Assembly: GCA_963718515.1 (NCBI GenBank)
Contig: OY970354.1
Span: forward strand, 438,808-502,807
From: an uncultured bacterium
Lineage (GTDB): Bacteria; Patescibacteriota; Minisyncoccia; UBA6257; 2-01-FULL-56-20
DNA: 64,000 bases
Direction: 5' to 3'
In this document: positions 1-64,000 of the stretch, piece after piece
How positions within the stretch are numbered: the stretch's first letter is position 1
Layout of the letters: the number at the start of each line of letters is the position of its first letter
The notes under the pieces: model-generated
Database searches by the model: none
The model's input: only the letters and a program-made list of their open reading frames with translations
Told to the model about the DNA's origin: nothing
Program-made: the position numbers and the translations under genes

Positions 1-714
1 GAGGAGCGCGTGGCAAAAAAAGAGCGCGTGCTTGTGACGACGCTTACAAAGCGCATGGCGGAGGATCTGTCTGCATATCTGGAAGAAAAGAAAATAAAAG
101 TGAACTATTTGCACAGCGACGTGAAGACGATGGATCGCATCAAGATCCTGACCGATCTGCGGCGCGGAAAAATAGAAGTGCTCGTCGGCGTGAACCTGCT
201 TCGCGAAGGCCTCGACCTTCCCGAAGTTTCGCTCGTCGCGATTCTCGACGCGGACAAAGAAGGATTTCTTCGTAGCGAAGTTTCTTTGATCCAGACGATC
301 GGCCGCGCCGCGCGCAACGTGGAAGGCGAAGTGCTGATGTATGCGGATAACATCACCGGCTCCATCGAGCGCGCGATCCGCGAGACCGATCGCCGCCGCA
401 AGATCCAGGTTGCTTATAATAAAGAGCACAACATCACGCCGCGCACCGTGGTGCGTAAAATATCCGACATCCTGCCAAATATTGACGAGATATTAAAACT
501 GGAGACCGCGCCGGTGCCGCGTTCAAAGACCGCGCTTCAGCGCCTGATCGCGGAAAAAGAGCGCGATATGCGAGCGGCGGCGAAGGAGCTAAACTTTGAG
601 CTTGCGGGCATATTGCGGGACGAGATTCGCGAGTTGAGCAAGAAGGCGGCGACGGTGGAAGAAGTGATGAAAGGCGCAAAGATTGCAGTAAAAGCGCCGA
701 CGAAAAAGAAGTAA
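1..714 (+). CDS. uvrB: excinuclease ABC subunit B, C-terminal part (5' end lies outside the window)
   Basis: The frame is open from base 1. Translation [20 protein letters not shown]...[31 protein letters not shown]...IGRAARN matches the UvrB helicase C-domain. The C-terminal UVR coiled coil ([15 protein letters not shown]) is present. Confidence 0.95.
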
Positions 715-744
715 CTATTCGGTGGCAGTATCGTTCTACTAAGT

Positions 745-1260
745 ATGCGTCGAACTCGAATGTATCGAGGCCGAAGAGGGTTTGCTCCTGTTGTGCTCGT
801 TTTATTGATAGTCGTCGGCATTGCAGTGCTCGGCGGAGCTTTCTATTATTTCCACAAAGCCTCGCCCACTATGGGTAATCCGCCGGTCGTGGCCACTTCG
901 ACCACGCCGACATCGACGCAGGATGTTGATTCTCTTTCACCCGCGAGCGGTCCCGTGGGCACCACGGTCACCATCCACGGCAGTGGCTTTGCGGCAAGCG
1001 GTAATCAAGTGACATTGAACGGCATGGTTTCGGGATCGCTGAAGGGACTATCTTCTCCCGACGGAAAGACAATCACGTTCGTGGTGCCTTTAAATTTGGG
1101 TCCCAACTGCAGGCCGGACGAGGCCTGCCCGGAATTCCTCCTTCTCGTCAGCGCGGGCTCATATAACGTGAGCGTTATTTCAAACGGCGTCACGCAAAGC
1201 ATTGGCGTCTTCACGGTCACCGGCGGCGGCTTAAGGGCAATGCCACTCCAGTCGCAATAG
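745..1260 (+). CDS. membrane-anchored secreted protein with IPT/TIG-like Ig-fold domain
   Basis: 171 aa ORF with an N-terminal TM helix (FAPVVLVLLIVVGIAVLGGAFYYF) and a Thr/Pro linker. The segment LSPASGPVGTTVTIHGSGF is typical of IPT/TIG repeats. Confidence 0.6.
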   Translation: MRRTRMYRGRRGFAPVVLVLLIVVGIAVLGGAFYYFHKASPTMGNPPVVATSTTPTSTQDVDSLSPASGPVGTTVTIHGSGFAASGNQVTLNGMVSGSLKGLSSPDGKTITFVVPLNLGPNCRPDEACPEFLLLVSAGSYNVSVISNGVTQSIGVFTVTGGGLRAMPLQSQ

Positions 1261-1359
1261 CATTTGACCTCCCTTCCAAAGAAGATTAAAATCTTCTTAC
1301 ATAGACCCCTACAAACCCGAGGACGGGGGATTTTTGTGTATGGGGAGTATTAAAAGATT

Positions 1360-3111
1360 ATGAAATTACTTTTTGACTATATAAAAAAGCATAAGAAGGC
1401 GCTCACGCTGACGCTCGTCTTTGCGGCGGTCAACATCGCGTTTTCGCTCGTTGATCCGCAGGTCTTTCAGTTGATCATCGATAACTACGTGGCAAAGATC
1501 GGCTCGATATCCAACAGCGATTTCCTGCGCGGTGTGGGATTGCTCCTGCTCGTTTCCGTCACCGCGGCGCTCATTTCGCGCACGGCAAAAAACTTCCAGC
1601 AATATTACGAGAACATGGTGGCCCAGCGTGTCGGCACGGAACTCTATGCACATAGCGTCGCGCACTCGTTCTCATTGCCGTACGCGATCTTCGAGGATCA
1701 ACGCTCCGGCGAGCTACTGCAAAAATTGCAGAAGGCTCGGCTCGATGCGCAACAGCTCATCATCAGCTTCGTTGACGTGATCTTCGTTTCGTTGGTTGGT
1801 ATAATACTGGTGCTCATTTATGCGTTCTTCGTCAACTGGATCATCGGACTGCTGTACTTTATGGTCATTCCGATCATGGGCTCGGCATTGTTCTTTTTAG
1901 GAAAAAAGATAAAAGCGATCCAGAAAAATATCGTCATCGAATCGGCGAATCTGGCGGGCTCTACCACCGAGACGATCCGCAACGTCGAACTCGTGAAGAG
2001 CTTGGGGCTTGAGGAACAGGAAACCCAGCGTCTGAATGACGTCAATAATAAAGTGCTGTCGCTCGAGCTTTCCAAGCTGACGCTGATCCGCAAGTTGAGC
2101 TTTACCCAAGGCACGATTGTGAACGCCATGCGTTCGATCATTTTGTTCGTCATGCTCTGGCTGATATTCCTGGGGAAGATCTCGCTTGGAGAGTTCCTCG
2201 CACTGTGGTTCTACTCCTTCTATATCTTCTCGCCGCTCGGTGACATCGGCACGGTCGCGTCGCAATACCAGGAGTCGCGCGGGAGCATGGAGAAGCTTGA
2301 GGAGATCCTCGCCATTCCTTCCGAAGAAAAGCCCGCACATCCGGTTACGGTTGATTCGTTGAAGACGGTCGAGTTCAAAAATGTTGATTTCGGATATCAG
2401 AGCGGCGCGCTTACCGCATTGCAGAACATGAATCTTACGATCAAGAGCGGCGAGACGGTGGCGTTCGCCGGATATTCTGGTTCGGGGAAGACGACCCTGA
2501 TCAAACTGCTCGTCGGATTGTATAAGCCCACCAAGGGCACGATTTTATTGAACGGCGTGAGCGGAGATACTGTCGACTACGATGCCCTGCGCCGGAAGAT
2601 CGGATATGTATCGCAGGACACCCAGCTTTTTGCGGGAACCTTGCGCGAGAACCTTATCTTCGTGAATCCCACAGCGACTGATGACGATTGCTGGAATGCT
2701 CTCCGAAGCGCGTCCGTAGAGGCGATCGCGGAACGCGGCGGCAGCGGTCTTGACACGAAGATCGGCGAAGGCGGCATCAAGATCTCCGGCGGCGAACGCC
2801 AGCGCCTTGCCATTGCGCGTGCCCTGTTGCGCGATCCCGAATTGATCATCTTCGACGAGGCGACGTCAAGCCTGGATTCCATCACGGAAAAATCGATCAC
2901 GGAGACGATCCACCAGATCGCGAAGTCGCGCCCGAATCTTATCACGGTGATGGTCGCGCACCGGCTTTCCACGCTCGCGCGCGCCGATCGCATTTACGTC
3001 ATGCGCAAAGGCAATGTGGTGGAACAGGGGAGCCACGCCCAATTACTTAAGAATCCGGACGGACTCTACTCGGCGCTTTGGAAGGAACAGAGCGGCAATA
3101 GCGAATCATGA
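1360..3111 (+). CDS. ABC exporter, fused transmembrane + ATP-binding protein (MsbA/MdlB type)
   Basis: 583 aa with a six-TM N-terminal half. Motifs are Walker [10 protein letters not shown], signature [14 protein letters not shown] and Walker [13 protein letters not shown]. Confidence 0.9.
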
Positions 3112-5634
3112 AACACGACAAAATCATCATTAAAGGCGCGCGCGAGCACAATCTTAAGAACATCAATCTTGAGATCCCACGGGATAAAATGGTCGTCTTC
3201 ACCGGGCTTTCCGGGTAGCGGCAAATCATCGCTTGCGTTCGACACGATCTTTGCCGAAGGCCAGCGGCGCTACATCGAATCACTTTCCGCGTATGCACGG
3301 CAGTTTTTGGGACGGCTCGATAAGCCGGATGTGGATGACATCGAAGGGCTTTCGCCCGCCATCTCGATCGACCAGAAGTCCCATTCGGGCAATCCGCGTT
3401 CGACGGTCGCGACGATCACGGAAATTTACGATTATCTTCGCGTGCTCTTTGCGCGCGCGGGAAAGCCATATTGTCCGACGTGCGGCCGCGAGATAAAGAA
3501 ATTGACGAACGAGGAGATCGTGGACGTGGCGATCGATATTTCGAACGAGAATAAAGATAAAAAGAATTTTGTGATCTTGCGCCGGTGGTGCGCGGCACGA
3601 AAAGGCGAATATTACCAGATGCTGTACGATTTTTTGAACGCCGGATTTTCCGAAGTGCGCATCGACGGCAAATATCATTCGCTCCGCGACCGCGTGGAGC
3701 TTTCGCCGTTACAAAACGCATGACATCGATCTCGTCGTTGACCGCCTGCCGTCCGGCATGAATTTTAAAGAAAAAGATAATCGCTTGCGCTTGTCGGAAG
3801 CGATCGAGTCGGGCTTAAAATATGGCAATGCCGTAGTGACGCTCATCACCGACAAGGAAATTTCGCTTTCGGCAAAGTTCACGTGCCCGCACGACGGCTT
3901 CTCGTTTCCGGAGATCGAGCCGCGCTTGTTCTCTTTCAATAGTCCGTACGGCGCGTGTCCGGAGTGCCACGGCCTGGGCACAAAAGATCTGTGGTCCGAA
4001 GAGATATGTCCGGTGTGCGATGGGCAAGCGCTTCGCGCGGAGAGCTTGAATGTCTTGATCGATGATAAGAATATAAATACCGTCACGGCGCTATCAATCG
4101 AAGATGCACACGCGTTTTTCTCGGGATTGAAGTTCAAAGTTTCATCGCTGGACGAGGTGGCAGAAGCGCCGCTTGCGCGAGATCAAAAACCGCTTAAAAT
4201 TCATGATGGACGTCGGTTTGGAATATCTGACACTCGACCGCAAAGCAGGAACGCTTTCCGGCGGCGAGGCGCCAGCGCATCCGCTTGGCATCGCAGATCG
4301 GCTCACGCCTGGTGGGCACGCTCTATATATTGGACGAGCCGACGATCGGCCTGCATCAGCGCGACAATGCGAAGCTCATCAAGACGCTTGCAGGATCTGC
4401 GCGACCTCGGCAATACGATCATACTCGTGGAGCATGACGAGGACACCATCCGCGCGTCGGATTATCTGGTGGATATTGGCCCGGGCGCTGGCGTGCATGG
4501 TGGCAAAGTCGTGGCGGAGGGTCCGATCCCAGCGATATTAAAAGATCCGAAGCAGAATTCGCTCACCCTGCAATATTTGCGCGGCAAGAAATTTATCGAA
4601 GTTCCGGAAGTGCGGCGAAAGGTGGACGATAAACAGGAACATCTCAAAGTTGCGCGGCGTACACGCGAACAATCTAAAAAATATCGATGTGGATATTCCG
4701 TTGCGGCGCTTCACCGCGGTGACCGGCGTTTCCGGCAGTGGCAAATCAGAGCTTGGTGTATGACGTGCTGTACAAAGCGGTTGCGGACAAGCTGAATCAC
4801 GCGAGCTTCAAAGCGGGCGGTTATAAATCCATCATGGGCTTGGAATATATCAACCGCATCATCAATATCGACCAGGCGGCGATCGGCCGCACGCCGCGCT
4901 CGAATCCAGCAACGTACGTCGGCGCATGGACGCACATCCGCGATCTCTTTGCCTCCACGGAAGACGCGCGCGTGCGCGGTTACAAGCCGGGCCGCTTCAG
5001 CTTCAACGTCCCGGGCGGCCGGTGCGAGAACTGCGAAGGCCACGGCACGATCGCCATCGAGATGCACTTCTTGCCGACGGTGTACGTGACGTGCGATGTG
5101 TGCAAAGGAAAGCGCTTCGACCGCGAGACACTCGCCGTGGAATACAAAGGAAAGAATATTTACGACGTTCTCCAAATGACGATCGAAGAAGCCGTGAAAT
5201 TCTTTGAGGACATTCCGTGGCTGATGGACAAACTCACTATATTAGAAGAGGTTGGTTTGGGATATTTGGAACTCGGCCAGTCGGCGACGACGCTCTCCGG
5301 TGGTGAAGCCCAGCGCATCAAGCTTTCCGCCGAGCTCGGCAAGCGCGATACGCGCCGCACATTGTATCTGCTCGACGAGCCGACGACCGGCCTGCACTTC
5401 GCCGACGTCGACCAACTGCTCAAAGTTCTCCAGCGTCTCGTTGATAGAGGAAACACGATCGTCGTCATCGAGCACAATCTCGACGTCATCAAGTGTGCCG
5501 ACTGGGTGATCGACCTCGGCCCCGAAGGCGGTGCCCGCGGCGGCAAGATCATGGCGACTGGCACGCCGGAAGAGATCGTGCGCAAGGAAGGGCAGTGTGA
5601 CGGGGGAATATTTACGACCGTTGCTGGAGAAGTG
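3108..5634 (+). pseudogene. uvrA: excinuclease ABC subunit A, colinear but broken by >=10 frameshifts
   Basis: It starts [36 protein letters not shown] and then hits TAG at 3216-3218, after an extra G in the GGG run at 3213-3215. The sequence continues in other frames: [28 protein letters not shown] zinc module, [63 protein letters not shown] and [15 protein letters not shown]. The true C-terminus [13 protein letters not shown] ends at the stop 5632-5634. Confidence 0.9.
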
Positions 5635-5648
5635 ATATAATAGAACAT

Positions 5649-5924
5649 ATGAAGATCGTCGATCACAAAATCTATCACGATGGGCAAAAAATGGGCTGGA
5701 TCGATGGCGAGCATGTCCGCGATATATCCAACGCCAAGATCGGGTATTTCCAGAATAACTTTATTTTTAACGAGGCGGGCCACAAGGTCGCCTATATTCA
5801 CGAGAATGAATTGGTGTTTGAGAATGGCAGTTCGCCGATCCCGCTTGAGCGTGTCAATGCCGAGATAGAGGGGACAGACCCCTTGCTCACAAAATGCGCC
5901 GTGCATGTGTTGATGGAGGGTTAA
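5649..5924 (+). CDS. small hypothetical protein with internal G-x-K-(I/V)-G-(W/Y) repeats
   Basis: 91 aa ORF immediately after uvrA. It carries a repeated motif (GQKMGWIDG / NAKIGYFQN / GHKVAYIHE). No confident family assignment. Confidence 0.5.
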   Translation: MKIVDHKIYHDGQKMGWIDGEHVRDISNAKIGYFQNNFIFNEAGHKVAYIHENELVFENGSSPIPLERVNAEIEGTDPLLTKCAVHVLMEG

Positions 5925-5941
5925 CCCATCGATCGCATTAC

Positions 5942-5971
5942 TTGACAGAGTATAGTAGTTACTATTATAAT
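5942..5971 (+). promoter_or_regulatory. sigma70-like promoter (TTGACA-18-TATAAT)
   Basis: TTGACA at 5942-5947 and TATAAT at 5966-5971. Confidence 0.5.
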
Positions 5972-5977
5972 CGTCTC

Positions 5978-6054
5978 AACTTCCTTGTTCCTTGGGGTGG
6001 AGCGGGGGAGGACCTCCGTGGTTGGCGAAAGCTGGCCGCGGAGATTTTATTTTT
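5978..6054 (+). ncRNA. candidate ~75 nt small RNA (promoter-to-terminator unit), unclassified
   Basis: It follows the promoter at 5942-5971. It ends in a 13 bp hairpin CTCCGTGGTTGGC-GAAA-GCTGGCCGCGGAG (6014-6043) followed by the TTTTATTTTT run. No ORF or start codon with an RBS is present. uvrC starts only at 6092. Confidence 0.35.
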
Positions 6055-6091
6055 GGCATATACTATTAATGATTAAAATTCGATTAAACCC

Positions 6092-7348
6092 ATGATCGCC
6101 ACTAAATCATACAAAACCCTTCCCGAAATGCCGGGTGTCTACATTATGAAAGACGCCGCCGGGCGTGTTTTGTATGTGGGCAAGGCGGGCAATCTGCGCC
6201 GCCGCGTGTCGAGCTATTTCGAGCGGCCGCATGACGTGCGCATTCAGACGCTTGTCGGCAAGATCAGCACGATCGATTTTGAAGAGAAAGATACCGCGCT
6301 CGAGGCGCTCATCCGCGAGGCGGAGCTGATTAAGACGATCACGCCACCGTTCAATGTGCGCGAAAAGGATGACAAGAGCTTTCTTTATTTCGAGATCACG
6401 CGAGAGAAGTATCCGCGCGTGTTGCTTGTGCGTGGAACTGGTGTGGCGGGCGGCGCCGTTGCGCAGGGCAAGCGCTTCGGTCCATTTACCTCGGCATCGA
6501 GCGCGCGCGAGGCCCTGCGGATATTGCGAAAGATATTTCCGTGGAGCACGCACGATGCGGAAGAGATCGGGACCCTCAAACGTCCCTGCTTCAATTACGA
6601 GATCGGACTGTGTCCGGGTACGTGCGTGGGCGCGGTCACGCACGAGGATTACATAAAAAATATCGACCGGCTTAACTTATTTTTTGAGGGAAAAAAGAAA
6701 AGCGTCATTCGCGCGCTTGAAAAAGATATGAAGGCGGCGAGCAAGGCGCAGGAATTCGAGAAAGCGGAAAAGCTCCGGCGTCAGATGTTTGCGCTTCAGC
6801 ACATCCGCGATACTGCGCTCATTTCTGACAACGAAGTGTTAATGAATGGCGTAGCGGTATTAAAATCCGGCCACCGCATCGAAGGATATGATATCTCGAA
6901 TATTTCTGGCACATCAGCGGTCGGTTCCATGGTGGTATTCGAGGATGGCGAGCCGAACAAGAATGAGTATCGTAAATTCAAGATCAAAAGTATTTTCCAG
7001 CCGAACGATGTCGGTATGTTGAAAGAAGTGCTCGAGCGGCGCTTTGCGCATTCGTTAGCGACCGAGCGCGGTGTGGTATCAATAAAAGACCGTTGGCCCA
7101 TGCCCGATCTTATATTGATAGACGGCGGCCTTGCGCAAGTGAACACGGCGCGGCGCGTTCTTCTCCGCGCGGGGCTTAAAATTCCCATCGTTGGTATCGC
7201 AAAAGGGCCAAAGCGCGACCGCAACGACATCATCGGGCTTATTCCAAAAGGGGTCCAAAAAGAGACGCTGATAAAAGTGCGCAACGAGGCCCACCGGTTC
7301 GCGATCAAATATCACAAAACACTCCGTGGTATTCGGTCACTCCACTAA
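6092..7348 (+). CDS. uvrC: excinuclease ABC subunit C (short form, no C-terminal HhH2 domain)
   Basis: 418 aa with a GIY-YIG domain (GVYIMKDAAGRVLYVGKAGNLRRRVSSYF) and a UVR motif (EFEKAEKLRRQMFALQHI). The RNase H-like endonuclease domain is present (IEGYDISNISG...LILIDGGLAQV...VRNEAHRFAIKYH). Confidence 0.9.
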   Translation: MIATKSYKTLPEMPGVYIMKDAAGRVLYVGKAGNLRRRVSSYFERPHDVRIQTLVGKISTIDFEEKDTALEALIREAELIKTITPPFNVREKDDKSFLYFEITREKYPRVLLVRGTGVAGGAVAQGKRFGPFTSASSAREALRILRKIFPWSTHDAEEIGTLKRPCFNYEIGLCPGTCVGAVTHEDYIKNIDRLNLFFEGKKKSVIRALEKDMKAASKAQEFEKAEKLRRQMFALQHIRDTALISDNEVLMNGVAVLKSGHRIEGYDISNISGTSAVGSMVVFEDGEPNKNEYRKFKIKSIFQPNDVGMLKEVLERRFAHSLATERGVVSIKDRWPMPDLILIDGGLAQVNTARRVLLRAGLKIPIVGIAKGPKRDRNDIIGLIPKGVQKETLIKVRNEAHRFAIKYHKTLRGIRSLH

Positions 7349-7947
7349 TTAATGATGGTGATCGGACCACTTACGAGATCTCCAAGGCCGTTCCCGTCAA
7401 AATGGATACGGATCGAATACGTGCCGGGCACGACATCTTTTTGGTCCGCGCCATATCGTGAGAGGTAGATCGACCGGGCATCCCAGCTGTACGACGTTTG
7501 TTTCGGGCCGGTTTCCGAGAGGATGACGCCGATGAAGGCCTTTGTCGTCGCGTTGACCAGCTCTATCTCACCCGTGATATTAGCCGGGTTGTCCCACGCG
7601 ATCGGGTTCGGCTGGCCGATCGTCCAAACATTGTTCGCGATGGGCGTCATGAGATCGATCGTGATACTCGGCCCGGGAAGTGCCGGGATCGAGCCACCGC
7701 CGCGCGAGCCGGATGATTTTTGTGGCGTCGTTGGTGCCGGAGATGTGGTTATATCCACATTCGTCACCGTGGTGACGGTCGTCGTTGTATCCGAAGCTTC
7801 GGTGCTGGTTTGTGCTATGTTATTTTGCGCCGACGGCACCCCGGTCGCACCCTGCCCGTGAAAAAAAACAATAGCGAGGGTTACCCCCGCAACGACGATG
7901 ACCGCGCCAATAGCGATCGCGACCCATCGCGCCTTCAATATATCCAT
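7345..7947 (-). CDS. secreted/membrane-anchored hypothetical protein with Thr-rich linker
   Basis: The start was moved to ATG 7945-7947 (MDILKARWVAIAIGAVIVVAGVTLAIVFF). That ATG lies 6 nt downstream of an extended -10 (TGGTATAAT, plus-strand 7954-7962). The protein has a signal anchor, a T-rich linker and a beta-rich C-terminal domain. Confidence 0.6.
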   Translation of the reverse strand: MDILKARWVAIAIGAVIVVAGVTLAIVFFHGQGATGVPSAQNNIAQTSTEASDTTTTVTTVTNVDITTSPAPTTPQKSSGSRGGGSIPALPGPSITIDLMTPIANNVWTIGQPNPIAWDNPANITGEIELVNATTKAFIGVILSETGPKQTSYSWDARSIYLSRYGADQKDVVPGTYSIRIHFDGNGLGDLVSGPITIIN

Positions 7948-7995
7948 CGTTCGATTATACCAAAAACGAGTGCGCGATGGTATCATTAAAAAACA

Positions 7996-9661
7996 ATGAT
8001 CGCCGACGAGATAAAAGAATTTTTCCACGGGGATGTTGCCGTGGACGATGCGACGCTCACGAATTACAGCCGCGACTATTCTATTTTCAAGGTGCGACCG
8101 CAGGTGGTGGTTTTTCCAAAGGACGTTGATGATATAAAGAATCTGGTAAAGTTCGTGTCACGAAAAAAAGCGGCAGGTGAGGATATTTCTATCACCGGCC
8201 GCTCGGCGGGAACGGATATGACCGGTGGCCCGCTCAGCCAAAGCATCATCATTTCATTCACAAAATATTTTAACCATATCATAGAGATCGGCGCCGATGA
8301 GGCCAAGGTGGAACCCGGCGTCTATTTCCGCGATTTTGAAAAAGAGCTGACCGCGCGCGGGCTGTTGTACCCGCCGTATCCTGCATCAAAAGATCTGTGC
8401 GCGCTCGGCGGCATGGTCAACAATAATTCCGGCGGCGAGAAGACGCTTGCGTACGGCAAAACCGAGGATTATGTGGAGGCGGTGAATATCGTTATGAGCG
8501 ATGGCGAAGAGCATACGCTGTGGCCGCTTTCGGGCGATGCGCTTGCGGCAAAGCTTGAGAGAGCAAAGTTTTGAAGGCGAGCTCTATCGCAATCTGCATA
8601 CATTGATAGAAGATAATTATGACGTCATCAAGGCGGCCAAGCCCGACGTTTCAAAAAATTCCGCCGGTTATTATTTGTGGAACGTATGGGATCGGCAAAC
8701 CGGTGTGTTCGATATCACGAAGATCATCGTCGGCTCGCAGGGAACGCTTGGCATGCTCACCGAAGCGAAGCTCAGGCTTGTGCCGCTCAAAAAACATTCG
8801 CGCTTGTGCGTCGTTTTCTTGAAAGACCTTGGCCCGGTCGGCCGACTTGTGGAGGCGGTTCTGCCGTTCCATCCGGAAAGCATCGAATCATATGACGACA
8901 AGACCATGCAAGTTCGCGGTCAAGCTGTGGCGTCAGGTGATCGGCTCCATGAAGGGGAATATTATCACGCTTGGCTTCCAATTTTTGCCGGAGGCGTGGA
9001 TGGTGCTCCGCGGCGGCATGCCAAAGATGATCATGCTTGTGGAATTGACGGGTGATGATGAGACAGGCATTGGACGCGAAGCTCGGGACGCTAACCGTCG
9101 CCATCGAAAAATTTGCAACGACCCATGCGGGCATCCAGGTGCATCCGGTGCGGACGGAAAAAGAAGAGGAGAAATACTGGACGATCCGCCGCGAAAGTTT
9201 TGCATTATTGCACAACAACACAACCGGCAAGGATACCGCGCCGTTCATCGACGACTTCATCGTCAAGCCGGAATATATGCCGGAGGTTTTGCCGAAGGTG
9301 AACGCCATTTTGGATAAATATAAAAAAGACCTCATCTATACGATCGCCGGCCATCCGGGCAATGGCAATTTCCATATCATTCCGCTTATGGATCTCAAAG
9401 ACCCGCGTGTCCGTGCGCTCATCCCGAAGATCAGTGAGGAAGTATATCAGCTCATATTCCAATATAAGGGCTCGATCACTGCCGAACATAATGATGGCAT
9501 CGATCCGCACGCCATATCTTGAGGAAATGTACGGGCCCAAAATAGAGGAGCTATTTGTCGCGGTAAAGCATATCTTTGACCCGTTGAATATCTTCAATCC
9601 CGGCAAAAAAGTGGGTGGCAGCTTGCAATACAGCGAGGATCATATCGAATCAACTCAGTAA
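7996..9661 (+). pseudogene. FAD-linked oxidase (GlcD / D-lactate dehydrogenase family), >=4 frameshifts
   Basis: Fragments 7996-8574, 8501-9055, 8829-9317, 9052-9522 and 9362-9661 read colinearly. They cover FAD_binding_4 (ITGRSAGTDMTGGPL, ALGGMVNNNSGGEKT) and the FAD-oxidase C domain (GHPGNGNFHIIPL, GSITAEHNDG, IFDPLNIFNPGK). Confidence 0.8.
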
Positions 9662-9677
9662 GTAATAGCCATATAGC

Positions 9678-9739
9678 AAAAAAGATCCCTCCTTACGCCG
9701 AATTATTCTTATCACGAGGCGTAAGGAGGGATCTTTTTT
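9678..9739. terminator. bidirectional rho-independent terminator (22 bp perfect inverted repeat)
   Basis: AAAAAAGATCCCTCCTTACGCC (9678-9699), an 18 nt loop, then GGCGTAAGGAGGGATCTTTTTT (9718-9739). Confidence 0.75.
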
Positions 9740-9784
9740 GCTATCCATAGCTTTTCTTTATGTTGGCTCTGGTATCCTCACCCT

Positions 9785-10708
9785 ATGAAAAGGTATGCGC
9801 GGACCATTTCCTATTTTCTGTCCCTTGTCGCCGTTGCGGCCATCTTTTTCAGCGTAGAATTCATCACGGAGAAATTCCTCTATCCTAATGATGAAGTGGT
9901 CGATATTATTGCAGCGATAGTCGGCGCACTCTCCTTCGCGGAATGCCGGCGGTTCTTTGACCGCGTGACCGACAGGATCTTCTTCCGCGGCGAGCGTGAT
10001 GTCCATGCCGAGTTCATTGCAAACATTTCCCATGAGCTACAAACACCGATCGCTATCTTGCGTGGCAACGTTGAGGTACTGCAAAGAAGAAGCACGACGG
10101 ATGCGGAGCGCGCGTCGGCCGAGCGGGTGATCGTGGGCACTCTCGACGGCATGTCGCACCTCATTGGTAATGTGCTCGAAAGCGCCAAACTGACATTTTC
10201 CAAGAAAGTTGCGCACGAGGAATATGTCGGCGTGGGAACCTTGCTGTGGGAGACTCGGGAGGATTGTTATCTTCTTGCGGAAGCAAAGGAGGTCAAATTG
10301 TTGGTTGAGGCGGAAGAATTTCTTTTTGTGCGCCTTGACCGCGATGCGTTGAAAGAAGTGATACTGAATCTTATCAGCAATGCGCTCAAACACACTCCGC
10401 CCGGCGGATCGATCGTGCTTATGGCTGAGCAGATCGGGAGTGCCGCACGCATTGTCGTCGCGGATTCGGGCTGCGGGATAGCGCCAGAAGTTCTGCCGCA
10501 CATCTTTGAACGGTTCTATAGGATCCGGAACGGCGCAGTCGTTTTTCGGGAGAATGGCACGCCGCCGCCCTTCAAGGTGCCCTCCACTGGCATCGGCCTC
10601 AATATTTGCCGACAGATCATTGAGGCGCACGACGGGAAGATCCTGGCCGAAAGCGAGCGGGGGAAGGGAAGCCGCTTTATCATCGAATTGCCGCTTGCGC
10701 CCTCGTAG
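9785..10708 (+). CDS. sensor histidine kinase (HisKA + HATPase_c), no adjacent response regulator
   Basis: 307 aa with N-terminal TM helices, H-box FIANISHELQTPI, N-box LISNALKHTP and G-boxes DSGCGI / GIGLNICRQIIEAHDG. Confidence 0.85.
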   Translation: MKRYARTISYFLSLVAVAAIFFSVEFITEKFLYPNDEVVDIIAAIVGALSFAECRRFFDRVTDRIFFRGERDVHAEFIANISHELQTPIAILRGNVEVLQRRSTTDAERASAERVIVGTLDGMSHLIGNVLESAKLTFSKKVAHEEYVGVGTLLWETREDCYLLAEAKEVKLLVEAEEFLFVRLDRDALKEVILNLISNALKHTPPGGSIVLMAEQIGSAARIVVADSGCGIAPEVLPHIFERFYRIRNGAVVFRENGTPPPFKVPSTGIGLNICRQIIEAHDGKILAESERGKGSRFIIELPLAPS

Positions 10709-10734
10709 GCATCCGCGTTTGCTATAATTAACTC

Positions 10735-11502
10735 ATGATAACAACCACTATGGCCTCCAAAAAAATCTATCTTCAGCCGTCGTCGGAAGACCTCGTCCTT
10801 GATAACAACGGCCAGGATAAGCAGTACGTTTTGAAACTTCGCGATCTTCCCACCAACGAAAAGCCGCGCGAGAAACTCGCCAAGTACGGACCATCCGTCC
10901 TTTCCCTTGAGGAACTTTTCGCCATCGTTTTGAACGTAGGCACCAAAAAAGAAGAAGTGCTCAGTATGTCTCGTCGCGTATTAAAAGAATATGGCGATAA
11001 CGCGATCATCAACCAAAAGGATCCCAAGAAAGTGAGTGAGATGCTCGATATCCCGCTTGGCAAGGCATGCCAGATCGTCGCGTGTTTTGAGCTCGGCCGG
11101 CGGTTCTTTAAAGCGCAGGACGGCAAGAAGCCGATCACGATCCGTACCGCCAGCCAGGTGCATACATATCTTAAAGATATGCAGGAATTGCCGAAAGAGC
11201 ATCTGCGCGGCCTCTATCTGGATGCGCATTATCAATTGATCCACGACGAGGTGATCTCGATCGGCACGCTTACGTCGAACATCATCCATCCGCGCGAAGT
11301 GTTCCGCCCCGCGCTCGAGTACTCCGCGTCGGCGCTGATCCTCGCGCACAACCATCCCTCCGGCGTCTCGAAGCCGAGCGATGCGGACATCGCGATCACG
11401 CGCCAGATCGTGGAGGCAGGTAAGATCCTCGGCATCAGCCTGCTTGACCACGTCATCGTTGCCAAAAACAAGTTTGAGAGCGTGCCGGTGGAGTATGCGT
11501 AA
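10735..11502 (+). CDS. radC: RadC-family JAB/MPN domain protein
   Basis: 255 aa with an HhH-like N-terminus (LSLEELFAIVLNVGTKK) and the JAMM motif HNHPSGVSKPSDAD. Confidence 0.9.
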   Translation: MITTTMASKKIYLQPSSEDLVLDNNGQDKQYVLKLRDLPTNEKPREKLAKYGPSVLSLEELFAIVLNVGTKKEEVLSMSRRVLKEYGDNAIINQKDPKKVSEMLDIPLGKACQIVACFELGRRFFKAQDGKKPITIRTASQVHTYLKDMQELPKEHLRGLYLDAHYQLIHDEVISIGTLTSNIIHPREVFRPALEYSASALILAHNHPSGVSKPSDADIAITRQIVEAGKILGISLLDHVIVAKNKFESVPVEYA

Positions 11503-11551
11503 GGGATGGCGGTAACTTTTTCATCCCCCACTTTTTTGCTATAATCTCCCT

Positions 11552-12290
11552 ATGGTTGAGTTCTCGCATTTAACGAAAGCCTATAAAAAGCGGGTGGCGG
11601 TGGATGATTTTACGCTTTCCGTGGATGTGCCGATCTTCGGGTTTTTGGGCCAGAACGGGGCAGGGAAGACGACGATCATGAAGATGATCGTGGGTCTGCT
11701 TACGCCCACGAAGCGGCACGATCACGATCGACGGGGCGATCTCGTCGCATCCGATTTTCAAGAAGAAGATCGGCTATATGCCGGAGACGCCGTATTTTTA
11801 TGAACGCATGACGGGCATGGAATTTTTGCGGTTTTGCGATGAGCTTTTTGAACCGGTGCGCGGTCAGCAGAAAAAATATGAGGACATTCTGAAAAAAGTG
11901 GGCATCTACGGCGCGCGCGATTTTGAGATCAAAACGTATTCCAAGGGCATGCGCCAGCGCCTCGGCTTCGCGCAATCGCTTGTGAACGATCCGGAATATT
12001 TATTTCTCGACGAACCGCTCGACGGCCTCGACCCGATCGGCCGCCGCGAAATGAAGGAGGTGATGCTCGACCTCAAACACGAAGGCCGCAAGATATTTTT
12101 GAACACGCACATCTTGGCCGACGTCGAAGAGATCTGCGACGAAGTGGGGATCATCCATCAGGGAAAATTGCTGTACGCAGGCTCCGTAAAGGCATTCTGT
12201 GCGGGCAAGCCGCTCGAGGAGCGTTTTATGGAGGCCGTGGAAGAACATGAGCGGAAATATGAATCGCACGAAGTTCACCACAAAAAATAG
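11552..12290 (+). CDS. ABC transporter ATP-binding protein (ABC-2 type), one frameshift near 11708
   Basis: Walker A GQNGAGKTT. After LLTPT the frame shifts to SGTITIDGAISSHPIFKKKIGYMPETPYFYERMTG. The signature YSKGMRQRLGFAQSL and Walker B YLFLDEPLDGLD follow. Confidence 0.85.
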
Positions 12291-12306
12291 CACTTGATCT
12301 TTATTA

Positions 12307-13071
12307 ATGAGAAACATCTTCATCATCGCAAAGAACACGCTTAAGCTTGAGATCCGGGACAAGATCCTTTATGGCATCATCATTTTCGGCCTGCTCTATA
12401 TATTCTTCATGCTGTTTCTTTCTAACTTGGTGCTCCAGGAATTGCCGATGTTGAAAAGTTTCGGCTTGACCGGCATCTATTTCTTCAACGCGATCATTGC
12501 GCTATTTCTGGGCACCACATCGTTCTTTAAGGACGTGGATCGCAAGGTGGTCTATTTTATCCTCTCAAAGCCGGTGTCGCGCATGCAATTCGTGCTGGGA
12601 AAGTTCTTCGGGCTCTGCCTCGTGCTCCTCCTTACGAGCGCGATCTTGAGCGTTGCGTACCTGGGCGTCGTGCTCTTTGAACACGGTGGATTCGACGGCC
12701 TTGGTCTGCTCGCCATCGCGATGCAGTTCCTCGAGATGGCGCTCTTCCTCGCGTTTGCGATATTCGTCTCCACGTTTTCGAGCTCGCTCATATCGATCGT
12801 ATATACCTCGGCGGTGTTCTTCCTTGGCCACATCGTAAGCCAGCTCGTGGCGGACGCAAAAGCGATCCACCTCGGCGGCGTCAAACTCCTGCTCGTTGAG
12901 GTCCTTTATTATATTTTCCCCAACCTTGAAAAGTTCGATGCGCGCGACCTGGCCATTCACGCCGTCGCCACGCCATGGACCTCGTTCGGCCTCGCCGCCG
13001 CGTACGCCGCAGTATATATCATCCTTCTCCTCACCGCCGCCATCTGGATCTTCGATAAGAAGGAAATCTAG
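12307..13071 (+). CDS. ABC-2 family transporter permease
   Basis: 254 aa polytopic membrane protein immediately downstream of the ATPase. It has six predicted hydrophobic segments. Confidence 0.75.
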   Translation: MRNIFIIAKNTLKLEIRDKILYGIIIFGLLYIFFMLFLSNLVLQELPMLKSFGLTGIYFFNAIIALFLGTTSFFKDVDRKVVYFILSKPVSRMQFVLGKFFGLCLVLLLTSAILSVAYLGVVLFEHGGFDGLGLLAIAMQFLEMALFLAFAIFVSTFSSSLISIVYTSAVFFLGHIVSQLVADAKAIHLGGVKLLLVEVLYYIFPNLEKFDARDLAIHAVATPWTSFGLAAAYAAVYIILLLTAAIWIFDKKEI

Positions 13072-13073
13072 CG

Positions 13074-13949
13074 ATGACGATGCGCCTCACTTCGCCCTTC
13101 GCAAAAATATTCGTCATCGTAGCACTTCTCGCGCTCATCGTGCTCCTGCAGTACGAATATGACGCGACGAAAATAACGCTTCCGGCATCCGCCGGGCAGT
13201 CCGCCGTATCGCCCTTCGTGGTGCGCATCATTGATATGGGATTCCACCCGGCGGTCGCGTCGTTCATGTGGGCCACCACGATGCCGGAGATCTTGGATAT
13301 GTTCAATAAAAAATATGAGTATCTTTCCGATCTCGCAATCGTGACGGCCATCGACCCCAAATTGAGCTACCCCTACGCATTCTCAGTGCTCACCCTGCCG
13401 GCGGTGCCGCTGGCCGACGATCCGCAAGAGATCGCGCAGGCGGATACGATCGGTGAGCAGGGTCTGGCCGCCGCCGACCCCGACTGGCGCATCGCGTACT
13501 ACATGGCGACCAATGAATTTTTGTATGCAAAGAACGATCAGGAGGCGGCGTGGTATTACAACATTGCCGCCAACACGCCGGGGGTGCCGCAGTACGCAGA
13601 ACGGTTCTCGCTCAACTTTGGGATAGAGACGAATCAGCGCGAAAAAACCGAACAGCTCTGGGAGACCATCAAGGATTCCACGAATGACCCCGCCACGCAG
13701 GCGCGCGCGCAGGCGTACATCGACCACCTTGAGGACTTTGATTATCTGGATGCGGCCTCGAAGCAATATAAGGCGTTGTTCGGCAAATATCCCACGTCCA
13801 CCGCTGAACTGGTTGAAAAGGGGATCATCCCATCCGTGCCGGTGGACCCGTTCGGGTTCACGTTCATCATCAATCCCGATGGCACGTCGGGGATCGATCT
13901 GAGCCAGAGCGCATTGCCTTCGTATATCAGCGCCGAGCCGGCGGAGTAG
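13074..13949 (+). CDS. hypothetical membrane-anchored helical-repeat protein
   Basis: 291 aa beginning 3 nt after the permease stop. It has an N-terminal TM helix and a helical repeat-like remainder. No family was recognised. Confidence 0.55.
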   Translation: MTMRLTSPFAKIFVIVALLALIVLLQYEYDATKITLPASAGQSAVSPFVVRIIDMGFHPAVASFMWATTMPEILDMFNKKYEYLSDLAIVTAIDPKLSYPYAFSVLTLPAVPLADDPQEIAQADTIGEQGLAAADPDWRIAYYMATNEFLYAKNDQEAAWYYNIAANTPGVPQYAERFSLNFGIETNQREKTEQLWETIKDSTNDPATQARAQAYIDHLEDFDYLDAASKQYKALFGKYPTSTAELVEKGIIPSVPVDPFGFTFIINPDGTSGIDLSQSALPSYISAEPAE

Positions 13950-14045
13950 GATGCTTGAATTTCTCTTCGAAAAAAGCGATACTCATATCCTATGAAACTC
14001 TCCATCGGCATAGTGGGAACACAATCGATAACAAAAAAAGCCAAG

Positions 14046-14076
14046 TAATTCCATTCGAATTTAGAATACGGCTACC
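14046..14076 (+). repeat. direct repeat copy 1 (relic 3' end of a small-gene paralogue)
   Basis: TAATTCCATTCGAATTTAGAATACGGCTACC matches 24/31 positions of 14396-14426. Both copies are preceded by an A7 run. Confidence 0.7.
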
Positions 14077-14203
14077 TTTGCCTCGGTATGCACGGGTGAT
14101 CGTGAGTCGCGATGAAAAGGGAAGGATAATCAGTTCTGCATCTGACTCTGTATAGCTCACGCTTGAGTATCTAACAATAACGCCATATTAAATAATTTAT
14201 TTC

Positions 14204-14398
14204 ATGCAACTTTCTGATAAAGATATCGCATCATTCCAAGCACTTTATAAAAAACGTTTTGGAAAAGATATTGATAAAAAAGAAGCACTTGAGCAGGGCA
14301 CGAAGCTAGTCCGGCTAATGCAGCTGATTTACAAACCAATGACGCAAGCCGAGTTTGATGCAGTTCAAGCACGCAGAAAAAAATCTCGTCGCATTTAA
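14204..14398 (+). CDS. small helical hypothetical protein (64 aa)
   Basis: The ORF MQLSDKDIASFQALYKKRFGKDIDKKEALEQGTKLVRLMQLIYKPMTQAEFDAVQARRKKSRRI lies in an AT-rich interval. No family was recognised. Confidence 0.45.
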   Translation: MQLSDKDIASFQALYKKRFGKDIDKKEALEQGTKLVRLMQLIYKPMTQAEFDAVQARRKKSRRI

Positions 14399-14426
14399 TT
14401 CCTTTCGAGTTTCGTATAAAGTTACC
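14396..14426 (+). repeat. direct repeat copy 2 (overlaps the stop of the 64 aa ORF)
   Basis: TAATTCCTTTCGAGTTTCGTATAAAGTTACC matches 24/31 positions of 14046-14076. Confidence 0.7.
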
Positions 14427-14517
14427 ATGCTGTGTTACCTGAGCTTTATGCTTGCGTGATGAGTGTTTTTTCCGTATAGTAGGCGGGCAGAAAAGCTCTT
14501 TCAAAACAGATCAGATC

Positions 14518-14856
14518 ATGGAGAAACGCATGAAAAAGGATAAGTACCTGCGCGCCCGCGGCGGCACGGCACGGATTCTCGACATCCATTGCGCAAGATG
14601 CGCCGCTTGGGTTTTGAAGTATCAGAAGGATGGCGTAGGGCAACTCCTGCGCTGTTACCTCAATCGGATTTTCGCTCCGCCGGAACTCGCTGCGCTGCAG
14701 CACAATCCGGGGATTAGGGAACCGAAAGACATGTCCAACCTCGCCTGTCCGAAATGCAGTACCGTCATCGGAACGCCGATGCGGTACGAAGACGGCAGAC
14801 TCGCGTACCGCCTCATGAAGGGAACGTACGCCAAGAAAATAGTGAAAGGAGAATGA
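14518..14856 (+). CDS. Zn-ribbon protein, paralogue A (CxxC ... CPxC)
   Basis: ATG at 14518; an alternative ATG at 14530 has GGAGA 6 nt upstream. Sequence: KDKYLRARGGTARILDIHCARCAAWVLKYQKDGVGQLLRCYLNRIF...NLACPKCSTVIGTP. It is about 45% identical to the product of 17111-17446(-). Its stop overlaps the next start (ATGA at 14853-14856). Confidence 0.7.
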   Translation: MEKRMKKDKYLRARGGTARILDIHCARCAAWVLKYQKDGVGQLLRCYLNRIFAPPELAALQHNPGIREPKDMSNLACPKCSTVIGTPMRYEDGRLAYRLMKGTYAKKIVKGE

Positions 14857-15680
14857 CCGTGGAACTGAATCTTCAGGCAGTTGCAAAGCGCACGGATCGA
14901 ACTGTCGAGGAGGTTCAGCGCCTCATCGACAAAGCCAAGCAATCAATGATTCCACTCGGCAAACAAGTAAGTGTCGCCGAAAACGGACTCACTCGATTTT
15001 TCATCGTAACCCGGCAAGGCGTCGGCCTCATCAAAACCCACTTCGGGAGATTTCATCAATTCGATTTCGGCATCGATGATGCGTGGGGCAAGTACTCAGT
15101 GCTGTTCTTCGGAACGCTCGACGATAATCTCATGCCAGTCTTCGCGCAGCAGGAACTTCTCTTGATGCGGATCGATTCGGGATGCGAAACGGGTCAGCTC
15201 TTCGGCGATCGCACATGCGAATGTCGAGAGCAGCTCGCGCTCGCGATGAAAACCGTCGCCGAACATGGCGAGGGACTCATCGTAAACATCCCGCGCCAAG
15301 ACGGACGAGGATTGGGGTTGCCCTTCAAGCTCGCGACATTGCGGCTTCAGGATGAACTCAAGCTCGATACCGTGGAAGCGGCGAATGCGGTTGCGCCGAA
15401 CGGCGTGATCGACATCCGCACCTACGGTGGCGTCATCGGCATCCTGAAATACTTCGGGATTTCGACGGCGACGAAGATCAATCTCGCGACAAACAATCCC
15501 GATAAAGCGGGAGTGTTCGCAGCGAACGGATATGCGGTCGCCGATTACACGCCGATCGTGATTCCGCCCACCGACCTTACGCGGGAACACCTCGAAGCGA
15601 AACAAGAGCATCTCGGCCATATCGGCCTCATTCAGCCAAGGGAAGGAGACCAAGATGAAGACATCCTGCCGAAGCCTTGA
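14853..15680 (+). CDS. GTP cyclohydrolase II-like enzyme with ~55 aa N-terminal extension
   Basis: 275 aa that aligns to RibA. Matching segments are RIDSGCETGQLFGDRTCECREQL (the C-x10-C-x-C zinc ligand pattern), RQDGRGLGL, DTVEAAN and LATNNPDK. Confidence 0.8.
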   Translation: MTVELNLQAVAKRTDRTVEEVQRLIDKAKQSMIPLGKQVSVAENGLTRFFIVTRQGVGLIKTHFGRFHQFDFGIDDAWGKYSVLFFGTLDDNLMPVFAQQELLLMRIDSGCETGQLFGDRTCECREQLALAMKTVAEHGEGLIVNIPRQDGRGLGLPFKLATLRLQDELKLDTVEAANAVAPNGVIDIRTYGGVIGILKYFGISTATKINLATNNPDKAGVFAANGYAVADYTPIVIPPTDLTREHLEAKQEHLGHIGLIQPREGDQDEDILPKP

Positions 15681-17070
15681 ATTGCTCCGTCAAGCAATGA
15701 TACGCAATAACACGCTCGCTTGCTGCGGACTCGATCCCGACATCGACAAGATGCCGAGAGAGTTCTTCCGCCGCAAAAATTGGTCGGAGATGTTTACGGT
15801 GCGGCCGTTCCTCGAGGTCGTCATTGATCTCACCGCGTCGCACGTCTGTTGCTACAAGGTGCAGAAAGCATTCTTCGATATTTTCCCCGGAGGCCACGAC
15901 CTTCTGAAGTACACTATCGCGTACATCCACACCCATCATCCCGAACTCCCCGTCTTCGTTGACGCGAAGATCGGGGATGTCGGGAACACGATGGACATCT
16001 ACCTCCGTACCATCTTCGGCGAACTCGATGCCGACGGCGTTGTGGTGAACCCTTATCTCGGCGATGACGTGATGTGGCCGTTCGCGGAGCTGCCCGACAA
16101 GGCGGCGATCGTGACGGTCAAAACGAGCAACCCCGATGCCGCTATCGTTCAGGATGTCATTCTTCAGGACGGAAGACCGCTCTGGAAATACATTCTTGAA
16201 TTGACGGCCAATCGTTGGAACGGTGCCGGGAACATGGTTCCTGTAATCGGCTCGACGGCGGACATCGACATGAGCGATGTGCGGCGAATCATTCCGGACG
16301 AAATGCCCGTGCTCTTTGCGGGCTACGGAGTTCAGGGCGGCACAACGAAACATCTGCGGCAGCTCTTGGATTCGGAGCGATCTGGCGTCTTCGTGAATTC
16401 TTCACGGGGAATCCTGTATCCGTACGATGTCCAAGACCTACGGTGGCGGGATACGGTTGTGCAAGCCGTAAAGGCATTGCAGAGCACCTTGAACATTGAG
16501 AGGAGCCGTTCCAAGTTCTTGCTCCTTCTCGGCGTTTCGGGCGTCGGCAAAAGTACGATCATCCGCGAGCTTCGCAAGCTCGATTCTCGCTTCATCTATA
16601 TCTCGCCGTTTATGACAAGAGAACTGCGCTTCGGGGAAACGGACAAAATCCCGATCACCGGAGAGCAGATGGATGAGATGGAACGGCAAGGCAAGCTGCT
16701 TGTCGTGAACGAACTCTACGGGGTTCGCTACGCGACTCCCCGAGAACCGATCGAGCAAGCCTTCGCGGGAGAGCAATTTCCTCTCCTCGACTGGCCGATC
16801 GACCGGCTTCACGTTATGCAGCAGGCTTTTCCGAAAAAACTCTTTACCGTCTACGTCGAACCGCCGGATGCAGAAACGCTTCGGCAACGATTAGTAGACG
16901 GGAGAGATCTCGAGGAAAAACGGATTGATGCGGCAACGGCAGAACTCGCAACGCTCGCGCAAGGCACCTACGATGATGCAATCGATCATCGCGTGGTGAG
17001 TAGTGAGGGCGAAGTGGCTTCGGTCGCCCATGCGATCTACCATGAATATACGCGCGCTATGGATTTCTGA
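15655..17070 (+). CDS. fusion protein: type-2 orotidine-5'-phosphate decarboxylase-like domain + guanylate kinase-like P-loop domain
   Basis: AAGGAG lies 7 nt upstream of the ATG, and the gene overlaps the preceding one by 26 nt. The N-terminal half has CCGLDPDIDKMP, YKVQKAFFD, VDAKIGDVGNTM (D-x-K-x-x-D) and TSNPDAA. The C-terminal half has LLLLGVSGVGKSTII, PFMTRELRFGETD, LYGVRYATP and VYVEPPDAETLRQRL. Confidence 0.8.
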   Translation: MKTSCRSLELLRQAMIRNNTLACCGLDPDIDKMPREFFRRKNWSEMFTVRPFLEVVIDLTASHVCCYKVQKAFFDIFPGGHDLLKYTIAYIHTHHPELPVFVDAKIGDVGNTMDIYLRTIFGELDADGVVVNPYLGDDVMWPFAELPDKAAIVTVKTSNPDAAIVQDVILQDGRPLWKYILELTANRWNGAGNMVPVIGSTADIDMSDVRRIIPDEMPVLFAGYGVQGGTTKHLRQLLDSERSGVFVNSSRGILYPYDVQDLRWRDTVVQAVKALQSTLNIERSRSKFLLLLGVSGVGKSTIIRELRKLDSRFIYISPFMTRELRFGETDKIPITGEQMDEMERQGKLLVVNELYGVRYATPREPIEQAFAGEQFPLLDWPIDRLHVMQQAFPKKLFTVYVEPPDAETLRQRLVDGRDLEEKRIDAATAELATLAQGTYDDAIDHRVVSSEGEVASVAHAIYHEYTRAMDF

Positions 17071-17084
17071 TCCATAGCGCACAG

Positions 17085-17109
17085 CCCCGGCGAAATGTCG
17101 GGGTTTTTT
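17085..17109. terminator. bidirectional terminator shared by convergent genes
   Basis: CCCCG-gcgaaatgt-CGGGG followed by TTTTTT. It is preceded by a 10 bp perfect inverted repeat, GCGCTATGGA/TCCATAGCGC (17054-17080), that spans the stop codon. Confidence 0.7.
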
Positions 17110-17110
17110 C

Positions 17111-17446
17111 TTATCCGTGCGCCTTCGCTATCTTCTTCGTCGCCGATCCCTCAAAGAGGCGGAATGCAGGACGCTTTTCTTTTTCGTAGATATACGGAAT
17201 ACCGATCAGCCGCTTGCAGTGGGGGCAGGCGAGATTCGGCACTTGCTTTATGGGAAGGTGCTGCAGTTTCGCAAAATGCTCCGGCGAAACGATGCGATCG
17301 ATGTACATGCGCTTGAGCGGCCCGGGGCCGTCCTTTTGGTACAGCGCGATGACGTGGTCGCAATGTTCGCAGCGAATTTCAAGAAGGCGCGAATATCCTC
17401 CGCGCGCTTTCCTATATCTATCTTGTTTCAATATAATCTTTTTCAT
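17111..17446 (-). CDS. Zn-ribbon protein, paralogue B (CxxC ... CPxC)
   Basis: The start was moved to ATG 17444-17446 (MKKIILKQDRYRKARGGYSRLLEIRCEHCDHVIALYQKDGPGPLKRMYIDRI...NLACPHCKRLIGIP). TGCTATACT lies 8 nt upstream. The gene converges on the operon at 14518-17070. Confidence 0.7.
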   Translation of the reverse strand: MKKIILKQDRYRKARGGYSRLLEIRCEHCDHVIALYQKDGPGPLKRMYIDRIVSPEHFAKLQHLPIKQVPNLACPHCKRLIGIPYIYEKEKRPAFRLFEGSATKKIAKAHG

Positions 17447-17627
17447 ATCCGTTAAGTATAGCAAGTTTTGACTATAGAATTTGTTCTATGGGTTTATTTG
17501 CGAGCCACTATTTTTCTTTAAGAAAAGATTCATTCTTTAAGCCAGACTTGATAATTTGCTGTTCTTAGTTGAAATAAATCCCCATTTTAGCTATGATAAA
17601 TATCATGATAGCCCAAGAGATCACTAA

Positions 17628-17787
17628 AAAATAGAGCCAATTGAGGAGTTTGCAACCAAAGCAACCGTGATGTTAAAACGCTTGAATTTTGAAGCAAAAC
17701 AAGCGATAGTTAGGAGCGTCGTAGAAAAGGGCGTGATTTCAAAAGATGAATTACGCATAAATGGTTATATTCCAGTAGATAACTCCA
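17628..17787 (+). pseudogene. relic C-terminal fragment of a serine recombinase
   Basis: The frame opens after TAA 17625-17627. KIEPIEEFATKATVMLKRLNFEAKQAIVRSVVEKGVISKDELRINGYIPV resembles the conserved tail of large serine recombinases. No catalytic domain lies upstream, and the surrounding DNA is AT-rich. Confidence 0.45.
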
Positions 17788-18825
17788 ATGTCACATTCTG
17801 TTCTATCCATCGGCATCGTCGGACTTCCGAATGTGGGCAAGTCGACACTGTTCAAACTGATCACCAAGCAGGACGTCACGATCGCCAACTACCCGTTCGC
17901 GACGATAGACCCGAACGTGGGCGTCGTTGCGGTTCCCGATGAACGTCTCGAAAAACTGAACGAGTTGAGCAAATCCAAGAAAAAGATCCCGGCGGTCGTC
18001 GAGTTTTTTGATATTGCAGGATTGGTGAAAGGCGCAAACAAGGGCGAAGGATTGGGCAATGATTTTTTGGATGACATCCAGCTGACCCAGGCGATCGTCA
18101 TGGTGGTCCGCGCGTTCGAGAATCCCGATATCATCCATGTGGAGAATTCCGTCGACCCCGTCCGCGACATTGACGTGATCAATCTGGAACTGATGTTGAA
18201 GGATCTTGCGGCGGTGGATAAGCGTTTGGTGCGGACCGAAGCCGAAGCGCGCGCGGGAAAAAAGGAGGCGATCCAGGATAAAGCCTTGTTGATGCAGCTA
18301 AAAACGGCGCTCGAAAGCGGGGTGCTTCCGGTGAGCGATGCGGCGCTTGCGGAGAGCATTAAAAACCATCCGCGGTTCAACGATCTGCGATTGCTGACCA
18401 CTAAACACCAGCTCTATCTTATCAACGGAAAAGAGTCAGATGTGTCACCGGAATTATTGGCGAAGATAAAAGCGTTGGGCGCTGACCATCTGGTGATGGA
18501 CCTTGCATCGCCTGCGGCCGAGGCGGAAGGCATCCCACAGTTGGTAAAGAAGGCGTATCATATTTTGGATTTGATCAGCTTCTTTACGACCGGCGAGGAC
18601 GAGACGCGTGCGTGGACGATTGAGCGGGGGATGAAGGCGCCGCAGGCGGCGGGCGTTATTCATAGCGATTTTGAGAGCAAATTTATCCGCCTGGAGGCCA
18701 TTCATGCCGACAAACTTTTAGAAGCGGGTGGATGGAGTAAAGCAAAACAGAAAGGCTGGCTGAGGGTGGAGGGAAAAGAATATGTCGTGGCTGACGGGGA
18801 TGTCGTGGAGGTGCGGCACGGGTGA
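17788..18825 (+). CDS. ychF: redox-regulated ribosome-binding ATPase YchF
   Basis: 345 aa with IGIVGLPNVGKSTLF, a DIAGLVKGA G-domain and a C-terminal TGS-like domain (ISFFTTGEDETRAW...GVIHSDFE). Confidence 0.9.
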   Translation: MSHSVLSIGIVGLPNVGKSTLFKLITKQDVTIANYPFATIDPNVGVVAVPDERLEKLNELSKSKKKIPAVVEFFDIAGLVKGANKGEGLGNDFLDDIQLTQAIVMVVRAFENPDIIHVENSVDPVRDIDVINLELMLKDLAAVDKRLVRTEAEARAGKKEAIQDKALLMQLKTALESGVLPVSDAALAESIKNHPRFNDLRLLTTKHQLYLINGKESDVSPELLAKIKALGADHLVMDLASPAAEAEGIPQLVKKAYHILDLISFFTTGEDETRAWTIERGMKAPQAAGVIHSDFESKFIRLEAIHADKLLEAGGWSKAKQKGWLRVEGKEYVVADGDVVEVRHG

Positions 18826-18864
18826 TGCGAGACGCTTTTATGCTATTCTGAATTTAATAAGATA

Positions 18865-19533
18865 ATGTTCGAAAAATCCAGGGAAGTTGTTGCGGATCCG
18901 GAAAAAATTGCACGGTGGAATAGCGTGCTTGCGGATGTAGAACAATTGAAAGATAAGTTGGGGAAAGGTGTCGATGAGAACATAAAGGAATCCGTCGCCA
19001 GTTTTTTGGTGAATGAGCTTCCTACAAGCCAATCCTGTGGGGGTCATCTTGAAAGGCGTTTTGGAAAAATGCGAAAGATTGCCCCGTATATCGGAGTAGC
19101 GCTGAAAGAACCGAAAGAGCGTTTTGTTGCCGAGGCGCAGATAAAAAAAGAGATTGCGGACCGATTCACCACCGCATCCGGCGATAGTAAAGAGAATGAA
19201 GATGCAGAGAAGGCTTATTGGGATTATATTTCAGCACATCACATACAAGAAACTCCTGAATACCAAAAAGTGCGTGCGAAAAATGAGGAGCTAAGGAAGA
19301 AAGTAGCCGAGTTGATCGCCGAGTTCTATAGCCGAAGAACTTCGGAAGAAGCAAGATTGCTTCGTATCGTCGACGTGGGTCCATCAGGAGGTTTCAGGGT
19401 TGGGGCTGCGCAGGGGCGTGTCGGCGAAATTTCCGAACAAGATCTAGAAAAATATCGATCGGATCTATTAAAGGAACAGGCGGAGAGGATGGCACTTACA
19501 GCGTTTTTAAAAAGTAAATTCTTTGAAAAATAA
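18865..19533 (+). CDS. hypothetical protein
   Basis: 222 aa charged, helical ORF with codon usage like its neighbours. No family was recognised. Confidence 0.55.
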   Translation: MFEKSREVVADPEKIARWNSVLADVEQLKDKLGKGVDENIKESVASFLVNELPTSQSCGGHLERRFGKMRKIAPYIGVALKEPKERFVAEAQIKKEIADRFTTASGDSKENEDAEKAYWDYISAHHIQETPEYQKVRAKNEELRKKVAELIAEFYSRRTSEEARLLRIVDVGPSGGFRVGAAQGRVGEISEQDLEKYRSDLLKEQAERMALTAFLKSKFFEK

Positions 19534-19545
19534 CTATATTTTCCC

Positions 19546-20181
19546 ATGCGGCGATTTCCCGTTTCCCAATTCAAAGATTTTCCAAAAGAATTTGTAATTT
19601 TGAAAAAACTGCGCACACCGGCGCGGATCCAGGATTTTTTAAACGCGATACCGTTCAATTTTGAGGAAGGCGGGGAAACGTATCGCTCGCCGTCGCGCGC
19701 GCTCGCGGCAAAAAAAGCGCATTGCATGGAGGGCGCGCTCATCGCCGCCGCGGCGCTGTGGCTCCACGGCCGTCCGCCGCTCATCATGGATCTGAGGACG
19801 ACGGACCGCGACGTTGATCACGTTGTTGCGCTCTTCAAAGACGGGAATCGCTGGGGTGCGATCAGCAAGACCAATCATGCCGTGTTGCGCTATCGCGACG
19901 CGGTGTACCGCGACCCCCGCGAGATCGCGATGTCTTATTTTAATGAATATTTCTTGAATGATGGCGTGAAAACGTTTTACAGCTACTCGCGGCCGTTTGA
20001 TCTTTCGCGGTGCGGTGATGGATGGCTCACGAGTGGCAAACAACTTGTTGATATCGCACTTGCGCTCGATGAATCGCCCCACGTTGAGATAATAAAAAAA
20101 GGCGCTATGAAGCGGCGCCTGCGTCGGGCCGATCCGGTGGAGATAAAAGCGGGAAAGATCGTGGAAGAGAAACGAACATAG
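19546..20181 (+). CDS. transglutaminase-like putative cysteine peptidase fold protein
   Basis: 211 aa with a candidate Cys-His-Asp arrangement (KKAHCMEGALIAA ... VDHVVALFKD ... YRD). The opposite-strand ORF 19639-20235 is an Arg-rich shadow ORF. Confidence 0.55.
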   Translation: MRRFPVSQFKDFPKEFVILKKLRTPARIQDFLNAIPFNFEEGGETYRSPSRALAAKKAHCMEGALIAAAALWLHGRPPLIMDLRTTDRDVDHVVALFKDGNRWGAISKTNHAVLRYRDAVYRDPREIAMSYFNEYFLNDGVKTFYSYSRPFDLSRCGDGWLTSGKQLVDIALALDESPHVEIIKKGAMKRRLRRADPVEIKAGKIVEEKRT

Positions 20182-20311
20182 GTATCTTTTACCAAAATAG
20201 GGCGGGGGAGGCCAGTGGCGGCGTACCGGCCTCAACCCCTATTCATCCACATGATTCCGCTCCCCCCCGGTGACGGATTCATTTAGATGCCTGCCTAGAG
20301 GATACTATACT

Positions 20312-20917
20312 TTAATTCCTCCTTTCAAGTGCCGACCCGAGCGTTTCGTCGTCCGCGAATTCGATCTCGCCGCCGGTCGGCAGGCCGCGACCCAGCCGGC
20401 TCATTTTCTTGGCGAGCGGTGCGAGCTCTTTCAATAATAATGATGACTGAAAATCCCCAAGCGTGGTGGGGTTGAACGCGACGATGATCTCGTCCGCCGC
20501 ACCGCCGAGATCACTCTCGATATATTTTTTTAGACTTTGCAATCGTGTTTTTTGCCACGGCTCGAAAAATCCGGTTTTTGGGATCGGCCCGATGATAAAA
20601 TACCGGCCCGTGAACTTTTTGGTGTTTTCAAGCGAAAGATAATCCGTTTCCTTTTCGACGACCATGATGATGCGCTGGTTCCGCGCGGGGTTCGCGCACA
20701 CGTCACAGAGCACGCCCTCGTTCTGGTGGATGAAAAAGCATCGCTCGCAGATCTTTATCGAGCGGAGCGCGTCGATGCTTTGCGCGAGCGTGCGAAGGTC
20801 CTCTTTGTTCTGTCCGATCAGATAGAACGCGAGCCGAACCGCCTGCCGCGGGCCGATGGATGGCAGTTCAGCGAGCGCGTCCACCACCTTTTGAACAGGG
20901 TCCGGGAGTTTCATCAT
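20312..20917 (-). CDS. recR: recombination protein RecR
   Basis: 201 aa with an HhH (LPSIGPRQAVRLAFYL), a C4 zinc finger (CERCFFIHQNEGVLCDVC) and a Toprim domain. Confidence 0.95.
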   Translation of the reverse strand: MMKLPDPVQKVVDALAELPSIGPRQAVRLAFYLIGQNKEDLRTLAQSIDALRSIKICERCFFIHQNEGVLCDVCANPARNQRIIMVVEKETDYLSLENTKKFTGRYFIIGPIPKTGFFEPWQKTRLQSLKKYIESDLGGAADEIIVAFNPTTLGDFQSSLLLKELAPLAKKMSRLGRGLPTGGEIEFADDETLGSALERRN

Positions 20918-22280
20918 AACGCCGGCAACTCTTCGTATCTCTTCTCTATCGTCTTGAAGCTCGCGCGTTCGGCATCAAAGAAGAAGTCCATGTCTTTCAG
21001 CGCTCCGTTGCGGTGCTTGGCGATGCGCAAGTGCACCGTGTTGTCGGCGGACGATGCGGTGTCGTTCGGATTCCGCTCGTCGCGGTATAGGAACATGACG
21101 ACATCCGCATCCTGTTCAATGGAGCCGGAGTCTCGAAGGTCGGAGAGCCGCGGGATCTTGTGATCGCGCTGTTCGAGCCCGCGCGAAAGCTGTGAGAGCG
21201 CAAGCACCGGCACCTTTAAGTTCGCGGGCAAGCGCCTTGAGGCCGCGCGAGATCTCGGTGATCATATTCACCATGTTATCGCTGTTTGTGCGCGGGCGGA
21301 TGAGTTGCAGGTAGTCGATGACGAGGAGATCGAGGCCATGCTCAACTTGCAGTCGTCGCGCCATCGAGCGCATCTGGAGGACGTTGAGTGACGGCGAATC
21401 ATCGATAAAGAGCTTGACCCCCGAAAGATGGTCCAGCGCGTCTTGGATCATGGAGAATTCGCTGTCGTTCTTGATGCGGCCGGTGAGGATGTTCCAGAGC
21501 GGCACGTGCGATTCTGCGGCGATGATGCGATCCTGGAGCGATTCACGCGACATCTCAAGCGAGAAGATGCCGACGCTGAATCCCGCTTTCCCGGCGTTCC
21601 GGGCGATGTCGAGCGCAAGCGATGTCTTGCCGACCGATGGCCGCGCCCCGAGGATGATCAGCTCGGATTTGTGCAATCCCGAGAGTGTCTCGTCGAGCAA
21701 GGGGAATCCGGTCGGCACGCCGCGTAATTTTCCGCCGCCAGCGTGGAGTTGTGCGATGCGTTCGTACGCGCTCGTGAGATCGTCTTTCAGCGACACAAAA
21801 TTTTGCGGCATCGATTTCTGCGAGATCGAAAGGATCTTCTGCTCCACGTCATCAAGAAGATCTTCCACTTCGCCGCCGTTCGCAAAAACATTTTCGGCGA
21901 TCTCCGCCGAGGCTTTAATGAGGTCGCGCAGGACCTTTTTTTCCTTTACGATCGTCGCATAGTGATGCCACGTGCGATGCGCTCGAGACCTGATTGGTGA
22001 GCTCGGCAAGATACGCCGATCCACCGACCTCTTTGAGGGTCTCGCGCTCTTTAAGATAATTGGTAAGGCTAAGCACATCGATCGGCTGGTGCTTTTCGTA
22101 TAAGGAAAGGATCGCTTCATAGATGCGCTCGTGCTGGGGAAGGTAAAAATCATCCGGCACCAAAAGATCCGATACGCGGAATATCGCGTTCTTATCGATG
22201 AGGACGGAGCCCAGCACCGCCTGTTCCGCTTCCAGGTTCTGGGGCGGAATTTTTAATTGTGATTTTTTATTTACCGCCAT
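20914..22280 (-). CDS. dnaB: replicative DNA helicase DnaB, two frameshifts (~21995 and ~21225)
   Basis: The N-terminus is IPPQNLEAEQAVLGSVL. The core has Walker A GARPSVGKTSLAL and VIDYLQLI, and the C-terminus has ELKVPVLALSQLSRGLEQR...SGSIEQDADVVMFLYRDE. The ~21225 break is an extra G (AAAGGTGCC where AAAGTGCC is expected). Confidence 0.9.
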
Positions 22281-22295
22281 GGTTCTTGCAAAAGT

Positions 22296-23720
22296 TTAAA
22301 AAAATCTTTTTTTAACAATAGACCCCTCCTTGGAATCCCTTACAGAGTATCCTAATGCTTCTATCTCTTTTCGCAAAGCGTCGGACTGGACAAACTGTTT
22401 ATTACTCCGGAGTTCGTTATACACCCTCATTTTTTCAGCTATTCCCTCGTCATTTTCGTGGATTCCCTGGCTCTGCATCGCGGTCGTGAGGCCGAGACCG
22501 AGGACAGTATCAAAACGCTTGACGAGATCCAGCGTTTTTGCGCGGTCGCCATTATCAGCCAGCATTTCATGGAGTATGGCAAGAGCCTGTGATGTATTAA
22601 GGTCGTCGCTTATCGCCTCCTTAAATAGCCGTTCATATGCTTCCGGCGATTTTTTGTGTCCGCCGCCATCCGCCTCGTGCGCCGCACGTTCATAAAGTTC
22701 ATTGATCGTTCCGTAAAGATTCTCTATCCCATTTTTTGCGGCATCCAAACTTTCCCAGGTAAAGTTGAGCGGTGTCCGGTAGTGCACCCCGAGCGCGAGA
22801 TAGCGATAGACGAGGGGATGGTATCCTTTTTGTTCCAGATTCTCGAGCGTAAGGAAGTTCCCTTCCGACTTTGCCATCTTTCCGTTCTCCATAAGCAGAT
22901 GTTCGCCGTGCACCCAGATATGCGCGAGGGGAACATCATACGCCGCCTCCGATTGCGCGATCTCATTTGTGTGGTGTGTGCCGATGTGGTCGACGCCGCC
23001 CGTATGGATATCGAACGGCTGGCCGAGAAAATGGCGCGAGATCGCGGAGCACTCGATATGCCATCCGGGAAATCCTTCTCCCCACGGCGATGGCCAGTGG
23101 AGCAAATGTTCTTTGAACTTTCCGTGGAGTTTGAACCACAGCGAAAAATCCGCGGGGTTGCGTTTCTTGTCGTCCACGACGACCTCTTCCCGCGCGCCGG
23201 TCATCTTTTCCGCGAGCGATTGTCCGGACAATGCGCCATAGTCTTTGAACTTGCTCACGTCAAAATACACAGCAGCCGGTGTATCATATGCGAATCCTTT
23301 TTCAAAAAGTGTTTGGATGACGGCGACTTGTTCGCGGACATAGTGGCTCGCGGGCGCAATGATGTCCGGCTTTATGATATTCAGCTTTGCGATGTCGGCA
23401 AAGAACGCATCGGTATAGAATTGGGCTATCTCTTGCACTGATTTTTTCTGCGTCTGTGCGGCGAGATCCAGCTTATCCTCGCCAGCATCCGTGTCGCCGG
23501 TCATGTGGCCGACGTCCGTGATGTTCATCACCCGCCTCACGGTATACCCGTCGTAGCGTAGGGTACGCTCCAAAATATCCTCAAAAATATAGGTCCGCAG
23601 ATTCCCGATGTGCGCGAAGTTATAGACGGTGGGGCCGCAGGTATACAGGCCGACCCAGTCGCGATGGATGGGCTTTAACTCCTCTTTTTTTCGCGAGAGC
23701 GTGTTATAGAGCGTGACCAT
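22296..23720 (-). CDS. cysS: cysteine--tRNA ligase
   Basis: 474 aa, intact. It has the HIGH motif (NFAHIGNLR) and KMSKS (KMAKSEGN), and is class I Cys-specific (HIECSAI). Confidence 0.95.
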   Translation of the reverse strand: MVTLYNTLSRKKEELKPIHRDWVGLYTCGPTVYNFAHIGNLRTYIFEDILERTLRYDGYTVRRVMNITDVGHMTGDTDAGEDKLDLAAQTQKKSVQEIAQFYTDAFFADIAKLNIIKPDIIAPASHYVREQVAVIQTLFEKGFAYDTPAAVYFDVSKFKDYGALSGQSLAEKMTGAREEVVVDDKKRNPADFSLWFKLHGKFKEHLLHWPSPWGEGFPGWHIECSAISRHFLGQPFDIHTGGVDHIGTHHTNEIAQSEAAYDVPLAHIWVHGEHLLMENGKMAKSEGNFLTLENLEQKGYHPLVYRYLALGVHYRTPLNFTWESLDAAKNGIENLYGTINELYERAAHEADGGGHKKSPEAYERLFKEAISDDLNTSQALAILHEMLADNGDRAKTLDLVKRFDTVLGLGLTTAMQSQGIHENDEGIAEKMRVYNELRSNKQFVQSDALRKEIEALGYSVRDSKEGSIVKKRFF

Positions 23721-23723
23721 GAT

Positions 23724-24605
23724 CTAGAACCACCCCTTTCGTTTAAAGTAGGCGGTCATCCCGATCATGCCGAGCACCATGATGCCGACGACGATCCAGA
23801 ACGCGTAGGGCAGATCGATGATCGGTGTGTCGCGCGTGTTCATGCTGAAGAGCGCCGCGATGAGCAGGAAGGGAAATGTGAGGAACGAGAGCGAGGTAAA
23901 TGTTTTCATCACGCTGTTGATTTTGAGGTTCATCAGCTGGTTGTTGGTGTCCTCAAAATCCCTGATCGCCTCGCGATAATCTTCAAGTTGATTCACCACT
24001 TTCATTTGACTACCGATGAGATCGTTCAAATACACTTCGGCGTCACCTCCCCAAAACTTTTTTCCTTTTGCGAGCAAGGAACGGAATATCGGTCCCTGAA
24101 GCCGCACGACGATGCGATATTCGGAAACGTCGCGCTTCAAATAAGTGATCTGTTCCAACACCTCTTTTTCTTTGTCTTTGAATATTTGTTTGCCGACGGC
24201 TTCCACTTTCTCGCGGATGTGGCGCAGTTCCCGTTCCTCAAAGTTAATGATGTGCTCGACGAGCGTGTACATGACTGCGAGCGAAGAGTCTGCTTTTGAT
24301 ATATCCAATCCACTCATCACTTCTTTGAGACTGTCGTAGTGCACAGTGATAACGCTGTCCTTCGTAATAACAAAGTCGATTTCCGTCCGCGTTGATGCCT
24401 CGTCTTCGGGATCGTAGAGAGGGAAGTAGTAAATGAAATAAAGATAATCCTTGTATGATTCGACCCGTTCACGTGCCGACGGCCGGCGCAACTCGTCGAT
24501 GATCACCGGATGGATGCCGTACTCTTTGGAAAGCCATGCCAGTTCCTTTTCCGACGGCTTGTCGATATCGATCCACTGGACATTCTTTCCCTTCTTTATT
24601 TCCAT
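23724..24605 (-). CDS. corA: CorA-family divalent cation transporter (variant pore motif FSMNT)
   Basis: 293 aa with the CorA cytoplasmic domain and two C-terminal TM helices. SMN replaces the canonical GMN. TGCTAAAAT lies 6 nt upstream of the ATG. Confidence 0.8.
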   Translation of the reverse strand: MEIKKGKNVQWIDIDKPSEKELAWLSKEYGIHPVIIDELRRPSARERVESYKDYLYFIYYFPLYDPEDEASTRTEIDFVITKDSVITVHYDSLKEVMSGLDISKADSSLAVMYTLVEHIINFEERELRHIREKVEAVGKQIFKDKEKEVLEQITYLKRDVSEYRIVVRLQGPIFRSLLAKGKKFWGGDAEVYLNDLIGSQMKVVNQLEDYREAIRDFEDTNNQLMNLKINSVMKTFTSLSFLTFPFLLIAALFSMNTRDTPIIDLPYAFWIVVGIMVLGMIGMTAYFKRKGWF

Positions 24606-24637
24606 ATGCTTATTTTAGCATAAAGAAAAACCATATT

Positions 24638-24724
24638 CCGTCTCTGATGCCCATGCTGGCTGTTCTCGCGGAGTCGCGAGCGTTGGCGGTCGCCGAGAAC
24701 AGCCAGCATGGGCATCAGAGACGG
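24638..24724. repeat. 87 nt perfect hairpin element (31 bp arms, 25 nt loop)
   Basis: CCGTCTCTGATGCCCATGCTGGCTGTTCTCG (24638-24668) is the exact reverse complement of 24694-24724. An A-run lies to the left and a T-run to the right. It sits in a divergent intergenic region. Confidence 0.9.
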
Positions 24725-24790
24725 GACTTCCCATTTTTTATGGTTATGGTATAATGATTAAAGGTAGTAAATTCCTCCGGAGGAAATACA

Positions 24791-25132
24791 GTGAAAGAAG
24801 AAGCAAACGCTTCATTTCAGGCGGGACGGGAAGCATACTCTTCCGGCCAAATCGATTGGGCTCGAACCAAAACCGACGGTGCGTATTTGGCGGGAGTGTC
24901 CGCATTCATCGCGAGCACTCAGGATCACGTTCGCAGTAAGGTCGAACCTCCCTTCGTAATGCAGGCGTTCGACCTTGGATCGGAGTCAGAAGAAGACTCT
25001 GATTTCAAGTTCATGCAGCTCCAGGCGTTGAATAGCTCAGAGCTTGAGCGGGCGCCTTCTGCTGTGTGGCCATTTAGCCGCTCCCATTCGGTTCAGCCGA
25101 TTCGGGAGATTTACTTCAATGCTCTTTGCTGA
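24791..25132 (+). CDS. hypothetical protein (GTG start)
   Basis: 113 aa with GGAGG 7 nt upstream of the GTG and TGGTATAAT at 24747-24755. No family was recognised. Confidence 0.5.
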   Translation: MKEEANASFQAGREAYSSGQIDWARTKTDGAYLAGVSAFIASTQDHVRSKVEPPFVMQAFDLGSESEEDSDFKFMQLQALNSSELERAPSAVWPFSRSHSVQPIREIYFNALC

Positions 25133-25154
25133 TACCCCCCACAGCCACACACCC

Positions 25155-25184
25155 GCGGCCGAGTCCCCCCACTCGGCCGCTTTT
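25155..25184 (+). terminator. rho-independent terminator
   Basis: GCGGCCGAGT-cccccc-ACTCGGCCGC followed by TTTT. Confidence 0.7.
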
Positions 25185-25215
25185 CTTTCTGTTATTTTTA
25201 ATAACACGTGGCTAC

Positions 25216-25240
25216 TGGCAATCTCTTGACTTGATTGCCA
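25216..25240. promoter_or_regulatory. CIRCE-like inverted repeat operator TGGCAATC-N9-GATTGCCA
   Basis: A perfect 8 bp inverted repeat with a 9 nt spacer overlaps the -35 box of the hrcA promoter. The geometry matches canonical CIRCE (TTAGCACTC-N9-GAGTGCTAA), but the half-site sequence differs. Confidence 0.55.
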
Positions 25241-25253
25241 ACGGCGATATAAT
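25226..25253 (+). promoter_or_regulatory. hrcA operon promoter (TTGACT-16-TATAAT)
   Basis: TTGACT at 25226-25231 and TATAAT at 25248-25253. The hrcA ATG at 25263 is 9 nt downstream. Confidence 0.6.
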
Positions 25254-25262
25254 TACCAAGCG

Positions 25263-25946
25263 ATGACCGATAGAACTGCAAACATCCTGGAGGCAGTCAT
25301 CCATGAATTCATAGAAAAGGGCGAGCCGGTGAGCTCGGGGTTTCTTTATGATCATTACGAATTCGGCATCAAGCCGGCGATGATCCGCCTTGAGCTTGAT
25401 GAGCTTGAAGAGCAGGGATATTTGGAACAGCCCCACCATTCGGCGGGGCGTGTGCCGACCAATCGCGGCTATGAATTTTTTGCCGAGCGGATGCTTGGAA
25501 CAAAAACGTCCGCCACGACTGCCGTTGCGGCGGCCAAGCAGAATAATTTTCACGATTTGTTTGCCGAGCGTGCATGGCCTGACCTGCTCAATGAACTTTC
25601 CGCCCAGCTCGGCGTACTATCCGTCGCCGCTGACATGGCGCGCGATGCGGTCTATAAAACCGGGCTCGAGCAATTGATCGACCAGTTGGATTGGCGCGAT
25701 CAGAACGGCATCCGTTCGGTCATCCACGATTTCAAAGAAGTTGATGAGCGCGCGGCAAGCGCCGGAGAAAAAATGGGCGCCGGTCCAAAGATCTTCATTG
25801 GCAAGAAGAGTCCCGTCACGAGGAGCGAGAGCTTGTCCGTCGTCGGAGGCAATTATGATGTGGGTGACGCGACCGTCTCGATCTTTGTGATAGGACCCAA
25901 ACGGATGGATTATAAAAAGGTCATACACATATTTAGAAGTTTATAA
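25263..25946 (+). CDS. hrcA: heat-inducible transcription repressor HrcA (short, 227 aa)
   Basis: Winged-helix N-terminus RTANILEAVIHEFIEKGEPVSSGFL...GIKPAMIRLELDELEEQGYLEQPHHSAGRVPT. It is the first gene of the grpE-dnaK-dnaJ cluster. Confidence 0.85.
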   Translation: MTDRTANILEAVIHEFIEKGEPVSSGFLYDHYEFGIKPAMIRLELDELEEQGYLEQPHHSAGRVPTNRGYEFFAERMLGTKTSATTAVAAAKQNNFHDLFAERAWPDLLNELSAQLGVLSVAADMARDAVYKTGLEQLIDQLDWRDQNGIRSVIHDFKEVDERAASAGEKMGAGPKIFIGKKSPVTRSESLSVVGGNYDVGDATVSIFVIGPKRMDYKKVIHIFRSL

Positions 25947-25948
25947 TT

Positions 25949-26443
25949 ATGGACGAAGAAAATAAATTACCAGAGCCGACGATCGATGAGTTGAAGGAGC
26001 AGTTGGATGAAGCGATCGCACATCGCGACGAATATCTGGGTGGATGGCAGCGCGTGAAAGCAGACTTCATCAATTATAAAAAAGAGGAGATGAAGCGTTT
26101 GGAAGAGATCGCGCGATATGGGAGCGCGGACATGATAAAAGACCTCATCTCCGTACTCGATAACTTTGACCTTGCCCTGCGGACGCTCGAGAAAGCCGGG
26201 CCGGTGGAGAAAGGGATATACCTCATTCGGTCACAGATAGAGGATATTCTCAAGAAGCGTGGACTCGAGAAGGTGAGCGTAAACGTGGGAGATGAATTCG
26301 ACCCCGCGATCGCGGAAGCCATGGCGGAGGTGCCGTCGGACCGACCGCCAGGGACGATCGTCGAGCAAGTCGAGCCGGGCTATCGCCTGCACGAGAAGTT
26401 GCTCAGGCCGGCGCGGGTGATCCTCAGTAAAGGAAACGGATAA
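25949..26443 (+). CDS. grpE: nucleotide exchange factor GrpE
   Basis: 164 aa with YLGGWQRVKADFINYKKE...VLDNFDLAL...FDPAIAEAMAEVP...GYRLHEKLLRPARV. Confidence 0.95.
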   Translation: MDEENKLPEPTIDELKEQLDEAIAHRDEYLGGWQRVKADFINYKKEEMKRLEEIARYGSADMIKDLISVLDNFDLALRTLEKAGPVEKGIYLIRSQIEDILKKRGLEKVSVNVGDEFDPAIAEAMAEVPSDRPPGTIVEQVEPGYRLHEKLLRPARVILSKGNG

Positions 26444-26477
26444 ATTTCGAAAATTAAAATATAATTAAAACAAAACT

Positions 26478-28373
<1,896 letters not shown>

Positions 28374-29335
28374 GCTAAACACCGCGGAGCGGCCAGCGGG
28401 GTTTTGGAAGTCCCTGTGCCTCGATGTTGTCTCGGTGCTTTCCGCAGCGGGGTTTGGGTATGCCTATTACCGCTATCTTACACAAGGATTGTCGGTATGG
28501 GTCGTGATCGGCACGCTCATGTTCTTTGGTGTCATGTCGGTCCTCCAAGTATTCCTTGCAAAGAAGAATTTGCGCGCAACACTCGTAATTTTTTTGGAAG
28601 TGGTGGTATTACTTTGTTTCTTCTGGCAGGATAATTTCCAGATCCTTGGCATCACCGCGCTCATCATGCTTGTTATGCTCATATGGGGATATCTTTCCGG
28701 GCGCGAACGCGTGCGCAATAGCCTTGAGATACCGTTTTTCTCGGCCAGTGGCAACGCGCTTGGCAAATTCACGACCGCCGCATTGCTCTTTATGATCCTC
28801 ATCTATGTGCCGCAGATCGGCGGCAACGCGCTCGTGATCTCCCAGCAGAGCTTTCGCACATTTTTTGACTGGACGTCGGGATTGGTAAACGGATTTTATC
28901 CCGAATTGTCGTTCACCGGCTCCTTCGGGAATTTTGCCGAGAGCTTTTCCAAGATGGAATTGCAGAACAATCCGAGCTTCCAAAATTTGAGCACGGCCGA
29001 GCAGAATGTTGCGATCCAGCAGGGAGCCACGCAGTTCACCCAAAACTTTCTTCAGAGCTCGGCGGTACCTGTCGCCACCTCTTCGCCCACGAGCGACGCG
29101 TTCTATAACGTATTGAACGGCGTGCTCGGCGCGTGGCAGAGCGAGTCGTCCGGTTGGTTCGACGTCGGATGGGCAACGGTGCTCTTCATCGGCTTGCGCA
29201 CAGTCGGCATTCTCTTTGTCTGGCTTGCGCAATTCGTCTCACTCATCTTTTATGAAATATTGCTCGCGTCGGGATTCATGACCGTGACTGAAGAGAACCG
29301 CACGCGCGAGGTCATCGGATATTAAGAATATTACT

Positions 29336-30430
29336 ATGAAAGACTATTATATAATTTTGGGCGTACAAAAATCTGCCTCCGAAGAGGAGATCAAAAAAGC
29401 ATATCGCAAACTTGCGCATCAATATCATCCGGACAAGGCCGGTGGCGATGAAAAGAAGTTCAAGGAGATCAATGAGGCATACCAGGTGCTTTCGGATAAA
29501 AACAAGCGCGCGCAGTATGACCGCTTTGGCACTGCCGATCCCGCCGGCGGTTTTGGCGGCGCCGGCGGATTTCCGGGGGGGGCGCAATGGGGCGGCGCTG
29601 GCGGTTTCGATCCTTCGCAGTTCGGGGACATGGGGGATTTCGGCGACATCTTCGAAAGTTTTTTTGAAGGGCTTGGCGTCCGGCCCCGCAGAAAGACGTA
29701 TGAGAAGGGCTCCGACCTGGAGATCCAGGAACAGATCACGCTCGAAGAGGCGTTCCGCGGCACGGTCAAGACGGTGCGGTTAAAGACCTTCGTCCATTGT
29801 GCAAAGTGTGCGGGCAAGGGCGCGGAACCGGGAAGCGGTTTTGAAAAATGTTCCACGTGCGATGGCCAGGGCGAGATCCGCGAACAGCGCCGGACGTTCT
29901 TTGGCAGCTTCTCGCAAGTGAAGATCTGCACCAAATGCCATGGCACAGGCGAGGTTCCCAAAAAACCCTGCACCACGTGCAAGGGCGCGGGACGCATTGA
30001 ATCGGATCGCGAGATCAAGATCGAGATCGTGGCGGGCATCGACGATAACCAGCTGATCAAAGTAAGCGGCATGGGCGAGGCCGGCGAGCGTGGCGCCGCC
30101 ACGGGCGATCTCTATGTGCGCGTGCGCGTAAAGCCGAGCGCGGTGTTTGCGCGGCACGGCGCCGATCTTGTGGTCACGCAGGAATTGAAGCTCATCGACG
30201 TTTTGCTCGGCAAAACGATCGAGGTGGCGGTCATCTCTGGCGGCAGGACCGTCGTTGAGATCCCCGCTGGTTTCAACTTAAAGGAACCTTTGCGCATCGT
30301 AGGCCAGGGCATGCCCCACATCGGTTCACGCGCCCGCGGCGATCTCTTGGTCAATTTTATGATCAAGGCGCCAAAGAAGCCGAGCGCTAAGGCAAAGGAT
30401 TTATTGGATAAGCTCGAGAGAGAGCAATAA
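29336..30430 (+). CDS. dnaJ: molecular chaperone DnaJ
   Basis: 364 aa with a J domain (DYYIILGV...HQYHPDK), a G/F region and four CxxCxGxG zinc motifs ([32 protein letters not shown]). Confidence 0.95.
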
Positions 30431-30437
30431 AGAAAAT

Positions 30438-30848
30438 ATGTCGAGCGGCGTTACTATTTCGACCGATAAGCGATCCGTCAAATCTGCTGAGGCGGCCGCG
30501 TTGTACGTTGAGCTCGGGTGGGGAACCACAAAGGAGTATTCTGTGGCACGGATGAAGCGCTCGCTTGCCCATTGTGATATCGTCGTTTCGGCCCGTAATG
30601 CCGCAGGTGAGCTCGTCGGCATCGGCCGCGCGCTTTCCGACTTTGCGATCGACACAAAGATACTCGATCTCGTCATCGCGCCAGAATATCAGCGGCATGG
30701 TCTCGGCCAGGCAATGATGAAGAAGATCGCATCGCAGGCATATGGCACCTCGATCTATTTCGAGACCGAGCGCAAAAACTTTGCGTTCGCAAAAAAATGC
30801 GGGTATGCCCGCCGCGACGGCCTTGCGGTTTTCGTCAAGAAAAAATAA
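30438..30848 (+). CDS. GNAT family N-acetyltransferase
   Basis: 136 aa with the acetyl-CoA binding motif VIAPEYQRHGLGQAMMKKI. Confidence 0.8.
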   Translation: MSSGVTISTDKRSVKSAEAAALYVELGWGTTKEYSVARMKRSLAHCDIVVSARNAAGELVGIGRALSDFAIDTKILDLVIAPEYQRHGLGQAMMKKIASQAYGTSIYFETERKNFAFAKKCGYARRDGLAVFVKKK

Positions 30849-30862
30849 GATTAGCGGTGATT

Positions 30863-30936
30863 GCCCCTATAGCTCAGCCCGGTAGAGCAGCTCCCTTTTA
30901 AGGAGATGGTCCCTGGTTCAAATCCAGGTGGGGGCA
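30863..30936 (+). tRNA. tRNA-Lys (anticodon UUU)
   Basis: Hand-folded cloverleaf. The acceptor is GCCCCTA/TGGGGGC, the D arm GCTC-AGCCCGGTA-GAGC, the anticodon loop CTTTTAA and the T arm CCTGG-TTCAAAT-CCAGG, with discriminator A. Length is 74 nt. Confidence 0.9.
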
Positions 30937-30994
30937 CGGCAAACCAAAAAGAATATCCCCCTCGCCTCGTGATGAGATAGCGTGGTAAAATAAA

Positions 30995-31423
30995 ATGGTT
31001 ATGGATGAGATCCCATTGCCGCAACAAGCACAGTCTGCATCTGCTACACAACCGCAACAGTTCGCGTCGGCACCTACATCGCCCGTGGCATTGATGTGCC
31101 CCCGTTGCCACTTCGTGGTGAAGCCGGAATATTATTATTGCCCGAACTGCGGGGCGAAGCTTACCGAAGCGCCACTTGCAACGGATTTTTTTAACCAGTT
31201 TTTGATCTATGCGTTCAGTGCGGTACTTCCGTGGATCGCGTATCTTGCAATCACGAAATGGCCGGGCATCAAGTATCTGCGCTCGCCGGATGAAAAGGCC
31301 AAGCAGGTCGGGTTGATCGCACTCATCATTCTCGTGATATCGAGCATCATCGCATTCTGGTTAACGTACATTTGGATCCAGGGATATATCCAGTCGTCGG
31401 TGAATGACGTCAACAGTTGGTAA
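30995..31423 (+). CDS. zinc-ribbon domain membrane protein
   Basis: 142 aa with CPRCHFVVKPEYYYCPNCGAKL followed by two TM helices. Confidence 0.6.
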   Translation: MVMDEIPLPQQAQSASATQPQQFASAPTSPVALMCPRCHFVVKPEYYYCPNCGAKLTEAPLATDFFNQFLIYAFSAVLPWIAYLAITKWPGIKYLRSPDEKAKQVGLIALIILVISSIIAFWLTYIWIQGYIQSSVNDVNSW

Positions 31424-31441
31424 GTTAATGGTGACGAACAT

Positions 31442-32062
31442 ATGAAGTGGGTCGTGGGTATCGATGAGGTGGGACGTGGTGCGCTCGCGGGACCAGTCGT
31501 GGTCGCCGCCGCGATGTTCCCATCTGGCGCCGTCGCGCGTCGCGCGCGATCACATGGATTAAAAGATTCTAAAAAACTGAGTCCGCCGCAACGGGAGGTT
31601 TGGGTCAATAGATTTATCACCGATCCAAAGGTGAGGTTCGCACTCGCACGGGTATATCCGCGGGGTATAGAAAAAATGAACATCTCCCGTGCCGCAAATC
31701 GTGCCGCGCTCAAGGCATTTTTACGATTGTCGAAAGCGAACAAATTACCATCCACAACACCCATCTATCTCGATGGTGGGTTATTTTTGGGAAACAAGGC
31801 TTGGCAAGCTGAGCGCCAAAGATCGGCAAAGACCCTTATAAAAGCCGATGAAAAGATCCCTGCGGTCGCCGCCGCATCAATCGTGGCAAAGGTTTCGCGG
31901 GACCGCTTTATGACCCGCCTCGCAAAAAAATATCCCGGATATGGCTTTGAGGCCCACAAGGGATATGGAACGGCCGCTCACTTCCGGTCAATACAAAAAG
32001 AGGGCGTCTGCGCCGCCCACCGATTGACTTTCCTAAGCAAACGACCTATTATAGACAGATAA
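31442..32062 (+). CDS. rnhB: ribonuclease HII
   Basis: 206 aa with VGIDEVGRGALAGPVVVAA, DSKKLS, AASIVAKVSRD and GYGT. Confidence 0.9.
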   Translation: MKWVVGIDEVGRGALAGPVVVAAAMFPSGAVARRARSHGLKDSKKLSPPQREVWVNRFITDPKVRFALARVYPRGIEKMNISRAANRAALKAFLRLSKANKLPSTTPIYLDGGLFLGNKAWQAERQRSAKTLIKADEKIPAVAAASIVAKVSRDRFMTRLAKKYPGYGFEAHKGYGTAAHFRSIQKEGVCAAHRLTFLSKRPIIDR

Positions 32063-32081
32063 ATTAACTTTTAATCATTTC

Positions 32082-32234
32082 ATGGGTGGCGTACCAGTAA
32101 AACATCATACCAAAGGCAAAACCGGCCGCAGGCGATCGCATCTTGCGATGAAAAAGCAGAAACTGCTGGTTTGCAAGAATTGCGGAGCGCCGCGGCTGCC
32201 GCATCGGACGTGCGCGCAGTGCGGAAAAATGTAG
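32082..32234 (+). CDS. rpmF: 50S ribosomal protein L32 (50 aa, below the ORF-track cutoff)
   Basis: Hand translation MGGVPVKHHTKGKTGRRRSHLAMKKQKLLVCKNCGAPRLPHRTCAQCGKM. It shows the basic N-terminus plus CxxC...CxxC typical of L32. The minus-strand ORF 32080-32298 is its shadow. Confidence 0.85.
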   Translation: MGGVPVKHHTKGKTGRRRSHLAMKKQKLLVCKNCGAPRLPHRTCAQCGKM

Positions 32235-32288
32235 TCGCATCATCAGTATGTATCAGTCGCTCTTTGCAAGAATCGCCCTTTTCTAACA

Positions 32289-32717
32289 ATGGCCACAAGG
32301 CATCTCATCAGAACCGTCGTTCTTCAATCACTTTACGAGTGGGATTTTTATCACCAAAAAAAGGACATCACGGAGATCCTCGAGCGTAACATGGCGGAGT
32401 TCGCGCCGGGTGTGGATGAGCCGGAATTCGGCTGGAAGATACTCCAGGGCGTTGCGGTTCACTTGCACGACATTGACGCGGTCATCCGGAAGGCCGCTCC
32501 CGAGTGGCCACTCGAAAAGATCGCGGTCATTGACCGAAATATTTTGCGCATCGGGTTGTACGAGTTGCTCTACGCCGATCCTAACGAGGTGCCGCCGAAA
32601 GTTGCCATCAACGAAGCGATCGAATTGGCAAAAAATTATGGCGGCCCGAACGCCGCACGCTTCGTGAATGGCGTCCTCGGCACGATCTATCGTGAGAAGG
32701 TTCCCGCAGCGCAGTAA
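32289..32717 (+). CDS. nusB: transcription antitermination factor NusB
   Basis: 142 aa with [17 protein letters not shown]...[15 protein letters not shown]...[17 protein letters not shown]. Confidence 0.9.
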
Positions 32718-32741
32718 GAGACCCTACTATACAATGGCATA

Positions 32742-33432
32742 ATGGCATCATCACCTGAAGAACTGGAAAAAAATATCGGGATACGGTTTAAGAACAAAGA
32801 TCTTCTGACGGAGGCGCTCACGCATCGGTCGTACCTCAACGAATATCCGCGCTGGCCCTTGCCGCATAACGAGCGATTGGAATATTTGGGCGATGCGGTG
32901 CTCGAACTCCTCGTTTCGGAAGAGCTTTTCAAACAATTTCCCACGCAACCAGAAGGACAACTTACGGTGTTTCGCGCCGCGTTGGTGAACTATCAGATTT
33001 TGGCGAAGGTGGCCGAGCGCATCGGCCTGCAAAAATTTATTCTCATGTCGCGCGGCGAAAAGAAGGATACCGGCAAGCGCCCGTGAGGTCATTTTGGCGA
33101 ATGCGATGGAGGCGTTGATCGGTGCGATCTATCTCGACCAGGGATTCGAAAAAATGCGCCCGTTTGTGCACGAGTTCGTGATGAGCAATCTCGACGAAGT
33201 GCTTAAGACGAAGAGCTATAAGGATGCAAAGAGCGAGTTGCAAGAAGCGGTTCAGGAGAACTTGAAGCTTACCCCGACGTACCAAACGCTGGGCGAGACC
33301 GGCCCGGCGCATAAGCGGATATTTACCATGGGGGTCTATTATGGCCCGAAGCTGATCGCGGAGGGCAGTGGCCCGTCCAAGCAGGAGGCGGAACTTGAGG
33401 CCGCAAAGAATGCGCTCAAAAAAAATAAGTAA
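32742..33432 (+). CDS. rnc: ribonuclease III, one frameshift at the CCC run 33080-33082
   Basis: It has the catalytic signature NERLEYLGDAVLEL. Removing one C restores GKRREVILANAMEALIGAIYLD. The dsRBD is at the C-terminus (GPAHKRIFTMGVYYGPKLIAEGSGPSKQEAELEAAKNAL). Confidence 0.9.
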
Positions 33433-33471
33433 GCGAGGCGATGCCATTCACTTACGAATATCATTACGACG

Positions 33472-35723
33472 ATGTCCCATTTTCTCAAACGCCTCGAACT
33501 GAACGGATTCAAATCTTTTGCAGGAAAGACGGTGTTGGAGTTTCCGGCGGGGATCGTGGCGGTCGTGGGGCCGAACGGTTCCGGCAAGTCGAACATCGTC
33601 GATGCCGTGCGATGGCTTCTCGGCGAGCGCGATGCGAAGAATCTTCGCGGCGCGCGCGTGGAAGATCTTATTTTTGCCGGCACGCAGAAGCGCGCGCGCG
33701 TCGGCATGGCGCAGGCGAGCCTTTATTTTGAGAACAAGAACAAGTTCTTTCCGGTGGATTTTGAAGAGGTCGTCGTCTCACGCCAGATCGACCGCGCGAG
33801 GGACAGAGCAAATATTATTTAAATAAATCGGAGATACTTGTTGCGCGACCTCATCGATTTTTTTGCCAAGGCGCGCCTGGGCAGTCGGGGACTCATCATC
33901 ATCGGTCAGGGGGACAGCGATCTTTTTATCCGCTCCACGCCGCTCGAGCGCCGCGAAATGATAGAGGAGATATTGGGCCTGCGCGAATATCAGATCAAAA
34001 AAGCCGACGCCGAGCGAAGATTAAAAAATAGTAATATAAACCTTGACAAGGTGACCGCGCTCATCGAAGAGATCGAGCCGCATTTGCGTTCGCTCAAGCG
34101 CCAGACCGGTCGCTGGGAGCGCCGCGGCGCATTGGAAGAGGAATTGCGTGGCTTGGAGGATCAGTTTTTTGGCTCACAGCTTGGCGAACTTCATAAAAAG
34201 AGCGCGGCCGTTGAGGCACAGGCTGCCGCAGCACGCAAAGCAATATGAGGTGTTGGAGAAAGAAAAGCGCGCCGCGCAAACGCGCCAGGCGGCGATTGAA
34301 GAGAGCCAGCCGGAAGAGCGCAAGCGTTTGGCAAAGATAAAAGAAGAAGTGACCGCGCTCATGGATGCGCGGAGCAAGATCCAAAAAGACGTGGGCCGCA
34401 TCGAGGCGCAGATAGAAATGGCGAAGCGTTCCGGCGGTTCGCGTGGTGCGGACACCTCATCCGAACATTTTATCGACGTCTTGCAAAAGATAAAGGCAGC
34501 ATTGGAAGATGTCTTGAACGAAGAGCCGATCGCAGTGCAGGCCGCGATCGAGACGGTGTTGGAAGAGATCACATTCGCGCTCGAAGAAAAGGACGAACCG
34601 CGCGCGGCGGCGGTGCCGGATGCCCTGCGCCGGGAGTTCGAGGAGGCGGCGAAGGATCTTGCGGCGCTTGAAAAGAGCATCACGTCACTTCGCCAAAAAG
34701 AAAAAGAGCTCGAGTCGAGCCAGGAAGATTTTTATACCACGTTCAAAGGCTCCGTCGCCGATGTTCAGCTCGCCCAGGGAAAGCTCGATGCGTGGGAAAA
34801 GATGAATCGCGAATTGTTGTTAGAAAAGGAACGCATTGATCTGCGGCGCGAGTGAGGTCCTGCGCCAAGTCGATCAGGCCGGCCGCAAGGCGGAGGAGTT
34901 TAGGGATGGCGCATCAAAAAACGGCGCATCCGCCACCATGAGCGGCGCCGGCGGAATCAGTTTCTCCGAAATGGAGCATCGGATATTTCGCCTGCGCGGC
35001 GACCTCGCGAGCATCGGCGAAGTGGATCACGCACTCATGAAAGAGGCCGAAGATACCGAGACGCGCCATCAATTTTTAATGAAAGAATCCGAGGACCTTA
35101 CGAAGGCGGTCGCCGACCTTACGGCGCTCATGCGTGAGCTGAATGAAAAGATAAAAACCGAATTTGATAAGTCACTTTCCAAGATAAATAGCGAATTCGA
35201 GAAATTTTTTGCGCTGATGTTCGACGGGGGATCGGCAAAATTAAAAGTCTTGAAACCGAAGGCCGAGCGCAGCGATGAAGAAAACGAAGATGGCGCCGAG
35301 GGCGATGAGGATGTAACGGGAAAAGACGGCGTGGAGCAGACCGAGGATGACATCCTACAGGAAAAGAACGGTGGCGTGGATATAGAAATCAAACTGCCGC
35401 GCAAGAAGACGACATCGCTCGATATGCTTTCCGGCGGCGAGCGCTCGCTCGTCGGCATCGCTGCGCTCTTTGCGATGGTGTCGGTCAGCCCGCCGCCGTT
35501 CCTTGTGCTTGACGAGATCGATGCGCCGCTCGACGAACGCAACGCCCGCCGCTTCGGCACGATGCTCAAAGACTTCTCCAAGCGCACGCAGTTCATCGTC
35601 GTCACGCACAACCGCGCCACGATGGAGGCCGCCGACATCCTCTACGGCGTCACGCTCGCGGAGGATGGGAGCTCAAAGGTGGTGTCGTTGAAGCTGGAGC
35701 CGGCTACTTCATCAAAAGAATAA
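33472..35723 (+). CDS. smc: SMC-family chromosome partition ATPase (short, ~750 aa), >=4 frameshifts
   Basis: The N-terminal head is LELNGFKSFAGKTVLEFPAGIVAVVGPNGSGKSNIVDAVRWLLGE. Coiled-coil fragments lie at 33838-34248, 34148-34855 and 34836-35723. The C-terminal head has LSGGERSLVGIAALFAM and the Walker B FLVLDEIDAPLD. Breaks lie near 33795-33840 (two), 34235 and 34845. Confidence 0.85.
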
Positions 35724-35729
35724 TTTTTG

Positions 35730-35790
35730 TGGTGGACCTGGGGAGAATCGTCTGCGATATATTTTGGCGCCTCAGCAATGCGAATGCCGC
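35730..35790 (-). other. partial tRNA-Ala duplicate (anticodon arm + 3' acceptor/T-arm half ending in CCA), not foldable as a tRNA
   Basis: Minus-strand GCGGCATTCGCATTGCTGAGGCG (23 nt) is identical to the tRNA-Ala anticodon arm. CGATTCTCCCCaGGTCCACCA matches the tRNA 3' end with one change. The 5' T-stem strand is replaced by 17 nt of unrelated sequence, and there is no D arm or 5' acceptor. Confidence 0.7.
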
Positions 35791-35816
35791 CAAGTTCTTG
35801 AGCGTGTTCACATTAG

Positions 35817-35889
35817 GGTGGACCCGGGGAGAATCGGACTCCCGCCTCAGCAATGCGAATGCCGCGTTATACCACTTAACTACGGGCCC
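35817..35889 (-). tRNA. tRNA-Ala (anticodon CGC)
   Basis: Hand-folded. The acceptor GGGCCCG/CGGGTCC carries the G3:U70 alanine identity pair. The D arm is GTTA-AGTGGTA-TAAC, the anticodon arm CGGCA-TTCGCAT-TGCTG and the T arm GGGAG-TCCGATT-CTCCC, with discriminator A. Confidence 0.85.
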
Positions 35890-36009
35890 CTTTGCTCAAT
35901 GATTATAAGGAAACCCGCCGCAATTTCAAGGGTCGCTGTGCCATTTGCTATAATAATAGTATTGAATAAAAGGTCGATGGGAAGAGCTATATAACATTTA
36001 TCAAATACT

Positions 36010-36693
36010 ATGGTTGTACAAAGTTGGACAGATGTGGTGGTAGGGTCGCTCCAGAACCTTTGGTGGGGAGTTGTCAATTACCTGCCAAACCTCATCGGGG
36101 CGTTCGTCGTATTGGTTATCGGTCTCATTGTGGCTGCGGGGTTGGGTGCGCTTGTGGAAAAGATTTTAGAGGGCATCCGCCTTGATACGCTCCTTGAAAA
36201 GATCGGATTGAAACCGATCTTTGAGCGCGCCGGACTCAAGCTTCGTGCGGCGTATTTTTTTGGCAAGCTCGTGTATTGGTTCGTCGTGATCGCGTTTCTG
36301 CTTGCGGTCTCGGATAGCTTGCAGTTGTATGCGTTGTCGGAATTCCTGACATCGATCCTCAACTACTTGCCGAGCGTGATCGCCGCCGTGCTCATCATGC
36401 TTGCCGCGCTCGTGCTTGCGCATTTCTTGCGCCGCGTCGTCACGGCATCGGTGATGAGCGCAAAACTCCACTCGGGGCCGTTCCTTGGGACCGCCACCTG
36501 GTGGGCGATTGTTGTCTTCGGATTTTTGACCGCGCTCACGCAGTTGAACATCGCGTCGACGATCATCCAGACGCTTGTGACCGGATTCATCGCCATGCTT
36601 GCGCTCGCCGGCGGCTTGGCCTTCGGCCTCGGCGGCAAGGACTATGCAAACCACTTGCTGAACAAACTGAAGGATAGGACGGAGAATCGGTAA
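36010..36693 (+). CDS. membrane protein with conserved TM-helix repeats (MscS-related small-conductance channel-like)
   Basis: 227 aa with two similar halves (YLPNLIGAFVVLVIGLIVA... / YLPSVIAAVLIMLAALVLA...). Confidence 0.6.
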   Translation: MVVQSWTDVVVGSLQNLWWGVVNYLPNLIGAFVVLVIGLIVAAGLGALVEKILEGIRLDTLLEKIGLKPIFERAGLKLRAAYFFGKLVYWFVVIAFLLAVSDSLQLYALSEFLTSILNYLPSVIAAVLIMLAALVLAHFLRRVVTASVMSAKLHSGPFLGTATWWAIVVFGFLTALTQLNIASTIIQTLVTGFIAMLALAGGLAFGLGGKDYANHLLNKLKDRTENR

Positions 36694-36721
36694 GCGATAG
36701 GCGTTTTATCGGTGAATTAAA

Positions 36722-36746
36722 AGCCCGCTATTCGTGCGGGTTTTTA
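36722..36746 (+). terminator. rho-independent terminator
   Basis: AGCCCGC-tattcgt-GCGGGT followed by TTTTT. Confidence 0.7.
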
Positions 36747-36765
36747 ATTGATATCGAATATTCGC

Positions 36766-36793
36766 TTGACCTTTCCCCGTCATTTAGTATAAT
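36766..36793 (+). promoter_or_regulatory. rpsP promoter (TTGACC-16-TATAAT), leaderless configuration
   Basis: TTGACC at 36766-36771 and TATAAT at 36788-36793. The rpsP ATG at 36801 is 7 nt downstream. Confidence 0.6.
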
Positions 36794-36800
36794 GAACCCC

Positions 36801-37172
36801 ATGTTGGCTATTAAGTTACAACGCGTAGGGAAGAAGCATCAGCCGAGCTATCGGTTGGTTATCGCTGAAAAGCGCTCAAAGATGGCGGCTCCGCCGGTGG
36901 AGGATTTGGGTTCATACAGTCCGTTCACTAAGGTTGCAAGCTTCAAGAAGGAGCGTATTTCCCATTGGATAAAGATGGGCGCCCAGCCGACCACGACCGC
37001 GCATAACCTTTTGGTGGGACAGGGGATCATCACCGCCGCGACGCGCGCGATAAAGATGCCGAAGGCGGTTGCGAAACCCGCCGTTGAAGCGCCTGCGGCC
37101 ACCACCGCGGCCGCCGCGCCAGTTGCGGAAGAGCCGGCCACCCCTACGACAGAAGCCGAAATCGTACTTTAA
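36801..37172 (+). CDS. rpsP: 30S ribosomal protein S16 with Ala/Pro-rich C-terminal extension
   Basis: MLAIKLQRVGKKHQPSYRLVIAEKRSK...LGSYSPF...ISHWIKMGAQPT. The start was chosen at 36801 because the upstream ATG at 36792 lies inside the -10 box. Confidence 0.9.
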   Translation: MLAIKLQRVGKKHQPSYRLVIAEKRSKMAAPPVEDLGSYSPFTKVASFKKERISHWIKMGAQPTTTAHNLLVGQGIITAATRAIKMPKAVAKPAVEAPAATTAAAAPVAEEPATPTTEAEIVL

Positions 37173-37234
37173 TTGATTAGCGATAGAAAGGTCGGCGGTT
37201 CGGATCACCGAACGAAAGAACACACAGAACATCA

Positions 37235-37552
37235 ATGACGAATTCATCTTCAGCAGATCAGGAATTTCTCGAATATCTCGTTAAGTCGCTGGTGGACCAT
37301 CCGGATGACGTGAAGGTCGACCGCAAGGTCGACGAAATGGGCGTCTTGCTCTCTCTCCATGTGAACGCCCAGGATATGGGTCAGGTCGTCGGCCGCCAAG
37401 GCGCGACCGCGAAGGCTATCCGCTCGCTTTTAAGGATTGTTGGCATCAAGAACAATGCCCGCGTGAACCTCAAGATCGAAGAGCCGGAAGGCAGCACGCG
37501 CGTCCCGCGCGGCGAGCATCCACAGATGCCGGAAGAGCACGCTGAGAATTAA
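37235..37552 (+). CDS. KH-domain RNA-binding protein (UPF0109 family)
   Basis: 105 aa with LEYLVKSLVDHPDDVKV...MGQVVGRQGATAKAIRSLLRIVG. It occupies the conserved position after rpsP. Confidence 0.85.
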   Translation: MTNSSSADQEFLEYLVKSLVDHPDDVKVDRKVDEMGVLLSLHVNAQDMGQVVGRQGATAKAIRSLLRIVGIKNNARVNLKIEEPEGSTRVPRGEHPQMPEEHAEN

Positions 37553-37616
37553 TTTCGAGTTTTGATAAAAAACCGCACTTGCAAAAGCGCGGTTTTTTGT
37601 TACAATAATATCCGAA

Positions 37617-38180
37617 ATGGCTTTAGCATACACCGATTTAACCAAGGGAGTTTTATTCATCATGGACGGCTCGCCGTATGAGGTTTTGGAGACCCACTTT
37701 TTGCGCATGCAACAGCGCAAGGCGGTCGTCCAGACCCGCATCCGCAACCTCATCACGGGCAAACTTTTGGATCGCAACTTCCAGGCAAGCGATTCGTTTG
37801 AAGAGGCGGAGATCGAGCGCAAGCATGCGATGTTCATTTATGAGAGCAAAGGGCAGTACTGGTTCCACGAGGACGGCAACCCGAAGGCGCGGTTTGCGCT
37901 CGAGGCCGACGTGGCTGGCGAGCAGGCGCAATTCCTAAAGCCGAATACGCGCGTGCAGACGATGGTGTTCAAGGATAACGTGATCAAGATCGAGATCCCG
38001 GTCAAGATGGATTTCAAAGTGATCGAAGCGCCGCCGTCGCTCAAGGGCAACACCGCGCAGGGCGGCAATAAAGTGGTGACGATCGAAGGAGGCGCAAAGG
38101 TCTCCGCCCCGCTCTTCATCAACGAAGGCGATACGATCCGCGTGAACACGCAAACGGGGGATTACGTGGAGCGGGTGTAG
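37617..38180 (+). CDS. efp: translation elongation factor P
   Basis: 187 aa with DLTKGVLFIMDGSPYEVLETHFLRMQQRKAVVQTRIRNLITGK and three OB/KOW-like domains. Confidence 0.95.
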   Translation: MALAYTDLTKGVLFIMDGSPYEVLETHFLRMQQRKAVVQTRIRNLITGKLLDRNFQASDSFEEAEIERKHAMFIYESKGQYWFHEDGNPKARFALEADVAGEQAQFLKPNTRVQTMVFKDNVIKIEIPVKMDFKVIEAPPSLKGNTAQGGNKVVTIEGGAKVSAPLFINEGDTIRVNTQTGDYVERV

Positions 38181-38192
38181 GACTCTTTTTAT

Positions 38193-39293
38193 ATGATGAA
38201 GAAAACGGTGTTCGTCGGCATGTCGGGCGGGGTGGATAGCTCCGTCGCGGCTCTATTATTGAAGGAACAGGGCTATGATGTCGTGGGCGTTTTTATGCGT
38301 TGTTATAACATCGACGGCTGTGCGGAAGCCGACGCCGAGGACGCGCGCCGCGTGGCGGAGCATATTGGCATACCTTTCTACGTCTGGGATTTTGAGACTG
38401 CGTACAAAGATCGCGTGGTGCAGTATATGATAGAGGGCTATCGCGCCGGGATCACGCCAAACCCGGACGTGATGTGCAACCGCGAGATCAAGTTCGGATT
38501 GTTCTTGGAGAAAGCACTCGCGAGCGGCGCGGACTATGTGGCAACGGGACATTATGTAAAGCTTCTGCAGGTTCCGCATGGGAAAAATAAAACGCCAACC
38601 TTTGCGCTTTTCGCGGCGAATGATCCGAATAAAGACCAATCTTATTTCTTATGGACGCTCGGCCAAAAACAACTCGCGCATTGCCTTTTTCCGATCGGTG
38701 AATATGAAAAGCCGGCGGTGCGTGAGATCGCCCGCCGCGCGGGATTGCCGACCGCAGAAAAGAAAGATTCCCAGGGCATCTGTTTTTTGGGAAAATTCTC
38801 GCTTGATGATTTTCTCAAGCAATATATTCCGGAGAAGCGCGGGGCACTCGTGACGACGACAGGCGAGCATATCGGCGAACATTCCGGCGCGGAATTTTAT
38901 ACGATAGGCCAGCGGCACATCGATGCCGATTTTGCATTCCCAAAGACCGGTGGCGTGAATGAGCGCAAGCCGCTCTACGTGGCCTCAAAAGACGCGGCAA
39001 CTAATACGGTGGTGGTTGCAGAGGGAAAAGAAAATAGCGCCCTCTATCGGAGTGAAGTAGAATTGAATCAGGTAAATTTTATTAAGGGAAATGGCATGGA
39101 AAACAATCATCCGACAGCCGTCCGCGCACGCGTTCGCTACCGTCAGCCGCTTTCGGAAGCCATTCTTTCAAAGCTCGAAAACGGGAATTATAAGTTGACC
39201 TTTTCCGCGCCCCAAAAATTTGTGGCTGAAGGGCAGTCAGTGGTATTTTATAGTGCTGAAGGAGAGATGCTCGGTGGAGGCGTCATACATTAA
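38193..39293 (+). CDS. mnmA: tRNA 2-thiouridine(34) synthase MnmA
   Basis: 366 aa with the PP-loop VGMSGGVDSSVAA, NPDVMCNREIKF, ATGHY, and DQSYFL. Confidence 0.95.
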   Translation: MMKKTVFVGMSGGVDSSVAALLLKEQGYDVVGVFMRCYNIDGCAEADAEDARRVAEHIGIPFYVWDFETAYKDRVVQYMIEGYRAGITPNPDVMCNREIKFGLFLEKALASGADYVATGHYVKLLQVPHGKNKTPTFALFAANDPNKDQSYFLWTLGQKQLAHCLFPIGEYEKPAVREIARRAGLPTAEKKDSQGICFLGKFSLDDFLKQYIPEKRGALVTTTGEHIGEHSGAEFYTIGQRHIDADFAFPKTGGVNERKPLYVASKDAATNTVVVAEGKENSALYRSEVELNQVNFIKGNGMENNHPTAVRARVRYRQPLSEAILSKLENGNYKLTFSAPQKFVAEGQSVVFYSAEGEMLGGGVIH

Positions 39294-39384
39294 ATTTTCA
39301 TTAAATTTTTTTTGACTTGGCAGTGCGGTGCACGCATACTGTATCCACGAAAGGTCGTTTTAATTAAATTTAATAAAAATCTCT

Positions 39385-39558
39385 ATGAGAAAATGTGATC
39401 TGTGTGGAAAAGAGCTCGCTTGGAATCACTATATAAAGATTGAATGGCTCGGCATGCTTTCCCAGTATCGATTTTGCGATGATTGTGCCGCTCCTTTGGT
39501 AGCATTTTTGCGGGGAAATCAACTCATCAGCAAAGAGAGGAAGTTAATACATTTTTAA
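39385..39558 (+). CDS. small Cys-containing hypothetical protein (57 aa)
   Basis: Hand-translated MRKCDLCGKELAWNHYIKIEWLGMLSQYRFCDDCAAPLVAFLRGNQLISKERKLIHF, with a CxxC...CxxC pattern. It lies in an AT-rich interval. Confidence 0.35.
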   Translation: MRKCDLCGKELAWNHYIKIEWLGMLSQYRFCDDCAAPLVAFLRGNQLISKERKLIHF

Positions 39559-39581
39559 TCTGCAGTAGCTATGATTGTTCC

Positions 39582-39773
39582 ATGGAACAATCAGAAAAAG
39601 AAAAATTACTTGAAGAGATGCGGGCCGTTGTTCGCGAGGAGATCTCTCCTGTGCTGGATATACTTATGGCATATCTGGACGTGCAATTCGATATCTTGGA
39701 TGAAAGATTCCAGCGCCTCTTTAGCGGTATTGCCGAGGTGCTGAGTACGCTTGCGGAGATCCTCGAGCGGTGA
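39582..39773 (+). CDS. small helical hypothetical protein (63 aa)
   Basis: MEQSEKEKLLEEMRAVVREEISPVLDILMAYLDVQFDILDERFQRLF... TATGAT at 39570-39575 lies 6 nt upstream of the ATG. Confidence 0.4.
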   Translation: MEQSEKEKLLEEMRAVVREEISPVLDILMAYLDVQFDILDERFQRLFSGIAEVLSTLAEILER

Positions 39774-39821
39774 TATTAAGCCAATTGATTCACGTGGCGG
39801 CGAGTGTTAAAATTGCCCTAT

Positions 39822-41053
39822 ATGCGCCAATCTCAATTATTCACCAAGACCGAGCGGAATGCGCCCAAGGACGAGACGACCATAAACGCCCAGCTTTTGG
39901 CGCGGGCAGGATTCGTGTCAAAACTGATGGCGGGGGTGTATAGCTATCTGCCGCTTGGCTTGCGGACGCTCAATAACATAGAGAACATCGTCCGCGAGGA
40001 AATGAATGCCGTCGGTGGCCAGGAGGTTTCTATGCCGATGATCCACCCGAAAAATATCTGGGCGACGACCGGCGGATGGGATAAGATCGATGTGCTTTTT
40101 AAACTGGAGAGCCGCACGGAAAAAGAGTATGCGCTGGGGCAGAGCGAAGAAGAAGTGGTGACGCCGCTTGTCATGCGTTACGTGAATAATTACAAAGATC
40201 TTCCGAAGGCGGTGTATCAGATCAACTGGAAGTTCCGTGACGAGCTTGCGCTCGAAGTCAGGATTGCTTCGCGGCGTGGAGTTCCTAATGAAGGATATGT
40301 ATAGCTTCCACGAGACCCAGGAGGACTTCGACCGCTTCTATGCCGAGGTAAAACGGGCCTATTTGAAGATCTATAGCCGGCTGGGCCTTATGGCGAAGGT
40401 CACCGAAGCCTCCGGCGGCGCCTTCACGGAAAAGATATCATACGAGTTCATGGTGTTGACCGACGCCGGAGAGGATGACATTTTATATTGCGATGCGTGC
40501 GAGTTTTGCGTGAACGTTGAGATCGCAAAAGAAAAAGAAGGGGATGAATGCATGCGGTGCGGAAAGGGCACACTTGCGAAAGCAAAAGCGTCGGAGGTGG
40601 GCAACGTGTTCGACCTCGGCCAAAAATTCGTAAAAGATTTTGATGTGACATACACGGACAAGGATGGCAAGAAGCAATATCCGATTATGGGGTGCTACGG
40701 CATCGGCATCTCGCGCCTGATGGGCGTGATCGTAGAGAAATATAACGATGAAAAAGGTATCATTTGGCCGGAGGCGGTCGCGCCGTTCAACGTCCATCTT
40801 TTAAGCCTTGGTGGCGCGGATGGCACGCAACGCATACGAATCTTTACAAAAGGCGGGGCTCACAGTACTCTATGACGATAGGGAAATGTCTGCCGGAGAA
40901 AAGTTTGCCGACGCGGATTTGATAGGCATTCCCTGGCGGATCATCGTAAGCGCCAAGCTGGGCGACGGTCAGGTAGAGATCAAAAAGCGAACCGAAACAG
41001 ACTCTCGAACTATAGATTTCAAGGAAGCGCTGGCATTCATTAAAAAACAATAA
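39822..41053 (+). CDS. proS: proline--tRNA ligase (short form without INS editing domain), two frameshifts (~40245, ~40830)
   Basis: MRQSQLFTKTERNAPKDETTINAQLLARAGF... then FRDE / LRSKSGLLRGVEFLMKDMYSFH (motif 2), GCYGIGISRLMG (motif 3), and the anticodon-binding tail ...DLIGIPWRIIVS. Confidence 0.9.
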
Positions 41054-41077
41054 AATTTTTACGCAACGGAACATATT

Positions 41078-42121
41078 ATGGCACTCTTCGACAATGTTTT
41101 TAAAGACATCGGTATCGACCTCGGCACTGCAAATTCACTCATTTATTTAAAACACAAAGGCATCGTGGTGAACGAGCCGTCAGTTGCGGCGATCAACACA
41201 AAAACAAATCACGTGATCGCCGTCGGCGATGAGGCAAAAAAAATGCTTGGCCGCGTTCCGCCGCACATCAATGTGATCCGCCCGCTCGTGAACGGGGTCA
41301 TCTCCGATTTTGAGATGACGGAAGAGATGTTGCGCCATCTCTTGAGCCGCCCGCAGGCGAGCCCGATCATGTCATACCGTCGCGCCATTCTTGCTATCCC
41401 CAATAACCTTACGGAGGTTGAAAGGAAGTCCGTTGAGGATGCCGCGCTGAACGCCGGGTGCTCAAAGGTGTACCTTGTCGAATCGCCCACGGCCGCCGCA
41501 CTTGGCGCAGGATTGCCCATTATGATGCCATCGGCCAGCCTTATTATAGACATCGGTGGCGGGACCACGGACATCGCCGTCATTTCGATGGGCGGCACCG
41601 TCGTGTCGCGCACGCTCAAGGTGGCGGGGGATAAGTTTAACGAGGACATTATCCGTTTTGTGCGCGACGAATTTCATTTGGCGATAGGCGAGCCAACGGC
41701 GGAATTCGCCAAGATCGCGGTCGGTTCCGCGATCCCGCTGGATGAACGCATGGAAGTCCCCATCCGCGGCCGCGATTATTCGAGCGGCCTGCCGCGCGAG
41801 GTTGGTATGAAAAACAACCATGTCCGCGCCGCGCTTTCCAAATCACTCCGCGCCATCATCGATTCCGTTCATGAGGTGATAGAAGAAACTCCGCCCGAGC
41901 TCGCGGGCGACGTTCTCCGCCAAGGCATCGTGCTTTGCGGCGGCGGTGCGCTCCTGCGCGGGTTCGACGAATTGCTCGAAAAGGAAACCGGCGTGACGGT
42001 TACGGTGGCCGACGATCCGCTCACCTGCGTCGCGCGCGGGTTGGGGCAGATGGTGGACGACTTCGACGCCCATCGCGAGCTTCTCGATAATCCGTTGAAG
42101 CCTTTGTATATTAATTTGTAA
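41078..42121 (+). CDS. mreB: rod shape-determining protein MreB
   Basis: 347 aa with DIGIDLGTANSLIY, IIDIGGGTTDIAVIS and the actin-like ATPase fold. Confidence 0.95.
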   Translation: MALFDNVFKDIGIDLGTANSLIYLKHKGIVVNEPSVAAINTKTNHVIAVGDEAKKMLGRVPPHINVIRPLVNGVISDFEMTEEMLRHLLSRPQASPIMSYRRAILAIPNNLTEVERKSVEDAALNAGCSKVYLVESPTAAALGAGLPIMMPSASLIIDIGGGTTDIAVISMGGTVVSRTLKVAGDKFNEDIIRFVRDEFHLAIGEPTAEFAKIAVGSAIPLDERMEVPIRGRDYSSGLPREVGMKNNHVRAALSKSLRAIIDSVHEVIEETPPELAGDVLRQGIVLCGGGALLRGFDELLEKETGVTVTVADDPLTCVARGLGQMVDDFDAHRELLDNPLKPLYINL

Positions 42122-42804
42122 TGGGCCGAAGGCGCATATCCAACCCTCATTGGATCATGGGCGCGCTCATCGTGATCCTCGCCACCCTTATTTTTTTTGC
42201 TCCTTCGTATGGATGGGACATTCGGCAATTTCTTAGTCCGTCCGCTCCGCCGGCGGATACAACCACCCTCGCCGCGCAAAATGCCCTACTCAAGGCACAG
42301 ATCGCACAGTTGGAAGTGATCGCGGCGCAGGCGCCCTCATCTTCTTCGCCGGAAGGCGGTGTTGTCGCGATGGTCTATTCCCGCTACCCGATGGATTTTA
42401 AAAATGAACTCCTAGTGAACGTCGGTTCAAATGAAGGAATTGCGGTCGGCGCGGCGGCGACCTTCCAGGGAATTTTGATCGGTCAAGTCAAGTCGGTCTC
42501 TCCCGAGTCATCAGTCGTGCAGACGATCTTTGATAATGCCCTCAAGATGCCGGTGCGTATAGGCTCCGGCGGGTATGACGGGCTCTTGCGTGGCGGGTCG
42601 GAGCCGATGGTGGGATCGATCACGAGTGCCGCGCCGCTCGTGGCTGGCGACGTCGTCTACTCCGCCGCGCCGGGGCTTCCGTACGGATTGCCGATCGCGG
42701 AGGTGGCGGCGACGAGCACGTCCGCCGACAGCCTTTTTGAACAGGCATCGCTTAATTTTTCTTACGACATAAACACCATCCAGACGGTAGCCATCATTCC
42801 ATAA
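42121..42804 (+). CDS. mreC: rod shape-determining protein MreC
   Basis: 227 aa with a TM anchor, a coiled coil (LLKAQIAQLEVIAAQ) and a beta-barrel domain (GIAVGAAATFQGILIGQVKSV). Its position between mreB and mreD is conserved. Confidence 0.8.
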   Translation: MGRRRISNPHWIMGALIVILATLIFFAPSYGWDIRQFLSPSAPPADTTTLAAQNALLKAQIAQLEVIAAQAPSSSSPEGGVVAMVYSRYPMDFKNELLVNVGSNEGIAVGAAATFQGILIGQVKSVSPESSVVQTIFDNALKMPVRIGSGGYDGLLRGGSEPMVGSITSAAPLVAGDVVYSAAPGLPYGLPIAEVAATSTSADSLFEQASLNFSYDINTIQTVAIIP

Positions 42805-42805
42805 C

Positions 42806-43246
42806 ATGCGATTGCGATTTATCCTTGCGCTTCTCATCCTTCTCTTCGCGTGCGCGCTCCAATTTTGGTTCGCATCGGCGGATGTGTTTGTGAACTTCAT
42901 CCTCGCCACGCTCATCGCATTCGCATTCTTTTTTGATATTTGGGAATTGCTCGTGTTTATCCTCTTCGCGATATTTGTCATCAATTGGTCTCCAATTATA
43001 AGTCTCGATATTATCATGTTCGGCCTTATCCCGATTGCGGCACATGCGTTCCACCGGGCATTTGCGTGGACGCTATGGGCAGGGGTGCCGACGGCGGTCG
43101 TAGGAGGTTTCCTTGCGCTTTACATCACGATAGCCCCTCGCACCTTCTTTGCGAGCTGGGAATTATTCTTAATAGATCTTTTCGGCGGTCTGGTGTTCGG
43201 CACCCTCGTGTCGTTTGCATTGGAATATCTGCACCCTTCTTCCTGA
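42806..43246 (+). CDS. mreD: rod shape-determining protein MreD (putative)
   Basis: 146 aa with five hydrophobic helices. The call rests on position after mreC, and the stop overlaps the mrdA start. Confidence 0.65.
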   Translation: MRLRFILALLILLFACALQFWFASADVFVNFILATLIAFAFFFDIWELLVFILFAIFVINWSPIISLDIIMFGLIPIAAHAFHRAFAWTLWAGVPTAVVGGFLALYITIAPRTFFASWELFLIDLFGGLVFGTLVSFALEYLHPSS

Positions 43247-45150
43247 TGAAAAAAAAGACGGATATTCCCTTTGAAGATTCGCTGAACGATGACTGGAGCC
43301 ATGACCTCAATATGGTCGAGGTACCGCTCGGCACCCGGCCGTTGTGGGTGCTCGCGATCGTAATAGCCTGCGTTGGTTTCATTGTGTTGGGCCGCGTGGT
43401 CTATTTAAACTGGTCAAACGGGGCATATTACGAGGCCCGCGCGGAGGATAACGCGGCGCAATCGCAGGAAACGCCCGCGCCGCGCGGCATTATTTACGAT
43501 GCGGAAGGGGACGCGCTCGTGGAAAATAAGGCGGTATTCACCGCAGTGCTCAATGCCAATACATTTATCTCGAATTCCTCGCTTCAACAACCCACGCTCG
43601 ACGCGGCGCAAAGCATCCTCGGCCTGGCATCGTCTACCGTGTGGTCCCTGCTTGATCAAAGCGAAGCCCAGGATTTTTCCACGCCGGTCGTGCTGAGCGA
43701 TGACCTTAATGAGAACCAACTCGTCAACCTCCAGGCGCTCACCCTTCCCACCATCCGGGTCGCGAGCGACTTTGAACGATATTATCCGAATGGCCCCATA
43801 TTTTCATCGGTCGTGGGATATGTCGGTCGCGTGAGTCAAAACGATCTTGAAAATGATTCCGAATTGACCGCCGCCGACTTTGTGGGAAAGGCGGGCATCG
43901 AACAGGAATATGACAGTACCCTGCGCGGCGTACCGGGCGTGAACGTCAATTTTACGAATGCCCAGGGAGCCGTCTTGGGAGAAAAACAACAATCTTCTCC
44001 TGCGATCGGCGCGCCGCTTCACCTTACGATCGATGGCGGATTGCAGGCCGCACTGTACTCTGATATCCAGAGTGAATTAATAAAACTCAACCGACAGGTG
44101 GGCATTGGCCTCGCGATCGATCCGCAGACCGGCGCAGTGCTCGCGCTCGTGAACCTTCCCGGATTCGATAATAACGTCTTTTCAAATCCCGCGAGCAACA
44201 CCATAGAGATCGAAAATCTGCTCACATCGCCCGACAAGCCGCTCTTTAACCGGATCATTTCCGGACAGTATCAGCCGGGATCGACCATCAAACCGCTCGA
44301 CGGCGTCGCGGCGTTGAAGGAGGGCGTCATCGCGCCGGATCGCCAGTTATTTTCTCCTGGCTATCTGATGGTGCCTGATCCATATGATTCCTCCACGCCC
44401 ACTCGCTATGCGGATTGGGAACCTCATGGATATATCGATCTTGCGGATGCGATCGCGCAATCCTCCGACGTCTATTTCTATATCGTCGGCGGCGGGTCGC
44501 CGGAATATACCACCCCGCCGCTCAATAATGTGATCGATTACGGGATCACCGGCCTCGGCCCCGCCGAACTCTTCAACTGGTGGACGCAGTTCGGGTTGGG
44601 CAAGAAAACGGGAATCGATATGCCGGACGAGGCCGCCGGATTTTTACCGACACCGAGATGGTGGAGCACGGTGTCCACACGGCCATGGTCGCTTGGGGAT
44701 ACGTACAATGTTTCGATTGGGCAGGGATCGCTCGCGGTTACCCCCGTGCAGTTATTGAGCTACATCGACGCCATTGCGAACGGGGGAAAGATCTATCGTC
44801 CGTTCCTTAACGCCAGCACGACGCCATCCGTGAGCGAGGACCTGACGTCGCTTTTGCCGGAGATCCAGGAGGTACAGCAGGGGATGCTCGAAACGGTGAC
44901 CTCGCCGCAGGGCACCGCCTACACCATGCACGACCTTCCGGCGCAGGCGTGCGCCAAAACGGGAAGCGCACAGGTGGAGAATAACCAGGAGGAGAATGCG
45001 CTCTTTGTGGGATATCTGCCGTGCAATAACCCGCAGATTGCGCTCCTTATCCTTATCGAGAATTCCAAACAGGGGAGTCTCAATGCCGTTCCTATCGCAA
45101 ATAATGTCTTTGATTGGTATTATGAAAATAGGATGGTGGCTGGGCAGTGA
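43246..45150 (+). CDS. mrdA: penicillin-binding protein 2 (elongation transpeptidase)
   Basis: The start was set at ATG 43246 (MKKKTDIPFEDS...TM helix). The upstream part of ORF 42940-45150 overlaps mreD in another frame. Motifs are PGSTIKP (SxxK), SSD and KTGSAQ (KTG). Confidence 0.9.
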   Translation: MKKKTDIPFEDSLNDDWSHDLNMVEVPLGTRPLWVLAIVIACVGFIVLGRVVYLNWSNGAYYEARAEDNAAQSQETPAPRGIIYDAEGDALVENKAVFTAVLNANTFISNSSLQQPTLDAAQSILGLASSTVWSLLDQSEAQDFSTPVVLSDDLNENQLVNLQALTLPTIRVASDFERYYPNGPIFSSVVGYVGRVSQNDLENDSELTAADFVGKAGIEQEYDSTLRGVPGVNVNFTNAQGAVLGEKQQSSPAIGAPLHLTIDGGLQAALYSDIQSELIKLNRQVGIGLAIDPQTGAVLALVNLPGFDNNVFSNPASNTIEIENLLTSPDKPLFNRIISGQYQPGSTIKPLDGVAALKEGVIAPDRQLFSPGYLMVPDPYDSSTPTRYADWEPHGYIDLADAIAQSSDVYFYIVGGGSPEYTTPPLNNVIDYGITGLGPAELFNWWTQFGLGKKTGIDMPDEAAGFLPTPRWWSTVSTRPWSLGDTYNVSIGQGSLAVTPVQLLSYIDAIANGGKIYRPFLNASTTPSVSEDLTSLLPEIQEVQQGMLETVTSPQGTAYTMHDLPAQACAKTGSAQVENNQEENALFVGYLPCNNPQIALLILIENSKQGSLNAVPIANNVFDWYYENRMVAGQ

Positions 45151-45168
45151 GATTAAGAATTATTAATT

Positions 45169-46158
45169 ATGTCTGAATTACGACAGGATCTTGTTTCCGG
45201 AGATTGGGTGTTGCTTGCAACCGCACGCGCCGCGCGGCCGAAGTTTTTGGATACAAAAAGAGAGCCGCGCAAAGCCACGCCGGTGAGCGCGTGCCCGTTT
45301 GAGGATCTTGAGAAATCCGGCAATTGGCCGCCGGTTTTTAGTTATCCGAACATAAAAAAGTGGTCCATTGCCGTGATCCCGAATAAATATCCGATCATCA
45401 CTCCCGGGGCCGATTGTTCGGTGCCGTTCCGCCACGGCATCTATCACGCCCGCACTGCGGTAGGAAATCACAACCTTCTCATCACTCGCGACCATAACAA
45501 GCCGTTCATAGACCTTAGCAATACCGAGGCGGTGAAGGTCTTTGAGGTATTGCAGGCATTCCATATCATGTACGCAAAAGATAAATGCGCGGCGTACGTT
45601 TCGTCATTCTATAATTACGGCGCTGGGGCCGGCGCGTCGGTATGGCATCCGCACTATCAGATGCTCACGCTTCCCATCATCCCATCGCACGCGGCGCGGT
45701 CTTTACGCAATGCCGGTGAATATTTTAAAAAACATGGCCGGTGCGTCCGATGTGATATCCTCACCGTGGAGCGAAAGAAAAAAATAAGGATCATTGCAGA
45801 GAACAAACACGCGATCGCCATTTCGCCCTATGCCGCAAAACATCCATTCGAGATGAGCGTTCTCCCAAAGAAGCACTGGGCATCATTCCGCAAAACGCCG
45901 CCTGCCGCCGTGCGTGATATCGCCCTGCTTCTTCAGGATGTGATGCGTAAGGTAAAAAAGCGCGTGAACGACCCCGACCTGAATTTTTTCATCCACGATA
46001 CGCCGCTTGAGCACAAGAGTTACATCCATCATCATTGGCATATCCAGGTTATCCCGCGGCTGTCGTATGATGCCGGTTTCGAATTCTCCACGGGAATTGC
46101 CGTAAATATCGTCGACCCCGACAACGCCGCCATCATCTTGCGTGGCAAAAAAGTATGA
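45169..46158 (+). CDS. GalT-type HIT-superfamily nucleotidyltransferase (galactose-1-phosphate uridylyltransferase-like)
   Basis: 329 aa with LRQDLVSGDWVLLATARAARP, and the active-site HPHYQ (HxHxQ). Confidence 0.75.
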   Translation: MSELRQDLVSGDWVLLATARAARPKFLDTKREPRKATPVSACPFEDLEKSGNWPPVFSYPNIKKWSIAVIPNKYPIITPGADCSVPFRHGIYHARTAVGNHNLLITRDHNKPFIDLSNTEAVKVFEVLQAFHIMYAKDKCAAYVSSFYNYGAGAGASVWHPHYQMLTLPIIPSHAARSLRNAGEYFKKHGRCVRCDILTVERKKKIRIIAENKHAIAISPYAAKHPFEMSVLPKKHWASFRKTPPAAVRDIALLLQDVMRKVKKRVNDPDLNFFIHDTPLEHKSYIHHHWHIQVIPRLSYDAGFEFSTGIAVNIVDPDNAAIILRGKKV

Positions 46159-46499
46159 TCAAGAAGATTGCGCGGTACCGGTTGGTGAGCCTGTTCTCGC
46201 TGGCGTCGCTCGCGCTCGTAGCAGGCGGATTTTTTTGGGCATATGGCGCACTGTTGAATGTCGGTGCGGAGCCGCTTATTCTTCACTTTAATGATATGGA
46301 TGGGATCACTGCCACGGGCGGTTTTTCGAATCTGCTCTTTATGGGTATCCTTGGCGCCCTCATCGTGATCGTTAATTTCTTTATCGCCATCGAGCTCGAG
46401 GCCCGCGACCATTTTTTGGGCAAGGTCGTGGCCTCGGTGACCTTAATTCTCGCCGTCTTGCTTTTTTTGGGATTCACGGCTATACTCAATGTCAATTAA
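46155..46499 (+). CDS. small membrane protein
   Basis: 114 aa with three TM helices. Its start overlaps the preceding stop (ATGA). Confidence 0.55.
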   Translation: MIKKIARYRLVSLFSLASLALVAGGFFWAYGALLNVGAEPLILHFNDMDGITATGGFSNLLFMGILGALIVIVNFFIAIELEARDHFLGKVVASVTLILAVLLFLGFTAILNVN

Positions 46500-46525
46500 A
46501 GGTATCTAAACAGGCGAACAAAACC

Positions 46526-46840
46526 ATGGCAAACGATTTTTCAGTCATCATGACCGGCGGTAAGCAATACCGCGTCTCTGCCGGCCAAAAATTAAAAGTG
46601 GAAAAGCTGGAGGTAAAGGCGGGCGACACCGTCGTTTTTGACACCGTGCTTTTGAAGTCCGTTGGCACGACCGTGCAGGTGGGCGCTCCGTACGTGACGG
46701 GTGCAAAGACCGAGGCAAAAGTGATCGGCGACGGCCGCGGCAAGAAAGCCATCATCTTCAAATATCATTCGAAGACGCGTGCACGGAAGAAGAAGGGCCA
46801 TAGGCAGGACTACACGGAAATCGAGATCACGAAGATATAA
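46526..46840 (+). CDS. rplU: 50S ribosomal protein L21
   Basis: 104 aa with FSVIMTGGKQYRVSAGQKLKVEKL...KAIIFKYHSKTRARKKKGHRQ. Confidence 0.95.
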   Translation: MANDFSVIMTGGKQYRVSAGQKLKVEKLEVKAGDTVVFDTVLLKSVGTTVQVGAPYVTGAKTEAKVIGDGRGKKAIIFKYHSKTRARKKKGHRQDYTEIEITKI

Positions 46841-46895
46841 AAACTGCGGCACTTGCCTCCTGAAGAATGATAGTTCGGCAAGTACCGCAGTTTTT
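46840..46895 (+). terminator. long-stem rho-independent terminator
   Basis: AAAACTGCGGcACTTGCC ... GGCAAGTaCCGCAGTTTTT directly after the rplU stop. Confidence 0.75.
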
Positions 46896-46918
46896 ATACA
46901 TGTGGTAAGATAAACCAT

Positions 46919-47149
46919 ATGGATATATTAAACACTGGCGGTGCGGGGCTCGCGTGGTTCGGTCCGTGGGTGGTGCTTCTTGTAGTCTGGAGCCTTTTTT
47001 GGAAAGGCCTTGCGTTATGGCATTCGGGGAGACGGGGACAGCCATGGTGGTTCGTGATCATCCTGATCGTAAACACACTCGGTATTTTGGAGATTGTTTA
47101 TCTTTTTGCGGTGTGTAGGCTGAAGTTTTCGGAGTTGTTCACGAAATAG
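46919..47149 (+). CDS. small two-TM membrane protein (DUF5652-like)
   Basis: 76 aa with WVVLLVVWSLFWKGLALWHSGRRGQPWWFVIILIVNTLGILEIVYLF. Confidence 0.55.
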   Translation: MDILNTGGAGLAWFGPWVVLLVVWSLFWKGLALWHSGRRGQPWWFVIILIVNTLGILEIVYLFAVCRLKFSELFTK

Positions 47150-47199
47150 AGATTCCAAAAAAAGGCCGAGCATACGCATGCCGCCCTTTTTGATTTTTA

Positions 47200-48699
47200 T
47201 TAATTTATATAAAACACATCCGCGCTCGGCGTCCCCGCCGGGATGGTGCTCGTCTGATTCGGCAGTAAGTAATGGATGTTCGCCGCGGCCGCATCGGCGG
47301 TGGTGAAGGAGTGGGTGATGAACATCGTGGTCTCCGCCGGTACCGGGATACCGCGCGCAAGGACGCCGCCCGCGTTCACGACCACATACTTTGGCGTGCT
47401 CGTGGGGAGTGCATTGATTTGGTCACCGATCGTCACATAATTTGCGCTGAAAGCGCCTGGCACGTTCGGATTCTGTGCCCATACAATAAAGTAATCGTAA
47501 TAGCCGAAGACACCGACGGCGACGAGAAATATGATGGCGACGGCCTGCGCGCCGCGAGTGTTCCAATGTTTTTTAATAATACGATAGAGCCAGACGCCGC
47601 CGAGCGTGGCAAGGATCATTGCCGGAGGCAGGGCGAGGATTGAACGTAGCGCATGGGGGATGCCTTCGTCTGACGCGGCCGCGGGCAAAATGCCGAATAC
47701 GAGCCACACAAAAGTGAGCAGGACCCCGAAGAGCGGAAAAAGTTCCTGATCCTCCGCCCTGATATATTTTTTACGCCACCGGCGGATAATAAAATAGATA
47801 CCGAGCACGATGCCGAGGAGGAATAATATGCCGACCGGCCAAAAGAACTCCGGCGCGCCGCTCACGTTCTGCCGCCAGTTATAGTCGCCGTGGAAGTTGA
47901 ACATGAGCGCTTCCTTTACGATGTTCACCGCAAAGTCGTGCACGGGATTCGCCGCATTCGTGACGGATATCTGCGCTGTCCGTCCGAAGAACGATCCGGG
48001 GTTTGTGGCGAAGTACCACCCGATCGGCGCGGCGACGATGAACGTGACGAGAATAAAAAGTGCGGTGCGCTTCCAAAATCCCGGAATTTTTCTATAGAAA
48101 GGGATAAATAGCAAGAAAAGTATCGGCGTCACGCGGTGGGCAATGTAGGTGTAGAAACCGAGCCCGTACACAACGCCTGCGGCGATCGCATACCACCACG
48201 CGCGTCTGGATGAAGATAGAGTGCCGGAACTTTCTTTAAACGCCTTCATAAGTAGCCACAATGCCCACACGAGCATGAGCGGCGCTAAGATCGCGCGAAA
48301 TCCTATGCGCGAGAAGGTGACGGCCCAAAAACTTGTGGACAAGAGGAACGCGGCGAGAAGTCCGGGGCCGTTGCCGAAAAGCTCTGCGACGAGCAGATAC
48401 AATCCCCAGACGGTGAGCACGCCTGCGACCGCAGCCGGCAAACGGATGATCCAAGGCTTATACACGGGCCAGATCTTGAGGATGATGGCGATGATGTTCA
48501 CATACAGCCCTTCGCGGCCATTGTCTTCAACATAAAATACCTGGAAGTGATTTGTCTCAGCCGCCTCCACGGCGTTGTTGCCGTCCATTGCCTCATCCGG
48601 ATAAAGTCCCGGCGGCGTCGTTGTTAAATGGTAGAAGCGGAAGAAGATTGCTATAATCAAGATGCCGGATAGGAGAAGGCATCGTTGCGTTTTGGACAT
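47200..48699 (-). CDS. GT39/ArnT-family membrane glycosyltransferase
   Basis: 499 aa with more than 10 TM helices. The N-terminal loop LYPDEAMDGNNA contains the DE motif typical of GT-C (PMT/ArnT) enzymes. Confidence 0.8.
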   Translation of the reverse strand: MSKTQRCLLLSGILIIAIFFRFYHLTTTPPGLYPDEAMDGNNAVEAAETNHFQVFYVEDNGREGLYVNIIAIILKIWPVYKPWIIRLPAAVAGVLTVWGLYLLVAELFGNGPGLLAAFLLSTSFWAVTFSRIGFRAILAPLMLVWALWLLMKAFKESSGTLSSSRRAWWYAIAAGVVYGLGFYTYIAHRVTPILFLLFIPFYRKIPGFWKRTALFILVTFIVAAPIGWYFATNPGSFFGRTAQISVTNAANPVHDFAVNIVKEALMFNFHGDYNWRQNVSGAPEFFWPVGILFLLGIVLGIYFIIRRWRKKYIRAEDQELFPLFGVLLTFVWLVFGILPAAASDEGIPHALRSILALPPAMILATLGGVWLYRIIKKHWNTRGAQAVAIIFLVAVGVFGYYDYFIVWAQNPNVPGAFSANYVTIGDQINALPTSTPKYVVVNAGGVLARGIPVPAETTMFITHSFTTADAAAANIHYLLPNQTSTIPAGTPSADVFYIN

Positions 48700-48716
48700 T
48701 CTATTATTATATCAAA
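48700..48716. promoter_or_regulatory. 17 bp divergent spacer holding two overlapping -10 boxes, each 6 nt from its ATG
   Basis: On the plus strand TATTAT (48705-48710) is followed by ATCAAA and ATG 48717. On the minus strand TATAAT (48711-48706) is followed by AATAGA and ATG 48699-48697. Confidence 0.55.
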
Positions 48717-49130
48717 ATGGACTCACCCTCATTTGAACATCAAGTACTCGAAGCAGACATAAAAACGCTCGCGGCGGAGATCCATCGCACAAAGGAATTG
48801 AAGGATGTGAAGAATGCGGAAGGGATGGATGTGGTAAAAGAAGCGATCCGGGCGTTTCCCCAGTTGAATCATCAGGCAGGAAACAATGGTGTGCCGGTCG
48901 TGCCCGCGACGCAGGGGCAGGCGAATAGCCCCCTGCCCGCCTACGCGCAGGACGCACCCGCCGAAGTGAAGCTCGAGATAGAATATTTATTGGATCTCGC
49001 ACTGCATAAGGGCATCGGCCCCGCGCTCGCGGAATCCGAGAAGTCACCGTATTTTGTGCAGGACGCATTCCACGACGCGCTCGCGGGAAGGCTCTATCCG
49101 GAATTGCAGAAGCGGGGCTTGATAAAGTAA
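48717..49130 (+). CDS. hypothetical protein upstream of the coupling ATPase
   Basis: 137 aa ending 1 nt before the next ATG. No family was recognised. Confidence 0.55.
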   Translation: MDSPSFEHQVLEADIKTLAAEIHRTKELKDVKNAEGMDVVKEAIRAFPQLNHQAGNNGVPVVPATQGQANSPLPAYAQDAPAEVKLEIEYLLDLALHKGIGPALAESEKSPYFVQDAFHDALAGRLYPELQKRGLIK

Positions 49131-49131
49131 C

Positions 49132-51537
49132 ATGGTATTTTTTTATATATTTCTTGCGATCGTGCTCGGCGTCATCGCGGGTATCGCGGCATTTTTTATC
49201 ATTCGTACACTTATAAAACGGAAAATCATCGAGTCCCTGCAACTTTCGCTTTTTTTAATAAAAATTCCGAAGGCGGCGCCTGCGGACCAGTCGAATGGCG
49301 GCGCGGAGGGCAAGGACTTCAAAACGGAGCTCGCACATTTTGAGCAGCTGCTTGGCAGTTTAACTTCCATTAAGAAGCCGATCGTGTTCGAGATGGCAGT
49401 GCCGCATGTGGGCGAGGAAATCCACTTTTATATCGGCGTACCAAAGTTGTCCGCTGAGGTGGCCATGAAACAAATTCAAGGATTGTGGAATGGCGCGAGT
49501 GTGGAGCTCGTCCAAGACGATTTCAATATTTTCAACGCGAATGGCGCCACCGTCGCGGCATATGTCATGCAGAAAGAGAATCATGCATTGCCGATCCGCA
49601 CATACGCGGAGCTCGGCGTCGATTCGTTCGAGTCTATTATCGGCGCGTTCGCGAAGATCAGCGAGATCGGCGAGGGCGCATCGTTACAGCTCATCATGCG
49701 TCCCGCGCCGAGCGGATACAAAAAAGAGATATACCACCATATTGAATCATTAAAAAAAGGGGAATCGCTCAAGAAAGTTTTCGGACACGGGATGGCGGGC
49801 GGCGTTGGGGTATCCGATGTGGTGGAGGTATTTAACCCGAAAACAAAGGAAGAGAAGGCCGAGGAAAAGAGCGATCGCGTGGTGGATGACGAAGCGATCA
49901 AGACGCTCCAAGCAAAAGTGACGAAGCCGCTCTTTGAGGTGAATCTGCGGTTGGTCGCGTCCGCCGGGTCGCCGTTCCAGGCGAACGATATTCTGGATGG
50001 ACTTGCCGCCGGATTTAGCCAGTTCGGAAGCCCGATGCGCAACGATTTCCGTATCGTCAAACCTCGCAATCCAAAAGACCTCATCGATAGCTTTATTTAC
50101 CGCACGTTTGATGCCAGCAAGAAAATGATATTGTCGAGCGAGGAGATCGCGAGCATCTACCATTTGCCGATTTCGTCCACCGAGACGCCGCGCGTCAAAT
50201 GGCTCAAGTCAAAAGAGGCACCTCCACCGGATAACTTGCCGTCGAAAGGCTTGCTCGTAGGCGAGAGCGTCTTCCGCGGCGCGACGAAGCCAGTGTATAT
50301 CACGGACGACGACCGGCGGCGCCACGTCTACGTGATCGGCCAGACCGGCACGGGCAAATCCACACTGCTCGGCAATATGATCATTGAGGATATCCAAAAC
50401 GGCAAAGGCGTCGCGATCATCGATCCGCATGGCGATCTTGTGGAGAACGCGCTCGGCTTTGTGCCGAAGGAGCGGCTGGATGATGTGATCTACTTTAATC
50501 CTGGCGATCTTGAGCGCCCGCTCGGCCTCAATATGCTCGATTTCAACCCGGATCGTCCTGAGGAAAAAACGTTCATCGTAAACGAGATGCAGAGCATCTT
50601 CAATAAATTATTTTCACAGGAAACGATGGGCCCGATGTTCGAGCAGTATATGCGCAACGCGCTGCTCCTCATGATGGAGGACATGGCCAATGAACCGGCC
50701 ACGCTCGTGGAGGTTCCGCGCATTTTTACCGACAGTGCGTACCGCGCGCGCAAACTTGCGCGCATTCACAATCCCGTCGTCGTCGATTTTTGGGAAAAGG
50801 AAGCGGTCAAGGCCGGCGGCGAAGCGTCGCTCGCGAATATGACGCCGTACATCACGTCCAAATTCAATAACTTCATCTCGAACGATTACATGCGCCCGAT
50901 CATCGGCCAGCCGAAATCATCGTTCAACTTCCGTGACGTGATGGACAACCATAAAATATTGCTCATCAATCTTTCAAAAGGAAAGATAGGGGACATCAAC
51001 GCGGGACTGCTCGGCATGGTCTTCACGGGAAAGATCCTGATGGCCGCGCTCTCGCGCGTGGACATCGCGGACGCCGACAAGCGTCCCGACTTCAATCTCT
51101 ACATAGACGAGTTCCAGAACTTCACGACGGATTCGATCGCGACGATCCTTTCCGAAGCGCGTAAATACCGGTTGAACCTGACGATGGCGCACCAGTTCAT
51201 TGCACAGCTTACGGATAAAATAAAGGACGCCGTGTTTGGCAACGTCGGCTCAGAACTCGTCTTCCGCGTGGGCGTGCAGGACGCGGAATTTCTCGTAAAA
51301 CAGTTCGAACCCGCGTTCAACCAAAACGATCTTATCAATATCGACAACCTCAATGCTTATGCAAAAATTTTGATCAACGGGCAAACCTCAACGCCGTTCA
51401 ATCTCAAGATCGGCACCACTTCGTGGGGCGGTGGCAATAAGGAGCTGGCGGAAAAATTAAAAGAATATTCGCGCATGAAGTATGGCCAGGATCGGCAGGC
51501 CATCGAGGACGATATTTATCGCCGCTTGCGCGTGTAG
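49132..51537 (+). CDS. TraD/VirD4-like type IV coupling-protein family ATPase (membrane-anchored AAA/DUF87-like)
   Basis: 801 aa, intact. It has an N-terminal TM helix, Walker A VIGQTGTGKSTLL, AIIDPHGDL, Walker B LYIDEFQNF and a TMAHQ sensor-like motif. Confidence 0.75.
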   Translation: MVFFYIFLAIVLGVIAGIAAFFIIRTLIKRKIIESLQLSLFLIKIPKAAPADQSNGGAEGKDFKTELAHFEQLLGSLTSIKKPIVFEMAVPHVGEEIHFYIGVPKLSAEVAMKQIQGLWNGASVELVQDDFNIFNANGATVAAYVMQKENHALPIRTYAELGVDSFESIIGAFAKISEIGEGASLQLIMRPAPSGYKKEIYHHIESLKKGESLKKVFGHGMAGGVGVSDVVEVFNPKTKEEKAEEKSDRVVDDEAIKTLQAKVTKPLFEVNLRLVASAGSPFQANDILDGLAAGFSQFGSPMRNDFRIVKPRNPKDLIDSFIYRTFDASKKMILSSEEIASIYHLPISSTETPRVKWLKSKEAPPPDNLPSKGLLVGESVFRGATKPVYITDDDRRRHVYVIGQTGTGKSTLLGNMIIEDIQNGKGVAIIDPHGDLVENALGFVPKERLDDVIYFNPGDLERPLGLNMLDFNPDRPEEKTFIVNEMQSIFNKLFSQETMGPMFEQYMRNALLLMMEDMANEPATLVEVPRIFTDSAYRARKLARIHNPVVVDFWEKEAVKAGGEASLANMTPYITSKFNNFISNDYMRPIIGQPKSSFNFRDVMDNHKILLINLSKGKIGDINAGLLGMVFTGKILMAALSRVDIADADKRPDFNLYIDEFQNFTTDSIATILSEARKYRLNLTMAHQFIAQLTDKIKDAVFGNVGSELVFRVGVQDAEFLVKQFEPAFNQNDLINIDNLNAYAKILINGQTSTPFNLKIGTTSWGGGNKELAEKLKEYSRMKYGQDRQAIEDDIYRRLRV

Positions 51538-51547
51538 GGCACTCTTA

Positions 51548-52804
51548 CTACATCCTCAGCCACGCTTTCAATGCTTTCCCTGGCGGCATGATGCCCCTAA
51601 GATAATTCAGTTCCACGAGACGGCTGAATGCCCAGCCGAGCCAGCCGGAAAAGATGAGTGCGCCGAACTTTGCCACTGCCCAATTGTCGCCGATCGGAAT
51701 GATATACGTGTAGATCGTCAGGCTGTTCGGAATATAGATGCTTGGCCTCGCCACGTACGCGGGCATCTCCGCCTTTTTTATTTCTTCCAAAAGATTATGC
51801 GCAGCCACCTGCGCCTCTGTGACGGCCGCATGCACGACAGCCGGCACCGGCTTTTGGGTCTTTGGATTCACGAAGCAGACGTTATCGCCGATACCATAGA
51901 TCATTGGCGCGAGCTTAAGATCCGGCGTCCCCGGCAGGCACTCCATACCGCTTTGCGTTACCGCTTTTCCGCGTGGCTCTTTTTGGAGCGGAGCAGAAGC
52001 GAGCACATCCGGCGTTTTTGTGCCGCCGGTCCAGACGAATACATCAAAAGGAATATTCATCGCGTTTGGATTCACCGCATCGCCTACGGAGATTCCGTTT
52101 TCCGAAACGGAAGATATTTTCATTCCCGCCATGACTTTAATATTCAGCTTCGCCAGACGTCGCATGGCGATCGCAACGACACTCAGATCGAATCCCGGCA
52201 GGAGCGTGGGCATCGCCTCCACGATAGAGACGGAAACGTGCAGGTTGGGATTTTTTCTCTCTTCCACGTTTGCCCACAAGCGGAGTTCCGCCGCGAGCTC
52301 AATGCCATTCGGTCCGCCGCCGCCGGCGACGATTGCCACGGCGCCGCCCTTTGCGAACGCCGCCGCCGCCGCAGTGCGTACCTCCACCGCGCTCTCGATC
52401 GTTTTAAGCTGGAGCGCGTGCTCTTTTAGGCCCGGAATCCCAAAATAGTTCGTTTCGGATCCGAGCGCGATCACAAGATAATCCGCGTTAATGGTGCGGC
52501 CATCCTTCAATACGATCCTGCCGGTCGTGACGTCGGGTGATGTTATTTCGCCCTCGACGAAAGTTATCGGAAAGCCTTTTACCAATTCGGTGATATCATA
52601 CGAGCACGTATTCTCGTGCTCAGGTTCCGGCCGTGCGGCCACTTTGTAGAGCAAGGGAGTGAATGTGTGGCAGTCGTTTCGGTCGATGAGCGTCACTTGG
52701 TATTTTTCGAGCAACTTTACGCGCTCCAATCCTTTTGCGATATCCATCGCCGCGCGCAGGCCGCCAAACCCGGCGCCGAGGATCACGACATTCTTTTTAT
52801 CCAT
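51548..52804 (-). CDS. ndh: type II NADH dehydrogenase-like FAD-dependent pyridine nucleotide-disulfide oxidoreductase
   Basis: The ORF runs to 52813, but TATAAT (52817-52812) overlaps that ATG. The second ATG (52804) is 7 nt after the -10 box and gives MDKKNVVILGAGFGG (GxGxxG). A second dinucleotide fold, VAIVAGGGGPNGIE, is present. Confidence 0.85.
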   Translation of the reverse strand: MDKKNVVILGAGFGGLRAAMDIAKGLERVKLLEKYQVTLIDRNDCHTFTPLLYKVAARPEPEHENTCSYDITELVKGFPITFVEGEITSPDVTTGRIVLKDGRTINADYLVIALGSETNYFGIPGLKEHALQLKTIESAVEVRTAAAAAFAKGGAVAIVAGGGGPNGIELAAELRLWANVEERKNPNLHVSVSIVEAMPTLLPGFDLSVVAIAMRRLAKLNIKVMAGMKISSVSENGISVGDAVNPNAMNIPFDVFVWTGGTKTPDVLASAPLQKEPRGKAVTQSGMECLPGTPDLKLAPMIYGIGDNVCFVNPKTQKPVPAVVHAAVTEAQVAAHNLLEEIKKAEMPAYVARPSIYIPNSLTIYTYIIPIGDNWAVAKFGALIFSGWLGWAFSRLVELNYLRGIMPPGKALKAWLRM

Positions 52805-52823
52805 ATGCTTCATTATACCCTAC

Positions 52824-52851
52824 TTGACAGGAATAATGCCTATGCTATAAT
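52824..52851 (+). promoter_or_regulatory. strong promoter TTGACA-16-(TG)cTATAAT
   Basis: TTGACA at 52824-52829, TG at 52843-52844 and TATAAT at 52846-52851. The extended -10 TGCTATAAT is the same as at the rnpB promoter. Confidence 0.6.
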
Positions 52852-52857
52852 GCACAA

Positions 52858-53170
52858 AGAACGCAGGCACATAGTTTCACTATCCTAGTGTCGCTCGTGC
52901 CACTGGTTCCTACTAGTTTTACATCTGTCCGGTTGGACGTCTGCAGAGAGAGCTCTGCCATGGATGGCTTGTCTGGAAAGCCGCTCAGGACGCTTCAATG
53001 AGTGTATGCCTCGCCGGGTGCGTACTAGGTGGAGAAAGGGCGCTTCACCGAACTTTGCGAAGGCCCGCAGGGACTGGAGGCTTCTCATTGCTCCATCTGA
53101 TGATATGGTCCAGATATCGGATCGTTGGTCCCAAACGCGAGGGCAGTCACTGTTGTGGCTGCCCTTTCTT
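52858..53170 (+). ncRNA. candidate ~310 nt structured RNA, unclassified
   Basis: It is bounded by the 52824-52851 promoter and the terminator GGGCAG-tcactgttgtgg-CTGCCC+TTTCTT (53143-53170). No credible ORF or RBS is present. Hairpins include GCAGAG-agag-CTCTGC (52943-52958), GGCT...AGCC, GGTG...CACC, GGGCgCTTC...GAAGGCCC and TGGAG...CTCCA. There is also long-range pairing between CCTAGTGT (52885) and GTACTAGG (53022). Confidence 0.45.
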
Positions 53171-53171
53171 A

Positions 53172-53200
53172 TTGACATATTTTTATATTAAGGATATAAT
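53172..53200 (+). promoter_or_regulatory. consensus promoter TTGACA-17-TATAAT
   Basis: TTGACA at 53172-53177 and TATAAT at 53195-53200, upstream of the ORF starting at 53247. Confidence 0.6.
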
Positions 53201-53246
53201 CTTTCTAGGACATTGTATCGCGTTCATACGCGGAAAAGGGGGTTAT

Positions 53247-53852
53247 ATGGGGAAGAAGATAAGGAAGATCGGATTGGTTTCAAGGTATGGGATGGGATAT
53301 TTTGACATCGTTCCAGCAATGAAGAGTTGGAATGCCCTCCTGGCCATCGTTCCCGGGCTCATCGGATTCAAACCGTCGAAAGAGTGTTTGCAGGCATGGG
53401 GCAATGCAGACAAGCTTTTCAAGCGCTTTGAAAAGAAGACCGGCGCCCATAACCTCGTCGATGCGGCGGCGAAGATATATAGAACAGTCAGCGCGGCGCT
53501 CGATCGGGAAATGGGTATTTTCGTCAAAGGTTATTTTTCGGTGGCCCTGGGAAGTTTCATGGCATTACCGATCAATCCCGATCCCATCGCTATAGATCTT
53601 CGGTCGGGCATTCTGCCGGATCTTCGCGCTCTTGCAGTAATTGCTTCGCGAGGTCACATTTCCATGGATGAATTACGCCAGGCGGCAGAACTCATCAAGA
53701 AAGTGCACAAGCCTCTCATTGCCTTGATCGTCCTTCACATGAATTACTGCTCCTGTCTTCGGCGGCACGATGTGTGTCGCGAATACATCGAGCGGTACGT
53801 ATCTACACACAACAGCCCCCGACGCGCCAAGCGTCGGGGGCTTTCACTATTC
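53247..53852 (+). CDS. hypothetical protein (end uncertain; reads in frame into pgk in this assembly)
   Basis: MGKKIRKIGLVSRYGMGYFDIV... with AGGGGG upstream of the ATG. There is no stop in frame before pgk. A +1 register gives TAA at 53850-53852, just after the hairpin CCCCCGACGC-gccaa-GCGTCGGGGG (53816-53840). A run-length error in C5 or G5 is suspected. Confidence 0.45.
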
Positions 53853-53894
53853 AATAAGTGGCATGCTCTTTTTATTTCTGATACCATTAAGCAG

Positions 53895-55013
53895 ATGATT
53901 CATTACCTTAGCGCCGCGCGTCCCAAGGCGCTTACGGGAACGGCTCTGCTTCGTCTTGATTTCAATACCAAAGACGACTGGCGGATGCGCGCGGTTATGC
54001 CCACGATTAAATTATTATTAAAGGTTTCTCGACATATTGTCATTATTAGTCACCGCGGCCGGCCGAACGGGTTTGATAAGAAATTCAGCCTCAAGGGCGA
54101 TGCGGCAAAATTGTCGGGATTACTTGGCGGGAAAAAGGTGACTTTCATAAATCATTTCCGCTTCGCGGAGATCAAAAAGCAGGTCGCCGCCGCCCCGCGT
54201 GGTTCGATATTCTTGTTGGATAATTTAAGATTTTTGCCGGGCGAAGAAAAAAATGATCCGGCGCTCGCAAAACAACTTGCGTCGCTCGCGGATTTTTACG
54301 TGAACGACGCTTTTGCCGTCTCGCATCGCGCGAATGCATCCGTCGTCGCCATCACAAAGTTTTTGCCGAACTACGCGGGCATCGAACTCGAGCGCGAGAT
54401 TATATCCCTCTCGAAGGCGATACTCGCACCCAAGCATCCGGTGGTGCTCATACTCGGCGGCGCAAAAGCATCGGATAAGTTGGGTGTCATCACTTATTTT
54501 AAAAATAAAGCGGATCGCTTTTTACTTGGCGGAGGGTGCGCTAACACGATCCTTTGGCTTGGCGGTATGGATGTAAAGAAGTCTGTTAAGGACGGCGATC
54601 CGAAAGAACTTCCCGTACTGAAGAAGATAGCTAAATATAAAAGTGTGGTGCTACCCACGGATTTTGTATGGGGCACCGTTGCGGGCGATACTGCAAAAAA
54701 TACTAAAATATTGGATGTCGGCCCGAGTACCATCCGAGCATTCAATAAAGATATCGCGGCGGCACGCACCATCATTTGGAGCGGTCCACTCGGCCTTATT
54801 GAAAAAAAGCAGTACGCTAAGGCGAGCGTCGCCATCGCGCGCGCGATCGGCCGCAATCGCCGCGCATTTTCCGTTTCCGGCGGGGGAGAGACGGTGATGT
54901 TCCTCAAACAGTATGGGCTCGATAAAAAATTCAGCTTTATCTCAACGGGCGGTGGTGCGATGGTGGACTTTCTCGCCGGGAAAAAATTGCCGGGGATAGA
55001 GGCCCTGAAATAA
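53895..55013 (+). CDS. pgk: phosphoglycerate kinase
   Basis: The start was set at ATG 53895 (MIHYLSAARPKALTGTALLRLDFN). Motifs are VIISHRGRP, FLLDNLRF, VNDAFAVSHR, WSGPLG and STGGGA. The length of 372 aa is normal for PGK. Confidence 0.9.
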   Translation: MIHYLSAARPKALTGTALLRLDFNTKDDWRMRAVMPTIKLLLKVSRHIVIISHRGRPNGFDKKFSLKGDAAKLSGLLGGKKVTFINHFRFAEIKKQVAAAPRGSIFLLDNLRFLPGEEKNDPALAKQLASLADFYVNDAFAVSHRANASVVAITKFLPNYAGIELEREIISLSKAILAPKHPVVLILGGAKASDKLGVITYFKNKADRFLLGGGCANTILWLGGMDVKKSVKDGDPKELPVLKKIAKYKSVVLPTDFVWGTVAGDTAKNTKILDVGPSTIRAFNKDIAAARTIIWSGPLGLIEKKQYAKASVAIARAIGRNRRAFSVSGGGETVMFLKQYGLDKKFSFISTGGGAMVDFLAGKKLPGIEALK

Positions 55014-55026
55014 TGATAGAAATAAT

Positions 55027-55914
55027 ATGAAGCGATCTTTAGTAAAACCTCCGCGCCAAAAAATAGTGGTCATCTACCATGGCAAATGTCCGGATGGGTT
55101 TGGTGGTGCATGGGCCGCATGGAAAAAATTTGGTTCGAAGGCCGCATATTTGCCCGCGCGCGACCGTTCCGCACCGCCCACGGTGCTCAAAAATAAAATA
55201 GTGTACCTTATTGATTACACCTACGAGGGGCCTATCGTCAAAAAGCTCATCAAAGATAATATTCGGGTGACGGCGATCGACCATCATATCAGCCAGAAGG
55301 AATTTACGATGATGACCGAAAAACCGCTGTACGATGTGCGGCACTCCGGCGCCGTGCTTGCGTGGAATTATTTCCATCCGGGCAAGCCCGTGCCCGCACT
55401 CCTTCGTTATATTGAGGACCGCGATATCTGGAAGTGGAAGATTCCGCACTCCAAGGAACTTTTAACATTCGTGGACCTTGCGCCGCTTGACTTCAAGGCG
55501 TGGAGTCAGCTTGCGAAAGAATTGGACGATCCGCGGACCCATGCCGTCAATATAAAAAAGGGGACATTACTGGAATTATATTACCGGTCGCTCTATAAAA
55601 AACTTTTGCCAAACGCAGAGTTCGTAAAGTTTGCCGGAAAGAAGATCTACGCACTCAACTGCCCGTATTATTTTGCGGACGATCTTGGCCATGAGCTTGC
55701 CTTGAAGACGCATTCGTTCGCTCTGTTATGGAACGAATCGGGAGGCAGGATCCGTTGCTCGCTCCGCTCGGTGGGCCGGATTGACGTCGCAAAGATCGCA
55801 AAGAAATATGGCGGCGGAGGACATACGCAATCGTCGGGTTTCTCGTTTCCGGTCGGAAAGAGAACGCCATGGAAACTTCTGCCGTCGGCCTTTAGCAAAG
55901 AACGTATCTCGTAA
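55027..55914 (+). CDS. DHH/DHHA1 family phosphoesterase (NrnA-like)
   Basis: 295 aa with VIYHGKCPDGFGGA, AIDHH and the DHHA1 motif GGGGHTQSSGF. Confidence 0.75.
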   Translation: MKRSLVKPPRQKIVVIYHGKCPDGFGGAWAAWKKFGSKAAYLPARDRSAPPTVLKNKIVYLIDYTYEGPIVKKLIKDNIRVTAIDHHISQKEFTMMTEKPLYDVRHSGAVLAWNYFHPGKPVPALLRYIEDRDIWKWKIPHSKELLTFVDLAPLDFKAWSQLAKELDDPRTHAVNIKKGTLLELYYRSLYKKLLPNAEFVKFAGKKIYALNCPYYFADDLGHELALKTHSFALLWNESGGRIRCSLRSVGRIDVAKIAKKYGGGGHTQSSGFSFPVGKRTPWKLLPSAFSKERIS

Positions 55915-55931
55915 TATCCGCCCCATACGCC

Positions 55932-56585
55932 ATGCCTCCTAAGAAGAAAAAATTCTATGCATACTTTGTGCCTGTTTTTGGTATAAAAACGGCGGGCAGT
56001 AGCAAGGGTAAAAGCGGTGTCGTCGACAACTGGGCCGCATGCGAAAAAATGGTGTCGGGTAAGGTGGGTGCGCGGTTCAAGGCGTTCGATAACAGGGCCA
56101 ATGCCGAGGCGTGGCTTGCGCAAGGAGCGATGTATGAAGAGCGCGCGCCGAAGGCGCGGCCGAAACTCCAGCCCGGGATTTATTTTGATGCGGGCACCGG
56201 CCGCGGCGCGGGCGTGGAGATCAGCGTGACCGACGAGCGTGGCAAAAACCTTCTCCATAAAGCGCTCTCCCGCGCGGAGCTGAACAAGTTTGGCAAACAT
56301 CTGCTCGGCGATGCGGCGGCAACCAACAACTATGGCGAGCTCCTCGCGCTTCGCTATGCGATCGATATCGCCCGCGCAACGCGCGTAAAAAAAATCTTCG
56401 GCGACAGCAAGCTCGTCATCGAGTTCTGGTCGCAGTGGCGGATCAAGCGCAAAGACCTCCCCGAGGAGACGGTCGCGCTCGCGGACGAGGTGTCGCGCGT
56501 GCGCGAAGCATTCGAAAAGATCGGCGGCACCATAGAGCGCATCTCCGGCGACTTCAATCCCGCGGATCTGGGATTCCATAGATAG
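55932..56585 (+). CDS. rnhA: ribonuclease H1 with N-terminal hybrid-binding (viroplasmin-type) domain
   Basis: 217 aa with the N-terminus KFYAYF...GVVDNWAACEKMVSGKVGARFKAFDNRANAEAWL. The RNase H core has YFDAGTG, NNYGELLALRYAIDIA and IFGDSKLVI. Confidence 0.75.
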   Translation: MPPKKKKFYAYFVPVFGIKTAGSSKGKSGVVDNWAACEKMVSGKVGARFKAFDNRANAEAWLAQGAMYEERAPKARPKLQPGIYFDAGTGRGAGVEISVTDERGKNLLHKALSRAELNKFGKHLLGDAAATNNYGELLALRYAIDIARATRVKKIFGDSKLVIEFWSQWRIKRKDLPEETVALADEVSRVREAFEKIGGTIERISGDFNPADLGFHR

Positions 56586-56642
56586 AAAAAGCGGCGACAT
56601 CGTGGGGATGCGCCGCCGGGTGGGTGGCTGTTGAGGCAGTGA

Positions 56643-56936
56643 TCAGTGGTGAGCAGGGGGTGCGTGATGCACGGTAAATAGATCCCGCACGGAGACGTCG
56701 AGCGCCACGCCGAGCCGGATGAGTTCTCCGAGGGTCGGATTTCCATTGCCCCATTCTATGGCGCGCATTTTGCTTACTTTGATGTGTGCCCGATGTGCAA
56801 GTTTGATCTGGGTGAGCTTCAATGCATATCGCCTACGCTGAACATTTTTTGCGAGAACATCCGCAGTGCCGGGGTGGTGATGGTGTTTGAGAACACGAGG
56901 CTCATGTGACGGCTCGTGGAGATCATCTGGGTGCAC
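56643..56936 (-). CDS. XRE-family helix-turn-helix protein (GTG start)
   Basis: 97 aa with LAKNVQRRRYALKLTQIKLAHRAHIKVSKMRAIEWGNGNPTLGELIRLGVALDVSVRDLF. GGAGG lies 9 nt upstream of the GTG. Confidence 0.7.
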   Translation of the reverse strand: MHPDDLHEPSHEPRVLKHHHHPGTADVLAKNVQRRRYALKLTQIKLAHRAHIKVSKMRAIEWGNGNPTLGELIRLGVALDVSVRDLFTVHHAPPAHH

Positions 56937-57016
56937 TTTCTACTGCCTCCGTTTGAGTTGGGATTTTTCGAAAAAAAGCAGACTTTATGATACGGCATCC
57001 ATCCGGCATGTCAATA

Positions 57017-57054
57017 AGAAAAAGCCGACGCTGGGGGCGTCGGCTTCGTTTTAT
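57017..57054. terminator. bidirectional terminator
   Basis: AAGCCGACGC-tgggg-GCGTCGGCTT flanked by an A-run and a T-run, directly after the stop of 57073-57414(-). Confidence 0.7.
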
Positions 57055-57072
57055 GAAGCGCAAAGAACGATC

Positions 57073-57414
57073 TCACACTCCTTCCGTGAGAAACGCCACT
57101 CTAATGCCCACGCTCCACAGGGATTCGAGGGAAGTAGTCGCTCCGCAATTGATCTCTTCGCCTTCCTTCGTAAAGGCCGGCGCCTGCGCAAGCTTGTGGA
57201 GAGCTCTGACCGTTACTTGCTCTTCCGCTTTGCGCCCTGTCTGCAGAGCCCGGATGGTGGACGGCCTCAGTCCGCACCGATCCGCAATGGCTTGAGTGTT
57301 GGTAAACTTTCCTTTTCCGCAAAGCCGGATGAAATCCTCACCGAAATCGGTGCGGAGCTGTTGTCGCCGTTCTTCGGAAACTTGTGGTCTACCTTCAAGA
57401 ACAACATCAGACAT
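57073..57414 (-). CDS. HTH-containing small protein (XRE-like)
   Basis: The start was set at ATG 57412-57414 (MSDVVLEGRP...) with GGAGA 6 nt upstream. The HTH-like segment is FTNTQAIADRCGLRPSTIRALQTGRK. Confidence 0.6.
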   Translation of the reverse strand: MSDVVLEGRPQVSEERRQQLRTDFGEDFIRLCGKGKFTNTQAIADRCGLRPSTIRALQTGRKAEEQVTVRALHKLAQAPAFTKEGEEINCGATTSLESLWSVGIRVAFLTEGV

Positions 57415-57485
57415 GGTTTCTCCTCTGCGACCCGGGATGCGTGCTGAACTGTCTTTCATCGTACCGCGTGCTCTACTATTGTCAA

Positions 57486-57524
57486 TAAAAAACCGGCGCT
57501 CGCGATCATGCGCGCGCCGGTTTT
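57486..57524. terminator. bidirectional terminator
   Basis: AAAAAACCGGCGC...GCGCCGGTTTT after the stop of 57538-57906(-). Confidence 0.7.
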
Positions 57525-57537
57525 GGCCGGATCCTCT

Positions 57538-57906
57538 CTAGCCGGATCTTTTGAGGAGGGGAATGAATGTCATCTCGGCTTCCATGTTGAAGAGCGTGCC
57601 AAGGGTTGTCGTGTGGTTCCAATTGCCGTTCTTGGCATCCACGTGGAACGTATGGCTGCAGACCTCTGCGATCCTATGCATCTTAGCAACCGTGAGGTGT
57701 GGGCCCGTCGTTTTGCCTGCTTCTATCCTTGCGATGATGGGAAGGCTTACCTTCGCCGCCATGCTGAGGGCGTACTTGGTTTGAAATCCCGCCGCGACGC
57801 GCACTTCTGTGAATTTTTCTCCCAGCTCAGCGCGCGCGACTGACCGCTTGGCCTCCTTGTCGTCCGGCCCGTTCTCGTCCGATAGCTTTCTAAACTTTCT
57901 GCTCAC
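57538..57906 (-). CDS. HTH-containing small protein (XRE-like, GTG start)
   Basis: 122 aa with AAGGAG 5 nt upstream of the GTG. The HTH-like segment is FQTKYALSMAAKVSLPIIARIEAGKTTGPHLTVAKMHRIAEV. Confidence 0.6.
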   Translation of the reverse strand: MSRKFRKLSDENGPDDKEAKRSVARAELGEKFTEVRVAAGFQTKYALSMAAKVSLPIIARIEAGKTTGPHLTVAKMHRIAEVCSHTFHVDAKNGNWNHTTTLGTLFNMEAEMTFIPLLKRSG

Positions 57907-57960
57907 ATTGCTCTCCTTAGGTTGATGTGCCGCGTTCCATCATTACACCATGCGCCATTC

Positions 57961-57989
57961 TTGTCAATTTTCATCGCGCGTGCTATAAT
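57961..57989 (+). promoter_or_regulatory. rnpB promoter TTGTCA-17-(TG)cTATAAT
   Basis: TTGTCA at 57961-57966 and TGCTATAAT at 57981-57989. Confidence 0.65.
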
Positions 57990-57995
57990 CTTTTT

Positions 57996-58415
57996 GCTGG
58001 CAATCCAGACGGTCGCTGTGGTGGTGCGCGCTCCAAAAGCGCCGCGCCGCGCAGAGGAAAGTCCGGACACTCTCCGTGGTTGTGTAATGCGAAAGCGTCG
58101 CGCGACACGGATAAAATAGTAGCGGCTAACAGCCGCCGTTCGCAAGAATAGAGGTGCGAGCAGTGACGTCCACGTTGGAAACGACGTGGAGGACCCCATC
58201 CCGAGCTTGATGGTCTAATTCCGCCATAGGGACAAAAAAGCGGAAGTGAAACGGCAAAATCCTTACTGAGTGCAAGGCCGTGCTCTTCGTCCATCCGCAA
58301 GGATAGCCGGAGAGAGTGCCGCACCGAGCCCGCGAGCAATCAAGGGCCCAGATAAATGATCGTCCGTTCCGCGCAAGCGGAGCCGACAAAATCCGGCTTA
58401 TGTATTGCCAGCAAT
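57996..58415 (+). ncRNA. rnpB: RNase P RNA (bacterial type A-like)
   Basis: It has the conserved P4 5' strand GAGGAAAGTCCGGAC (58052-58066) and the 3' partner ACAAAATCCGGCTTATG (58386-58402). P1 pairs GCTGGCAAT (57996-58004) with ATTGCCAGC (58404-58412). The overlapping ORFs 57903-58199(-), 57983-58339(-) and 58126-58389(-) are spurious. Confidence 0.9.
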
Positions 58416-58420
58416 CAGAG

Positions 58421-58445
58421 ACCCGTCAGAAATGGCGGGTTTTTG
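58421..58445 (+). terminator. rho-independent terminator of rnpB
   Basis: ACCCGTC-agaaat-GGCGGGT followed by TTTT. Confidence 0.65.
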
Positions 58446-58507
58446 ATTGTGCCTTGCTAAGTTAGTAAAATTGTGATATTGTATGTCCAGCTGGGAGGCG
58501 ACAAAGT

Positions 58508-58867
58508 ATGAATCATCCGCTGTTAGGTGACGTGGTTGTTTGGGATGAAGCAGTCTATCCGACCCTTGTAGGGGATATGATTAGCCGTCACGGAAAAGGG
58601 CCATTCAAAGTCGTCGGCTTACGGCTTCATCGCAAGGGCGTACAATCGCGTTGCCCCTATGCCATAAGCATTGAGCTTTCTGCTGACGACCATCAGGAGT
58701 TCGCGGGCGAGTGGTTCAAAAAAGCTCCTCTGGCCAAGACCAAGCAGACCAGGGGACCTTCATTTTCAAAACCAGTGCCGGATAGGAACCTGCTAAAGGT
58801 CGAACTTCCCGACGGACGGACGGAAGTAATCAATAAGGGGTACTTTAGAAGTTCAACAATAAATTGA
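58508..58867 (+). CDS. hypothetical protein
   Basis: 119 aa with GGGAGG 9 nt upstream of the ATG. No family was recognised. Confidence 0.55.
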   Translation: MNHPLLGDVVVWDEAVYPTLVGDMISRHGKGPFKVVGLRLHRKGVQSRCPYAISIELSADDHQEFAGEWFKKAPLAKTKQTRGPSFSKPVPDRNLLKVELPDGRTEVINKGYFRSSTIN

Positions 58868-58885
58868 ATTGATAAAAGATGTATG

Positions 58886-58918
58886 GGACGCACCAGTAAC
58901 ACGGTGCGTCCTTTTTTT
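58886..58918 (+). terminator. rho-independent terminator
   Basis: GGACGCACC-agtaacac-GGTGCGTCC followed by TTTTTTT. Confidence 0.75.
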
Positions 58919-58939
58919 CGGCTATGCTATTATAACGAT

Positions 58940-59254
58940 ATGAAAAAGCAGAGCATAGCATTAACAGGATTGCTTCACGCCGCTGCCGCGACGGCATATA
59001 TCGGCGTCGTTGCGTTTGTGATGAGTAACGGAAATACTTGGTTCGGACAAAAGGACGGTCCTTTTACTCCAATGGCGGCGCTGATGCTCTTCGTTCTTTC
59101 CTTTGGCGTCATGGCATGCCTTGCGTTTGTTCGACCGGCGCTGTGGTATCTGGATGGCAAAAAGAAAGAGGCAATTCAACTCCTTTCGTGGATGATCGTT
59201 TTCTTTTTTATTTTGACCGTGATCGCATTTGTTTGCGTGGCGCTCGTTCAGTAG
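58940..59254 (+). CDS. small membrane protein (3-4 TM)
   Basis: The start was set at ATG 58940 (MKKQSIALTGLLHAAAATAYIGVVAFV...). TGCTATTAT at 58925-58933 lies 6 nt upstream. Confidence 0.55.
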   Translation: MKKQSIALTGLLHAAAATAYIGVVAFVMSNGNTWFGQKDGPFTPMAALMLFVLSFGVMACLAFVRPALWYLDGKKKEAIQLLSWMIVFFFILTVIAFVCVALVQ

Positions 59255-59544
59255 CGGTGAAATTGACTTTTGCCTGATGTGGTGGTATTACTAGAGCGGA
59301 ATTTTGAATTCAAGATTTGAGACCAAGAGAGGAGAACGGTTTTGCTCAAAAGAGTGCAGTACGCAGTTCCGGATCACGTAGCCGAACGGCAACCATCCTT
59401 TTCGGAAGCGACTTGGGTTATTGTCGGCGATCGGTGCTACTTTTCTGTCACCACTAAGCAACCCTACGAAGCGACGCACGGAAAAAATATCATCCAGGCG
59501 ATCGCCAACGCATCCTGGGCCATTTTTCGTGTTATAATATCTTC

Positions 59545-60855
59545 ATGGATCCTGAGGCACATGATAGGCGACGGGGCTTTACGCTTATTGAGCTTTTGAT
59601 AGTGATCGCAATCATCGCTATCCTTGCAGTGGTCGTGATTCTTGCTTTGAATCCCGCAGAGCTCCTTAAGCAATCGCGCGACGCGCGGCGGCTCTCTGAT
59701 ATTTCCACCATCACCAACGCATTGAATGTTTATGCCGCCGATCAGACGGGAAGCACCAATTTTTCTTTGGGCGTTGCTTCGGATACCTATCCCTCGGTAC
59801 CCGATCCTTCCGCCACCTCCACTGCAGGGGATCAGTGCCAGGGACTCGGCATGCCCGGATTCCTCGCTTCCACTGGTGAATCATGGCAATGCGCTGCTAC
59901 CGGAAATTATCGCGCTACAAACGCCACCGGCTGGGTTCCCGTCAATTTTTCCCACATATCATCCGGTGCCCCCATCTCGGCGCTCCCCGTAGATCCTATC
60001 AACCAAACCTCGTCGGGTTTGTTCTATAGCTACAATGCGTTGGGGACCCAGTTTGAGGTGGTGACGGACCTTGAATCCCAAAAATATAAAAGCAACTTCG
60101 GAAGTTTGTCCCAAACCATTGACTTCCCCGAGGTTATCTCCGGAGGAACTCCCGGGGTGTCTGCGCTCTACAATCCTTCGGGGCTTTTGGGATACTGGCC
60201 GATGGATGAGGGATCTGGCTCTACGACAATTGATCAATCAGCGAATTTGGGTAATGGAACATGGAATGGAACGCCGATCGGGAATAATAATACCTACTAC
60301 ACTACGGGCAAAGTGGGAGCGTATGCCGGGGATTTTGACGGAACCACGGATTTTAGCGACATCGCCAACCAGGGAAATTTCAGCTTTCCGAACACTACCT
60401 TTACTGTCGCGGGGTGGTTCCAGACGGTGACCACGGCGGATGATTACCTGGTCGGGAAGGAGGGTAATACGGCCGGATGGGGAGTCGTTATTGATGGATA
60501 TTGCAATACCTCCGGCAATCTGGTGGTGGTCATTAAAGATGCGACGAATAATGAATACTATGAATGTTCGACAAACAAGACTCTCGACGACGGCAGTTGG
60601 CATTTCTTTGCCGCGGTGATCACGACGAATACCACAAACGCCGCACTCCAGACCTCCACGATATATATTGATGGCCTATTGAATAATGGCAGTTGGGCGG
60701 CCGATGCGCTTCCGTACAGCGTTTCTTCGGCTGATTTGAGGATTGGGGCAAGAACTACGGGGGCATTCTTCTCGGGCAGTCTTGATGACCTGCGTATTTA
60801 CAGTCGGGCGCTTTCTGCTGCGGAAGTTGCGGCCCTATATGACGCAGAGCACTGA
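59545..60855 (+). CDS. type IV pilin-like protein with large C-terminal LamG/ConA-like lectin domain
   Basis: 436 aa with the prepilin leader MDPEAHDRRRG|FTLIELLIVIAIIAILAVVVI (class III signal). The C-terminus ...FFSGSLDDLRIYSRALSAAEVAALY is typical of LamG_3 domains. TGTTATAAT at 59530-59538 lies 6 nt upstream of the ATG. Confidence 0.8.
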   Translation: MDPEAHDRRRGFTLIELLIVIAIIAILAVVVILALNPAELLKQSRDARRLSDISTITNALNVYAADQTGSTNFSLGVASDTYPSVPDPSATSTAGDQCQGLGMPGFLASTGESWQCAATGNYRATNATGWVPVNFSHISSGAPISALPVDPINQTSSGLFYSYNALGTQFEVVTDLESQKYKSNFGSLSQTIDFPEVISGGTPGVSALYNPSGLLGYWPMDEGSGSTTIDQSANLGNGTWNGTPIGNNNTYYTTGKVGAYAGDFDGTTDFSDIANQGNFSFPNTTFTVAGWFQTVTTADDYLVGKEGNTAGWGVVIDGYCNTSGNLVVVIKDATNNEYYECSTNKTLDDGSWHFFAAVITTNTTNAALQTSTIYIDGLLNNGSWAADALPYSVSSADLRIGARTTGAFFSGSLDDLRIYSRALSAAEVAALYDAEH

Positions 60856-60981
60856 TCTGGGATATTTTTTTCCCCAGTTTCGGGGGCCTTTTCCACACAT
60901 TATGCACTTTGCTGGGTTTTAGGGCCATTTTTACTGGCTTTTTGGACTTGACGCGATTTTTACAGGGTATATATTTGTATA

Positions 60982-61582
60982 CAGCTAGACGGAAAAAATT
61001 TTGAGATTGTTGGTGCGACGGGTAGTATCGCGGTGGGTTCTTACCGAAAGAACAAACTTTGCGCCCGGGATGAGTCCTTGGAAAATGATGGGGTGTTCCA
61101 CCGTCTGACGGAGGAATGCAACAGAATGATCCTAGTGGATCGATCTCGGCCTACTTGGTCGGACAAAAACAGGAAAACGCTGAAGCGGCCAAAAGCCACC
61201 GAGGCGTGTATCGGAAAGGGGAGGTTGACCCGGCGCAAGCTGGGAATGCTCCGCGGGAAGTCTTTTCGCACATTGCGCGCCTCGTCCAGCGACGAAGCAA
61301 ACACAGCGAGAGGTATTCCTTTCCCCAATTTCTGCCTTCGGAGTCAATGGATGCTTCGAGAATAACGGTGTTTCACCGTGTCGAGACGAAAGTCTCTTCG
61401 CAGGAGGTTCCTGTTCCAACATGTCCACATGCGGAGAGTGGAGGAAGCTCTGCTTCATCGATCATTAGCCATTGAGGCTTGCGAAAGCGAACCGAGAAGG
61501 TAAACGATCTGAAGCAGTTGCTTCCCCACTCAACCGTATGGTTCACACCGAACGGGATTGCCACGCGCAACCCCGTTTTTTC
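60982..61582 (+). ncRNA. candidate ~600 nt highly structured RNA, unclassified
   Basis: This 755 nt gap is non-coding, with only overlapping low-complexity ORFs on both strands. The promoter TTGACG-16-TATATT lies at 60948-60975 and the terminator AACGGG...CCCGTT+T6 at 61551-61582. Many short perfect hairpins are present, several with GNRA loops: GTTCTT-accga-AAGAAC (61038), GAGAC-gaaa-GTCTC (61383), ACGGTG-ttt-CACCGT (61364), GGCTTGC-gaaa-GCGAACC (61475), GAAGC-tct-GCTTC (61444) and GAAGC-agtt-GCTTC (61512). Confidence 0.45.
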
Positions 61583-61611
61583 TTGTGGTATGATATTTAT
61601 ATTCTTGGAGA

Positions 61612-62433
61612 ATGGACAATCGTAACCATATTCACCATTCCACGCGCCACATAACATTCAGCTATCCGGTATCGCTGTGGCAAAGGATCCATTCGGCATT
61701 CACACCGCTCGCCCTCATTGCACTGCTCTTTGTGGTGCTTAAGGCCGCGTCGATTTTCCCCGCCTTTCCTTCTAATACGCTGACTCCCGAGCAGATCGGC
61801 CTTGCTCTCCTCGCTACCTTCGCGCGCCTTTTTGTTGCCTATCTCGCCGCCCTTGTCTTTTCCATCCCTCTCGCCCTGCTCGTTGAAAAAAATGCGCTTG
61901 CGGAGCGGATATTATTGCCCGCCTTCGATGTCGCCCAATCGGTGCCGGTGCTCGCATTTTTTCCGCTCATCATTGTTCTTTTTATTCATGTAGGTTTTCT
62001 TGAAGGCGCCGCCGTGTTCACGATTTTTATTACCATGGTGTGGACGATGGTGTTCAGTTTGGTGGGCGGCCTTAAGGTGATTCCGTCGGACATCAAAGCG
62101 GCGGCAAAGGTTTTTAATATCACCGGCTTTTCCTATCTTAAACGCATACTCATTCCCGCGATCGTTCCGTATCTTGTTACCGGTTCGATCCTGACGTGGG
62201 CGCAGGGATGGAATATTGTCATTGTGGCGGAAGTGCTCCACACGTATATTCCGGGCGGGACTTCGCGAGATGACCTTTTTGGCATTGGCAATGTGCTTGT
62301 GAAGGCGGCGGCGAGCGGACAGAATGGAACCTTCATCGTTGCGATCCTCGTGATGATCGCGGCGATTGCCCTCATTAATTTTTTCGTGTGGCAAAAATTA
62401 TTACACTATGCAGAACGATACAAGTTCGAATAA
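61612..62433 (+). CDS. ABC transporter permease (NitT/TauT-type BPD_transp_1)
   Basis: 273 aa with six TM segments and an EAA-like loop region (ITGFSYLKRILIPAIVPYLVTG). TGGTATGAT lies upstream at 61586-61594. Confidence 0.75.
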   Translation: MDNRNHIHHSTRHITFSYPVSLWQRIHSAFTPLALIALLFVVLKAASIFPAFPSNTLTPEQIGLALLATFARLFVAYLAALVFSIPLALLVEKNALAERILLPAFDVAQSVPVLAFFPLIIVLFIHVGFLEGAAVFTIFITMVWTMVFSLVGGLKVIPSDIKAAAKVFNITGFSYLKRILIPAIVPYLVTGSILTWAQGWNIVIVAEVLHTYIPGGTSRDDLFGIGNVLVKAAASGQNGTFIVAILVMIAAIALINFFVWQKLLHYAERYKFE

Positions 62434-63136
62434 CATCATCGTCTTCGATAAGGTTTCGAAGATCTACGAGCCGAATAAAGAGGTGGCTCTGCGCGACGTT
62501 TCATTTTCGGTGAAGAACGGCGAGTTTGCGTGCATCATCGGCCCGTCGGGCGGGGGCAAATCCACAATCCTCAAGCTAATTGCCGGACTTGAAAAAGAAA
62601 CATCCGGGACGATCACCAAGCCGGAGCACATCTCCATGGTATTCCAGGCCGGTGCGCTTCTTCCGTGGCTCACCGTGTTCGAGAACGTCGCGTTGGGATT
62701 GCGGGCAAAGAACGAGCCGGAGAATAAGATCAGGGCGACGGTGGATAAATATATAGCGATGGTGGGTCTGCGTGGCATGGAAGAAAAATATCCGAGGGAT
62801 CTTTCCGGCGGACAGCGCCAGCGGGTAGGCATCGCCCGCGCGCTCGCCGTCGATCCGGAAGTGCTTCTGCTTGATGAGCCATTCTCCGCGCTTGATCCAA
62901 AAACCACAGAAGAGCTCCATAAGGATGTGCTTGCGATCTGGACGCAGACAAAAAAGACCATCGTGATGGTTTCGCACCTTATAGAAGAAGCGGTATCGCT
63001 CGCCGATAGCATTCTTCTCATTAAGAATTACGGCGTCGATCACACATTCTTGATCTTGTTGCCCCGGCCGCGGAGGGAGAACGAAGCAACCTTTGCCCAC
63101 GAGGTGGTACAGGTGCGGAGGGAATTTTTCAAATAG
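62408..63136 (+). CDS. ABC transporter ATP-binding protein (NitT/TauT/SsuB-like)
   Basis: The start was set at ATG 62408 (MQNDTSSNNIIVFDKVSKIY). Motifs are Walker A GPSGGGKST, signature LSGGQRQRVGIARA and Walker B LLLDEPFSALD. Confidence 0.85.
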   Translation: MQNDTSSNNIIVFDKVSKIYEPNKEVALRDVSFSVKNGEFACIIGPSGGGKSTILKLIAGLEKETSGTITKPEHISMVFQAGALLPWLTVFENVALGLRAKNEPENKIRATVDKYIAMVGLRGMEEKYPRDLSGGQRQRVGIARALAVDPEVLLLDEPFSALDPKTTEELHKDVLAIWTQTKKTIVMVSHLIEEAVSLADSILLIKNYGVDHTFLILLPRPRRENEATFAHEVVQVRREFFK

Positions 63137-63192
63137 AAAAATAAAATAATAGCGTGATGCCTCCCTGGGGATGATAGTTCGACATCACCCTA

Positions 63193-63681
63193 TTATTTTA
63201 TTTTGCCCTTGGGTTTAGCTTCCTTCTCAAGTATCTCGGAGAGGCTTAGTCTGCGGAGCAGGTACAGCAATAGTGCCAGGAGGAGCGCCGCGGCAACACC
63301 AAAGCGGGTGAGGCCGATGCCCACCAATGTCCCGATCGCCGCCGCCGTCCAGACGAGCGCTGCGGTTGTGACGCCATGAGGGTGGTCATTTAACTTTATA
63401 ATGAGGCCAGCGCCGAGGAATCCGATGCCGACGACGATGTTCGCAATAACGCCGAAGCCGGTGTTCAATGCCGTGATATCGGGAACGGTGCCTAGCGTGG
63501 ATGCCGTGATATAGGGGAGTGTGAGCGCGATCATCGCAAAGATGGACGCGCCGCCCGTGACGAGCATCGTCGTGCGGATCCCCGCGGCCTCTTTGCCGAC
63601 CAGCTCGCGCTCAAGTCCAAGGAGCGCGCCGAGCACAAGCGCGATCATGAACCTCACGAACATTTGTTCAAACGTCAACAT
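63193..63681 (-). CDS. mgtC: MgtC/SapB family membrane protein
   Basis: 162 aa with FVRFMIALVLGALLGLERE...GIRTTMLV...AALVWTAAAIG. Confidence 0.85.
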   Translation of the reverse strand: MLTFEQMFVRFMIALVLGALLGLERELVGKEAAGIRTTMLVTGGASIFAMIALTLPYITASTLGTVPDITALNTGFGVIANIVVGIGFLGAGLIIKLNDHPHGVTTAALVWTAAAIGTLVGIGLTRFGVAAALLLALLLYLLRRLSLSEILEKEAKPKGKIK

Positions 63682-63704
63682 TGTATTAATATTAGCATAA
63701 TCAT

Positions 63705-64000
63705 ATGCGTGAACGTACTTATATTAGGGATGTGGTGACACGGGAAGGCCAGGAAGTCGAGCTTTTTGGTTGGGTACACGCACGGCGCGATCACGGAAAA
63801 TTGGTGTTTATCGATTTGCGTGACCGGACCGGCATGCTTCAGGTGGTGCTCGGCCCGAATGTGGCGGGAGCGTCCGACCTGCGTCTTGAATATGTGGTGA
63901 AGATAAAAGGAAAGGTGCAAAAGCGTCCGGCGAATATGGTAAACGAAAAAGTTCCCACCGGGCATCATGAACTAAGTGCCACGGAGCTCGAGATCATAAA
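63705..64000 (+). CDS. aspS: aspartate--tRNA ligase, N-terminal part (3' end outside the window)
   Basis: Hand translation MRERTYIRDVVTREGQEVELFGWVHARRDHGKLVFIDLRDRTGMLQVVLGPN...VVKIKGKVQKRP matches the OB-fold anticodon-binding domain of AspRS. The frame is open to the window end. It is absent from the ORF track because no stop is present. Confidence 0.85.
   Translation, partial: MRERTYIRDVVTREGQEVELFGWVHARRDHGKLVFIDLRDRTGMLQVVLGPNVAGASDLRLEYVVKIKGKVQKRPANMVNEKVPTGHHELSATELEII

Follow-up and report, generated by a model that had tools for sequence, protein, structure and literature searches.

Trans-encoded bacterial sRNA genes stand alone in intergenic regions, each with its own sigma-70 promoter and Rho-independent terminator, and are often strain-specific. 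The RNA biology of the Patescibacteria is, to our knowledge, almost unexplored, and the literature on Patescibacteria non-coding RNAs contained nothing matching the orphan transcription unit described here, which lies between the divergently oriented gene ndh and the operon formed by an ORFan gene (here named X) and pgk, in a 64,000-nucleotide stretch of DNA from an uncultured bacterium (hereafter the window). This unit resembles sRNA genes in that it is autonomous, intergenic and non-coding, carries a 5′ hairpin as well as a terminator hairpin, and is restricted in its distribution. It differs from them in that its length of ~315 nt is at the long end for sRNAs, and in that it is a candidate known from sequence alone. 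With its own promoter, a non-coding body, a Rho-independent terminator and an intergenic position, it nevertheless has an architecture like that of an ordinary stand-alone bacterial sRNA gene.

Other systems bear comparison with the unit to differing extents. The gene for RNase P RNA (rnpB), which is encoded in the same window, shares with it an identical TGCTATAAT extended –10 box, a good –35 hexamer and a comparable length, but rnpB is universal and has a conserved structure, whereas the unit is confined to one strain and its body folds like shuffled sequence. The ORFan cassettes of related genomes (loci L082, L062 and L090) occupy the same slot, are of similar size and have their own promoter, and the terminator of the L090 cassette abuts the X promoter; these cassettes, however, hold ORFs with start codons (with a Shine-Dalgarno sequence in L090), while the unit has no credible ORF and no similarity to them. 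Finally, attenuator and riboswitch leaders are likewise long, structured-looking stretches that close with an intrinsic terminator ahead of a metabolic operon, but in the present case a full conserved promoter intervenes, and we found neither an aptamer family nor a significant antiterminator. More generally, the unit lacks the defining features that we tested for housekeeping RNAs, riboswitch and T-box leaders, type III antitoxin or array RNAs, and small protein genes.

Transcription signals and coding potential

The initial annotation of this interval had described a near-consensus promoter (P1), an intrinsic terminator downstream of it and a separate consensus promoter for the next gene (P2), which together would delimit an autonomous promoter-to-terminator unit. 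All of these elements are present as described (Table 1), and P1 and the terminator support the autonomy of the unit. Perfect TTGACA-N16–18-TATAAT promoters occur three times in the 64-kb window compared to an expected 0.00, and the terminator folds with a free energy of –22.6 kcal mol–1 (z = –5.99), with 0/200 shuffles equally stable; P1 and the terminator are thus far beyond chance, as judged by site counts and by folding against shuffles, respectively. That P1 fires and that the terminator works is something we infer from their consensus motifs, with the activity of P1 being made likely by its TGCTATAAT box, which appears to be a working promoter signature in this genome. We note that the resulting geometry, in which the unit stands between two perfect promoters arranged in tandem, is mildly unusual.

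Table 1. Features of the ndh–X intergenic region and of related loci. Positions are those of the window unless a locus is named.
Feature	Position	Strand	Description
P1	52824..52851	+	TTGACA 52824–52829, 16-nt spacer ending in TGC, TATAAT 52846–52851; 12/12 consensus matches with TG extension (TGCTATAAT)
Predicted non-coding transcript, ~315 nt	52858..53172	+	5′ end inferred 7 nt past the –10 box; 3′ end in the U-tract
5′-proximal hairpin GGCAC...GUGCC	52866..52901	+	Most stable local element of the body, in MFE and centroid folds
Intrinsic terminator	53139..53175	+	Stem 53139–53166, 12 bp with 4-nt loop, then TTTCTTATT (UUUCUU) / UUUCUUAUU
Extra segment relative to X-bearing relatives, 348 bp	52830..53177	+	From intergenic alignment with L094, L001, L088 and L091 and gap table; equally 52824–53171
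ndh	51548–52813	–	Probable true start ATG 52804 (MDKKN...)
Probable –10 box of ndh (TATAAT)	52812..52817	–	Read from sequence; putative promoter function
P2	53172..53200	+	TTGACA-17-TATAAT, 12/12; orthologous to X promoters of L094, L001, L088 and L091
Gene X	53247..53816	+	~175-aa ORFan family; ATG 53247; context, outside the unit
X relatives	L001 5376–5906(–); L088 3359–3931(–); L090–L096		
rnpB (RNase P RNA, bacterial class A, RF00010)	57997–58415	+	76.9 bits; gathering score 100

The coding potential of the interval was assessed using a codon log-odds model trained on the long ORFs of the window. In all six frames, the unit body scores between –0.27 and –0.69 per codon, which is indistinguishable from rnpB (–0.19 to –0.41), compared to +0.31 ± 0.17 for in-frame 282-nt chunks of genes (5th percentile +0.02). 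The frame that is open into X likewise has negative log-odds upstream of the X ATG, including when sliding windows are used. Sense start codons with a Shine-Dalgarno-like motif are confined to the one frame that stays open across the terminator and P2, such that the sense strand of the unit has no Shine-Dalgarno-preceded ORF ending before the terminator, and the largest sense ORF (75 aa, 52964–53191) terminates past it. On the opposite strand, a 97-aa antisense ORF is predicted by the gene caller in an identical Logan contig, and has no homologue but itself among 5.8 billion proteins; searches of Pfam, PADLOC and PHROGs also gave no significant match for the unit. No ORF was found that has a start codon and ribosome binding site, ends before the terminator and shows either coding-like codon usage or a homologue, the search of the large protein databases having covered the 97-aa antisense ORF. 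We note that stop codons are slightly depleted in the unit (19 vs 25 ± 4, p ~0.08), with one sense frame having a single stop in 106 codons. The interval, in line with its description in the initial annotation as non-coding, does not look protein-coding, as judged from its codon log-odds and from ORFs lacking homologues.

Among the candidates considered and rejected was a decayed duplicate of X, as the X-family HMM gave no match in the unit when searched against six-frame pieces of the window; a weak nhmmer alignment of the unit to the start of X in L090 was obtained at E = 0.64, together with an apparent peptide resemblance by eye. A replication origin was similarly rejected, with neither a DnaA-box cluster nor a GC-skew switch being found.

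A strain-specific insertion between ndh and gene X

On the ndh side of the unit, the annotated start codon (ATG 52813) overlaps the gene's own putative –10 box, and a CATTATA motif is kept at the ndh-proximal position in L001, L083, L094 and others. The true start of ndh is thus probably ATG 52804, in agreement with the 100% identical database protein P0001 (418 aa), which begins MDKKN, and a start at this position would probably make the ndh mRNA leaderless or nearly so. Several genes of the window are apparently leaderless, with TATAAT followed by 6–7 nt and then ATG (10720–10737, 11537–11554 and, on the minus strand, 52804–52817).

On the other side, P2, its spacer and the start of the 5′ UTR (AGGACATT) align with the X promoters of the relatives: the window has TTGACA-TATTTTTATATTAAGGA-TATAAT...AGGACATT, and L094 has TTGACT-TATCCTTATAATAAGGA-TATAAT...AGGACATT. 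Judging from this alignment, the conserved X promoter corresponds in the window to P2; overall it is unusually well conserved, as TTGACW-TATyyTTATAATAAGGA-TATAAT (the spacer of P2 being TATyyTTATAATAAGGA-like). The X family itself is small and fast-evolving, with a shared W..L motif, a PD motif and a C-terminal CSC motif, and has no match in Pfam, PADLOC or PHROGs; it belongs to one Paceibacterota subclade, in which the gene always directly precedes pgk. An exhaustive phmmer search with X retrieved four remote homologues (P0122–P0125, E = 2e-6 to 7e-5), and an X-family HMM built without the window sequence matches the X of the window at 2.6e-22.

We note a further peculiarity of X in the window, which is that it has no in-frame stop codon. 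Its ORF passes through a terminator-like hairpin at 53814–53842 (CAGCCCCCGACGCGCCAAGCGTCGGGGGCT followed by TTTCACTATT) and continues into pgk (ATG 53895), to position 55013, and in the identical Logan contig the gene caller predicts a single 573-aa "PGK". In the relatives, a stop codon closes X (173–190 aa) ahead of a terminator, and a separate Shine-Dalgarno sequence serves pgk. The read-through from X into pgk is either a stop-codon loss creating an X-PGK fusion, or a sequencing error.

The nearest genome representatives by Ndh protein are Paceibacterota MAGs, and the divergent ndh/pgk pair is conserved across the Patescibacteria. Of the 13 relatives' loci tabulated, 10 have a start-to-start gap of 28–94 nt for this pair, compared to 1091 nt in the window's strain (represented by locus L081) in the same table. 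In the X-bearing subclade, the Ndh of which is ~69–70% identical to that of the window, the gap between ndh and X is ~70–95 nt in the four relatives with ndh (L001, L088/L089 and L094, with the same spacing across L094–L096), compared to 443 nt in the window. From this contrast, and from the aligned flanks on either side, it follows that the window carries exactly 348 extra bp between the ndh core promoter and P2. Both junctions of this segment are flanked by TTGACA, because of which its boundary can be written in either of two ways (Table 1).

The initial annotation had proposed a homology search in related genomes, and had made its interpretation of the unit as a stable RNA dependent on the presence of the interval in close relatives. 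We find the unit to be absent at the syntenic site in all relatives examined, which span Ndh identities from 78% down to 34%, the nearest being at 78, 75, 72, 70 and 69%. In the closest relative available (L082, Ndh 78% identical), the ndh/pgk slot holds two unrelated small ORFan genes, in L086 (75%) it holds ~190 nt of unrelated spacer, and in L083, L084 and L087 (72%) it is empty. The DNA that could be searched comprised 64 kb of this genome and flanks of 3–10 kb from the relatives, and an nhmmer search with the unit matched only L081 (a Logan contig from ERR11630394), with 100% identity both over the unit and in Ndh. On the basis of this identity, L081 is the same strain as the window, and the window assembly and Logan ERR11630394 may share the same reads. 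Across 80 ndh-adjoining genome loci and 16 further loci (>1 Mb in total), nhmmer and tblastx recovered only this identical strain, with no significant tblastx match. Exact 20–25-nt segments of the unit had zero matches in JGI metagenome contigs and viral contigs, in scans that demand exact matches and would therefore find close relatives only, and blastn of the unit against phage and plasmid collections returned no match.

The slot between ndh and pgk (or between the T4SS coupling-protein gene and X) is itself a recurrent site for lineage-specific small cassettes across the Patescibacteria, as exemplified by L090 (2610–2920), L082 (228–759), L062 and L003, with gaps of 378–1091 nt in a minority of genomes vs 28–94 nt in most. 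L090 and L091–L093 lack ndh, and there X comes directly after the T4SS coupling-protein gene.

RNA families, folding and the –10 box common to P1 and rnpB

The Rfam scan suggested in the initial annotation, performed with cmscan on positions 52700–53300, returned no family at E ≤ 10, other than a 16-nt chance match to c4-a1b1, and at gathering thresholds there was likewise no Rfam match for the unit. ARAGORN found no tmRNA in the window, the unit matched none of the covariance models for the housekeeping RNAs (RNase P, tmRNA, SRP and 6S), and no riboswitch, T-box or leader family matched the unit region at E ≤ 10. We note that rnpB in this window scores below its gathering score (Table 1), such that it is missed by a standard Rfam scan and is seen only in E-value mode, which illustrates the lowered sensitivity of Rfam models in this lineage. 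Tandem repeats were also sought, using TRF, with none found in the unit at a score ≥ 30 and only short direct repeats of 9–12 nt, in two copies each, being present. A type III toxin-antitoxin RNA and a TIGR or CRISPR-like array were therefore rejected, TIGR arrays on account of the lack of repeats, and X moreover has no PADLOC match.

As a single sequence of the unit is known, the case for structure in its body stands on folding in comparison to shuffled controls. The full unit folds with z = –2.59, and this is because of the terminator: the 280-nt body without it has z = –0.51, with 54/200 shuffles folding equally well, and the reverse complement of the body has z = –0.58. The fold of the body is thus not significantly below that of the shuffled controls. 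A perfect long-range complement of 9 nt, which pairs 53033–53041 with 53161–53169, is equalled or beaten in 9.4% of shuffles. The multiple hairpins and the long-range pairing to which the initial annotation had pointed are therefore not above chance, and the 5′-proximal hairpin (Table 1) is conserved nowhere among the loci examined. A base-pairing sRNA needs little global structure, and the flat z-score of the body is compatible with such an RNA, and equally with functionless DNA.

The initial annotation had also drawn attention to the identity of the –10 box of P1 with that of rnpB. A copy of the box does precede rnpB, the promoter of which is TTGTCA-17-TGCTATAAT. The nonamer is, however, found six times in the 64-kb window (at 10720, 11537, 35946, 48649, 52843 and 57981) vs 0.25 expected, in 6/6 cases on the plus strand, and four of the six copies lie upstream of protein ORFs, at distances of 6, 6, 55 and 59 nt. 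The box is thus not specific to RNA genes, and from its distribution the –10 box common to P1 and rnpB reads as a generic strong –10 of this genome. Beyond the 9-nt box, comparison of the unit with rnpB revealed no similarity. A good –35 hexamer is present only at the P1 and rnpB copies, and the four copies before protein genes resemble extended –10 promoters without a –35.

Origin and nature of the unit

The explanation that we favor, with modest confidence, is that of an autonomous, strain-specific, non-coding transcription unit that was acquired by one insertion. According to this explanation, 348 bp have been inserted, in this strain of a member of the Paceibacterota, into the divergent promoter region that separates ndh from the X-pgk operon and is otherwise tight and conserved. 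The consensus sigma-70 promoter P1 of the insert, with its extended –10, would drive a ~315-nt transcript without coding potential, and the strong terminator would end transcription from P1 a few bases before P2, such that X and pgk would be kept under their own promoter. The product would most likely be a young, lineage-restricted, sRNA-like non-coding transcript, which could be either a trans-acting regulator or an RNA without selected function. If transcribed, the unit would join a very small number of candidate regulatory RNAs in the Patescibacteria, and would illustrate cleanly how one insertion into a conserved divergent promoter region can add an entire RNA gene.

Several other explanations account for part of these observations. 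It is unlikely, if worth serious consideration, that what remains here is a former small ORFan protein gene, with a coding sequence that has decayed or is too unusual to be recognized and a promoter and terminator that survive. Such genes do occupy the slot in relatives, with an 82-aa and an 87-aa gene in L082, a ~90-aa ORF (read from sequence) in L062 and a 55-aa ORF in L090, the latter having a Shine-Dalgarno sequence as well as a terminator that immediately precedes the X promoter; a gene of 80–100 aa would match the unit in size, and the mild depletion of stop codons and the nearly open sense frame noted above point in the same direction. Against this, codon log-odds are negative in every frame and in the sliding windows of the open frame, no Shine-Dalgarno-preceded start gives an ORF ending before the terminator, the tblastx results are insignificant, the X-family HMM, Pfam, PHROGs and PADLOC find nothing in the unit, and the unit has no similarity to that of L090. 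We consider it quite improbable that the segment was left behind by a small non-autonomous mobile element, or by illegitimate recombination, at the –35 of X, with the transcription signals as incidental cargo. An insertion of precisely 348 bp bordered on each side by TTGACA would fit a 6-bp target duplication, there are hairpins near both ends, and the slot is a recurrent insertion site in the clade; however, the segment lacks terminal inverted repeats, neither the 64-kb window nor any collection searched yielded a further copy, and there is no transposase or recombinase nearby. Furthermore, both TTGACA hexamers are –35 boxes, such that their presence at both junctions could be either coincidence or target duplication. 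Very doubtful in our view is a "promoter-hijacking" module, or recent birth of an sRNA gene, in which the insert landed on the –35 hexamer of P2 and duplicated TTGACA. Were this the case, the upstream TTGACA and the extended –10 of the insert would form a perfect new promoter, the downstream TTGACA would regenerate the host promoter behind the terminator of the insert, and a strongly expressed new RNA would result without X or pgk being disturbed.

We see little chance that the unit acts in cis on X-pgk as a leader or attenuator, from which signal-dependent read-through would add regulated expression on top of that from P2. The unit does have the same orientation as X-pgk, with its terminator 80 nt upstream of the start of X, and a 9-nt segment within a hairpin loop (53033–53041) is the exact complement of the terminator's 3′ arm and U-tract, with which it could pair alternatively. 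This pairing, however, besides being of a kind readily matched in shuffles (see above), would be kinetically unfavorable for antitermination, as it involves the 3′ arm of the terminator; the complete, conserved P2 lies between the terminator and X, with the relatives apparently expressing X from the P2 counterpart alone; no riboswitch, T-box or leader family was found; and the unit is absent in all relatives. Barely credible, finally, is the interpretation put forward in the initial annotation, that of an abundant stable RNA of unknown class, here taken to mean a conserved and structured RNA of a new class on a par with RNase P, tmRNA, 6S or SRP RNA. It has in its favor the perfect promoter with the –10 nonamer of rnpB and the strong terminator, as well as the reduced sensitivity of Rfam models in a lineage where rnpB itself falls below the gathering threshold. 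Yet no relative has the unit at the syntenic site, the >1 Mb of fetched loci lack it, its body has a z-score of –0.5, it matches no Rfam family at E ≤ 10, no tmRNA and nothing of rnpB beyond the generic 9-nt box, and the exact-segment scans of metagenome and viral contigs were empty. A perfect promoter and terminator in this genome do not by themselves indicate a conserved stable RNA, and the most that can be claimed for the unit is a small RNA that is young and an orphan, as opposed to a stable RNA of a new class.

We note, as a separate observation, that the window holds a second orphan unit, at 5942–6056 on the plus strand, just upstream of uvrC (6092), with no Rfam match at E ≤ 1 and no extended similarity to the unit between ndh and X. 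It consists of a perfect TTGACA-18-TATAAT promoter followed by ~80 nt with two strong hairpins, the second of which is a terminator followed by AUUUUAUUUUU. With a folding free energy of –42.5 kcal mol–1 (z = –5.6), this second unit has, unlike that at 52858–53172, a highly significant structure, and it may be either a small RNA or the leader of uvrC.

Follow-up and report, generated by a model that had tools for sequence, protein, structure and literature searches.

What occupies the 756 nt at positions 60856-61611, to which no gene has been assigned in the window of 64,000 nucleotides (the whole stretch of DNA that was analysed)? This uncalled gap is bordered on its 5' side by a LamG/N-methyl pilin-like gene (59545-60855) and on its 3' side by the gene of a NitT/TauT-type ABC permease (61612-62433), which together with the ATPase gene of the transporter spans 61612-63136. 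The relatives of the permease all belong to the Patescibacteria (CPR), the nearest named one being Paceibacterota. An earlier note on this DNA had described the gap as by far the longest of the window, with 755 nt. The length was reproduced to within one nucleotide, and the ranking turned out to be overstated, as the gap at 57907-58507 (about 600 nt) that holds the RNase P RNA is of comparable size. The latter RNA, of class A, was located at 57997-58415 on the + strand by a full-length model match (76.9 bits, E 1.5e-21); default annotation would miss it because its score lies below the Rfam gathering score of 100. A second long gap, at 27639-28299, was discarded as an artefact of a split dnaK. 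The two ORFs into which this gene (26478-28291, + strand) appears divided, 26478-27638 and 27515-28291, overlap and lie in different frames, which suggests a frameshift or faulty assembly around 27515-27638.

In order to find similar regions, the contigs around close relatives of the permease were searched with nhmmer. A sole homologue of the gap was obtained, at positions 6766-7460 of the contig L023 (E 1.5e-60). This contig represents the closest available relative, with a permease 86% identical and a pilin gene 72% identical to those of the window. The copy in L023 is also located in an uncalled gap, of 824 nt, and its neighbours differ: an unrelated 510-aa gene is found upstream and a convergent FAD_binding_4 gene downstream. 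The ABC operon follows 2.5 kb further on, with two minus-strand genes between the RNA and the operon. The weakly HD/dGTPase-like 510-aa protein is part of an island of accessory appearance (L023 1-6662) that borders the RNA and also includes Imm40, two DUF805 genes, YcxB and a glyoxalase/Ble-like gene. Alignment of both copies displayed blocks of about 20 identical nt, and the similarity ends directly after the T-run of the terminator described below. Conservation among relatives, on which the earlier note had made its proposal depend, was thereby observed in L023, with promoter, terminator and helices retained.

The alignment also allowed the limits of the unit to be revised. The earlier note had placed its start at 60948; conservation starts about 85 nt upstream of that position, at roughly 60872, and the conserved module would span roughly 60872-61581. 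Its 5' boundary (60872-60894, + strand) consists of a hairpin, CCCC-agtttc-GGGG (60872-60885), followed by CCTTTTCC. The L023 counterpart reads CCACA-atttt-TGTGG, again followed by CCTTTTCC. A C-G pair is replaced there by A-U in a compensatory manner, and the upstream genes are unrelated. This hairpin probably insulates the RNA unit from upstream transcription. Adjacent to it, upstream of the promoter, there is a near-invariant block of DNA, GGCCTTTTCCACACATTATGCACTTTGCTGGG, at 60885-60916 (no strand assigned), which can be written as GGCCTTTTCCACAC.TTAT.CACTTTGCTGGG. It matches L023 (about 6726-6757) at 30 of 32 nt, being better conserved than most of the RNA, and occurs once in the window, where none would be expected by chance. 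The consensus fold of the upstream part reaches merely -9 kcal/mol and leaves the block unstructured. A regulator controlling the RNA gene may bind to these 32 nt of DNA.

The good promoter announced by the earlier note, TTGACG-16-TATATT, is of the sigma-70 type and was found at 60948-60975 on the + strand with a scan score of 10/12; L023 carries TTGACG-16-TATTCT at the aligned position. The promoter stretch CTTGACGC.ATTTTTACA.GG is conserved and is present exclusively in the window and L023 among 43 loci. From its position we infer an RNA start near 60982. A direct repeat, GC.ATTTTTAC.GG, was observed at 60924-60937 and 60953-60966, one copy being the promoter spacer; in L023 the promoter copy alone is present. 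At the other end, the terminal hairpin with T6 is visible in the sequence as an intrinsic terminator at 61551-61581 (+ strand), with an 11-bp stem containing one A.C mismatch and the loop CACGC. Its letters are AACGGGATTGC/cacgc/GCAACCCCGTT (61551-61577), with the T6 at 61576-61581. The terminator scan missed the window copy because of the A.C mismatch in the stem, and it detected the L023 homologue, CGGGTTGC-cactgc-GCAACCCG plus T5, at the aligned position. Promoter and terminator are conserved together with the body despite the different flanking genes, which is the mark of an independent ncRNA gene, presumably a transcribed one.

The gap had been said to lack a credible ORF, and the source assembly annotates none of its ORFs as a gene. 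Pfam searches on six frames, tblastx against 20 related loci and a six-frame profile compared with 5.8 billion proteins revealed no protein remnant, as the earlier note required for its reading to stand. The purpose of this pseudo-protein profile was to pick up, among the 5.8e9 proteins, ORFs wrongly annotated across homologous RNAs. The ORFs of the gap were likewise absent from a collection of 15 billion proteins. Among 1.84e9 representatives, the sole match of a 119-aa ORF was rejected as a chance one, multiplied by identical tandem repeats in a protein of 2614 aa. In the L023 copy the longest ORF has 67 aa, and the ORFs of the window are not preserved. As read from the sequence, the locus has a gene-like anatomy and is non-coding.

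The absence of any family recognizable by eye was confirmed by an Rfam search. With Rfam 15 (4227 families, both strands), the window copy gave no match at the gathering score, and even at E<=10 both copies gave only trivial, short hairpin matches. The set included ROOL, GOLLD, OLE, HEARO, raiA, tmRNA, 6S, SRP, group I/II introns and riboswitches. For the window copy, the sub-threshold matches under lax filters were RnaG (E 1.5), BjrC68 (E 6.4) and a 14-nt hairpin resembling group II D5 (E 9.4); those of the L023 copy were of a similar nature. A tmRNA is recognized by a tRNA-like domain and a reading frame for the tag peptide; ARAGORN found two tRNAs and no tmRNA in the window, and no tmRNA model matched. 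Group II introns are characterized by a domain V that measures about 34 nt and contains the catalytic triad, by 5' GUGYG and 3' AY ends, and by an interrupted host gene. An ORF-less group II intron was considered and rejected: the 14-nt GAAA hairpin alone matches D5, and no gene is interrupted by the unit, which is equipped with a promoter and a terminator of its own. A CsrB-like sponge was rejected as well, as the counts of GGA (19 and 18) are unremarkable next to the roughly 12 expected by our own estimate.

The hairpin content was evaluated by comparing the counts of stems, GNRA caps and SGAAAG motifs with those of 500 dinucleotide shuffles. The SGAAAG motif (CGAAAG/GGAAAG), reported earlier to recur four times, was indeed found at 61045, 61213, 61387 and 61482, against 0.76 expected. 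Instead of the at least six perfect stems mentioned in the earlier note, 11 Watson-Crick stem/loop combinations of at least 5 bp were counted (9 distinct hairpins; 3.5 expected). The density of GNRA-capped hairpins, to which the same note had drawn attention, amounts to 4 capped stems, of which 3 are distinct, where 0.69 would be expected. Each of the three counts exceeds the shuffle expectation 3-5 times, with p values of about 0.002-0.004, and across the window a similar GNRA-cap density was observed in the RNase P RNA segment only. The minimum free energy (MFE) of the window copy corresponded to z = -4.7 on the + strand (100 shuffles), as compared with -5.7 for the RNase P RNA and a mean of -0.3 for ten control segments of the window; the L023 copy alone reached -9.1. 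This single-sequence measure does not favour the + strand, the value for the - strand being -6.1. One coding control, 15001-15600 in the GTP cyclohydrolase II gene, gave z -4.2 (20 shuffles) and was the sole outlier among the ten. The gene-poor stretch 13950-14753, a run of short ORFs, folds like its own shuffles (z about 0).

Both copies were compared with respect to selection. The RNA is identical at 67% of the aligned positions, as compared with 46% for the fourfold sites in the permease gene next to it, and 17 of the 20 indels are not multiples of three. The RNAalifold consensus comprises 140 pairs in 21 helices. Both copies retain every one of these pairs, 14 of which have changed on both sides and 26 on one side. 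Column-shuffled alignments gave -84 +/- 7.5 kcal/mol, well short of the -147 kcal/mol of the real consensus (z -8.5). Compensatory pairs are no more numerous in the two sequences than under the column-shuffle null (14 against 12.8), and strict covariation of the R-scape kind is therefore unproven with two copies. A less circular comparison is provided by permuting the substitutions among the same columns and folding each copy separately. The independent MFE folds of the real copies share 93 pairs, against 46 +/- 8 for the permuted ones (z 5.9), and the permuted sequences fold 39 kcal/mol worse. The + strand is favoured by the consensus energy (-147 against -118 for the - strand), and the promoter, the T-tract and the GNRA loops all lie on it. 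In the comparison with this one relative, the letters reveal conservation above the neutral level and point to structure-preserving evolution.

A model of the architecture was derived from the RNAalifold consensus and the helix table of these two sequences; all its elements lie on the + strand. The predicted RNA begins with an A-rich 5' leader (60982-61008), of low identity and with a 7-nt indel in the alignments. Domain 1 (61009-61167) is closed by helix P1, whose 5' strand 61009-61013 pairs with 61416-61420 and in which a G-C pair becomes A-U in L023. It contains five consensus hairpins, at 61037-61053, 61065-61081, 61093-61119, 61124-61145 and 61146-61162. The one at 61037 is invariant, and in those at 61065, 61093 and 61146 pairing is kept by compensatory or one-sided changes. 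Domain 2 (61168-61323) is closed by a long-range helix, AACAGGAA at 61168-61175 with 61408-61415. In the consensus fold it holds nested helices at 61177-61207, a variable region and hairpins at 61253-61269 and 61310-61323. The helix 61177-61181/61203-61207 carries two compensatory changes with respect to L023, and pairing within 61212-61300 is ambiguous, differing between the copies. A GCAA-capped hairpin at 61229-61244 is present in the window copy only. L023 has insertions of 13 nt and 21 nt in this domain, one of them forming a full additional hairpin, CAGC-UUCG-GCUG.

Domain 3 and the shared 3' strand occupy 61329-61420, with a closing helix at 61329-61335/61400-61406. Three hairpins are predicted there: 61337-61360, 61365-61379 (ACGGTG-ttt-CACCGT) and 61383-61396 (GAGAC-GAAA-GTCTC). 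The second shows two compensatory changes, reading ATGGCG/CGCCAT in L023. The third, misaligned in the consensus, is CAGAAC-GAGA-GTTCTG in L023, which adds three further compensatory changes and keeps the GNRA loop. An invariant contiguous 3' strand, 61400-61420 (GCAGGAG-G-TTCCTGTT-CCAAC), closes domains 3, 2 and 1 in turn, and the long-range helices stay paired through one-sided A-to-G and U/C changes. Domain 4 (61429-61539) would be an irregular hairpin of about 37 bp and about 110 nt, capped by a GAAA tetraloop at 61483-61486; it includes the inverted repeat I1 and helices H17-H20. A G-C pair at 61443/61525 is A-U in L023. A covariance model of this domain plus the terminator scored 182 bits for the window and 180 bits for L023.

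The distribution of the RNA was also assessed. Two copies are known, from two related organisms. A search for permease synteny in 185,579 species genomes yielded 20 loci, none of them similar to the gap by nhmmer, blastn or tblastx, and among 12 contigs around permease and pilin relatives the RNA was found in L023 alone. A long N-terminal extension of P0014 was considered and is not the RNA. In six other relatives no copy was found at a distance of up to 10 kb from the ABC operon, and the family may therefore be narrow and young. Over 350 kb of related loci, no extra copy was detected with the covariance model built on the 3' domain. Metagenome scans gave no match, either with the 119-aa pseudo-ORF as bait or with a three-frame pseudo-protein alignment built by hand from the two copies; from the latter only two weak patterns were drawn, and the result has little bearing on distribution. 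Viral pattern scans and blastn against phages and plasmids returned one chance match (L040) and nothing else. Gene-free stretches upstream of the ABC operon were observed in more distant CPR relatives (L013 1-1226, L020 2854-3962 and L016 about 2840-3000). They contain mutually similar units of about 70 nt, look like tRNA gene arrays and show no similarity to the gap.

The RNA immediately precedes the ABC operon, shares its strand and has a terminator that ends 30 nt before the ATG, which could suggest a giant cis-regulatory leader, that is a riboswitch or attenuator with the terminator as expression platform. In L023, too, the copy precedes this ABC block, at a distance of 2.5 kb and with its orientation retained. 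This interpretation is very improbable. In L023 the gene next to the RNA is convergent, and no riboswitch family matches. As the earlier note had claimed, the operon has its own -10 box: an extended one, TGTGGTATGAT, at 61586-61597 (+ strand), about 15 nt before the ATG, conserved in 9 relatives at equal distance from the ATG (about 13-17 nt across the clade). The extended -10 (TG-n-TAxAAT) was found at the same position in the window, L022, L023, L026, L030-L033 and L036. The RBS proposed with it, GGAG, is doubtful as a Shine-Dalgarno sequence because it ends 1 nt before the ATG, and the arrangement suggests that the mRNA of the operon is very short-leadered or nearly leaderless in this clade. 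As the operon keeps the -10 box found in its relatives, the RNA is not its leader. In addition, relatives with permeases 74-90% identical have spacers of 57-113 nt that lack the RNA, and two relatives show a direct, 'empty' pilin-ABC junction of 42-79 nt. The separateness of the two units, part of the earlier proposal, is in this way upheld. A decayed protein gene, for instance the missing solute-binding protein of the transporter, is a still more remote explanation. It would fit an operon that has no adjacent binding-protein gene and a gap with ORFs of 95-119 aa in four frames. Against it stand the lack of protein similarity in any frame, an identity well above that of fourfold sites, indels that ignore the frame and ORFs that are not shared. 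The promoter, the terminator and structure-preserving substitutions are conserved, and the relatives also lack an adjacent binding-protein gene.

Non-functional intergenic DNA, with stems due to chance or composition, could be argued from the one coding control in ten that reached z -4.2 and from the existence of two copies only. It is about as improbable as a leader: the hairpin, GNRA and motif counts (p about 0.003), the conservation above neutral, the consensus-fold z and the structure preserved by the real substitutions all speak against it, and so does the gene-poor stretch that folds like its shuffles. Somewhat less improbable, and still unlikely, is a divergent member of a known family (tmRNA, 6S, ROOL/GOLLD/OLE, an ORF-less group II intron, or a guide or omega RNA) missed by Rfam in CPR. 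RNAs of CPR can score low, as illustrated by the RNase P RNA 2.5 kb upstream with its 76.9 bits against a gathering score of 100, and the size is similar to that of ROOL and OLE (about 580-610 nt). That RNase P RNA is nevertheless detected at E 1.5e-21, and for the gap two divergent copies gave nothing better than E 1.5. Neither a tmRNA by ARAGORN nor repeats were found, and no RT, IscB/TnpB or Cas gene lies beside either copy. More weight, within the range of the unlikely, can be given to cargo or a remnant of a mobile or accessory cassette, in which discrete ends and shifting neighbours would reflect transfer and the function would serve the element. The sharp boundaries of the module, the 'empty' junctions in relatives and the island next to the L023 copy are in line with this idea, and ROOL and GOLLD also occur in variable or prophage contexts (PMC5737381). 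It is opposed by the finding of no more than one copy, both in the window and across 350 kb of related loci, by the lack of terminal inverted repeats and of a clear target duplication, and by the lack of an integrase or transposase nearby. No matches were found in viral contigs, phages or plasmids, and the side of the ABC block on which the RNA lies is shared by both genomes.

The locus is probably a stand-alone gene for a multi-domain structured ncRNA of about 600 nt, belonging to an undescribed family. The earlier proposal of a promoter-to-terminator unit that encodes a large structured RNA is supported by the anatomy, the folding statistics and the conservation in L023. In the mechanism envisaged, the sigma-70 promoter would start transcription near 60982 and the intrinsic terminator would stop it at 61581. 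The transcript would fold into four domains, three of them closed by the long-range helices that share the 3' strand 61400-61420 and the fourth being the long GAAA-capped hairpin. By analogy with OLE, ROOL and GOLLD, such a stable and structured RNA would most likely act in trans, either as a catalyst or by scaffolding proteins or itself, and it would not regulate the adjacent ABC operon.

Bacterial RNAs of comparable size and complexity are rare. OLE is similar in its length of about 600 nt, its high degree of structure and its probable action in trans with proteins. OLE adjoins the gene of its partner, oapA, in anaerobic Firmicutes; it differs in that no model match was obtained here and that the present RNA has no conserved flanking partner gene, its neighbours differing between the copies. 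The RNase P RNA of class A is comparable in GNRA-hairpin density, fold z (-5.7 vs -4.7) and nature as a stable RNA gene running from promoter to terminator; this RNA is already present at 57997-58415, and the new one shows no similarity to it. ROOL, which averages 581 nt (PMC5737381), shares the size (about 580-600 nt), the many hairpins, the multistem junctions, the stand-alone gene and the variable neighbourhoods (PMC5737381; PMC12286853). Its model does not match at E<=10, and ROOL occurs in Firmicutes, Fusobacteria and phages, often near tRNAs, whereas the present RNA comes from a CPR genome and has neither a tRNA nor a prophage in its vicinity. GOLLD is also a large multi-domain RNA of accessory regions; it is longer (about 800 nt) and tied to tRNAs and prophages (PMC5737381), and its model does not match either. 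Only rRNAs, group II introns and GOLLD are larger than ROOL, at roughly 580 nt (PMC5737381). By kind, the predicted RNA is among the few large structured bacterial RNAs, and by membership it falls, as judged from its nucleotides, in none of those families. Large ornate RNAs have repeatedly proved to be ribozymes or unusual assemblies (PMC12286853).

In the literature, no large non-coding RNA described for Patescibacteria/CPR was found. Genomes of CPR measure about 0.8-1 Mb and contain hardly any spare DNA. Since there is so little room to spare, a conserved non-coding unit of 0.7 kb suggests a useful role. It is conceivable, and can be put forward tentatively, that the RNA is the founding member of an undescribed Patescibacteria-specific class, of about 600 nt and four domains and with a biochemical job of its own. 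If this were true, the job might for example be catalysis, the formation of assemblies from RNA only or from RNA and protein, or a contribution to the host-dependent lifestyle, and the RNA would have a standing comparable to that of OLE, ROOL and GOLLD. If the family is wider, it would offer a new handle on the biology of CPR symbionts as well as a new subject for work on RNA structure.
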